Shown: positions 1-11,824 of the stretch, piece after piece
Layout: each line of letters opens with the position of its first letter
Position numbering within the stretch: position 1 is the stretch's first letter
Virus genome (UHGV): UHGV-1586438
Length of the DNA stretch: 11,824 nucleotides
Direction: 5' to 3' (one strand)
Source of the DNA: a virus
The notes under the pieces: generated by a model
What the model was told of the DNA's origin: nothing
The model's input: only the letters and a program-made list of their open reading frames with translations
Database searches by the model: none
Position numbers and translations under genes: made by a program

Positions 1-315
1 ATTACTGACATGCAGATGCGTCAGCGTGATGTTGCTGCGCTCGATGCAAAATACACGAAGGAGTTAGCTGATGCGAAAGCTGAAAATGATGTTCTGCGTG
101 ATGATGTTGCCGCTGGTCGTCGTCGGTTGCACATCAAAGCAGTCTGTCAGTCAGTGCGTGAAGCCACCACCGCCTCCGGCGTGGATAATGCAGCCTCCCC
201 CCGACTGGCAGACACCGCTGAACGGGATTATTTCACCCTCCGGGAACGACTGGTAATGATGCAGGCCCAACTTGAAGGTGCTCAGCAATACATAACCGAG
301 CAGTGTTTAAAGTAA
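1..315 (+). CDS. Rz: Phage i-spanin Rz (inner-membrane spanin), 5'-truncated by the window edge
   Basis: Frame 1 is open from base 1 (ITD MQMRQRDVAALDAKYTKELADAKAEND...) to TAA at 313-315. The translation matches my recollection of the C-terminal two thirds of phage lambda Rz almost residue for residue. It contains an embedded +1-frame Rz1-like ORF, the hallmark of Rz/Rz1 cassettes. The N-terminus lies outside the window. Confidence 0.85.
   Translation: MTDMQMRQRDVAALDAKYTKELADAKAENDVLRDDVAAGRRRLHIKAVCQSVREATTASGVDNAASPRLADTAERDYFTLRERLVMMQAQLEGAQQYITEQCLK
71..256 (+). CDS. Rz1: Phage o-spanin Rz1 (outer-membrane lipoprotein), embedded out of frame within Rz
   Basis: 61-aa ORF wholly inside Rz in the +1 frame. 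It has a signal peptide ending in a lipobox-like LVVVGC (Cys for lipidation) followed by a proline-rich stretch (PPPPPAWIMQPPPDWQTP), which is the lambda Rz1 architecture. Confidence 0.8.
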   Translation: MRKLKMMFCVMMLPLVVVGCTSKQSVSQCVKPPPPPAWIMQPPPDWQTPLNGIISPSGNDW

Positions 316-452
316 AATCTTAACTACAATATGATTCATTTTGATGATTGTTTCATAAGGAACAGTGAAGTAAGATCTAAGAGGAGTTAAATTTTATACA
401 GTATAATCATAATATTGCAGCAAGGTGGTTATAATTGAAAGAATATTTAGAT
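316..452 (+). promoter_or_regulatory. AT-rich intergenic region upstream of trkG; candidate promoter/RBS region
   Basis: 137-bp AT-rich non-coding gap between the Rz stop and the trkG ATG. TATAAT hexamers occur at 402-407 and 430-435 but neither has a convincing -35 partner, and no strong Shine-Dalgarno precedes the ATG at 453. Exact promoter position is not resolvable by eye. Confidence 0.25.
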
Positions 453-1910
453 ATGAATACATCTCATGTAAGAGTTGTTACTCATATGTGTGGGTTCCTG
501 GTTTGGCTCTATAGTCTTTCAATGTTGCCACCAATGGTTGTAGCATTGTTTTATAAAGAAAAAAGCCTGTTCGTTTTCTTTATAACTTTCGTTATATTTT
601 TTTGCATTGGTGGCGGAGCGTGGTATACAACTAAGAAATCTGGCATTCAATTACGTACCCGTGATGGGTTTATTATAATTGTAATGTTTTGGATTTTGTT
701 TTCTGTTATTAGTGCATTCCCTTTATGGATTGACTCAGAACTTAATTTAACGTTCATTGATGCTCTGTTTGAAGGGGTTTCTGGAATAACAACAACAGGA
801 GCAACTGTAATTGATGATGTTAGTTCATTACCTCGGGCAATTTTGTACTATCGGTCACAGTTAAATTTTATAGGTGGTTTAGGAGTTATTGTTCTGGCGG
901 TTGCTGTATTGCCATTATTGGGTATTGGTGGTGCAAAGCTTTATCAGTCAGAAATGCCGGGGCCATTTAAGGATGACAAACTCACTCCCCGCCTGGCCGA
1001 TACGTCACGGACACTGTGGATAACTTATTCTTTATTAGGTATTGCTTGTATTGTCTGTTATAGACTTGCAGGAATGCCTTTGTTTGATGCTATTTGTCAC
1101 GGGATTTCCACAGTTTCGCTTGGTGGTTTCTCAACTCATAGCGAGAGTATCGGATATTTTAATAACTATTTGGTTGAGCTGGTGGCTGGTTCTTTTTCCC
1201 TGCTATCGGCTTTCAACTTCACTCTTTGGTATATTGTTATTAGCAGGAAAACGATAAAACCTTTAATCAGAGATATTGAACTTCGTTTCTTTCTGTTAAT
1301 AGCCTTAGGGGTGATCATTGTTACCTCTTTCCAGGTCTGGCATATAGGTATGTATGACTTGCATGGAAGTTTTATTCATTCGTTTTTTCTTGCCAGCTCC
1401 ATGCTCACTGATAATGGTTTAGCTACGCAAGATTATGCAAGTTGGCCCACGCACACGATAGTGTTTTTGCTGTTGTCAAGTTTCTTTGGGGGATGTATAG
1501 GTTCAACTTGTGGTGGAATTAAGTCACTTCGATTTCTTATACTTTTCAAACAAAGCAAACACGAGATAAATCAGCTTTCTCATCCCAGAGCGTTGTTGAG
1601 TGTAAATGTAGGAGGGAAGATAGTTACAGATCGTGTAATGAGGTCTGTATGGAGTTTCTTTTTTCTTTATACTCTCTTCACGGTGTTTTTTATACTGGTG
1701 TTAAATGGTATGGGATATGATTTTCTTACATCATTTGCAACAGTGGCTGCATGTATTAATAATATGGGATTAGGTTTTGGGGCTACTGCATCGTCATTCG
1801 GAGTGCTTAATGACATTGCAAAATGTTTAATGTGCATAGCTATGATTCTTGGTCGCCTTGAAATTTATCCTGTTATTATATTGTTTTCAGGTTTTTTTTG
1901 GCGCTCCTAA
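453..1910 (+). CDS. trkG: TrkH/TrkG-family K+ uptake membrane protein (prophage moron)
   Basis: 485-aa polytopic membrane protein from ATG 453; the track's 435 start is a TTG six codons upstream. It shows TrkH-family signatures: repeated pore-loop glycine motifs (GVSGITTTGATV, LGGFSTH, ATQDYASWP), the EMPGPFKDDKLTPRLADTSRTLW segment, and FGGCIGSTCGGIKSLRFLILFKQ. N-terminus MNTSHVRVV and length match my recollection of E. coli K-12 TrkG, which sits immediately downstream of the Rz/Rz1 homologues in the Rac prophage. The gene is markedly more AT-rich than its neighbours. Confidence 0.9.
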   Translation: MNTSHVRVVTHMCGFLVWLYSLSMLPPMVVALFYKEKSLFVFFITFVIFFCIGGGAWYTTKKSGIQLRTRDGFIIIVMFWILFSVISAFPLWIDSELNLTFIDALFEGVSGITTTGATVIDDVSSLPRAILYYRSQLNFIGGLGVIVLAVAVLPLLGIGGAKLYQSEMPGPFKDDKLTPRLADTSRTLWITYSLLGIACIVCYRLAGMPLFDAICHGISTVSLGGFSTHSESIGYFNNYLVELVAGSFSLLSAFNFTLWYIVISRKTIKPLIRDIELRFFLLIALGVIIVTSFQVWHIGMYDLHGSFIHSFFLASSMLTDNGLATQDYASWPTHTIVFLLLSSFFGGCIGSTCGGIKSLRFLILFKQSKHEINQLSHPRALLSVNVGGKIVTDRVMRSVWSFFFLYTLFTVFFILVLNGMGYDFLTSFATVAACINNMGLGFGATASSFGVLNDIAKCLMCIAMILGRLEIYPVIILFSGFFWRS

Positions 1911-1996
1911 TATATGGCTGATTTATAATTGTGAGTTTAATATTATGTTGACTCACTCATTGATCCAATACCTAACTTTACCAGCAACCCCTCCGT

Positions 1997-2030
1997 CCCC
2001 AGTAGCACTGGCTGCTGGGGTGCGTTTTAT
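1997..2030 (+). terminator. Candidate intrinsic terminator downstream of trkG
   Basis: Hairpin CCCCAGTAGC (1997-2006) / loop ACTG / GCTGCTGGGG (2011-2020), a 10-bp stem with one G-U pair, followed by TGCGTTTTATT. The U-tract is interrupted, so efficiency is uncertain. Confidence 0.4.
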
Positions 2031-2047
2031 TCATAAAGCAAGGCTGT

Positions 2048-2839
2048 ATGAGCGAGAAATTAAAGATAGTCTATCGCCCATTACAAGAATTGTCACCGTA
2101 TGCGCACAACGCCAGGACGCACAGCCCTGAGCAGGTGGCACAACTGGTAGAAAGTATTAAGCAATTCGGCTGGACTAATCCGGTGCTGATTGACGAAAAG
2201 GGCGAAATTATTGCGGGTCACGGTCGTGTTATGGCGGCTGAAATGCTCAAAATGGATTCTGTTCCGGTCATTGTTCTGTCTGGCCTGACGGATGAGCAGA
2301 AAAAGGCGTACCGCCTGGCAGATAATCGCCTGCCGATGAATGCTGGCTGGGATGAAGATCTGTTGCGGATGGAGCTGTCGGACCTAATCAATGCTGATTT
2401 TGATGTCTCCCTGACAGGCTTCATCCCGACAGAAATTGATGAACTGTTGACGGATGTTTTGCCCGGTACAGGAAATGAGGAGGAGCCGTATACGACGAAA
2501 ATTGATACGCCTGTTTATGAGCCGTCGGGCGGTAAACCGGATATCAGTGAACTGTACGACGATACGAAAACTCAGGAGCTGATCAGCCGGATACGTTCGG
2601 CGTCCCTTGAGCCTGATATTGAGAAATTCCTCCTGTGTGCGGCAGAACGTCACACGGTGTTTAATTTCAGCAGAATTGCGGACTATTACGCTCACGCCCC
2701 CTCTGAAATTCAGTGTTTTTTCGAGGAGTCGGCGCTGGTGATCATTGATTATCAGCAGGCTATTGAAAATGGATTTGTCCGGATGACGCAGCGCATGGTG
2801 GAGATCATGCATGGTGGTGAGGAGGAGGAATATGCGTGA
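2048..2839 (+). CDS. ParB N-terminal domain (ParB/sulfiredoxin-like nuclease) protein with an uncharacterised C-terminal half
   Basis: 263-aa ORF with AAGG 5 nt upstream of the ATG. The N-terminal ~100 aa (LQELSPYAHNARTH...PVLIDEKGEIIAGHGRVMAA...VIVL) has the ParB-N/Srx pattern, including a GxGR-type motif. The acidic C-terminal part is unassigned. Position (after lysis genes, before terminase) is typical for phage ParB-like proteins. The K-12 Rac gene ynaK occupies the equivalent position but is much shorter. Confidence 0.7.
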   Translation: MSEKLKIVYRPLQELSPYAHNARTHSPEQVAQLVESIKQFGWTNPVLIDEKGEIIAGHGRVMAAEMLKMDSVPVIVLSGLTDEQKKAYRLADNRLPMNAGWDEDLLRMELSDLINADFDVSLTGFIPTEIDELLTDVLPGTGNEEEPYTTKIDTPVYEPSGGKPDISELYDDTKTQELISRIRSASLEPDIEKFLLCAAERHTVFNFSRIADYYAHAPSEIQCFFEESALVIIDYQQAIENGFVRMTQRMVEIMHGGEEEEYA

Positions 2840-3764
2840 TGATTTTTGCGCCTTTATTCTGACTCACGGGCGACCGGACAAAGTTCTGACTTACCGGACG
2901 TTGCGTCGTGCTGGCTATACCGGGAAAATTTTTATCGTTGTTGATGATGAAGATAAGACACGGAATCAGTACATGGCTGAATTTGGTGAACAGGTGCTGG
3001 TGTTTTCCAAAGCCGATATCGCCAGTCGTTTTGACGAAGCCGATAATTTCTGTGACCGCCGCTCAATTTTTTACGCCCGTAATGCCTGTTTCGACCTGGC
3101 AAAACTGGTCGGGTGTAAATACTTCATTCAGCTCGATGATGATTATCACGAGTTCCAGTTTCGGGTGGATCGCAACTATGACCAGGCCTATTTTCCGATA
3201 AGGAAACTGGATGCGATCCTTTCTGAAATGCTGGCGTACTACGAATCAATACCTGCTCTTTCCATCGCTATGTCGCAGGGCGGGGATTTTCTTGGTGACA
3301 ATGGCGGCCATGCTTCGTGGGTGAAACGCAAGGCAATGAACAGCTTTATCTGTTCGGTTGATCGACCGTTCTCATTCATGGGGCGCATTAACGAGGATGT
3401 GAATACGTACACGAATCTCGGTCGCTGTGGTGAATTGTTTATGACGATCGGTGCTGTCCAGTTAGGGCAGAAACAGACGCAGAAAAACAGCGGTGGAATG
3501 ACCGAGCTGTATCTGGATTCCGGAACCTACGTTAAAAGTTTTTACTCCGTCATGTATGCGCCGTCGTGCGTAAAAATCTCACTGATGGGTGCCAGCCATA
3601 AACGCATTCACCATCAGGTCACCTGGAACAACGCTGCAGTAAAAATCCTTCACGAAAAATACAGGAAGAAGACACCCTGCATATCAATGGGGGTGACAAA
3701 TGATTCCGTATTCGAAAGTCGAGTCTCTGGCAGCGTGCCGGATGACTGCACAACAAATCGCTGA
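2832..3764 (+). CDS. GT-A-fold glycosyltransferase-like protein (DxD motif); substrate unknown
   Basis: 310-aa ORF starting at ATG 2832, with GGAGGAGGAA immediately upstream and an 8-nt overlap (ATGCGTGA) with the ParB-like stop, implying translational coupling. Motif order resembles GT-A/GT2 enzymes: FILTHGRPD (beta1), IFIVVDDEDKT (acidic DD motif), FIQLDDDYHEF (DxD). The assignment is motif-based inference only. Confidence 0.6.
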   Translation: MRDDFCAFILTHGRPDKVLTYRTLRRAGYTGKIFIVVDDEDKTRNQYMAEFGEQVLVFSKADIASRFDEADNFCDRRSIFYARNACFDLAKLVGCKYFIQLDDDYHEFQFRVDRNYDQAYFPIRKLDAILSEMLAYYESIPALSIAMSQGGDFLGDNGGHASWVKRKAMNSFICSVDRPFSFMGRINEDVNTYTNLGRCGELFMTIGAVQLGQKQTQKNSGGMTELYLDSGTYVKSFYSVMYAPSCVKISLMGASHKRIHHQVTWNNAAVKILHEKYRKKTPCISMGVTNDSVFESRVSGSVPDDCTTNR

Positions 3765-3951
3765 CGTTCTGGATGTTGATCTGAACCGACTGAAAGAAAA
3801 TCGGGAAGCAATGACAGATTTTTATGCGGCCATCCGTAAGGGCAGAGCGAAAGGTGAAGCCGAGTTACGAGCGGCATTGTTTAAGCTTGCCAGAAAAGGG
3901 GATGCCTTTGCTCTGCGCGAACTACTCAGGGTGGATAAAAATCAGGACTAA
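3700..3951 (+). CDS. Small HTH-like protein of unknown function, immediately upstream of terS
   Basis: 83-aa ORF with GGGGGTGA 5 nt upstream of ATG 3700. It is predicted helical with a helix-turn-helix-like stretch (MTAQQIADVLDVDLNRL) and a basic C-terminus. Its stop (3949-3951) is 3 nt before the terS ATG. It overlaps the last 65 nt of the GT-like gene, so the start is uncertain; an alternative ATG lies at 3742. Confidence 0.5.
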   Translation: MIPYSKVESLAACRMTAQQIADVLDVDLNRLKENREAMTDFYAAIRKGRAKGEAELRAALFKLARKGDAFALRELLRVDKNQD

Positions 3952-3954
3952 CTG

Positions 3955-5049
3955 ATGAGCAGACCGGACTGGGGGGCGTTGCAGCAGGAGTATATTGCTG
4001 AATACACCCGCTCCGGTATATCTCCGGTGGCATGGTGTGAAGCAAGGGGACTGAATTACGCAACAGCCCGTCGTTACATCAAAAAAACTCCGAAAAATGC
4101 GCAGACAGAAATGTGCAAAACTGCGCAAAAAAGTGCGCAGAAAAAATCTGCGCAGACTGCACAAAAGCGGAACGAAAAATCTCAGGAAAAAAAGCCAGTA
4201 TTCGATGCGGGCCTGAATGAGGGCGACGCGGAGGAATTTTCGTTCTGTCCCGATGAATTCGGCATTTCTGACCAGCAGGCTAAGTTTGCGATGCTTGTTG
4301 CTCAGGGTAAAAAGCCGACAGAGGCGTACCGACTAGCCGGTTATGAGGGGCAAGGTGCGACAGCTAACAGCAACGCCAGTCGTATGCTTAGAAATGCCAG
4401 GGTTTTTCGCGCTATCAGCTACTTCCGCAATCAGTACCAGAAACGCTATACCGCAGACCTGGATTTACTAGTGAGTCAGTTGATGGCTATTGTCCTGGCC
4501 GACCCCAATCAGCTTGCACAATTTCGCCGTGTTAACTGCCGTTATTGCTGGGGCGAGAATCATCTCTACCAGTGGCGCGATATAGCAGAATTCGACAAGG
4601 CAGCGGCGCAGGCTTCCAGAGATGGCAAACCCGAACCGGAATATGGAGGCCTCGGCTTTGTTGATAACGCCATACCCAATCCGGACTGCCCGAAGTGCTG
4701 CGGTGAGGGAACGGGACAGCTTTATATGGCTGATACCACTCTGCTTGATGGGGATGCGCGGCAATTATATGCAGGGGCAAAATTCGGAAAATTCGGCGTT
4801 GAGATCCTGCTGGAGGATAAGGCTGCCGCCCGGCGTGAATTGTTGCGTTTGTTTTCTGCTGGCGGGGCTTTATGTGCAGATAAACGGCTACAGGAACTGG
4901 AAATTGAACGGCGCAGAATGGAAAACCAGAAGCTGCGCAAAGAGATCGAAACGGTGGAAGATAATGAACATCCCCAGCCTGTGGCGATCAATATTAATGT
5001 GGTTGATGCCAGAGTAAGGAGTGATGAAGATGATCTCTCCGACGCTTAA
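3955..5049 (+). CDS. Terminase small subunit (Terminase_2/P27-like core with N-terminal HTH extension)
   Basis: 364-aa ORF with AGGA 7 nt upstream. It has an N-terminal HTH-like region (GISPVAWCEARGLNYATARRYIKK), a low-complexity xAQK linker, a core resembling the Terminase_2 signature (QQAKFAMLVAQGKKPTEAYRLAGYEG...SNASRMLRNARV), paired CxxC motifs and a C-terminal coiled-coil-like segment. It lies directly upstream of, and overlaps, the terminase large subunit gene. Confidence 0.75.
   Translation: MSRPDWGALQQEYIAEYTRSGISPVAWCEARGLNYATARRYIKKTPKNAQTEMCKTAQKSAQKKSAQTAQKRNEKSQEKKPVFDAGLNEGDAEEFSFCPDEFGISDQQAKFAMLVAQGKKPTEAYRLAGYEGQGATANSNASRMLRNARVFRAISYFRNQYQKRYTADLDLLVSQLMAIVLADPNQLAQFRRVNCRYCWGENHLYQWRDIAEFDKAAAQASRDGKPEPEYGGLGFVDNAIPNPDCPKCCGEGTGQLYMADTTLLDGDARQLYAGAKFGKFGVEILLEDKAAARRELLRLFSAGGALCADKRLQELEIERRRMENQKLRKEIETVEDNEHPQPVAININVVDARVRSDEDDLSDA
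4098..4166 (+). repeat. Six phased direct repeats of TG(C/T)(G/A)CA(G/A)A inside terS; candidate pac / TerS-binding site
   Basis: Copies begin at 4098 (TGCGCAGA), 4112 (TGTGCAAA), 4122 (TGCGCAAA), 4134 (TGCGCAGA), 4149 (TGCGCAGA) and 4158 (TGCACAAA), with 9-15 bp spacing. They coincide with the low-complexity peptide TAQKSAQKKSAQTAQK. Confidence 0.5.
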
Positions 5050-6331
5050 TGTGCCTCAGGCGCGATTTCTTTCAATGCCCCATAAATTTAAAGCCTATAT
5101 TGCTGGTTTTGGCTCGGGCAAAACATGGGTTGGGTGTGGCGGCATATGCAAGGGGATTTGGGAGCATCCAGGTATAAATCAGGGATATTTTGCGCCAACG
5201 TATCCCCAAATTCGCGATATTTTTTACCCTACAGTGGAAGAAGTTGCTGCTGACTGGGGATTGAACGTAAAAATTAATGAGGGAAATAAAGAGGTTCACT
5301 TTTATTACGGACGCCAGTATCGGGGAACCACTATCTGCAGATCGATGGAGAAGCCACAAACGATCGTCGGTTTCAAAATTGGTAATGCGTTGGTGGATGA
5401 ACTGGACATTTTGCCGAAGGAAAAAGCCAGAACGGCGTGGCGCAAGATAATTGCACGTATGCGTTATAAGATTGATGGACTTCGCAACGGTATTGACGTT
5501 ACAACCACGCCGGAAGGATTCAAATTTGTCTACGAGCAGTTTGTTAAAGCCGTGCGTGAAAAAACAGAGCTGGCCTCACTGTATGGTCTGGTGCAGGCAT
5601 CTACTTTCGATAATGAAAAGAACCTGCCAGCAGATTACATTCCTTCGCTTCTTGAATCATACCCTCCAGAGCTGATTAAAGCCTATCTTCGAGGACAGTT
5701 TACTAACCTGACAAGTGGTACTGTTTACCATCAGTTTGACCGGAAACTGAATAATTGCGAAGAAGTGGAGCAGCCAGGGGAGCCGATTTATATTGGGATG
5801 GATTTTAACGTTGGAAAGATGGCGGGAATCGTCCATGTGCTGCGTTTGGGGCTTCCATGTGCGGTAACTGAAATCATCAATGCCTACGATACGCCGGATA
5901 TGATCCGCATCATTAAAGAACGCTTCTGGCTGTATGATGGGAATGATTACCGGAAAGTGAGGGAAATTTATATTTATCCAGATGCTTCCGGGGATTCCAG
6001 AAAATCAAGTAACGCAAGTACGACGGATATAGCCCAGCTTAAGCAGGCTGGTTTTAACGTTGTGGTGAACAGCTCGAACCCGCCAGTAAAAGATCGCGTT
6101 AACTCAATGAATGCAATGTTCTGCAATGCCAATGGTGAGCGTCGCTATAAAGTTAATGTGAAGCGTTGCCCGTTATATGCCGAATCTCTGGAGCAACAGG
6201 TCTGGGATGAGAAGGGGGAGCCTGATAAAAAATCTGGCAATGATCACCCGAATGATGCCGGAGGTTATTTCATCGTTAAGCAATTCCCTATTGTCAAACC
6301 GACCGGAAGAGTCACATCACTTCGGATTTAA
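5030..6331 (+). CDS. Terminase large subunit (ATPase/nuclease)
   Basis: 433-aa ORF from ATG 5030, with AAGGAG at 5016-5021 (8-nt spacing); the track's 5021 start is a GTG too close to the SD. N-terminal Walker A P-loop (AGFGSGKT), acidic Walker B-like stretch (NALVDELD), size and position between terS and portal all fit. The start overlaps the terS 3' end by 20 nt. Confidence 0.85.
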   Translation: MISPTLNVPQARFLSMPHKFKAYIAGFGSGKTWVGCGGICKGIWEHPGINQGYFAPTYPQIRDIFYPTVEEVAADWGLNVKINEGNKEVHFYYGRQYRGTTICRSMEKPQTIVGFKIGNALVDELDILPKEKARTAWRKIIARMRYKIDGLRNGIDVTTTPEGFKFVYEQFVKAVREKTELASLYGLVQASTFDNEKNLPADYIPSLLESYPPELIKAYLRGQFTNLTSGTVYHQFDRKLNNCEEVEQPGEPIYIGMDFNVGKMAGIVHVLRLGLPCAVTEIINAYDTPDMIRIIKERFWLYDGNDYRKVREIYIYPDASGDSRKSSNASTTDIAQLKQAGFNVVVNSSNPPVKDRVNSMNAMFCNANGERRYKVNVKRCPLYAESLEQQVWDEKGEPDKKSGNDHPNDAGGYFIVKQFPIVKPTGRVTSLRI

Positions 6332-6333
6332 TT

Positions 6334-7740
6334 ATGGCTGATATATCAACACCCAACCTCGACTATAACGATATGCTGGAGGCGTGGGATATTAACGACG
6401 CACTGATGGGCGGTACGCTTGAAATGCGCAGGCAGGGGGAAAATTATCTCCCAAAATGGCCTAACGAAGATGAAGACGCTTATAAAAAACGCCTGTCTGT
6501 GGCTACGCTACTTCCTGTGTATGAAGAAAGCATCAAGCAAAATATTGGGCGCATATTTGCAGAGCCGACAGTATTGAGTGAGGAAACGCCGGCAAAAATC
6601 AGGGAATATGCAGAAAATATCGACATGGAGGGGAGCCGACTGGATGTGTGGGCGCAGCAATTTTTCAGCCTCGCATTTCAGTATGGTGTGGCACATGCGC
6701 TGGTGGACTATCCACGAACGGATATGAAAGAGATTCGTACAAAAGCCGATGAAAACGCGACCGGTGGTCGTCCGTACGTTACGATGCTGAATCCACGCCA
6801 GGTTATTGGATGGAAATCGAAAGTTGAAAAAGGGAAAGTTGTTCTCACTGATTTGCGTATAAAAGAGGTCATCATTATTGATGGTGATGATTTCGGGCAG
6901 AAGAAGGTGGAGCAGATCCGCCATATTATGCCCCGTCGAGTTGAAATTTATCGACGTAGCGAAGGCACTAATGGCGAATCTGTCTGGACGCTTCATGAGT
7001 CATGGAATACCAGCCGTGATGATATTCCTCTGGTAACACTGTACACGAAGAAAACAGGATTTATGCGTGGTACACCGCCATTGCATAATCTTGGCTTGCT
7101 GAATATCAAGCACTGGCAAAGCCAGAGCGAGCAGGACAATATTCTTCATGTTACCCGCGTTCCATTGCTGGTGGCCTACGGGCTGGACAGGAATGAAGAA
7201 CTGACGGTTGGTGCATCCACCGCTACGATTTTTGAGGACAGAACAAAAAATGGCCTCGAATATGTTGAACATAGTGGCGCAGCGATAGAATCTGGCGAAA
7301 CATCACTTGAGAAGCTGGAAAATCAGATGCGTCATGCCGGCGCTAAACTTCTGCGTGCTGAAAATACATCCACCAAATCTGTTGATCAGACTAATGAAGA
7401 GCGAATGCAGGAAAACTCGCCGCTTTATACAATGGCGAACTCCCTCGAAGATGCCCTCGATAATATTCTCCAGATAATGGCGGAATGGATCGGAGAGAGT
7501 TGCGGTGGCAATGTGGATGTGCGCACTGAACTGGATGTATCTGCCCAGGTGTTTGACTCATCCTCCGCGCTGGCTGTTCAGTCATTGCGTCAGGGCGGTG
7601 ATATACGTCAGATTGATGCGGTTCGGGTGTTGCAGGCGTTGAAATTTATCGATCAGGATTCCCGTCCAGAGGAAGTGATCGATGAATTAAAAAATCAGAG
7701 TGTAATGCTGATGGAAATCAATGATGCAAACCGTGAATGA
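6334..7740 (+). CDS. Portal protein
   Basis: 468-aa ORF beginning 3 nt after the terL stop, with an acidic C-terminal region. The call is by conserved synteny (terL then portal then MuF-like protein) and size; no diagnostic motif is visible by eye. Confidence 0.7.
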   Translation: MADISTPNLDYNDMLEAWDINDALMGGTLEMRRQGENYLPKWPNEDEDAYKKRLSVATLLPVYEESIKQNIGRIFAEPTVLSEETPAKIREYAENIDMEGSRLDVWAQQFFSLAFQYGVAHALVDYPRTDMKEIRTKADENATGGRPYVTMLNPRQVIGWKSKVEKGKVVLTDLRIKEVIIIDGDDFGQKKVEQIRHIMPRRVEIYRRSEGTNGESVWTLHESWNTSRDDIPLVTLYTKKTGFMRGTPPLHNLGLLNIKHWQSQSEQDNILHVTRVPLLVAYGLDRNEELTVGASTATIFEDRTKNGLEYVEHSGAAIESGETSLEKLENQMRHAGAKLLRAENTSTKSVDQTNEERMQENSPLYTMANSLEDALDNILQIMAEWIGESCGGNVDVRTELDVSAQVFDSSSALAVQSLRQGGDIRQIDAVRVLQALKFIDQDSRPEEVIDELKNQSVMLMEINDANRE

Positions 7741-8836
7741 ACGGCTGCGTGATGAATCAATTGCTCATGCAGTCTGGATATCCCGCTATAGCACTGGCGT
7801 GGCTGCCAGAATGGTGAAAATACTGAATGACAGCGATGCGGAACTTACTGCTCGCCTGCTGATAGCACTGGACAGCCTCGATCCAGGTAATTTTACCGTT
7901 AAGCGCCTGGAGTCACTTCTGGCGAGCGTCAGAAAGGTTAACCGCACTGCTATTAACAGCATGTTTACCAGTCTCTCCGGAGAGCTGAACGAGCTGGCAA
8001 TTTATGAGGCTGGTTATCAGTTAAGTCTGTTTGATTCTATGCTACCTGATTTTGTTGCTGATGTTCACCCTCTGGTTGGTATCTCTCCTGATGCACTTTA
8101 TGCCGCTGCAATGGCGCGACCATTCCAGGGACGACTGCTCAGTGAGTGGGCCTCAGATCTTGAGGCGGATCGGCTCAGACGCATAACAAATACAGTGCGT
8201 CAGGGTTTTTTGCTGGGGGATACCAATGAGCAGATCGCAAGAAAAATTCGGGGACATGTCAGTAAGGGATTTCAGGATGGTGCATTGCAGATGAGCCGGG
8301 CTAATGCGGCCAGCATTGCAAAAACAGCGGTTGGGCATCTTGCTGCTACTGCCCGTGAGAGTTTTGCCAGCGCGAATAATGATTTGATTAAGGGTAAGCA
8401 ATGGTTATCAACGCTTGATAATCGTACTACGCCACAATGTCGAATCAGGGATCGCCTCAAATATACGCTGAATAATAAACCTGTAGGTCACAGCGTGCCT
8501 TATTTGCAGGGGCCGGGAAAAATTCATTTCTGCTGCCGCTCAACGGAAACGTTCATTCTGAAATCAGCGAAGGAACTGGGTATTGATGTTCGCGATATTT
8601 CCCCGGCTGAGCGGGCCAGCATGGATGGCGTGGTGGCCGGAGATACAACCTACAGGGAATGGTTTTTGCGTCAGCCTTACACCAGACAAAAACAGATTGT
8701 GGGGGAAACCCGAGCAAAGCTGATTCGGGATGGTGGTATGTCGCCAGATGAATTTTACACCGATAAAGGCGAATGGCTGACGCTGAAGCAGCTCCGTGAG
8801 CGTGATGCACAGGTATTCAGAAAAGCAGGGATTTAA
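7721..8836 (+). CDS. Head morphogenesis / minor head protein (SPP1 gp7 / Mu F-like)
   Basis: 371-aa ORF overlapping the portal 3' end by 20 nt; start is either ATG 7721 or 7724. Position immediately after portal and size fit MuF-family proteins. The call is synteny-based. Confidence 0.6.
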   Translation: MMQTVNERLRDESIAHAVWISRYSTGVAARMVKILNDSDAELTARLLIALDSLDPGNFTVKRLESLLASVRKVNRTAINSMFTSLSGELNELAIYEAGYQLSLFDSMLPDFVADVHPLVGISPDALYAAAMARPFQGRLLSEWASDLEADRLRRITNTVRQGFLLGDTNEQIARKIRGHVSKGFQDGALQMSRANAASIAKTAVGHLAATARESFASANNDLIKGKQWLSTLDNRTTPQCRIRDRLKYTLNNKPVGHSVPYLQGPGKIHFCCRSTETFILKSAKELGIDVRDISPAERASMDGVVAGDTTYREWFLRQPYTRQKQIVGETRAKLIRDGGMSPDEFYTDKGEWLTLKQLRERDAQVFRKAGI

Positions 8837-8855
8837 ATAAATCATTTATTACAAC

Positions 8856-8883
8856 AGGCTACCTTCGGGTGGCCTTTTTTATT
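8856..8883 (+). terminator. Intrinsic terminator between head-morphogenesis and scaffold genes
   Basis: AGGCTACC (8856-8863) / UUCG tetraloop (8864-8867) / GGTGGCCT (8868-8875), an 8-bp stem with one G-U pair, running into TTTTTTATT (8875-8883). It sits 20 nt after the stop at 8836. Confidence 0.6.
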
Positions 8884-8940
8884 GCTGCGATCCGGATGGT
8901 GAGCAGCGTAACTGTCGGAAGACTTAAACCAGGTACTAAT

Positions 8941-9705
8941 ATGAAACTGAAAACGGTCGAGATTAACGGAAAACAATACGCAGAAATTGATACTGCTGGC
9001 CTGCCAGTTTATGTGCACGACGATGGTAAAGAAATTGGCTTCGATGCACCGCTGGCGACAAAAAAAATTACAGAGCTTAATGGCGAGGCAAAAAATCATC
9101 GCCTGGCTAAAGAAGCTGCAGAGGAAAAACTGGCTAAGTTTGCCGCTATCGAAGACCCGAAGAAGGCGATCGAGGCACTGGAAATGCTGTCAAAAATCGA
9201 CCAGAAAAAGCTGCTCGATGCGGGACAGGTTGACCAGGTTAAGGCAGAAATTACGAAAAATTTTCAGCAGCAATTAGATGAAGAAAAGCAACGCTCTCAG
9301 ATGCTGGAGAAGCAGCTTTACGATTCTATGATTGGCGGTAGTTTTGCGGGTTCAAAATATATTGCCGATAAAATTGCGATCCCGGCAGATTTATTACAAG
9401 CCCGCTTCGGGCAGGCATTCAAAGTGGAAGAAGGGAGGATCGTTGCTTATGACGCTTCCGGCAACAAAATTTATTCCCGCGCGAAGCCTGGCGAACTGGC
9501 GCAGTTTGATGAGGCGCTGGAGTTCCTTGTCGAAAATTACCCTCAGAAAGACTACATCCTGAAAGCCAGTGGCAACAATGGCGGCGGCTCCCGTCCGACA
9601 CAGCATGATATTGGTCAGAAAACGATGAAACGCTCTGCTTTTGATGCACTGGATGTTGCAGGTAAGCAAAACGCATTGAAAGACGGTATCACAATCGTTG
9701 ATTAA
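8941..9705 (+). CDS. Putative scaffolding protein
   Basis: 254-aa ORF from ATG 8941 (MKLKTVEINGK...). The track's 8869 start lies inside the terminator hairpin and is rejected. The central segment is charged and helical (EAAEEKLAKFAAIEDPKKAIEALEMLSKIDQKKLL...QQQLDEEKQRSQMLEKQLY), as expected for a scaffold, and the gene is immediately upstream of the major capsid gene. The SD is weak (AGGT); an alternative start is ATG 8896. Confidence 0.5.
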   Translation: MKLKTVEINGKQYAEIDTAGLPVYVHDDGKEIGFDAPLATKKITELNGEAKNHRLAKEAAEEKLAKFAAIEDPKKAIEALEMLSKIDQKKLLDAGQVDQVKAEITKNFQQQLDEEKQRSQMLEKQLYDSMIGGSFAGSKYIADKIAIPADLLQARFGQAFKVEEGRIVAYDASGNKIYSRAKPGELAQFDEALEFLVENYPQKDYILKASGNNGGGSRPTQHDIGQKTMKRSAFDALDVAGKQNALKDGITIVD

Positions 9706-9803
9706 CACATTTGTCAGCTTCCGGATGGGAGCTGGTGTCAGGGCTGGATAGCTCATTACTCCATCTATTCACAATTACGCAAATTTTTAAGGAATATTTA
9801 ATT

Positions 9804-10943
9804 ATGGCTGGAAATACCCTGACCGGGTTGATCTCGACTATTTATACCGCCCTGGATGTTGTATCCCGTGAGCAGGTAGGTTTTATCCCTGCGGTAGCAA
9901 AAAACGCAAAAGCTGACGCCGCAGCAAAAGATCAGACGGTAACCGCGCCAGTTGCGCCTGAGGCGAAAACCGAAGATATCGTACCGGGGCCGTCAGCTCC
10001 GAATACCGGTGATCAAAATATTGGCACTGTTGATGTAAAAATTACTAAATCCAAAATGGCACCGGTTAAATGGAATGGTGAAGAACAACTGGCTCTTGGC
10101 CCTTCAGGGACTTACAACACCATTCTGGCTGATCAGTTCAAGCAGGCTTTTCGCGCCCTTGCAAACGAGGTTGAGGCTGATCTTGGTGCGTTGTATTTCG
10201 GTGCTTCCCGCGCCGTGGGAACCGCAGGGACAACGCCGTTTGGTGTTAAAGATGATCTTTCTGATGCTGCTCTGGCTCGTCAGGTTCTGGAGGATAACGG
10301 CGCACCGACAACCGATCTGCAGATGGTGCTTGGCTCCACTGCCATTGCTAATTTGCGCGGAAAACAGTCTGTATTGTTTAAAGTGAATGAATCCGGCACT
10401 GAACAGCTACTGCGTGAGGGCGTGTTGGGGCGTCTGGAGGGATTCAATATTCACAGTTCGGCAGGTGTGAAACGAGCGCCAAAGGTTGCTGCAACTGGTT
10501 ATCTCGTGAATGGAGAGAAAAAAGAAGGCGATGTTCTTATTTCCATTGATACTGGTTCGGGGAGTATTTCTGCAGGTCAGATTGTTACGTTCGCTGGTGA
10601 TCCGAATCAGTATGTTGTGGCAGCAGCGACCAGCAATCTGATTACTCTTGCAGCGCCCGGACTGCGTCAGGATCTGGCCGATGATACTGCCATCACAGTT
10701 GTTGGGGCCTTTACGGCAAATATGGCGTTTGATCGCAACGCGTTTCTGCTGGCATCCCGTACTCCGGCAATGCCGGAAGGTGGCGATAATGCTGATGATG
10801 TAATGAATGTTACGGACCCGATTTCAGGGATTACGTTCCAGATTGCACTGTATCGTCAGTATCGCCAGGTGCGCTATGAAGTTGGACTGGCATGGGGTGT
10901 TTCATCAGTGAAGCCGGCACATGGTTGTCTGATTCTTGGTTAA
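9804..10943 (+). CDS. Major capsid protein
   Basis: 379-aa ORF from ATG 9804 with a good SD (AAGGAA at 9789-9794, 9-nt spacing). The upstream in-frame extension in the track (from 9711) has no RBS. Position after the scaffold gene, size, Gly/Ala/Thr-rich composition and a strong terminator directly downstream are all typical of a capsid gene. The structural family was not determined. Confidence 0.7.
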   Translation: MAGNTLTGLISTIYTALDVVSREQVGFIPAVAKNAKADAAAKDQTVTAPVAPEAKTEDIVPGPSAPNTGDQNIGTVDVKITKSKMAPVKWNGEEQLALGPSGTYNTILADQFKQAFRALANEVEADLGALYFGASRAVGTAGTTPFGVKDDLSDAALARQVLEDNGAPTTDLQMVLGSTAIANLRGKQSVLFKVNESGTEQLLREGVLGRLEGFNIHSSAGVKRAPKVAATGYLVNGEKKEGDVLISIDTGSGSISAGQIVTFAGDPNQYVVAAATSNLITLAAPGLRQDLADDTAITVVGAFTANMAFDRNAFLLASRTPAMPEGGDNADDVMNVTDPISGITFQIALYRQYRQVRYEVGLAWGVSSVKPAHGCLILG

Positions 10944-10953
10944 ACATTCAAAC

Positions 10954-10973
10954 GGGGCTTCGGCCCCATTTTT
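10954..10973 (+). terminator. Intrinsic terminator downstream of the major capsid gene
   Basis: GGGGC (10954-10958) / UUCG tetraloop / GCCCC (10963-10967) followed by ATTTTT (10968-10973), 11 nt after the capsid stop codon. It overlaps an alternative hairpin CCCCATT/TTT/AATGGGG (10964-10980). Confidence 0.55.
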
Positions 10974-10985
10974 AATGGGGGGCAT

Positions 10986-11162
10986 ATGGCCGGATTAACT
11001 AAAGAGCAAAGAGCACAGCGTGAAGCCGCACAAAAAACGCAAATTGAGTTAGTGGTTATGGTGACCGATTATCAGATGTTTCCCGGCGCACCAACTATCG
11101 CTAATGTTCATCCTGATGAAGTTGACAACTGGAAGGCTATGGGCTGGAAAACTCAGGAGTAA
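10986..11162 (+). CDS. Hypothetical 58-aa protein (not in the supplied ORF track)
   Basis: Hand-translated: MAGLTKEQRAQREAAQKTQIELVVMVTDYQMFPGAPTIANVHPDEVDNWKAMGWKTQE, stop TAA at 11160-11162. A G-rich SD (GGGGGG at 10977-10982) lies 3 nt upstream. It exactly fills the gap between the capsid terminator and the next gene, whose own SD (AGGAG) lies in its last codons. Confidence 0.35.
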   Translation: MAGLTKEQRAQREAAQKTQIELVVMVTDYQMFPGAPTIANVHPDEVDNWKAMGWKTQE

Positions 11163-11165
11163 CAC

Positions 11166-11561
11166 ATGATCACTTACGTGACCTGTGATGACGTTGATAA
11201 TGCGTTTGGGAACGCCTGGACGAGTGAGAACGCTAAAAATAAAGCTGTTTTAATGGCTAATGCCTGGCTTAATGGCTTCAACCTGAAAATTAACCCATCC
11301 CGTATTCCGGAAGAGGTAAAACTTGCGGGAGCATATGCAGCCAGAATTGCCTCATTCGGTAAGTTGTTTCAGCAGAAAAATGATTCTGGCGTTGTTATCA
11401 GTAAAGCCGTGTCGGCTGACGGGGTCAGTGTATCGAAATCATTTTCTGAGTTGCCAGCAAACAGCACTGCATTGCTTGAACCCGATTTACAGCTTGCGAT
11501 AGCACTGCTGAAACCGTACGGACTTAGTCGCTCACAAGTCAGGGTTGTGAGGGGGGGATAA
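11166..11561 (+). CDS. Putative head-tail connector / head completion protein
   Basis: 131-aa ORF with AGGAG 6 nt upstream of the ATG. A small protein directly after the capsid gene in a head module is typically a connector or adaptor. Its stop overlaps the next ATG (ATAATGG). The call is from synteny only. Confidence 0.5.
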   Translation: MITYVTCDDVDNAFGNAWTSENAKNKAVLMANAWLNGFNLKINPSRIPEEVKLAGAYAARIASFGKLFQQKNDSGVVISKAVSADGVSVSKSFSELPANSTALLEPDLQLAIALLKPYGLSRSQVRVVRGG

Positions 11562-11812
11562 TGGGGCTTCGTGAAGAGATTCAGTCAGAGGTTGCCGCTG
11601 CTTTTGATGAGGATTTAGCGGACGCCGTGAGTGATTTTTCTGGTTCTTACGTTACGCACCGGCACTGGGATCCTGTGACGGAAACTGGCGGCGAATCCAC
11701 CGCAATCTATACCGGGCGAGGAAATTTGAGGAGAGCGGACCTTAGTACGAGAGGACCGGGTTGGACGTACCGCTGGTGCACCTGTTGTTCTGCCAAGGGC
11801 ATAGCAGGGTAG
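11561..11812 (+). CDS. ORF of uncertain validity: phage-like N-terminal ~47 codons, remainder reads through 23S rRNA-like sequence
   Basis: ATG 11561 overlaps the stop of the preceding gene by one base. The first ~47 codons (MGLREEIQSEVAAAFDEDLADAVSDFSGSYVTHRHWDPVTETGGEST) look like ordinary coding sequence. From about 11703 the DNA matches the 23S rRNA domain VI region, so the C-terminal 'protein' (NLRRADLSTRGPGWTYRWCTCCSAKGIAG) is probably a non-biological read-through. Confidence 0.25.
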   Translation: MGLREEIQSEVAAAFDEDLADAVSDFSGSYVTHRHWDPVTETGGESTAIYTGRGNLRRADLSTRGPGWTYRWCTCCSAKGIAG

Positions 11813-11824
11813 CTAAGTACGGAC
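11703..11824 (+). rRNA. Partial 23S rRNA-like fragment (domain VI, sarcin-ricin loop region), not E. coli-type, truncated by the window end
   Basis: An exact copy of the universally conserved sarcin-ricin loop AGTACGAGAGGACCGG lies at 11734-11749. Flanks match my recollection of bacterial 23S rRNA: GGAAATTTGAG upstream, and GGACG.ACC.CTGGTG...GTTGT..TGCCAA.GGCA...GGTAGCTAA.T.CGGA downstream. About 15 or more substitutions relative to E. coli 23S over ~85 nt, some apparently paired, suggest a different bacterial lineage. The upstream boundary is approximate. Confidence 0.55.

Follow-up and report, generated by a model that had tools for sequence, protein, structure and literature searches.

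According to our analysis, the window (the whole stretch of 11,824 nt analyzed here) very probably represents the left portion of the late operon in a full-length Rac prophage lineage of Escherichia coli. The intact block occurs widely in wild E. coli and can be found in existing public genomes, and is therefore not new. At least 80% of the window is present in 711 of 5,426 complete E. coli genomes, compared with 348 of 5,426 that carry the K-12 junction, so that the undeleted form outnumbers the K-12 form roughly two to one, which runs against the unusualness implied by the original prediction. The potassium transporter gene trkG was found in 1,539 of the 5,426 genomes, and partially deleted forms are seen in many E. 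coli strains. The block is ordinary except for an unstudied ParB-glycosyltransferase gene pair located before the terminase genes.

Relation of the window to the Rac prophages of K-12 and SE11

Positions 1-11721 of the window match E. coli SE11 (NC_011415.1) at 99.92% identity, with 9 mismatches. The window itself comprises 11.7 kb of its genome, and the Rac context beyond it was taken from the copies in SE11 and vB_EcoS-683R6. The SE11 Rac-type prophage spans ~52.6 kb at ttcA (~1475.4-1528.0 kb of NC_011415.1); its left end reads ttcA-intR-xisR-recT-recE and its right end holds a copy of the att core. It also encodes replication, Q, lysis and tail genes, and carries cargo of its own in the nin region (DUF262, TPR and an inserted IS3). 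Integration at ttcA, intR/xisR and att repeats are present in both SE11 and 683R6, and both contain this block.

BLAST comparison of the SE11 prophage with K-12 Rac revealed arms beside the deletions that are collinear at 99.1-99.9% identity, while the stfR/tfaR end is ~94-95% identical. K-12 Rac corresponds to the SE11-type prophage minus three blocks of 10,976, 11,560 and 8,446 bp. The second gap covers positions 21302-32861 of the SE11 locus (L001; 11,560 bp) and reaches from window position 2302, within the ParB gene, to ydaY, a fragment of a tail assembly chaperone gene. Its left breakpoint lies at window positions 2301-2302, as only window 1-2301 (rzpR/rzoR-trkG-ynaK) matches K-12 Rac, at 99.6% identity. 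In the K-12 alignment (L002), L001 18871-21301 reaches L002 16631, and the match restarts at L002 16630 from L001 32862 onward. The right flank, assessed in the 99.9%-identical SE11 copy, is 99.9% identical between L001 32862-34621 and K-12 ydaY-ynaA. Near-identical, collinear K-12 DNA is thus found on both sides of the block, on the right side by way of SE11. We take these alignments to show that K-12 Rac derives from the undeleted arrangement by three deletions. The gene order given for K-12 in the original prediction (trkG, ynaK, ydaY, tmpR) is correct, K-12 having trkG, ynaK, ydaY and then ynaA/tmpR, and its suggestion that the window may come from a less decayed relative of Rac agrees with the SE11 versus K-12 alignment, in which the head genes are those missing from K-12.

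Recombination of the head genes into the position beside trkG from an unrelated prophage, by lambdoid mosaicism, would deprive them of any bearing on the K-12 Rac ancestor. At ttcA, lambdoid prophages are indeed mosaic, with Sakai Sp10 and KingRac sharing the Rac left arm while having completely different late genes, and terS alleles in the present lineage are 74-99% identical. We nevertheless regard such an origin as highly improbable, because in SE11 the head block directly adjoins the sequences that flank the K-12 deletion on either side (99.7% and 99.9% identity), and because a left junction inside the ParB reading frame (giving ynaK) and a right junction at the ydaY fragment are the mark left by deletion from K-12 rather than by an insertion elsewhere. 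Since the second K-12 deletion starts at window position 2302, the head genes are Rac's own lost ones. An unrelated-prophage origin, named beforehand as the outcome of a K-12 alignment that could refute the prediction, was not found and is contradicted by the alignment of SE11 with K-12. Even more remote is an assembly artefact with an unreal gene order. It is prompted by the far end of the contig, where a bacterial 23S rRNA fragment of the Lachnospiraceae/Clostridia type (11719-11824, plus strand; Rfam LSU_rRNA_bacteria, 84.7 bits, E 4e-26) is fused to phage DNA across an overlap of 3-4 nt. This fragment is 99% identical to Lachnospiraceae and Clostridia contigs over 106-107 nt, and every E. 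coli match ends at 11721. As the last ~105 nt are Lachnospiraceae-type 23S rRNA, we judge them to be foreign rather than prophage DNA and the contig end to be chimeric. For positions 1-11721, in contrast, hundreds of finished E. coli chromosomes show a single collinear match of 99.9% identity.

Gene content and integrity of the late block

All genes described here lie on the plus strand, and the open reading frames of the window agree with the RefSeq gene calls of SE11 (offset 19000). The window opens with the 3' part of an Rz spanin gene that begins upstream (1-315; Pfam Phage_lysis 1e-46; phrog_13, Rz-like spanin; annotated in SE11 as 'lysis protein'). Within it lies Rz1/rzoR (71-256; phrog_3198, 3.5e-29), which encodes the outer-membrane spanin and is the counterpart of K-12 rzoR. 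The K-12 gene rzpR is a pseudogene remnant of the Rz gene.

The next gene, trkG (453-1910; Pfam TrkH 6e-145), encodes a K+ transporter. Its GC content of 0.33-0.41 differs from that of the phage genes (~0.48-0.50). It is preceded by an AT-rich, promoter-like region (306-450), where the promoter count was not above the shuffled expectation. In the gap between trkG and the ParB gene, a terminator-like element (1997-2030, plus strand) comprises a hairpin (1997-2020) with a 10-bp stem of 7 GC pairs, followed by the T-run TGCGTTTTAT; it is a consensus match only. These transcription signals of trkG's own are suggestive only. With its foreign composition, its putative signals and its insertion between two genes of a single phage operon, trkG is, as far as sequence features tell, a moron, an independently expressed cargo gene.

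Downstream of trkG follow a gene for a ParB/Srx N-terminal-domain protein of 263 aa (2048-2839; phrog_620, 8.5e-91), a gene for a GT-A glycosyltransferase of the TAGT family (PF20691) of 310 aa (2832-3764; Pfam TAGT 8e-35; phrog_842, 1e-103) and orf69 (3742-3951), a small conserved reading frame between the TAGT gene and terS. The latter matches positions 157-218 of 319 of the terS family phrog_309 (1e-17), and homologous ORFs of ~85 aa occupy the equivalent spot in most related loci. The packaging genes comprise terS for the small terminase subunit (3955-5049, 364 aa; Terminase_2 4e-8; phrog_51, 1.7e-75, full length) and terL (5030-6331, 433 aa), which combines a T4-type ATPase with an RNaseH-like nuclease (Terminase_6N 4e-33, Terminase_6C 3e-10; phrog_2). 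They are followed by the portal gene (6334-7740, 468 aa; DUF4055 2e-44; phrog_145, 1e-164) and genes for a MuF-like minor head/head-morphogenesis protein (7724-8836, 370 aa; Phage_Mu_F 1e-8; phrog_241, 8e-182), a scaffolding protein (8941-9705, 254 aa; DUF6651 1e-60; phrog_784 and phrog_206) and a major capsid protein of the P22-coat family (9804-10943, 379 aa; P22_CoatProtein 1e-12; phrog_283, 1e-135). The head module continues with the small conserved orf58 (10986-11162; phrog_1514, 3.5e-43), the head-tail adaptor gene Ad1 (11166-11561, 131 aa; phrog_493, 7e-49) and the 5' part of the head-closure gene Hc1 (11561-11721), which is cut at 11721 and whose full SE11 version (L001 30561-30944) matches phrog_161. 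Coupling is tight, with overlaps of 8, 23, 20, 17 and 1 nt and gaps of 2-3 nt.

The ORF positions and the good coupling given in the original prediction are matched by both the ORF list and the SE11 RefSeq calls. The proposed run from terS to the connector genes behind trkG is likewise found, except that three unlisted genes (ParB, TAGT and orf69) lie between trkG and terS. In keeping with the claimed absence of frameshifts, all 11 complete block genes, from ParB to Ad1, are full length and contain no internal stops, and gene lengths agree with those of a ~75%-identical Pantoea relative. The genes for terS, terL with ATPase and nuclease, portal, MuF, scaffold and capsid are thus all open and in order. 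Among IMG/VR loci of at least 95% identity, terL is full length without stops in 34 of 38 and portal in 36 of 38. Comparison with alleles diverged by 2-11% yielded low dN/dS ratios (ParB 0.11, TAGT 0.08-0.14, terS 0.10-0.26, terL 0.03-0.05, portal 0.07-0.10, MuF 0.11). Judged by these alignments, the block genes are shown to be intact and under purifying selection.

We propose that upon induction, Q-antiterminated late transcription would pass through the lysis genes and trkG into the block, presumably reading through the trkG terminator. TerS would recognize a pac site, and the T4-type TerL would cut the DNA and pump it by headful through the portal. A prohead protease gene is not encoded in the head block, and from this and the TerL type we presume pac/headful packaging. 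Coat assembly would proceed on the scaffolding protein, with no prohead protease involved, in the manner of P22- and HK639-type heads, and a siphovirus would be completed by Ad1, Hc1 and the lambda-like tail genes that lie downstream in relatives. The ParB-TAGT pair would most likely act on DNA around the time of packaging.

That the prophage is possibly still inducible, as originally suggested, is something we can only infer. In the phage records and literature searched, we found no experimental record of induction or virion formation for this module. Ten records in the phage collection cover at least 80% of the window, but these look like prophages predicted in silico: host genes are included in the two that were inspected, and the remaining eight belong to the same survey series of prophages. 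It is conceivable, though we consider it rather unlikely, that the block is intact in sequence while the prophage is defective, being kept because trkG and other genes benefit the host, or because it serves as a helper or for gene transfer, and that infectious Rac virions are no longer formed. Decay of the Rac type is frequent, as seen in the 348 genomes with the K-12 junction and in many other independent deletions that begin in the ParB gene; moreover, the SE11 copy carries the IS3 insertion, recE of vB_EcoS-683R6 is divided between two ORFs, and the phage collection contains no cultured phage with this module at >90% identity. Against a defective prophage stand the full length of all 11 complete genes and the retention of the whole block in 711 genomes, and dN/dS values of 0.03-0.25 between alleles argue for selection on protein function. 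The gene set from int to tfaR also looks complete in SE11 and 683R6, and a head module of the HK639 type is functional in a cultured lambdoid phage.

The ParB-glycosyltransferase gene pair

The ParB and TAGT genes overlap by 8 nt, and K-12 ynaK corresponds to the first ~85 codons of the ParB-like gene. The ParB_N domain scores 28.9 bits in Pfam against a cutoff of 26.3. The protein also matches N-terminal domains of Spo0J/ParB in the PDB, with its AGHGR aligned to AGERR, and the nucleotide-binding motif (GxxR) is kept in 16 of 18 homologues; the N-terminal domain and this motif place it in the ParB/Srx fold. The C-terminal 120 aa are conserved in the alignment but have no Pfam match, only the N-terminal domain matching ParB structures. 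No ParA partner was found in the window or related loci, and the locus does not have the makeup of a canonical partition system.

The neighboring protein belongs to the TAGT family with 121 bits against a Pfam cutoff of 27.5, covering profile positions 4-205 of 205. Its AF2 model is confident in the N-terminal half and of low confidence in the C-terminal half, and the top Foldseek matches are the GT-A enzymes SpsA, SunS and glycogenin (E 5e-5 to 1e-3). An LDDDY motif (D102-D104) is invariant in nine TAGT sequences from Proteobacteria, Firmicutes, Actinobacteria, Bacteroidota and a halovirus, so that a GT-A fold is accompanied by an acidic motif of the DxD type. The T-even TAGT enzymes gave no tblastn match and are too distant.

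The pair was present with overlapping ORFs in each of the 86 loci retrieved. It recurs in unrelated phages, from those of enterobacteria to a haloarchaeal virus, and at least three unrelated terminase families are encoded directly behind it. Cultured phages of Lactobacillus, Nocardia and Porphyromonas share this arrangement of pair and terminase. In the haloarchaeal virus the pair lies ~3 kb upstream of terL, with 43% identity to the E. coli enzyme. Genes of the TET/JBP (5mYOX), thymidylate-synthase or hmC pathway type were found neither in the window nor in the annotated SE11 prophage. TET/JBP, thymidylate-synthase-type or hmC/hmU pathway genes were likewise absent from the Pfam families listed for 222 flanking ORFs of 22 diverse loci, a survey covering 23 of 23 downstream families and the first 25 of 54 upstream families. 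We regard the pair as a candidate DNA-modification module. Tentatively, the two proteins may form a TET-independent, two-component system for glycosylating DNA, or some other universal substrate linked to packaging, just before or during encapsidation, with ParB loading or activating the enzyme on duplex DNA.

Comparison with known phages and modification systems

K-12 Rac (NC_000913.3, 1411899-1434958) is of the same lineage, and the ttcA site and left arm are the same in relatives. It differs in lacking everything from window position 2302 onward and two further blocks, and in carrying IS5 in lomR. The SE11 prophage and the same element in the 711 complete genomes show no difference of substance, apart from the foreign rRNA in which the window ends.

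The cultured lambdoid siphovirus HK639 (NC_016158) has the same head-gene order, with amino acid identities of 50-75% from portal to orf58 (portal 69%, MuF 50% with HK639_04, scaffold 65% with HK639_05, capsid 75%, orf58 62% with HK639_07), and its Ad1, Hc1, Neck1 and tail terminator genes follow in the same order. Its terminase, however, is different (terS 216 aa, terL 523 aa), with no detectable similarity to that of the window, and HK639 has no trkG, ParB or TAGT gene. Sp10/CP-933R of E. coli O157:H7 and KingRac, complete Rac-like prophages described in the literature, reside, like Rac, at ttcA and have the Rac left arm of int-xis-recET-kil-sieB. Sp10 and CP-933R are reported to be proficient in replication and transfer, and KingRac can be induced with mitomycin, forms particles and takes the place of K-12 Rac in the mouse gut (PMC4632033, PMC6731689, PMC12251178). 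Their late regions are nevertheless unrelated to the window, Sp10 having an HNH gene, a 187-aa terS, a 553-aa terL and a protease-capsid fusion, and KingRac the lambda-type Nu1/A/W/B/C/D/E genes; neither carries trkG.

For the gene pair, the closest parallel in our comparison is provided by ParB-dependent phage thymine dioxygenases, where a ParB-fold partner loads or activates the enzyme on duplex DNA (PNAS 2026, PMC13229309). In these 5mYOX and ParB systems, a ParB-fold protein of ~260 aa without an obvious DNA-binding domain likewise stands beside a DNA-modifying enzyme of ~290 aa (PMC13229309), but the partner there is a dioxygenase and here a glycosyltransferase. PF20691, the Pfam family of the TAGT protein in the window, also includes the beta-glucosyl-HMC-alpha-glucosyltransferase of T2/T6, which glucosylates DNA (two 2026 papers).

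Gene content and coding integrity of the late region

A six-frame ORF listing of the window, with families assigned by Pfam and PHROGs, returned a single run of genes transcribed rightward (+ strand), none of which contains an internal stop. The run begins with the 3' part of Rz (1-315) and the Rz1/rzoR gene embedded in it (71-256), followed by trkG (453-1910), a ParB/Srx N-domain protein (2048-2839), a TAGT-family glycosyltransferase (2832-3764) and orf69 (3742-3951). The packaging genes terS (3955-5049) and terL (5030-6331; Terminase_6N and 6C) lead into portal (6334-7740; DUF4055, phrog_145), a MuF-like head morphogenesis protein (7724-8836), scaffold (8941-9705; DUF6651, phrog_206), a major capsid protein of P22 fold (9804-10943), orf58 (10986-11162), the head-tail adaptor Ad1 (11166-11561) and the start of the head-closure gene Hc1 (160 nt, from 11561). 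Genes abut or overlap, with overlaps of 8, 23, 20, 17 and 1 nt and gaps of 2-3 nt, and no tRNAs were found in the window. The original prediction of uninterrupted, coupled packaging and head ORFs is borne out by this map, which contains all the ORFs it listed as well as three genes between trkG and terS that it had left out. One of these, orf69, shares its first 23 nt with the 3' end of the glycosyltransferase gene and is followed after 3 nt by terS. Its PHROG match covers only an internal part of the terS family phrog_309 (157-218 of 319), and counterparts of about 85 aa occupy the same position in most related loci; its product may serve the terminase as an accessory or DNA-binding subunit.

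Gene lengths in the window agree with those of a Pantoea relative at about 75% identity. Among 38 IMG/VR loci of at least 95% identity, terL was stop-free and full length in 34 and portal in 36. Values of dN/dS between 0.03 and 0.26 (Nei-Gojobori, window against alleles 2-11% diverged) indicate that the ParB, glycosyltransferase, terS, terL, portal and MuF genes evolve under purifying selection. The closest cultured phage, the lambdoid siphovirus HK639, shares the order portal-MuF-scaffold-capsid-orf58-Ad1-Hc1 at 50-75% amino-acid identity but differs in its terminase. No prohead protease gene is encoded in the window, which would fit scaffold-dependent head assembly of the P22/HK639 type, and packaging would proceed by the headful mechanism, as the T4-type TerL suggests. 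The vB_EcoS-xxx and Salmonella phage SPF_0923 records were rejected as evidence of induction, being partial or in-silico prophage calls with host genes in them (abgT...ttcA; sitABCD, uspF, ompN). Two high-identity "phage" records that were inspected carry host flanks and the remaining ones belong to the same series, whose source preprint is a genomic survey; these records appear to be in-silico prophage calls.

GC content is 0.33-0.41 across positions 250-2000, compared with about 0.48-0.50 in the phage genes, and a terminator-like hairpin (1997-2020, 10-bp stem) with a T-run to 2030 lies just 5' of the ParB start. Judged by its sequence, the trkG segment (250-2047) looks like a classic moron, that is, an extra, independently expressed cargo gene; the region upstream of trkG is AT-rich. 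Late transcription would need to read through the strong terminator-like hairpin and its T-run to reach the head genes.

At the other end of the window, all E. coli matches stop at 11721 and no E. coli genome continues past this point. Positions 11719-11824 hold a 23S rRNA fragment from the sarcin-ricin loop region (Rfam, 84.7 bits) with 99% identity to Lachnospiraceae/Clostridia contigs, which meets the Hc1 gene with a 3-4 nt overlap. Rfam returned nothing for the whole window, and the rRNA tail was found only when searched alone. Because the E. coli matches end where the rRNA begins, the source contig must be chimeric at its 3' end, probably as a product of gut metagenome assembly; positions 1-11721 are not affected.

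Derivation of K-12 Rac by deletion

A megablast search of 5,426 complete E. coli genomes placed window positions 1-11721 in one piece, at 99.9% identity, in hundreds of chromosomes. In strain SE11 (9 mismatches), the segment belongs to a prophage of about 52.6 kb that is bounded on the left by ttcA-intR-xisR-rcbA-ralR-recT-recE and on the right by stfR-tfaR and a 43-bp copy of the att core, with repressor, replication, Q-type antiterminator, lysis and lambda-like tail genes in between. The SE11 prophage (L001) and K-12 Rac (L002) are collinear, with 99.1-99.9% identity in the blocks that meet at the deletion junctions and about 94-95% at the stfR/tfaR end. Three stretches are deleted in K-12, which are as follows: 10,976 bp from DUF1627/ydaW to mid-Rz (L001 7895-18870), 11,560 bp from the ParB-like gene to ydaY (L001 21302-32861), and 8,446 bp from the middle of the tape-measure gene to lom (L001 34622-43067). 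The left end of the second deletion corresponds to window position 2302, within the ParB-like gene, and K-12 ynaK is therefore the first approximately 85 codons of that gene. Its right end is ydaY, a fragment of a tail assembly chaperone gene according to PHROGs.

This alignment bears on the possibility, named in the original prediction as one that would overturn it, that the head genes are the property of some unrelated prophage. Such a view is contradicted by the second deletion, since its course from inside the ParB-like gene to ydaY is the pattern expected from loss of the head genes in K-12. The comparison of SE11 with K-12 Rac, with its three deletions, instead supports the proposal that the window represents a less decayed Rac relative. 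It also provides a base-level account of how K-12 Rac arose, in which the head genes were lost by the deletion from ParB codon ~85 to ydaY. At the three K-12 junctions (L002 14201/14202, 16630/16631 and 18388/18389) the flanking BLAST blocks overlap by about 2 nt each, which fits illegitimate joining at the level of microhomology better than a site-specific or IS-mediated process. Full-length Rac varies by strain in its nin-region cargo, which falls wholly within the first K-12 deletion; this cargo comprises a DUF262 (GmrSD-like) protein, a TPR protein and IS3 in SE11 (L001 8890-13811), and an FtsH-like AAA protein and an S8 peptidase in vB_EcoS-683R6 (L003 25439-29457). This is probably defence cargo.

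In many E. coli assemblies, the ParB N-terminus is joined directly to different downstream Rac genes (window 2460-2720, codons ~140-224). The partners are TAGT, terS, terL, orf58, tail tube, tail K, Lom, stfR and tfaR, and the junctions show short microhomologies only. These fusions represent independent deletions whose left ends fall in the ParB gene. Breakpoints lie between aa 153 and 200, with eleven at 162-168; this cluster could reflect a hotspot, or selection that keeps trkG while losing the late genes. As the ParB protein served as query, detection is biased toward breakpoints within its gene, and we therefore claim no mechanism for the clustering at codons 162-168.

The ParB-glycosyltransferase pair

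The glycosyltransferase (310 aa) matches PF20691, the TAGT family, with 121 bits. Two papers of 2026 (PMC13216743 and PMC13390438) assign to this family the T2/T6 beta-glucosyl-HMC-alpha-glucosyltransferase, an enzyme that attaches a second glucose to glucosylated hmC in DNA. The LDDDY motif is invariant among homologues, as are about 25 further residues. An AF2 model, for which 20 fairly similar sequences were used, has GT-A enzymes as its best PDB matches and is confident at residues ~1-150 (the N-terminal half) only, so that active-site geometry and acceptor site are not readable from it; a PDB sequence search gave no match. The possibility that the ORF encodes a ParB-dependent dioxygenase was dropped, as a glycosyltransferase is indicated alike by Pfam, by the DxD motif and by the GT-A fold. 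The E. coli enzyme carries a C-terminal extension of about 25 aa (window 3700-3764), located in the stretch that overlaps orf69, while all other homologues lack it and end near residue 285.

In all 86 related loci fetched, the glycosyltransferase gene begins within a ParB-like ORF. Small and large terminase genes lie 3' of the pair in 22 dereplicated loci, with three TerL families and five portal families represented. Lysis and Q genes lie 5' of the pair, and no TET/JBP was found upstream among the families listed for the related loci (25 of 54). The pair (window 2048-3764; further loci L005-L010, L091, L092 and L097-L099) thus occurs with unrelated terminase and portal families, from enterobacterial prophages to the haloarchaeal virus HHTV-2, whose enzyme is 43% identical to that of E. 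coli. The ParB-glycosyltransferase-terminase order is found in cultured phages, namely Lactobacillus gasseri phage phi jlb1, Porphyromonas phages and L. delbrueckii phage c5, in which the two are the first genes after cos. The cultured Nocardia phage NTR1 keeps the glycosyltransferase-terminase order, with an unannotated gene at the place of ParB, 5' of the glycosyltransferase. In large, lytic 191-kb Vibrio phages, the glycosyltransferase stands alone amid replication genes; that of pv27 (L093 4887-5888, 45% identity) has no adjacent ParB and lies between primase, exonuclease and helicase genes. This second context, linked to replication, also points to DNA as the substrate.

ParB-dependent thymine dioxygenases provide experimental precedent for a ParB-fold activator of a DNA-modifying enzyme (PMC13229309), and because of this precedent we consider DNA-directed, packaging-linked glycosylation the most likely role of the pair. 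The TET/hmC association that defines TAGT enzymes was not seen for the window pair among the families listed in related loci. We propose the pair as a candidate DNA-modification module. If it modifies DNA without prior hydroxymethylation, it would constitute a new and widespread route of phage DNA modification and would give K-12 ynaK a history. The literature searched contained no paper on a ParB-TAGT pair without dioxygenase; an earlier prediction is possible, most likely in Iyer et al. 2013 (NAR 41:7635). The pair is under-explored and more interesting than the Rac finding itself.

Prevalence and relation to known Rac-like phages

Within the 5,426 complete E. coli genomes, 1,539 contain trkG, 711 contain at least 80% of the window and 348 show the K-12-type ynaK|ydaY junction. 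The ancestor-like Rac, which carries trkG together with a head of the HK639 type, is common among E. coli in the wild and could be useful for rebuilding or inducing authentic Rac and for studying trkG carriage and Rac-mediated transduction. As a finding, full-length Rac is ordinary, already known and represented in public data: the trkG-bearing form is annotated in hundreds of RefSeq genomes, and PMC6379469 (citing Lawrence et al. 2001) and PMC4632033 already place K-12 Rac, in its decayed state, in a family that has complete members. An explicit description of the trkG-bearing full-length form was not found in the literature searched.

In the mouse gut, the active Rac-like phage KingRac takes the place of K-12 Rac (PMC6731689, PMC12251178). 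KingRac was rejected as the phage of the window, given that its gene sizes (510/1929/204/1593/1506/348/1029 bp) show lambda-type head genes and no trkG. The presence of the module in Sp10 of O157 Sakai was likewise rejected, as tblastn with the full set of window proteins gave no match in Sakai 1905-1955 kb, a segment that spans Sp10 from int into the portal genes, the last ~17.7 kb of Sp10 being outside. The trkG-bearing form with an HK639-type head is the authentic, ancestor-like progenitor type of K-12 Rac. It differs from the Rac-like phages that have been studied to date, namely Sp10, CP-933R of O157:H7 and KingRac.

Follow-up and report, generated by a model that had tools for sequence, protein, structure and literature searches.

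What do two overlapping genes ahead of the terminase genes, one coding for a ParB-like protein and the other for a glycosyltransferase (GT), do for the phages that carry them, and on what acceptor does the GT act? The pair lies in an 11,824 nt stretch of the UHGV virus genome UHGV-1586438 (here, the window), part of a Rac-like Escherichia coli prophage. Solitary homologues of the TAGT (TET/JBP-associated glycosyltransferase) family of GTs are present in 288 of 753 GT-bearing phages and were left unexplained (PMC13216743), as were the ~65% of GT contigs in which Pyle et al. (bioRxiv 10.1101/2023.12.21.572611) found no base-modifying neighbour. The TAGT subset described here, which is large and very conserved in phages of bacteria and archaea, is not solitary: these GTs have a partner domain of their own, with translational coupling between the two, and a fixed place ahead of the terminase genes.

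Gene A (2048–2839 of the window) encodes full-length YnaK, an acidic ParB-like partner of 263 aa (pI 4.5), and gene B (from the ATG at 2832 to position 3764) encodes a basic TAGT-family GT-A glycosyltransferase of 310 aa (pI 8.0, or 8.6 for residues 1–280); both are on the plus strand, as are all of the features described below. The genes overlap by the 8 nt ATGCGTGA (2832–2839), within which is the gene A TGA stop codon (2837–2839), and the coupling junction (2820–2839) also includes the purine-rich, SD-like AGGAGGAGGA (2820–2829), which is within gene A, 2–6 nt 5′ of the gene B ATG, and is composed of codons for the acidic tail of gene A. The first-pass annotation had noted both the overlap and an SD for gene B within gene A, which the coordinates confirm, and had proposed that the two genes are probably expressed as a unit, which is supported by conservation of the overlap across loci (see below). 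The pair is confirmed to be real and more than a chance arrangement. To the left, a terminator-like hairpin (1997–2020) with a 10-bp stem and a T-run follows trkG and no promoter-like site is seen between it and gene A, from which we infer that the cassette is read from an antiterminated late transcript. To the right, a small ORF (3742–3951; 69 aa with the PGAP start, 83 aa if counted from 3700) resembles the HTH segment of TerS (phrog_309, 8e-23) and corresponds to a PGAP CDS in locus L001 (21695–21904); it is followed by TerS (3955–5049; Terminase_2) and TerL (5021–6331; Terminase_6N/6C).

Gene B had been described as a GT-A-like enzyme with a DxD motif (FIQLDDDY), and its sequence places it in a named family, TAGT, that the earlier description lacked. 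The match to Pfam PF20691 (7.6e-35; 121.1 bits against a threshold of 27.5) extends over residues 8–222 and HMM positions 4–205 of 205, there is a match to phrog_842 at 1e-103, and the PGAP name is 'GREB1-related protein'. Foldseek comparison with the PDB returns only GT-A proteins (K4CP, SpsA, glycogenin and SunS; E ~1e-4) and the best BFVD matches are TAGT-domain proteins (E 7.7e-23); a PDB sequence search identified no solved relative. Pfam and Foldseek thus find both of the folds that had been proposed for this locus, GT-A here and ParB/Srx in gene A. FIQLDDDY corresponds to residues 98–105 and contains the DDD (D102–D104; 3135–3143) that represents the DxD metal and nucleotide-sugar motif, invariant in an alignment of 21 sequences that includes Lactobacillus phages. 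R14, N187 and D189 are also invariant in this alignment and E188 nearly so, with R14 and the N-E-D at 187–189 fitting an R...DDD...ED(Y/F) pattern in which EDV takes the place of EDY/F as the third motif. There is an additional, strongly conserved C-terminal region at approximately residues 200–280 (phrog_31222), and then an E. coli-specific extension of ~30 aa (3672–3764; pLDDT <50) that overlaps the next ORF, homologues stopping at about residues 280–290. GT identity between E. coli and viruses of Lactobacillus, Bacteroides and Haloarcula is 43–60%. Neither gene product has a membrane segment or signal peptide evident when the sequences are read by eye.

Gene A matches phrog_620 (8.5e-91) and is named by PGAP as a 'ParB/Srx family N-terminal domain-containing protein'. 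Residues 1–135 (2048–2452) comprise a ParB/Srx NTPase-fold N-domain with a short helical segment, and the ParB-like domain previously read here scores above the Pfam gathering score (ParB_N, PF02195; 28.9 against 26.3 bits). Foldseek aligns ~140 residues with ParB, Noc, PadC and KorB at 1e-6 to 1e-5 and also matches SerK and Srx, and a profile search matches Noc and ParB chains. The conserved motifs are N21-x-R23, G57-H-G-R60 and D92-N93 (the ParB reference motifs being NPxQPR, GERR and ENxQR for boxes I, II and III), and the GHGR aligns with the GERR of Noc, with His in place of Glu. ParB is fused to N6_N4_Mtase or Methyltransf_23 domains in phages (PMC12704722), and the suggestion that a ParB-N module often fused to methyltransferases here has a GT as its partner agrees with the matches of YnaK residues 10–144 to the N-terminus of the PADLOC MTase_II model (2e-38) and to phrog_498 (1e-50); phage adenine methylases, too, have N-termini that share up to 55% identity with this segment. 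Gene A has no methyltransferase Pfam match, and only its N-terminal 144 aa fit these fusions.

Beyond the N-domain is a conserved linear motif, YTTKIDTPVYEPS (2489–2527; residues 148–160), which is in a predicted disordered linker and can be generalized as YTxKIxxPxYEP. Y148, T149, K151, P155, Y157 and P159 are invariant in the partner alignment, and the Y, P and Y remain so in a wider alignment spanning bacteria, an archaeal virus and proteins with only the C-terminal domain (CTD). The acidic, helical CTD itself (2543–2812; approximately residues 166–255) has no Pfam model; together with the motif it forms an acidic segment of ~110 aa. The median pI is 4.5, and the domain is C-terminal in all of its 1189 clusters at 50% identity. 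Stand-alone CTD proteins of 135–148 aa adjoin the 5′ side of the GT in L096, L106, L110, L113, L134 and Vibrio phage pv27, and the ParB-N domain is dispensable in some lineages. The invariant GT partner is the YnaK C-terminal domain and not ParB-N. An AF2 model of YnaK has residues 1–135 folded, 136–170 with pLDDT <50 and helices at 172–255, although the run used 19-sequence alignments and confidence is low in the C-terminal halves of both YnaK and the GT. A partition (ParABS) role for gene A was considered and rejected, as there is no HTH, ParA or parS: gene A has no Pfam HTH family match, its acidic CTD is unrelated to that of ParB, and no ParA is encoded in the window or the prophage. There are no notable repeats in positions 1900–4000, and those present are short, resemble chance or codon-run matches, and were discounted as parS-like sites. 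The packaging-operon context likewise argues against YnaK being a partition protein.

The equivalent region of K-12 Rac had been suggested to contain decayed versions of both genes, as ynaK and ydaY. This is correct for ynaK, a truncated remnant of gene A in which only the first 254 nt match. It is not borne out for ydaY, which has no similarity to the GT and is 98% identical to a gene located after the tail-tube gene in intact Rac-like prophages. The K-12 GT has been lost by a deletion of ~11.5 kb.

A scan of viral contigs with the GT alignment recovered almost only near-identical E. coli prophages, and wider sampling came from a genome-contig scan with the GT and a partner-based viral scan. 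Co-occurrence of the pair, which the first-pass annotation had suggested as a check, is evident from both sides. In all 63 species-level loci, which represent many phyla, a co-oriented partner gene immediately precedes the GT gene. The genes overlap in 57 of these loci, most often by 11 nt (26 loci) or 8 nt (22 loci; together 48/63). Starting from the CTD, the GT is immediately 3′ in 72 of 80 viral loci and follows a single inserted gene in seven more (79/80). Two loci with apparent partner–GT gaps (L130 and L131) are not exceptions, and contain tandem second GTs. Overlapping pairs are also present in the haloarchaeal virus HHTV-2 and in phages phi jlb1 and c5, such that the cassette is found in phages of many bacterial phyla and of haloarchaea, and its carriers include virulent and large lytic phages. 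A large ORF begins a median of 460 nt past the GT stop in 108 of 112 loci (~96%), and nearly all of these ORFs belong to terminase families (Terminase_6, Terminase_3, GpA, TerL_ATPase and T7-like), with at least five TerL families represented; the terminase, portal and capsid families vary widely among carriers. Some loci have a second tandem GT, a GT–methyltransferase fusion, or a His-phosphatase plus cytidylyltransferase gene between partner and GT, and one has a capsid gene followed by four GT2 genes. In E. coli, 1580 genomes match the pair and 889 cover at least 80% of it; the intact pair is in ~16% of complete genomes. Purifying selection acts on both genes: dN/dS is 0.07–0.15 among the closer enterobacterial variants, whereas between genera dS is saturated and dN/dS unusable.

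Canonical DNA has no hydroxyl for O-glycosylation, and to our knowledge phage DNA is glycosylated only on pre-hydroxymethylated or hydroxylated pyrimidines. Enzymes of the TAGT family usually require 5hmC, 5hmU or a sugar that the DNA already bears. An enzyme that would make such an acceptor was sought at several levels. TET/JBP (PF12851) or a ThyA-like hydroxymethylase is neither annotated nor detected in the whole Rac-like prophage, neither a dioxygenase nor any ThyA-like protein is discernible in the complete genomes of phi jlb1 (38 kb) and c5 (31.8 kb), no TET/JBP or hydroxymethylase is in the precomputed Pfam neighbourhoods of the cassette, and no hydroxymethylating family is seen repeatedly, either among the neighbours of the cassette or in a set of 296 non-redundant upstream ORFs taken from ~150 loci. 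The absence of TET/JBP rests on annotations, precomputed Pfam assignments, neighbour clustering and batch Pfam counts, and as the latter cover the top 25 families, single rare hydroxymethylases could escape them. There is also no primary alpha- or beta-GT beside the cassette. C5 DNA methylases are encoded ~5 kb upstream in 9 of 54 loci, and several unannotated proteins remain in c5 and HHTV-2. With no recognizable 5hmC- or 5hmU-making enzyme in the sets examined, the usual TAGT acceptor appears to be missing.

The explanation we favour, tentatively and at a little short of an even chance, is that the cassette encodes a DNA glycosyltransferase of two subunits, active at about the time of packaging. 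The two proteins would form a self-contained, macromolecule-glycosylating module of tailed phages, in which gene B would be the catalytic subunit, a member of the TAGT/base-J-glucosyltransferase/GREB1 superfamily using a nucleotide-sugar via the DDD, and gene A its obligate partner, produced in a fixed ratio through translational coupling. It is the acidic CTD with YTxKIxxPxYEP that would cooperate with the GT, presumably in a physical complex. By analogy with the ParB-like proteins that activate phage DNA (thymine) dioxygenases on dsDNA (PMC13229309), the ParB/Srx N-domain would most likely engage or clamp DNA and gate the GT. With transcription of the cassette presumably at the start of the late/packaging operon, the likeliest target is phage DNA that has been replicated and is being packaged or about to be, and a sugar mark on it may provide protection from, or evasion of, host nucleases.

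Several observations are consistent with this two-subunit DNA glycosyltransferase. TAGT membership is strong and the characterized viral members act on DNA-linked acceptors; the T2/T6 beta-glucosyl-HMC-alpha-GT belongs to PF20691 (PMC13216743), and GT-A phage GTs that resemble JGT glycosylate 5hmC (bioRxiv 10.1101/2023.12.21.572611). The partner is obligate from both directions (63/63; 72/80 plus seven), its ParB-N module also occurs in DNA methyltransferases, and its predicted AF2 layout is that of the dioxygenase-activating ParB-like proteins. A basic GT is paired with an acidic partner, terminase genes of several families are next in 108/112 loci, some loci have glycan-tailoring extras, and dN/dS is low. 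Against it are the lack of a hydroxyl in canonical DNA together with the failure to find TET/JBP or a hydroxymethylase, the dispensability of ParB-N where the partner is CTD-only, the low confidence of both subunit models over their C-terminal halves, and the view of Pyle et al. (bioRxiv 10.1101/2023.12.21.572611) that GTs with no neighbouring base-modification enzyme are less obviously DNA-directed. One form of DNA glycosylation would be independent of hydroxymethylation, with the YnaK C-domain as helper and ParB-N as gate for a TAGT-type GT that places the sugar directly on a canonical base (e.g. at an exocyclic amine) or on DNA ends; we consider this unlikely.

A further argument against a DNA target is that GREB1, in the same superfamily, is a protein O-GlcNAc transferase (PMC7968844), and the acceptor could be a protein here too, either a Tyr or Thr in the partner's own motif, in a glycogenin-like manner, or a packaging or virion protein of the same operon. 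The invariant Tyr/Thr-rich motif is in a predicted disordered linker and is retained in CTD-only partners, although it may equally be a docking peptide. That sequences remain 45–60% identical between E. coli and Haloarcula viruses implies a universal acceptor, which the co-conserved partner fits, whereas the diversity of terminase, portal and capsid families among carriers leaves no common virion protein evident. The cassette adjoins structural and packaging genes, one locus has the four GT2 genes after its capsid gene, and no enzyme making a DNA acceptor was found in the genomes and neighbourhoods examined; however, the characterized viral and prokaryotic TAGT enzymes are all DNA-acting and ParB-N is otherwise joined to DNA-modifying enzymes. 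A protein acceptor seems unlikely. We regard as distinctly unlikely a canonical TAGT enzyme acting on 5hmC, 5hmU or glucosyl-hmC, where an unrecognized enzyme of the phage would carry out the hydroxymethylation, or where it would come in trans (the GT acting, for instance, on the modified DNA of other phages). It matches the known chemistry of the family, ParB and GT genes often co-occur with 5mYOX in metaviromes, and the upstream C5 DNA methylases (9/54 loci) and the unannotated proteins of c5 and HHTV-2 could be accommodated, but the phi jlb1 and c5 genomes leave no space for a dioxygenase or a ThyA-like enzyme and show no sign of one, no such family recurs in the 296 upstream ORFs, and the presence of the cassette in virulent and large lytic phages is contrary to a prophage-defence role.

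An acceptor that is neither DNA nor protein, such as an RNA 2′-OH, a nucleotide or second messenger, or an envelope polymer, would imply an anti-defence or host-modifying function, and is quite improbable. GT-A phage GTs are structurally similar to TarP, a teichoic-acid GlcNAc transferase (bioRxiv 10.1101/2023.12.21.572611), ParB/Srx folds include small-molecule kinases and NTP binders (as in the SerK and Srx matches), and some cassettes contain the inserted cytidylyltransferase/His-phosphatase gene. Yet the envelope polymers of E. coli, Lactobacillus, Bacteroides and Haloarcula are wholly unlike one another while the GTs are 43–60% identical, no membrane segment or signal peptide is evident by eye, and the fixed pre-terminase position is left unexplained. 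That the pair is a decaying or selfish moron, functionless in E. coli today, is suggested by the many truncated copies (889 of 1580 genomes covering at least 80% of the pair) and the K-12 remnant; this is scarcely credible given the dN/dS of 0.07–0.15, the invariant catalytic residues, and the architecture and overlap retained by carriers from different phyla, an archaeal virus included.

If the target of the two-subunit enzyme is DNA, the cassette would represent a new base-modification chemistry or, alternatively, depend on an acceptor pathway that is hidden, with a bearing on restriction and type IV evasion, sequencing artefacts and E. coli prophage biology; the hydroxymethyl-independent form would be a DNA modification chemistry so far undescribed. 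A partner or virion protein target would represent a new class of phage protein glycosylation. The Rac-like E. coli prophage is an easy genetic system, and K-12, without the GT, is a natural null background.

The cassette can be compared with four known systems. TAGT enzymes, which include the T2/T6 GT and the GT-A DNA GTs of 5mYOX phage clusters and are more distantly related to the trypanosome base-J glucosyltransferase and GREB1, share with gene B a full-length HMM match, the GT-A fold, the DDD, the R...DDD...ED pattern, phage origin and basic character. Gene B differs in reading EDV, in its extra region at ~200–280 (phrog_31222), in its coupling to a YnaK-type partner before the terminase genes, and in being in a cassette without TET/JBP, a C5-methyltransferase plus TET, or a ThyS-like enzyme. 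Partition ParB proteins (Spo0J, Noc and KorB, which are CTP-gated clamps) have the same N-domain fold and phosphate-binding Arg/Asn motifs that are recognizable in YnaK, whereas YnaK has no parS-binding HTH or ParA, has GHGR for GERR, and is acidic. The ParB-N/methyltransferase fusions are, like YnaK, phage or prophage proteins, and the N-terminal 140 aa are homologous at up to 55% identity, but an acidic domain and not a methyltransferase follows ParB-N in YnaK, and the catalytic role falls to a GT encoded by its own, translationally coupled gene. The ParB-like activators of the 5mYOX176/ParB176 type (PMC13229309), by description, have the architecture predicted for YnaK: a ParB NTP-binding domain (NBD), short helices, a disordered linker of ~35–50 aa and a CTD. 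These activators similarly lack an HTH DNA-binding domain, adjoin an enzyme of DNA-modification type and are often near terminase genes; the YnaK family differs in having CTD-only versions and in that its adjacent partner is not a 5mYOX dioxygenase but a GT, in 63/63 and 79/80 loci.

The window lies in an E. coli prophage of the Rac-like lambdoid type and covers its late region. The lysis genes Rz/Rz1 (10-315) are at the left end, with an Rz1-like ORF (71-256) embedded within Rz (10-315), and a trkG moron (435-1910) is inserted between these and the packaging module (region 435-2020), with a strong terminator-like hairpin (1997-2020) 3' of trkG. Gene A (2048-2839) and gene B (2832-3764) are followed by a small HTH ORF, TerS, TerL, portal and head genes, in that order. 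The gene B start (2832) and the gene A stop codon TGA (2837-2839) are both within ATGCGTGA, as described correctly in the first-pass annotation together with the coordinates and the overlap, and there is a AGGAGGAGGA run (2820-2829) just 5' of the gene B ATG. Because of the strong hairpin after trkG and because no promoter-like site was seen between it and gene A, the pair is probably transcribed only as part of an antiterminated late transcript. The E. coli gene B product carries a ~30-aa C-terminal extension (3672-3764) missing from its homologs, which overlaps a small ORF (3700/3742-3951) resembling the HTH segment of TerS (phrog_309); the TerS of the window is unusually long at 364 aa.

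The ParB-like and GT-A identities proposed in the first-pass annotation both stand, and its wider interpretation holds in part. Gene A is full-length YnaK, and its residues 1-135 form a ParB/Srx NTPase-fold domain (Pfam, 28.9 bits) with Foldseek matches to ParB, Noc, PadC and KorB (~1e-6). Conserved motifs of the domain are N-x-R, G-H-G-R and D-N; YnaK has a His where the canonical ParB GERR motif has its Glu. Phage ParB-DNA methyltransferase fusions carry a homologue of this module at their N-termini (PADLOC MTase_II, 2e-38; phrog_498, 1e-50), with up to 55% identity by tblastn. An invariant YTxKIxxPxYEP motif lies within predicted disordered residues 136-170, followed by an acidic helical domain (residues ~170-255) for which no Pfam family was found; the domain is C-terminal in every case among its 1189 clusters at 50% identity. 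Gene B matches PF20691, 'TET-associated glycosyltransferase' (TAGT), over the entire model (Pfam, 7.6e-35) and phrog_842 (1e-103), and PGAP names it 'GREB1-related protein'. No solved structure related to it by sequence was found in the PDB. Structure searches with its AF2 model, of which the N-terminal half is confidently predicted, gave PDB matches to GT-A glycosyltransferases only, and matches to TAGT-domain proteins in a viral structure library (E 7.7e-23). The invariant positions are R14, D102-D104 (the DDD of FIQLDDDY), N187, D189 and many in the family-specific C-terminal region. The glycosyltransferases are basic (median pI 8.7) and the partners acidic (pI 4.5-4.7).

The pair matches 1580 of 5426 complete E. 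coli genomes, with at least 80% of it present in 889. Homologs with 40-47% identity are present in Lactobacillus phages phi jlb1 and c5, Nocardia phages, Vibrio phages and the haloarchaeal virus HHTV-2, and a one-genome-per-species scan gave 70 loci (45-60% identity) in Proteobacteria, Bacteroidota, Firmicutes, Kiritimatiellae, Planctomycetes, Acidobacteria, Saccharibacteria and other groups. All 63 loci with upstream sequence have a same-strand partner ORF upstream of the glycosyltransferase gene, and the two overlap in 57, by exactly 8 or 11 nt in 48 of these; the HHTV-2 pair likewise overlaps by 11 nt. Two loci that seemingly break the adjacency are not exceptions, the intervening gene being a tandem second glycosyltransferase. 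Tandem TAGT-type genes are present in some cassettes (L131 3581-5272; L130 9160-10011), and in L131 the first of them forms a fusion with a SAM-dependent methyltransferase (Methyltransf_23), perhaps a sign that the sugar is methylated or is a tailored di-saccharide. In a partner-based search, the glycosyltransferase gene is immediately downstream in 72 of 80 viral contigs. Seven others have one inserted gene of ~320 aa exactly between the two (L230 1419-2384; likewise L207, L226, L227, L233, L236 and L241), a fusion of His_Phos_1 (histidine-phosphatase) and cytidylyltransferase-like (TagD/RfaE-II-like) domains that suggests these cassettes have their own means of making an activated donor. In six lineages, including the 191-kb Vibrio phages, the partner is only 135-148 aa and consists of the motif and acidic domain, with no ParB-N found anywhere in the locus. 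The invariant core is therefore the motif and acidic C-domain plus the glycosyltransferase, with ParB-N a frequent add-on.

Downstream sequence was long enough at 112 loci, and 108 of them have a large ORF beginning a median of 460 nt past the glycosyltransferase stop. A batch Pfam scan identifies these ORFs as terminases of several unrelated families (Terminase_6N 59, Terminase_3 51, T7-like 10, Terminase_2 9, GpA 5, TerL_ATPase 5). At three loci the first large ORF (set A5) encodes a DNA polymerase III beta sliding clamp and not a terminase. The pair does not adjoin the terminase in the 191-kb Vibrio phages; the main exception is Vibrio phage pv27 (191 kb; L160 6459-7888), where a 139-aa partner with only the C-domain and the glycosyltransferase are amid primase, exonuclease and helicase genes. 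Genes of the usual phage kinds, for replication and recombination, lie 5' of the cassette, along with HNH genes and DNA methylases. Recurrent among these ORFs (sets A6 and A7) are PAPS-reductase-domain proteins (six non-redundant ORFs, one with DUF3440) and N6/N4 and C5 DNA methylases, and there are a few sugar-nucleotide enzymes (NTP_transf_3, epimerase, GDP-mannose dehydratase). One metagenomic phage (L158 17837-20316) has the cassette and four consecutive GT2-family genes directly 3' of the capsid gene, which may be a separate virion-glycosylation module.

K-12 retains a remnant. As the first-pass annotation supposed, K-12 ynaK is a decayed gene A, with the first 254 nt and nothing more surviving (window 2048-2301 versus L003 4001-4604); its 87-aa product is a ParB-N fragment only. 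The companion suggestion that ydaY is a decayed glycosyltransferase gene is wrong, since ydaY has no similarity to it and is 98% identical to the gene 3' of the tail-tube gene in intact prophages. Rac of K-12 has thus been stripped of the 3' part of ynaK and of the glycosyltransferase, terminase, head and proximal tail genes by a ~11.5 kb deletion, which joined ynaK to ydaY. This truncated ynaK is reported to raise the MICs of six antibiotics in a 2026 overexpression screen (PMC12924614).

Characterised TAGT-family members glycosylate 5hmC, 5hmU or glucosyl-hmC (PMC13216743; bioRxiv 10.1101/2023.12.21.572611). The annotation of the complete Rac-like prophage lists no TET/JBP dioxygenase or hydroxymethylase, and neither do those of phi jlb1 (38 kb) and c5 (31.8 kb). 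None was found among the unannotated proteins of these genomes or in precomputed Pfam neighbourhoods, and none recurs among the neighbours or 296 non-redundant upstream ORFs; rare single cases are possible. A canonical hydroxymethyl-dependent role, with the acceptor hidden or supplied in trans, is improbable. Canonical DNA has no hydroxyl, so DNA glycosylation would require either a priming step that has escaped recognition or a novel chemistry. 'Solitary' TAGTs and glycosyltransferase contigs with no base-modifying neighbour have been noted as unexplained (PMC13216743; bioRxiv 10.1101/2023.12.21.572611). The acceptor could instead be a protein, notably the Tyr/Thr motif of the partner, and GREB1, of the same superfamily, is a protein O-GlcNAc transferase (PMC7968844); we consider this unlikely, though the likeliest of the alternatives. 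An acceptor of some other type (RNA, an envelope polymer or a small molecule, for example) is a shade more doubtful than a hidden hydroxymethylated base, and it is very improbable that the cassette is a relic; dN/dS is 0.07-0.15 for both genes among enterobacterial variants.

The best-supported reading, which we hold tentatively, is that the pair forms a two-subunit glycosyltransferase whose target is replicated phage DNA at the time of packaging; we infer the physical complex, DNA as the substrate and the biological role. The gene B product would be the catalyst, with the C-domain of the partner binding it and activating or positioning it. ParB-like dioxygenase activators and the ParB-methyltransferase fusions offer an analogy for ParB-N, which may engage DNA in an NTP-gated manner. 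The system can be put to the test in E. coli. No published characterisation of a cassette of ParB-like partner and TAGT was found in the literature searched. Phage thymine dioxygenases need ParB-like activators on dsDNA, and these activators and gene A have a common domain layout (PMC13229309). The TAGT enzyme family and its association with ParB are already known; the partner-coupled, terminase-proximal, hydroxymethylase-less cassette with its invariant acidic partner domain is an uncharacterised variant.

Follow-up and report, generated by a model that had tools for sequence, protein, structure and literature searches.

The pac site sets the start of headful packaging and of the lateral transduction of host genes; only a few phages have a pac site that has been established by experiment, and such sites are hard to predict. 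In phage P1, pac is a stretch of 161 bp within pacA which holds seven hexamers (HEX4 and HEX3) and is bound by PacA and PacB, and synonymous mutation of the hexamers lowered the phage titre about nine-fold (PMC10028697). In the P1 record, the TGATC(A/G) hexamers occupy two stretches of pacA, nt 194-233 and nt 324-380, and are read in two frames; those of the first arm are spaced by 7, 12, and 15 bp. The pac cut sites were located about 275-285 nt into the gene with an annotated IHF site alongside. The pac site of P22 lies inside gene 3 (terS), where wobble-position mutants separate the DNA function from the protein function; it is a single asymmetric sequence, and a 17-nt consensus was inferred from pac-like sites of the host (PMC11260489). 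The pac site of SPP1 contains sets of direct repeats and overlaps the small-terminase gene at its start, and the DNA-binding domain of the SF6 small terminase was reported to bind weakly and non-specifically and to select DNA by conformation, with bendable DNA preferred (PMC4737164).

In the present study, a cluster of short repeats inside the terS gene of a Rac-type prophage was compared with these systems. The comparative data indicate that the elements at 4098-4165 are probably the pac recognition array of a headful, Rac-type lambdoid prophage, and that the array would be bound by the PacA-type N-terminal domain of TerS itself. No published description of this terS-type array was found in the literature on TGCGCA and terminases, on Rac prophage pac sites, or on lateral transduction. 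A mapping of virion ends for this phage type was likewise not found there, nor in the paper on the Yersinia phage.

The terS locus and its repeat array

The window (the whole stretch of 11,824 nt that was analysed) comes from an intact lambdoid prophage of the Rac type, of which it covers the late-gene junction (Table 1). Its DNA was found in 906 of the 5,426 complete genomes of E. coli, and also within phage records spanning the Rac integrase, recET, and kil through to the tail genes. Strain ECCHD184, an intact Rac-type lysogen, matched 3700-5100 with 100% identity. The terS product matched phrog_51, terminase small subunit, with an E-value of 1.7e-75 and carries the RefSeq name 'terminase small subunit'; the product of terL is presumed to be its nuclease/motor partner. 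TerL was 42-44% identical to the TerL of Jerseyviruses, which are reported to package headful from a pac site (PMC10783031), and this relationship to headful, pac-type phages suggests a headful context for the array.

Table 1. Coordinates of the genes, domains, and repeats in the window
Feature	Position	Strand	Remarks
Rz/Rz1	10-315, 71-256		
trkG	435-1910		
ParB_N protein	2048-2839		
TAGT glycosyltransferase	2811-3764		
83-aa TerS-like ORF	3700-3951		phrog_309, E 8e-23; directly 5' of terS
terS, small terminase subunit	3955-5049	+	ORF, 364 aa
Predicted PacA-type helix-turn-helix domain coding region	3955-4089	+	aa 1-45; proposed repeat reader
Arg39 codon	4069-4071	+	predicted helix 3; candidate specificity residue
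Linker coding region	4090-4260	+	Lys-rich, A-tract-rich; contains the array
Repeat 1	4098-4105	+	TGCGCAGA, exact
Repeat 2	4112-4119	+	TGTGCAAA, one mismatch; other reading frame (M-C/R-K); TGCGCAAA in relatives
Repeat 3	4122-4129	+	TGCGCAAA, exact
Repeat 4	4134-4141	+	TGCGCAGA, exact
Repeat 5	4149-4156	+	TGCGCAGA, exact
Repeat 6	4158-4165	+	TGCACAAA, one mismatch; TGCGCAAA in L002, L003
Terminase_2 body of TerS	4318-4917	+	with CxxC...CxxC insertion
terL, large terminase subunit	5021-6331	+	Terminase_6N, Terminase_6C
Portal	6334-7740		
MuF-like protein, scaffold, and capsid genes			3' of portal in gene order

The preliminary description had listed six copies of TGCGCA(G/A)A at about helical-turn spacing in the linker-coding part of terS. 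The location was borne out: the six elements occupy nt 144-211 of the gene, between the domain of aa 1-45 and the Terminase_2 body, which was matched over aa 122-321 (PF03592, E 3.7e-8, 34.5 bits against a gathering cut-off of 26.1). The count needs a qualification, as four copies are exact and those at 4112 and 4158 carry one mismatch each. However, the copy at 4112 is an exact TGCGCAAA in three close relatives (L003, L004, and L011) and the copy at 4158 is exact in two (L002 and L003), so the six-site layout is real and two of its sites are point-degraded in the window. The consensus of the site with its A-rich flanks was AAAA[C/G]TGCGCA[A/G]A, as read from a logo of 434 sites.

The clustering of the motif was rare under the null models used. 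Besides the four exact copies (4098, 4122, 4134, and 4149), which fit into 60 bp, the only further plus-strand TGCGCARA in the 11.8-kb window is at 4934; this is also the next TGCGCA after the array, 770 bp off, and the array of the window is a single cluster. Both strands of the window together gave 6 matches to TGCGCARA against 1.5 expected, and 6 was reached in one of 200 shuffles. Moreover, four TGCGCA in 70 bp formed the top cluster of the window and of a 38.7-kb Rac-type genome, which holds 19 TGCGCA in total and, outside the array, no other 70-bp window with two. A count of four arose once in 20,000 uniform placements for the window and twice in 20,000 for the genome.

The intervals between the six elements were 14, 10, 12, 15, and 9 bp. 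The helical-turn spacing proposed earlier thus holds loosely for the mean of 12 bp, but the single intervals (9-15 bp) are irregular and unphased. Strict helical phasing is ruled out by these spacings, and the sites cannot all lie on one face of the helix. In Klebsiella-type relatives, a second small group of TGCGCAG/TGCGCAC was observed at nt 348-391 of terS, which may be a second arm or a by-product of a conserved AQAIAQ peptide.

The 45-aa N-terminal domain of TerS is, on the evidence of the alignments, homologous to the N-terminus of the P1-family PacA. The N-terminus of D6 PacA matched the window TerS with a BLASTP E-value of 9e-11 and an hhalign probability of 98% (E 2e-13), and that of P1 PacA gave an hhalign probability of 92.6% (E 4.6e-7) and a BLASTP E-value of 0.002. 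In addition, aa 10-44 of P1 PacA showed a sub-threshold match to HTH_23 (E 6.6e-4). Sequence searches with the TerS domain returned no Pfam family and no PDB relative. A single-sequence AF2 model of low confidence (mean pLDDT 66) had helices at residues 6-20, 24-31, and 35-42, and on this model R39 and R40 would belong to the third helix, the one of recognition type; a Foldseek search of this model against the PDB gave no match below E = 1. The homologs retrieved for the 62-aa domain were all truncated, frameshifted fragments; for the full protein, the matches listed were at least 81% identical.

Coupling of the N-terminal domain to the array

The TerS loci used for comparison came from 49 species genomes and 80 viral contigs. 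The domain was recognized by the signature M(A/S)(K/R)PDWG...GLNYATARRYIKK at the start of TerS. All 40 TerS with the PDWG...ARRYIKK domain had 3-8 TGCGCA in nt 118-285 of the gene. Among the 14 TerS with the same body and another N-terminus, twelve had no TGCGCA, one had one, and one had two. The coupling was also observed in the reverse direction, from DNA to protein. A scan of IMG/VR for nothing but the DNA pattern (TGCGCARA, 1-10 nt, TGCGCARA, 1-10 nt, TGCGCA) gave 120 loci, 118 of which had enough upstream sequence to be evaluated. In 110 of these 118, the domain was encoded on the same strand, no more than 330 nt upstream, and the 8 exceptions were unrelated repeats. One exception (L209) was an origin-like iteron set after a replication-initiator-like wHTH. 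Another (L220) had another TerS-like HTH, followed by three TGCGCAGA.

The motif also varied with one residue of the domain. Unique sequences with ARRY (Arg39, n = 84) had a mean of 5.2 TGCGCA and 0 TGCGAA, whereas those with AKRY (Lys39, n = 8) had a mean of 4.1 TGCGAA and 0.1 TGCGCA, in a covariation that may count few independent events, since the split of the two classes may be a single ancient divergence. Residue 39 was the only one of 45 positions without overlap in residues between the classes. The K39 domain was always followed by TGCGAA(T) arrays and not by TGCGCA. These arrays are not confined to a single frame, being read as N-C-E and as T-A-N, and they sometimes form the palindrome TGCGAATTCGCA.

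Both classes were found on three different TerS bodies. The R39 cassette was observed on the Terminase_2 body with CxxC of the window, on a short Terminase_2 body of 236 aa (L130 and L132), and on an 'HGGYGRRML' body (L133), and also on the TerS of Aeromonas phage phiARM81mr. The K39 variant (…AKRYIK…) was observed on the same three bodies, in Yersinia vB_YenM_29.18, Providencia PSTCR3, and Klebsiella RothC with L129, L131, L134, and L136, and also in Pasteurella Pmp11. The motif therefore goes with the domain, whatever the body. Pairs of opposite class were L130 and PSTCR3 (L143), L133 and L129, and the window and Yersinia L144. Because the bodies of L130 and PSTCR3 are visibly very similar and carry opposite cassettes, they amount to a natural swap experiment. 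The comparison of these loci demonstrates an exclusive coupling of array and domain and a covariation of the motif with residue 39. The link of TerS to the array thus appears firmer than had been guessed earlier, since one particular N-terminal domain, a predicted HTH, is coupled to it.

Other N-terminal domains showed a similar layout. On the same TerS body, an ERDYCAG...AIRKRA.K.GW domain was followed by four to five GTACGCA in two frames, and another N-terminal HTH variant on a window-type body was followed by three GGGCAAA. These cases suggest a general cassette in terS genes, composed of an HTH and its cognate array.

Coupling and covariation show that domain and array belong together, whatever the binding achieves, and to this extent they also favour an autoregulatory operator, at which the TerS domain would bind its own gene and control the expression of terS/terL or the stoichiometry of TerS, with pac elsewhere. 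We consider such an operator improbable. The homologous PacA domain adjoins the hexamers of the mapped P1 pac site, and the established role of TerS is pac recognition; to our knowledge, an operator in the coding sequence of a late operon has no precedent among terminases. Because of the P1 homology, an operator is a less economical explanation than a pac array, and the same applies to a different binding protein, for example the 83-aa TerS-like product or a host factor. The position of that small TerS-like ORF directly 5' of terS would suit such a binder. However, Klebsiella phage relatives have a minus-strand gene in place of the ORF and keep the array, and the motif tracks TerS residue 39 across genomic contexts, which makes another binder very improbable.

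A role in the mRNA was also considered, in which the palindromic UGCGCA units would pair into hairpins affecting translation or stability. The RNA of 4085-4200 folds better than its shuffles (z = -3.6), but this value is expected from repeated palindromes. Furthermore, no compensatory changes were observed, the core being invariant and not co-varying. The direct TGCGAA(T) repeats of the K39 class, of which there are up to 9 in Pasteurella phage Pmp11, are non-palindromic and cannot pair, and they occupy the same place. We give the RNA-structure reading hardly any credence and reject it on account of these non-pairing arrays.

The pattern of change among the relatives indicates that the repeats are selected as DNA, because the hexamer is kept in three frames, the peptide varies, and synonymous positions are fixed. 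The preliminary description had left it open whether the DNA, the protein, or both were selected, and had noted that the repeats encode xAQK about five times. Five copies do read xAQ(K/T), but the copy at 4112 reads M-C-K in the other frame. In relatives, the hexamer was read as T-A-Q (ACT GCG CAA), M-R-K (ATG CGC AAA), L-R-T (TTG CGC ACT), and K-C-A-E (AAG TGC GCA GAA), and the L133 linker reads N-C-A-E-Q-K-C-A-N. By the criterion of that description, relatives that keep the peptide with a scrambled DNA repeat would have refuted the pac reading; the opposite was seen, with the motif kept while the peptide changes. The codons agreed with this. Across 40 relatives, 143 of 157 AQ dipeptides in the linker were coded as T-GCG-CA against 35% elsewhere in the gene; Ala was GCG in 92%, and the base before it was T in 96%. 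In the adjoining N-terminal domain, only 48% of the pairs of identical amino acids agreed in their codon. The third-position diversity along terS did not delimit the element, as it was low across the whole 5' end of the E. coli-type alleles, including the N-terminal domain. Selection on the protein alone, with xAQK as a basic low-complexity linker and the DNA repeat left by a recent tandem duplication, accounts for the repeated TAQK/SAQK and for the AQK-like repeats of many relatives but has a negligible probability, since the hexamer persists in three frames where the peptide differs (N-C-E among others), synonymous sites stay fixed even between proteins that share only 37-45% identity, and synonymous-codon resampling of the window linker peptide gave at least four TGCGCA in only 16 of 100,000 trials (1.6e-4).

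Proposed role in packaging

The preliminary description had read the repeats as a pac site in which TerS binds iterated motifs, and the comparative data support this reading of the array as a candidate site. We infer its pac function from the sequence comparisons above. The small terminase would read the array through its extra, putative N-terminal HTH of 45 aa, which is encoded immediately upstream in the same gene. The Lys-rich linker, which the array encodes incidentally, would connect this domain with the Terminase_2 body, the part that would oligomerise. As the DNA-binding domain of the SF6 small terminase is weak and non-specific, an added specific domain would supply the recognition. 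One TerS oligomer would use several of its N-terminal domains to engage the clustered hexamers, where Arg39, on the predicted recognition helix, would touch the C:G pair at hexamer position 5. Occupancy of the array might then mark the concatemer for cleavage by TerL nearby, and headful packaging would presumably proceed rightward after the cleavage. Domain and array together would form a portable specificity cassette that is moved between TerS bodies by recombination.

On balance, we lean slightly towards the broader view that the terS genes of many enterobacterial and related phages carry a self-contained, exchangeable packaging-specificity cassette, made up of a small N-terminal HTH and, in the linker after it, a matching array of sites 6-7 bp long. 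In the PacA-type cassette, one residue would set one base (Arg39 with TGCGCA and Lys39 with TGCGAA). If this is true, packaging specificity and the starts of lateral and generalised transduction would be predictable from the sequence, and the specificity could be reprogrammed by the swap of one residue together with the site. A rule by which a hexamer array comes after a PacA-type N-terminal domain would place the likely pac in 906 E. coli genomes, and it would also reach many prophages of Klebsiella, Enterobacter, Citrobacter, Providencia, Yersinia, Aeromonas, and Pasteurella. Moreover, the covariation of Arg39/Lys39 with C/A bears on how small terminases read their sites, which is unsettled for proteins of the Terminase_2 type. 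The cassette would also be an example of a recognition protein and its site staying linked through mosaic recombination.

The copy in the window may be decaying and perhaps not fully functional, as two of its six sites are mutated and many alleles have linker frameshifts. Frameshifts in the A-runs of the linker were common among the database alleles of window-type terS. In Rac-SA53, the N-terminal domain was lost by a deletion fusion, and two of five sites were retained. The loss in Rac-SA53, the degraded sites, and the frameshifts are consistent with decay once the cassette is unused.

Comparison with known packaging systems

In lambda, short repeats are bound by the N-terminal (winged) HTH of an initiating protein, both at the R elements of cosB (gpNu1) and at the iterons of ori (gene O), and the ori iterons lie inside the gene of the binding protein itself. 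The locus studied here is similar in its several short repeats and its predicted N-terminal HTH, and the IMG/VR exception L209 resembles the ori arrangement. However, lambda has cos ends and does not package headful, its R elements are 16 bp long and lie outside Nu1, and its iterons serve replication.

In P22, pac is inside terS, as proposed for the window. The P22 site is one asymmetric sequence, whereas the window has an array of hexamers, and the P22 TerS is presumably unrelated to the window TerS. The LF82 phage Gally was tried as a parallel and rejected; its pac signal is within terS, but its TerS is of the Sf6 type and has neither the domain nor the motif.

The small terminase G1P of SPP1/SF6, which we take to be of the Pfam Terminase_2 family, is like the window TerS, the body of which matches Terminase_2, and SPP1 pac also has repeats at the small-terminase gene. 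The two differ in recognition: the DNA-binding domain of SF6 has little repeat specificity, whereas the window TerS has an extra, unrelated, predicted N-terminal HTH with an apparent specificity deduced from the covariation.

The differences from P1 concern several parts of the system. The P1 hexamer TGATC(A/G) contains GATC, which is absent from TGCGCA, so no Dam control is expected for the array of the window. In P1, HEX4 and HEX3 lie on either side of the cut sites and of an IHF site. The window has a single array of six, and no match to the IHF consensus WATCAANNNNTTR with up to one mismatch was found in terS (3955-5049). Furthermore, the body of the window TerS is a Terminase_2 domain with a CxxC...CxxC insertion and is not PacA-like, no similarity being found between the rest of PacA and the window TerS. 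P1 PacB and the window TerL showed no similarity either, and as TerL is unlike PacB, the N-terminal cassette alone is P1-like. The genomes are also of different kinds, P1 being a P1-like plasmid prophage and the window belonging to a lambdoid, Rac-type siphovirus prophage. The likeness to P1 lies in the cassette itself. The predicted N-terminal HTH domain is homologous to the PacA N-terminus of P1 and D6, palindromic TGNNCA hexamers are found inside the small-terminase gene just 3' of the HTH-coding part, and in both systems their spacing is irregular (7-15 bp) and they are read in more than one frame. The array would be a variant of the P1-type pac arrangement and not a new kind of element.

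Rac-type setting and the genes around terS

The trkG gene was placed between the lysis and packaging genes, and because this is also its position in the Rac prophage of K-12, the element in the window was recognized as an intact Rac-type prophage.

Features of the packaging region and its flanks (window coordinates)
Feature	Position	Match or annotation
trkG	435-1910	TrkH family, E 6e-145
ParB_N-domain protein	2048-2839	
TET-associated glycosyltransferase	2811-3764	PF20691, E 8e-35; phrog_842; RefSeq 'GREB1-related'
83-aa ORF	3700-3951	phrog_309, E 8e-23
Linker A-runs of terS	4080-4200	
CxxC...CxxC insertion (TerS aa 195-248)	4537-4698	
TerS C-terminus	4840-5049	
MuF-like head protein	7721-8836	NAD+-asparagine ADP-ribosyltransferase in ON470614

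Directly upstream of the packaging genes, the ParB_N-domain protein and the glycosyltransferase formed a pair (2048-3764), possibly a module for DNA modification or a moron; within the window, neither a TET dioxygenase nor a methyltransferase was found. The 83-aa ORF began inside the 3' end of the glycosyltransferase gene, and its stop lay 4 nt ahead of terS. Its phrog_309 match covered the middle of a small-terminase family, and the product may have an accessory role in packaging or be a remnant. In L001, the terS locus of Rac-SA53 (KU052037), LT-IIa toxin genes were located immediately upstream of terS. For the MuF-like head protein, the annotation in ON470614 suggests a putative toxin-type C-terminal domain on the MuF scaffold.

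Conserved and damaged parts of TerS

The Terminase_2 body carried a CxxC...CxxC insertion with invariant C195, C198, C245 and C248, which was kept among relatives from E. coli to Paenibacillus and whose cysteine pattern looks like that of a zinc ribbon. Two unrelated C-termini were observed, ...NINVVDARVRSDEDDLSDA and ...IIIHNSLPMPGVDNVD, and in the relatives' loci L002 and L003 the DNA match with the window ended at this place. Further, the RefSeq product name of the downstream terL in these two loci differed from that in the window.

Frameshifts in the linker A-runs were present in many database terS alleles (such as the loci L005 and L085 and the alleles P0001-P0038), leaving products of 86-88 aa that were essentially the HTH domain alone. 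They could stem from decay of the prophage, from sequencing errors in homopolymers or from slippage. The terS of Rac-SA53 was an annotated gpO-TerS deletion fusion without the N-terminal HTH, and its array was decayed, with two hexamers intact.

Other repeat arrays beside HTH genes

At the position of the main array (terS nt 140-230), L016, L047 and L048 possessed four to five copies of GTACGCA, read in two frames (G-T-Q and V-R-K) and accompanied by a different TerS N-terminal HTH, ERDYCAG...AIRKRA.K.GW. Another N-terminal variant had three copies of GGGCAAA, the loci with one or the other array being L016, L047, L048, L017 and L036. In addition, one exception locus of the DNA-pattern scan (L209, reverse strand, ~10,800) contained a replication-initiator-like winged-HTH ORF followed by about eight TGCG(C/T)AAA iterons. 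By analogy with lambda O, these look like an origin within the initiator gene.

Klebsiella-type relatives (L006-L009, L018-L046) showed a second small group, TGCGCAGG / TGCGCAGC / TGCGCAC, at terS nt 348-391, about 150 nt 3' of the main array and encoding AQAIAQ; this group was absent in window-type terS. It resembles the second arm of P1 pac.

Follow-up and report, generated by a model that had tools for sequence, protein, structure and literature searches.

A conserved stem-loop behind the coat gene of a Rac-like lambdoid Escherichia coli prophage and its predicted competition with a Shine-Dalgarno pairing

A sense-strand RNA hairpin (hairpin A), which has a UNCG-type loop and in most cases a tail rich in U, was found to be conserved between the coat gene and the following small open reading frame (ORF) of a Rac-like lambdoid Escherichia coli prophage and its relatives. 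In the best explanation, which we hold to be probable, hairpin A is the stem-loop conserved behind the major capsid gene in lambdoid phages, and a second, overlapping hairpin (hairpin B), able to pair the Shine-Dalgarno (SD) sequence of the small ORF, is most likely the accident of one base change. The evidence from terminator anatomy, RNA folding, comparison of relatives, and allele distribution is laid out below, together with three other readings of the same structures.

Genomic context of the hairpins

The window (the whole 11,824-nt stretch of DNA analysed) was recognized as part of a Rac-like lambdoid E. coli prophage, namely its late (structural) region, as judged from PHROG and Pfam matches and near-identical phage annotation (Table 1). 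Escherichia phage vB_EcoS-666R9 (accession number ON470614) was collinear with the window and displayed 99.77% identity over positions 1-11721; it carried an 'antitermination protein Q' gene plus a lysis cassette just upstream of the window-equivalent region, the Q antiterminator gene of this collinear phage being located ~2 kb upstream of the window. The locus was carried by 771 of 5426 complete E. coli genomes.

The coat gene matched phrog_283 (major head protein; E 1.4e-135) and Pfam PF11651 (P22_CoatProtein). The 58-aa protein (phrog_1514) encoded next to it gave no Pfam match; its ORF was kept from E. coli to Betaproteobacteria in the protein alignment, with the N-terminus MAGLTKEQ. Across the phrog_1514 family, both ends were conserved, and the middle was hypervariable and of low complexity; in Klebsiella phage 5 LV-2017 (L006:794-1132), this middle had grown to a long (EQQ)n repeat. 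The neighbour product of the family was labelled 'protein singed' in some RefSeq records.

Table 1. Positions of the genes and RNA elements of the window
Feature	Position	Strand	Composition or basis
trkG	435-1910		PHROG/Pfam matches and near-identical phage annotation
ParB-like gene	between trkG and small terminase
Small terminase	3955-5049
Large terminase	5021-6331
Portal	6334-7740
Mu-F-like head morphogenesis protein	7721-8836
Sister hairpin with U-tract	8856-8881 (stem-loop 8856-8875)	+	AGGCUACC-UUCG-GGUGGCCU, then UUUUUU; terminator scan
Scaffold	ends 9705; probable start ATG 8941
Major capsid (coat), P22 coat family	9804-10943	+	stop TAA 10941-10943
Hairpin A	10954-10967	+	GGGGC (10954-10958)-UUCG-GCCCC (10963-10967); five G:C pairs, cUUCGg tetraloop
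U-tract after hairpin A	10968-10973	+	AUUUUU
Hairpin B	10964-10980	+	CCCCAUU (10964-10970)-UUU-AAUGGGG (10974-10980)
G-run, SD of 58-aa ORF	10977-10982	+	GGGGGG
58-aa ORF	10986-11162	+	phrog_1514, E 3.5e-43
Head-tail adaptor	11166-11561
Head-closure gene	11561-11812

Three gene or homology boundaries of the window call for comment. The coat start differed by annotation: (i) TTG 9711 for the longest ORF, (ii) GTG 9735 in GenBank ON470614, and (iii) ATG 9804 in RefSeq PGAP (379 aa); the coat PHROG match began at residue 34. If the coat started at 9804, a 98-nt gap (9706-9803) would lie 3' of the scaffold gene; an 8-bp hairpin CAGCUUCC-GGAU-GGGAGCUG without a U-tract was located at 9715-9734 in this scaffold-coat gap, and the fold z-score of the gap (9706-9803) was not significant. 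The scaffold CDS of GenBank ON470614 started at GTG 8869, inside the 8856-8875 hairpin; since the scaffold PHROG match began at residue 25 and the 254-aa product of ATG 8941 carried Pfam DUF6651, the annotated GTG 8869 is probably too far upstream. The homology of the near-identical phage records (n = 10) ended at 11721, inside the head-closure gene, and this end point common to all ten records suggested a mosaic joint.

Further hairpins were presented elsewhere in the late region. The trkG potassium-transporter moron had its own terminator-like hairpin (1997-2020), placed inside the late operon and before the terminase genes; trkG itself lies between lysis and terminase genes, as it does in the K-12 Rac prophage. 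In vB_EcoS-666R9, a third UUCG mini-hairpin (CCCAC-UUCG-GUGGG plus U5; L001:16946-16959) was located just upstream of the tape-measure gene, and a long GC hairpin without a U-tract was located after the major tail gene.

Hairpin A and its sister hairpin

Hairpin A (-11.1 kcal/mol) started 10 nt past the coat stop and ended 18 nt before ATG 10986, being a GC-rich sense-strand hairpin near the capsid stop and ahead of the next head gene. It displayed the anatomy of an intrinsic terminator, namely a GC hairpin with a UUCG loop and the tail AUUUUUAAU directly 3', and it was included in the result of the consensus terminator scan; the AUUUUU tract had AAA (10950-10952) as a second possible partner, with a C·A mismatch to be bridged. 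The d'Aubenton-Carafa-type score of hairpin A was ~2.0 (marginal) versus 26.5 for the 8856 hairpin, both values being approximate only, as modern energy parameters were used. Markov simulation at the length and dinucleotide composition of the window gave an expectation of 0.15 A-type motifs per strand, such a motif being defined as five contiguous G:C pairs with a loop of 3-8 nt and a T-rich tail; hairpin A was judged non-random because of its placement in the 42-nt intergenic gap and its conservation, not because of its occurrence alone. An Rfam search over 8700-11300 with permissive E-values gave no match better than chance level.

The sister hairpin (-13.2 kcal/mol; d score 26.5) was located between the head-morphogenesis stop (8836) and the scaffold ATG (8941). 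At the equivalent position, phage HK639 carried GGUCGC-UUCG-GCGGCC-U6, i.e., a compensated stem with the same loop and tail, and this element was annotated as a terminator. With hairpin A 3' of the coat gene and the sister hairpin 5' of the scaffold gene, the scaffold-coat pair, which specifies the highest-copy products, was bracketed by the two. By position, hairpin A had the placement of an intercistronic 3' stabiliser of the REP or puf type (segmental mRNA stability): a stable hairpin on the 3' side of high-expression cistrons. The sister hairpin, and the match between hairpin A and the stem-loops annotated after the P22 and HK97 coat genes, had gone unremarked in the original prediction.

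Conservation of hairpin A

The sequence comparison was applied to relatives collected via the 58-aa protein, so that the search was unbiased towards the hairpin. The sample was composed of six phage/E. coli records, 80 viral contigs, and 40 genomes of other species (~125 related loci), and the window plus these related loci were reduced to 50 distinct coat-to-small-ORF spacers. The minimum-free-energy (MFE) fold of the intergenic region had a hairpin in essentially all 50 spacers, from Escherichia to Nitrospinota, the exceptions being L119 (with a gap of 6 nt) and L059 and L093 (each with a damaged stem). The probability of the hairpin was at least 0.84 in 44 of the 50 spacers, and a UUCG loop was found in 36 of the 50.

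The core GGGGC-UUCG-GCCCC was common to Escherichia, Klebsiella, Citrobacter, Serratia, Tatumella, Yersinia, Rahnella, and others, with flanks that had diverged to ~70% identity; G·U pairs were found occasionally, as were the loops UGCG, UACG, UUUG, and UUAG. Other stems were as follows: (i) GGGGG-AUUAA-CCCCC in Photorhabdus; (ii) AAGGGAGGGG-AAAU(U)-CCCCUCCCUU in two Nitrospinota genomes; (iii) GCCGGGGGC-UUCG-GCUCCCGGC in Variovorax; and (iv) 9-13-bp GC stems of unrelated sequence, several with UUCG, in beta- and alphaproteobacterial relatives.

When RNAalifold was applied to the 41 alignable sequences, hairpin A was the only consensus helix. Together with its flanking A-tract:U-tract pairs, it had 83% of cells paired, a level reached by none of 500 shuffles and by no slid register. 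The covariation in the core was thin: the alifold covariation term was -0.04, and the 14-nt core hardly varied among enterobacterial relatives. Three of the five core pairs showed one-sided changes or none, one varied only via the non-pairing L059 and L115, and one had a single both-sides change. As the core was too invariant for strong covariation, the structural case rests mainly on the distant, non-alignable relatives plus the strand-specific loop. The T-rich columns 3' of the stem, i.e., the proximal U's, were conserved in enterobacterial relatives; the U-tail was weak or absent in the high-GC relatives L114, L116, L123, L124, and L126, all of which retained the hairpin.

Expected role of hairpin A in late transcription

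Intrinsic terminators do not stop Q-modified RNA polymerase. Late transcription must cross the trkG hairpin and the stronger 8856 hairpin, and the Q-modified polymerase would therefore probably read through hairpin A as well; from what is known of lambdoid late transcription, hairpin A probably stops little lytic transcription. Hairpin A and the sister hairpin would instead act mainly after transcription, as 3' exonuclease barriers that stabilise the scaffold-coat segment of processed late mRNA, and they would double as leaky or fail-safe terminators for polymerase that is not antiterminated. Within this explanation, we would assign about half of the weight to a stabiliser or processing boundary, a quarter to partial termination, and a quarter to other roles, for example that hairpin A might shield the ribosome-binding site 3' of it from ribosomes completing translation of the coat gene. 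The conserved proximal U's of the enterobacterial relatives speak for a retained competence in termination, something for which a pure exonuclease barrier would have no use, and the loss of the U-tail in high-GC relatives in which the hairpin persists points to a function of the hairpin as such. The 8856 hairpin, acting as a terminator, would lower scaffold-coat transcription, and it fits a simple dosage model awkwardly.

It is unlikely that hairpin A is an efficient intrinsic terminator of the scaffold-coat unit, with the downstream genes expressed from minority read-through in the manner of phiX174 or of T7 T-phi. Such a terminator would account for the GC stem, the U-tract and upstream A-tract, the conservation of the proximal U's in enterobacterial relatives, and the terminator labels that curators gave to the HK97 and HK639 equivalents, and it would have a precedent in phiX174 (10.1101/2020.03.05.979765); it would nevertheless have to work with a 5-bp stem, an A as the first tail base, and a marginal score, in a late operon that has the Q antiterminator encoded upstream and must already resist the trkG hairpin and the 8856 hairpin ahead of its highest-expression genes, and it would leave high-GC relatives with a hairpin kept and a U-tract lost. 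The 'classic intrinsic terminator' of the original prediction was borne out in anatomy, but with a score of ~2 and a Q-antiterminated operon, 'classic' overstates what the hairpin probably does in lytic growth.

Hairpin B and the Shine-Dalgarno allele

Hairpin B (-9.5 kcal/mol) occupied the first four Gs of the G-run. Both hairpins, the AUUUUU tail, the G-run, and ATG 10986 were found exactly where the original prediction had placed them and with the sequences it had given; it had also claimed that the two hairpins could not form together, and they are indeed mutually exclusive because they share the CCCC strand (10964-10967). Hairpin B had further been proposed as a competitor of hairpin A, and by folding energy it was one, at ~50:50 between hairpin A and CCCC:G-run pairings: partition-function folding gave P(A) of 0.46-0.56 in contexts of 36-180 nt, and CCCC was paired to the G-run in any register with a probability of 0.44-0.54 in contexts up to 180 nt. 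In a 361-nt context, hairpin B predominated. Direct refolding from hairpin A to hairpin B by branch migration had a barrier of only 7.4 kcal/mol, and kinetic trapping in hairpin A is therefore not expected. The MFE fold of 10940-11000 was a third structure, missing from the original prediction (-16.5 kcal/mol, with -16.2 kcal/mol for the best structure containing hairpin A), in which GCCCC (10963-67) paired with GGGGC (10979-83) and GGCU (10956-59) with GGCC (10988-91), reaching the G of the start codon; this structure also needed the G-run allele, and it was lost with G10979A. Among shuffles of 10968-10985, 4.4% lowered P(A) as far as the real sequence did, a figure that overstates significance because the null destroys the G-run that any SD needs.

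The 3' strand of hairpin B (10974-10980) is transcribed after the release point at ~10973, so hairpin B cannot influence termination; it concerns read-through transcripts only, in agreement with the original prediction. A terminator/antiterminator attenuator was considered and ruled out, since hairpin B lies downstream of the termination point and was also not conserved.

Hairpin B was not in the RNAalifold consensus of the 41 alignable sequences. Its paired fraction in these sequences was 65.9% versus 64.3% in shuffled columns, and its second core C:G pair (pair 34-58) was a C·A mismatch in 36 of the 41, because the SD of the family is GGAGG. In neither conservation nor covariation was there a signal of selection on the sequestering helix of hairpin B, and the layout of coat gene, hairpin, U-tract, SD, and small ORF was kept in relatives without it. 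Competitors of the hairpin were sporadic (the window, L045, L065, and L106): they were found in 4 of 47 natural sequences (8.5%) versus 2% of spacer shuffles, a difference not read as selection because shuffling removes the G-run required by any SD. In the Klebsiella-type L065 (IMGVR_UViG_3300013979_000005; 48 nt before the small-ORF ATG), the hairpin loop plus 3' arm CUUCGGCCCC was predicted to pair with GGAGGGCUG around the SD; with a hairpin probability of only 0.02, this represented an independent competition, stronger than that in the window.

The comparison was also applied to the alleles at 10979. G10979 was derived: the ancestral SD was GGAGGG, and relatives carried GGAGG. The sister allele GGAGGG, which differed from GGGGGG only at 10979, occurred in near-identical prophages (e.g., L011). 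In silico, G10979A raised P(A) to 0.96-1.0 in every context; the mean unpaired probability of the SD in contexts up to ~100 nt was predicted at 0.36-0.51 for GGGGGG versus 0.50-0.87 for GGAGGG, and the SD:anti-SD duplex was almost unchanged (-9.3 versus -9.8 kcal/mol, respectively). The 66-nt query matched 734 E. coli genomes, and 610 of them had the GGGGGG allele as an exact 66-mer, a majority that may reflect descent rather than advantage. Hairpin B most likely arose as a side effect of a single A-to-G change in the SD, which turned GGAGGG into GGGGGG; this by chance complements the CCCC arm of hairpin A, and the resulting RNA is predicted to be bistable.

A bistable switch that evolved from hairpins A and B, with terminated RNAs ending at hairpin A and read-through RNAs folding hairpin B and masking the SD of the 58-aa ORF, is very unlikely. 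In silico, one populated conformer does pair the SD, as such a switch demands; the ~50% occupancy of B-type pairings and the low barrier, the rarity of equally competing shuffles of 10968-10985, the rank of GGGGGG as the commonest E. coli allele, the independent competitors in L045, L065, and L106, and the B-extending A10968 and U10976, both specific to the E. coli clade, would all suit it. Against it, hairpin B was absent from the consensus, did no better than shuffled columns, and was broken by the C·A mismatch in 36 of the 41 aligned sequences; the sister allele abolished it in near-identical prophages; P22, HK639, and distant relatives had the same layout and hairpin A without it; and the reversed polarity of the lambda hairpin makes such a pairing impossible there. 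The effect of hairpin B on SD accessibility is predicted to be at most ~twofold. The proposed throttling of downstream translation was upheld in its direction, a lower predicted SD accessibility, but only within that twofold limit, and the idea that hairpin B helps to set the capsid-to-accessory protein ratio as an evolved device was not supported, given a helix that is not conserved, is absent from the consensus, and is lost in the sister allele.

A narrower version, confined to the E. coli Rac-like prophage lineage, supposes that G10979 made the RNA two-state and that the SD-masking state was then selected, lowering the 58-aa protein relative to the coat; it takes GGGGGG being the majority allele as the sign of selection, and we give it little credence. 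If it were true, the GGGGGG/GGAGGG polymorphism would be a segregating one-base tuner of the dose of a virion-assembly protein.

Discussion

That the palindrome works at the DNA level rather than as RNA (for instance as a site bound by a protein, or as a mark of recombination or of a mosaic boundary) is extremely improbable: the 14-mer is almost invariant in enterobacterial phages with flanks at ~70% identity, and mosaic or deletion joints lie nearby in some genomes, but a UUCG, UGCG, or UACG loop stands on the sense strand in most relatives although a DNA palindrome would not constrain its loop, distant relatives keep a hairpin that is unrelated in sequence, the element is always found between genes in transcribed DNA and has its T-rich tail on the sense strand alone, and the single joint examined (H84) was a large deletion in a decayed prophage. 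This E. coli prophage, in which homology ends exactly at the ATG, was also considered as a clue to the gene that the hairpin belongs to and was set aside as uninformative, being decayed and carrying large deletions.

The post-capsid stem-loop was noted by phage curators more than 20 years ago and never explained. The question that it raises, whether post-capsid hairpins are leaky terminators or stability boundaries in antiterminated late operons, has become somewhat more testable with the retention of the hairpin in distant hosts with different stems, the usual UNCG loop, and the second, bracketing hairpin of this phage group. The natural GGGGGG/GGAGGG pair offers a ready one-base comparison of local structure against translation of the next gene.

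Leaky terminators and stem-loops at the borders of structural genes are known from several phages. To our knowledge, neither phiX174 nor T7 uses Q-type antitermination on host RNA polymerase. Termination is thus directly effective in those two phages, whereas read-through is expected here. In phiX174, the leaky Rho-independent terminators TJ, TF, TG, and TH step down the transcripts after structural genes (bioRxiv 10.1101/2020.03.05.979765); in T7, a leaky terminator after the capsid gene likewise grades the transcript level (cited in the LUZ7 paper, PMC9163698); and in SPP1, late gene clusters are bounded by stem-loops (PMC6316719). A literature search for direct experimental studies of lambdoid post-capsid terminators or stem-loops, of HK639, or of prophages by Term-seq returned none.

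The lambda cIII mRNA exists as two mutually exclusive conformers in equilibrium, one of which pairs the SD, and both conformers are conserved and have been shown to be functional. The RNA of the window resembles it in having exclusive conformers, one of them pairing the SD, but its SD-masking conformer lacks such conservation and depends for its formation on one derived base.

Closer counterparts of hairpin A were found in lambdoid phages with other capsid families: (i) HK97 had a 'terminator, putative' directly after the major head gene gp5, with a further two bordering the major tail gene; (ii) HK639, which was 70% identical to the window, had annotated terminators before the scaffold gene and around the major tail gene; and (iii) lambda had UGGCCC-UUCG-GGGCCA between E and FI. 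Like the window, all three had GC-rich, U-tailed hairpins directly 3' of the major capsid gene, in a late operon subject to antitermination, and lambda shared the UUCG loop as well. They differed from the window in their stems and in their capsids, which were HK97-fold variants not alignable in sequence. The arm polarity of the lambda hairpin was reversed (G-rich 3' arm), and it therefore cannot pair with the SD.

The closest counterpart was in P22, whose RefSeq record (NC_002371) had a stem_loop (6102-6119) annotated between coat gene 5, from which six bases separate it, and orf69, with the note 'putative; similar in location to stem-loops in phage HK97 and phage lambda'. Its sequence was GGGGC-UGCG-GCCCC-UUUCUUU (UUUCUUUAUGGAG...ATG); a small ORF and then the head-tail adaptor came next. 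P22 and the window shared a coat of the P22 family, whose Pfam entry is defined by the P22 coat protein, a hairpin a few bases past its stop, a small ORF, and then the head-tail adaptor; the two stems were identical, but P22 had a UGCG rather than a UUCG loop, and its small ORF was unrelated in sequence. The SD of P22 was GGAG, so no B-type helix could form there. By stem sequence and placement, the P22 post-coat stem-loop is regarded as the homologue of hairpin A, and hairpin A is, on the same grounds, regarded as a further case of the already annotated post-capsid stem-loop of lambdoid phages.

Follow-up and report, generated by a model that had tools for sequence, protein, structure and literature searches.

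How does a piece of a bacterial 23S rRNA gene come to stand in the reading frame of a phage head gene? The question is raised by the last bases of the window, by which we mean the whole stretch of 11,824 nt analysed here, in which an ORF that starts at 11561, behind a series of phage head genes, runs into rRNA sequence. An earlier note on this DNA, made from its letters, had taken a chimeric assembly or a contaminant read to be the likeliest cause. Our analysis indicates that 11722–11824 is very probably a technical chimera that was made in vitro and kept at the end of a contig, and is not a genomic feature. The features needed for the argument are these:

1–11721, + strand: native E. coli Rac-like prophage DNA (identity to complete genomes and NCBI assemblies; annotation and PHROG)
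1–11721, gene order, first part: end of a lysis gene, trkG, ParB_N protein, TAGT glycosyltransferase, small and large terminase, portal (DUF4055)
1–11721, gene order, second part: Mu-F-like minor head protein, DUF6651 protein, P22-type major capsid, 58-aa protein, Ad1, 5′ part of Hc1
11561–11721, + strand: genuine 5′ part of Hc1, codons 1–53 and two bases of codon 54 (PHROG 161, protein alignment)
11561–11812, + strand: chimeric 83-aa ORF, 54 native Hc1 residues followed by 29 derived from the rRNA gene and a fortuitous stop (ORF list, alignment)
11705–11721, + strand: imperfect microhomology of 17–18 nt (alignment of the window, an intact prophage and three donors)
11722–11824, + strand: 23S rRNA gene fragment of foreign origin, from domain VI with the sarcin-ricin stem-loop, cut by the window end (RF02541, donor identity)
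11737, + strand: single position at which the window departs from all three donor 23S genes (G for T; a U-G pair becomes a G-G mismatch)
11744–11759, + strand: sarcin-ricin loop motif AGTACGAGAGGACCGG (one exact match, 0/200 shuffles)

Identity and donor of the rRNA fragment

When 11500–11824 was scanned with Rfam in E-value mode, the model LSU_rRNA_bacteria (RF02541) matched 11719–11824 on the + strand with 83.1 bits (E 3.4e-25; the gathering score of the model is 50 bits), and the match spans model positions 2655–2760 of 2925, its 3′ end being cut by the window. The covariance-model search which the earlier note had recommended therefore leaves the rRNA identity standing, and its bacterial 23S fragment at the 3′ end of the window is confirmed. 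The sarcin-ricin motif is present as a single exact copy and none of 200 shuffled sequences contains one; the loop had been described as perfect, which it is, and placed at 11734–11749, which is ten bases to the left of its actual position. In the cmscan alignment six of the seven pairs in the closing stem of this loop are canonical, the exception being G11737-G, and over the whole rRNA fragment only a single modelled pair is non-canonical. The fragment is genuine 23S gene sequence, from domain VI. It cannot be a functional rRNA gene: in place of a complete gene of ~2.9 kb in its operon context there are 106 of 2925 positions, and the sequence on the 5′ side is phage coding DNA. No other rRNA, 16S, 5S, tRNA or remaining part of 23S was found in the window.

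A scan of the whole window in the default gathering mode of Rfam returned no match. The filter is to blame for this miss, since a scan restricted to the region yields 83 bits. The absence of an rRNA hit on 11700–11824 had been named beforehand as the result that would speak against an rRNA fragment; such an absence does arise under default settings, wrongly, and does not arise in E-value mode. As an observation in its own right, 11719–11824 exceeds the 50-bit gathering score by a wide margin with 325 bases scanned and is nevertheless missed by the default whole-window scan, and therefore short rRNA scraps truncated at a sequence end can escape default screening.

Among 185,579 species-representative genomes only three contain the 66-mer at 11759–11824 exactly, all of them Bacillota/Clostridia (Lachnospiraceae bacterium MD329, one Bacillota MAG and one Clostridia MAG). 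Over 11722–11824 the window is identical at 102 of 103 positions to each of three donor loci (L002, L003 and L004), which are bona fide 23S genes, two of them whole and the third interrupted by the end of its locus, and in which, unlike in the window, native 23S sequence precedes the rRNA part. The 23S genes of E. coli itself are only ~74–76% identical to the fragment; we rejected an origin from E. coli 23S on account of this value of about 75%, and the fragment had rightly been called non-enterobacterial. These identities place the donor among the Clostridia, in the Lachnospiraceae or a related lineage, which we take to be of a gut-associated kind. The sole mismatch is G11737, where all three donors have T, and this base turns a U-G pair of the sarcin-ricin closing stem into a non-canonical G-G. 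No copy of a 46-mer with the G variant was found in metagenome_contigs, in a search that had no positive control for the T variant, and neither the G nor the T variant was found in viral_contigs. G11737 fits an error in a thinly covered read; it could also be a real variant of an unsampled donor, with only three species representatives matched.

We also considered a phage-borne decoy of the sarcin-ricin loop or another structured RNA. We rejected this because of the 99% identity to the 23S of living donors and the cut at the window end; moreover the fragment, folded as a stand-alone sequence, is no better than its shuffles (z = −0.54), which counts against a structured RNA. Searching the literature for phage genomes that contain rRNA fragments gave nothing relevant.

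Separately, positions 2545–2656 of NZ_AP027888.1, a 2,750-bp record annotated as 23S rRNA, are 83% identical to the window fragment. The record belongs to a ‘complete’ E. coli assembly, that of strain 2018-05-5CC, and genuine E. coli 23S copies stand at ~75%; by sequence it may be a non-E. coli 23S contaminant within this assembly.

The prophage and its interrupted head closure gene

When the whole window was compared by megablast with 5,426 complete E. coli genomes, 1–11721 was 99.9% identical in each of the ten best-listed records, and all ten whole-window matches listed stop at 11721. Matches to the terminal 325 bases occur in 737 complete E. coli genomes and in no case cover more than 80% of the query, and the 20 matches listed of these 737 all stop at 11721; with 10900–11824 as query, all 10 phage records found stop at the same base. 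Two assemblies, GCA_052850015.1 and GCA_036614495.1, have 0 mismatches in 11,721 nt and diverge from 11722 on; in the former the intact prophage lies on contig ACAVDG010000056.1. Across this point intact copies read ...GGGCGAGG|CGTGTTGACACG..., these two assemblies continuing with CGTGTTGACACG, and the window reads ...CAATCTATACCGGGCGAGG|AAATTTGAGGAGAGCGGACCTTAGTACGAGAGGACCGG.... The breakpoint is 11721|11722, with 11722 as the first base that diverges from all E. coli and phage matches listed, and the boundary at 11703 given earlier has to be moved to this position. The phage side continues natively in loci L001, L005, L006 and L007. Past 11722 intact prophages carry the rest of Hc1, followed by Neck1/tail completion, tail terminator, tail tube and tape measure genes, which is the outcome of the comparison with intact Rac-like prophages that had been proposed.

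The interrupted gene is identified through its intact homologue of 127 aa (L001:3062–3445), which matches the PHROG 161 profile ‘head closure Hc1’ with an E-value of 1.5e-28 over profile positions 1–120, the profile having about 120 positions. The gene is preceded by that of the head-tail adaptor Ad1 (11166–11561). Residues 1–54 of the window ORF at 11561–11812 are identical to those of the intact protein and the sequence is divergent after them, so that the window copy keeps only residues 1–54 and falls short of a full-length PHROG 161 match. The 83-aa ORF has no Pfam hit, and its exact chimeric product is absent from an index of 153 billion gene positions. The ORF is reliable only to codon 54. 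The earlier note had placed the join inside the ORF starting at 11561, and the breakpoint does fall within 11561–11812; its point that the fragment decides whether this final ORF can be trusted is right, since the alignment to intact Hc1 gives no ground for trusting the ORF past codon 54. Hc1 is predicted to be needed for virion assembly, and the structural module upstream of the truncated gene is otherwise fully intact and strain-identical, which we count in favour of a technical chimera.

Some features of the native part deserve a record of their own. The exact TrkG allele encoded in the window (453–1910, + strand) is uncommon, being present in 13 contigs of the 153-billion-gene index; none of these 13 contigs has the junction. 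GCA_052850015.1 and GCA_036614495.1 both carry the allele, and it could help to trace the strain or sample of origin. The interval between trkG and the terminase (2048–3764, + strand) encodes a protein of 263 aa with a ParB N-terminal domain (PF02195) and a TET-Associated Glycosyltransferase of 310 aa (PF20691, E 7.6e-35), whose family name suggests DNA base hypermodification; among the precomputed Pfam hits of the window proteins there is no match to a TET/JBP dioxygenase. The gene annotated as terminase small subunit (3955–5049, + strand) encodes 364 aa (PF03592, Terminase_2), which is long for such a role, and overlaps the start of the large-subunit gene.

Origin of the junction

The two partners resemble each other at the point where they meet. 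The phage sequence reads ATCTAT-AC-CGGGCG-AGG and the donor 23S reads ATCTAT-CA-CGGGCG-N-AGG, where N is an additional base, T, C or G depending on the donor. The match comprises 15 of 18 positions, including 3 exact nt, and the similarity needs one indel and two mismatches. Because the window carries the phage version throughout, the switch lies within or just after AGG (11719–11721). It had been held that the join shows no recognisable boundary element; this is right for mobile-element ends and repeats, and has to be amended for the imperfect microhomology. No recurrence, boundary repeat or element end was found, and microhomology alone is present at the junction. The junction-anchored alignment has a score of 11, which is reached by 1 in 15,000 random phage × 23S junctions (~7e-5), and therefore the join was guided by homology and is not a blunt or arbitrary concatenation. 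Exact identity at the junction is limited to words of 6 and 3 nt, and nowhere do a 17-kb stretch of the prophage and the 23S gene share an exact word of more than 12 nt. Thus no de Bruijn graph of usual k could have made the join, which must already have existed in a sequenced molecule. The junction was not seen in any collection searched, including the E. coli genome matches listed (of 737): a junction 37-mer is absent from viral_contigs (IMG/VR), and a junction 32-mer from metagenome_contigs (JGI metagenomes).

Several observations point to a chimeric molecule made during sample processing. The junction is private to the window, and both partners continue differently in independent natural sequences. 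The foreign segment has 103 nt, which is shorter than a typical short read, and it lies at the extreme end of the window, so that in the window sequence it is terminal and at most about one read long. Moreover, this short segment has one difference from its donors, G11737, versus 0 differences in 11,721 nt on the phage side. The preference of the earlier note for a chimeric assembly or a contaminant read is supported, with a phage side identical at 11,721 of 11,721 positions to prophages that continue normally and with a private junction. It is also narrowed: a misjoin in a k-mer graph falls away, and a chimera in the sequenced molecule takes its place, as the longest exact words common to the two partners have 6 nt at the junction and 12 nt overall.

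We infer an in vitro origin for the join, support from one or few reads, and a window end that coincides with the contig end. The microhomology suggests template switching or mispriming. A strand ending ...ATCTATACCGGGCGAGG-3′ inside Hc1 would anneal by imperfect microhomology to a donor 23S sequence ...ATCTATCACGGGCG(N)AGG, and its 3′ end would then be extended on the 23S gene of a co-resident member of the Lachnospiraceae/Clostridia, during amplification of the sample or preparation of the library; alternatively, two fragments may have been joined at the microhomology. The chimeric molecule would then have been sequenced, and if E. coli coverage runs out nearby, the foreign overhang of ~103 nt would meet no competing path and would be kept as the last bases of the contig. 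The rRNA genes of the Clostridia donors are multi-copy, and these donors plausibly share the sample with E. coli. Priming at short complementarity is a documented mark of such chimeras: in multiple displacement amplification (MDA) >70% of chimera junctions are primed at complementarity of 2–21 nt (PMC1855051), and chimeric artefact reads also arise in ordinary library preparation (PMC6344851).

A purely computational misjoin, in which sequences that were never on one molecule were joined by software, is unlikely. It could have been produced by an overlap or extension assembler, a contig extender, a gap closer, a scaffolder, read merging or concatenation of database records, and the place of the junction at the very end of the window, together with its being unique to the window, is what such a process would leave. 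A similarity of 17–18 nt could in principle attract an algorithm that is guided by homology and accepts mismatches and indels. However, exact words of 6 and 3 nt at the junction and of 12 nt anywhere are far below the usual k-mer or minimum overlap, an indel with two mismatches is unacceptable to ungapped read mergers, and blind concatenation would not hit a microhomology expected once in 15,000 junctions. We also tried to read the assembler k from the length of the foreign tail (87–88 nt after G11737, 103–106 nt from the junction), but no standard final k fits, and the clue was dropped as uninformative because both hypotheses predict termination near here.

A genuine capture in vivo is very unlikely. 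Here 23S rDNA of Lachnospiraceae/Clostridia would have been inserted into the prophage Hc1, or would have replaced the region downstream of it, by RecA-independent, microhomology-mediated illegitimate recombination in E. coli, and the head-completion function of the prophage would be inactivated. The microhomology is as expected of illegitimate recombination, but it does not discriminate a chimera from a real capture, because illegitimate recombination leaves the same signature. The stem-breaking substitution G11737 would be tolerable in a non-functional scrap of rDNA. De Bruijn assemblers break where paths multiply (PMC10914622), and a contig break is expected inside an rRNA repeat that is shared with abundant community members (PMC10914622); the terminal position is uninformative for this reason, as a real rRNA insertion also predicts a contig break nearby. 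Against a capture stand the absence of the junction from the E. coli matches listed (of 737), from IMG/VR, from the JGI metagenomes and from the gene index, and the strain-identical prophages with 0 differences in 11.7 kb that are intact at the site, which would leave room only for an extremely recent event confined to this sequence. Moreover, the foreign piece has kept 99% identity to living donors, and the window, which ends in the fragment, shows neither a second junction nor a mobile-element end or a duplication. Capture of rDNA from another phylum by a prophage gene also has a far lower prior than a library chimera. There is only a slender chance that the join is real, as a recent private inter-phylum capture of Lachnospiraceae 23S rDNA that kills the morphogenesis of a Rac-like prophage.

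Consequences and comparison with known systems

With an in vitro chimera as the preferred explanation, the value of the finding is mainly one of quality control. The last 103 bases (11722–11824) are to be trimmed, 11561–11721 is to be annotated as a 5′ partial Hc1 of a 127-aa gene, and the 83-aa ORF is not to be treated as a protein. Neither a truncated prophage nor an rRNA-carrying phage should be inferred, and a lack of tail genes is not to be inferred from the window either, because intact relatives carry them directly downstream. In large scans, rRNA scraps at contig ends could seed false calls of a ‘novel ORF’ or a ‘phage-encoded rRNA’. A real junction would amount to a documented case of E. 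coli taking up rDNA from another phylum and would bear on illegitimate recombination, with no obvious function.

Compared with known artefacts, the junction resembles the chimeras of MDA, in which unrelated templates are joined at short complementarity, and its 3 exact nt are within the reported 2–21 nt (PMC1855051). It also shares with chimeric reads made in vitro a junction that is private to one data set and a foreign part shorter than a read (PMC1855051, PMC6344851). In contrast to MDA chimeras, of which >85% are intramolecular inversions (PMC1855051), the join in the window is intermolecular, between two organisms and in direct orientation.

On the rRNA side, the fragment is like domain VI of bacterial 23S (RF02541), with positions 2655–2760 and the universal sarcin-ricin motif intact, and differs from it in that it starts abruptly inside a phage gene and covers 106 of 2925 positions. 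On the phage side, the prophage is an ordinary Rac-like element. It shares 99.9–100% identity over 1–11721 with the Rac-like lambdoid E. coli prophage that has a P22-type capsid module (strains SE11 and 7/2), and its genes stand in the same order, beginning with the lysis genes and trkG and reaching to Ad1 and Hc1; intact copies of this prophage go on with Hc1 residues 55–127 and the tail genes, whereas the window has rDNA instead.
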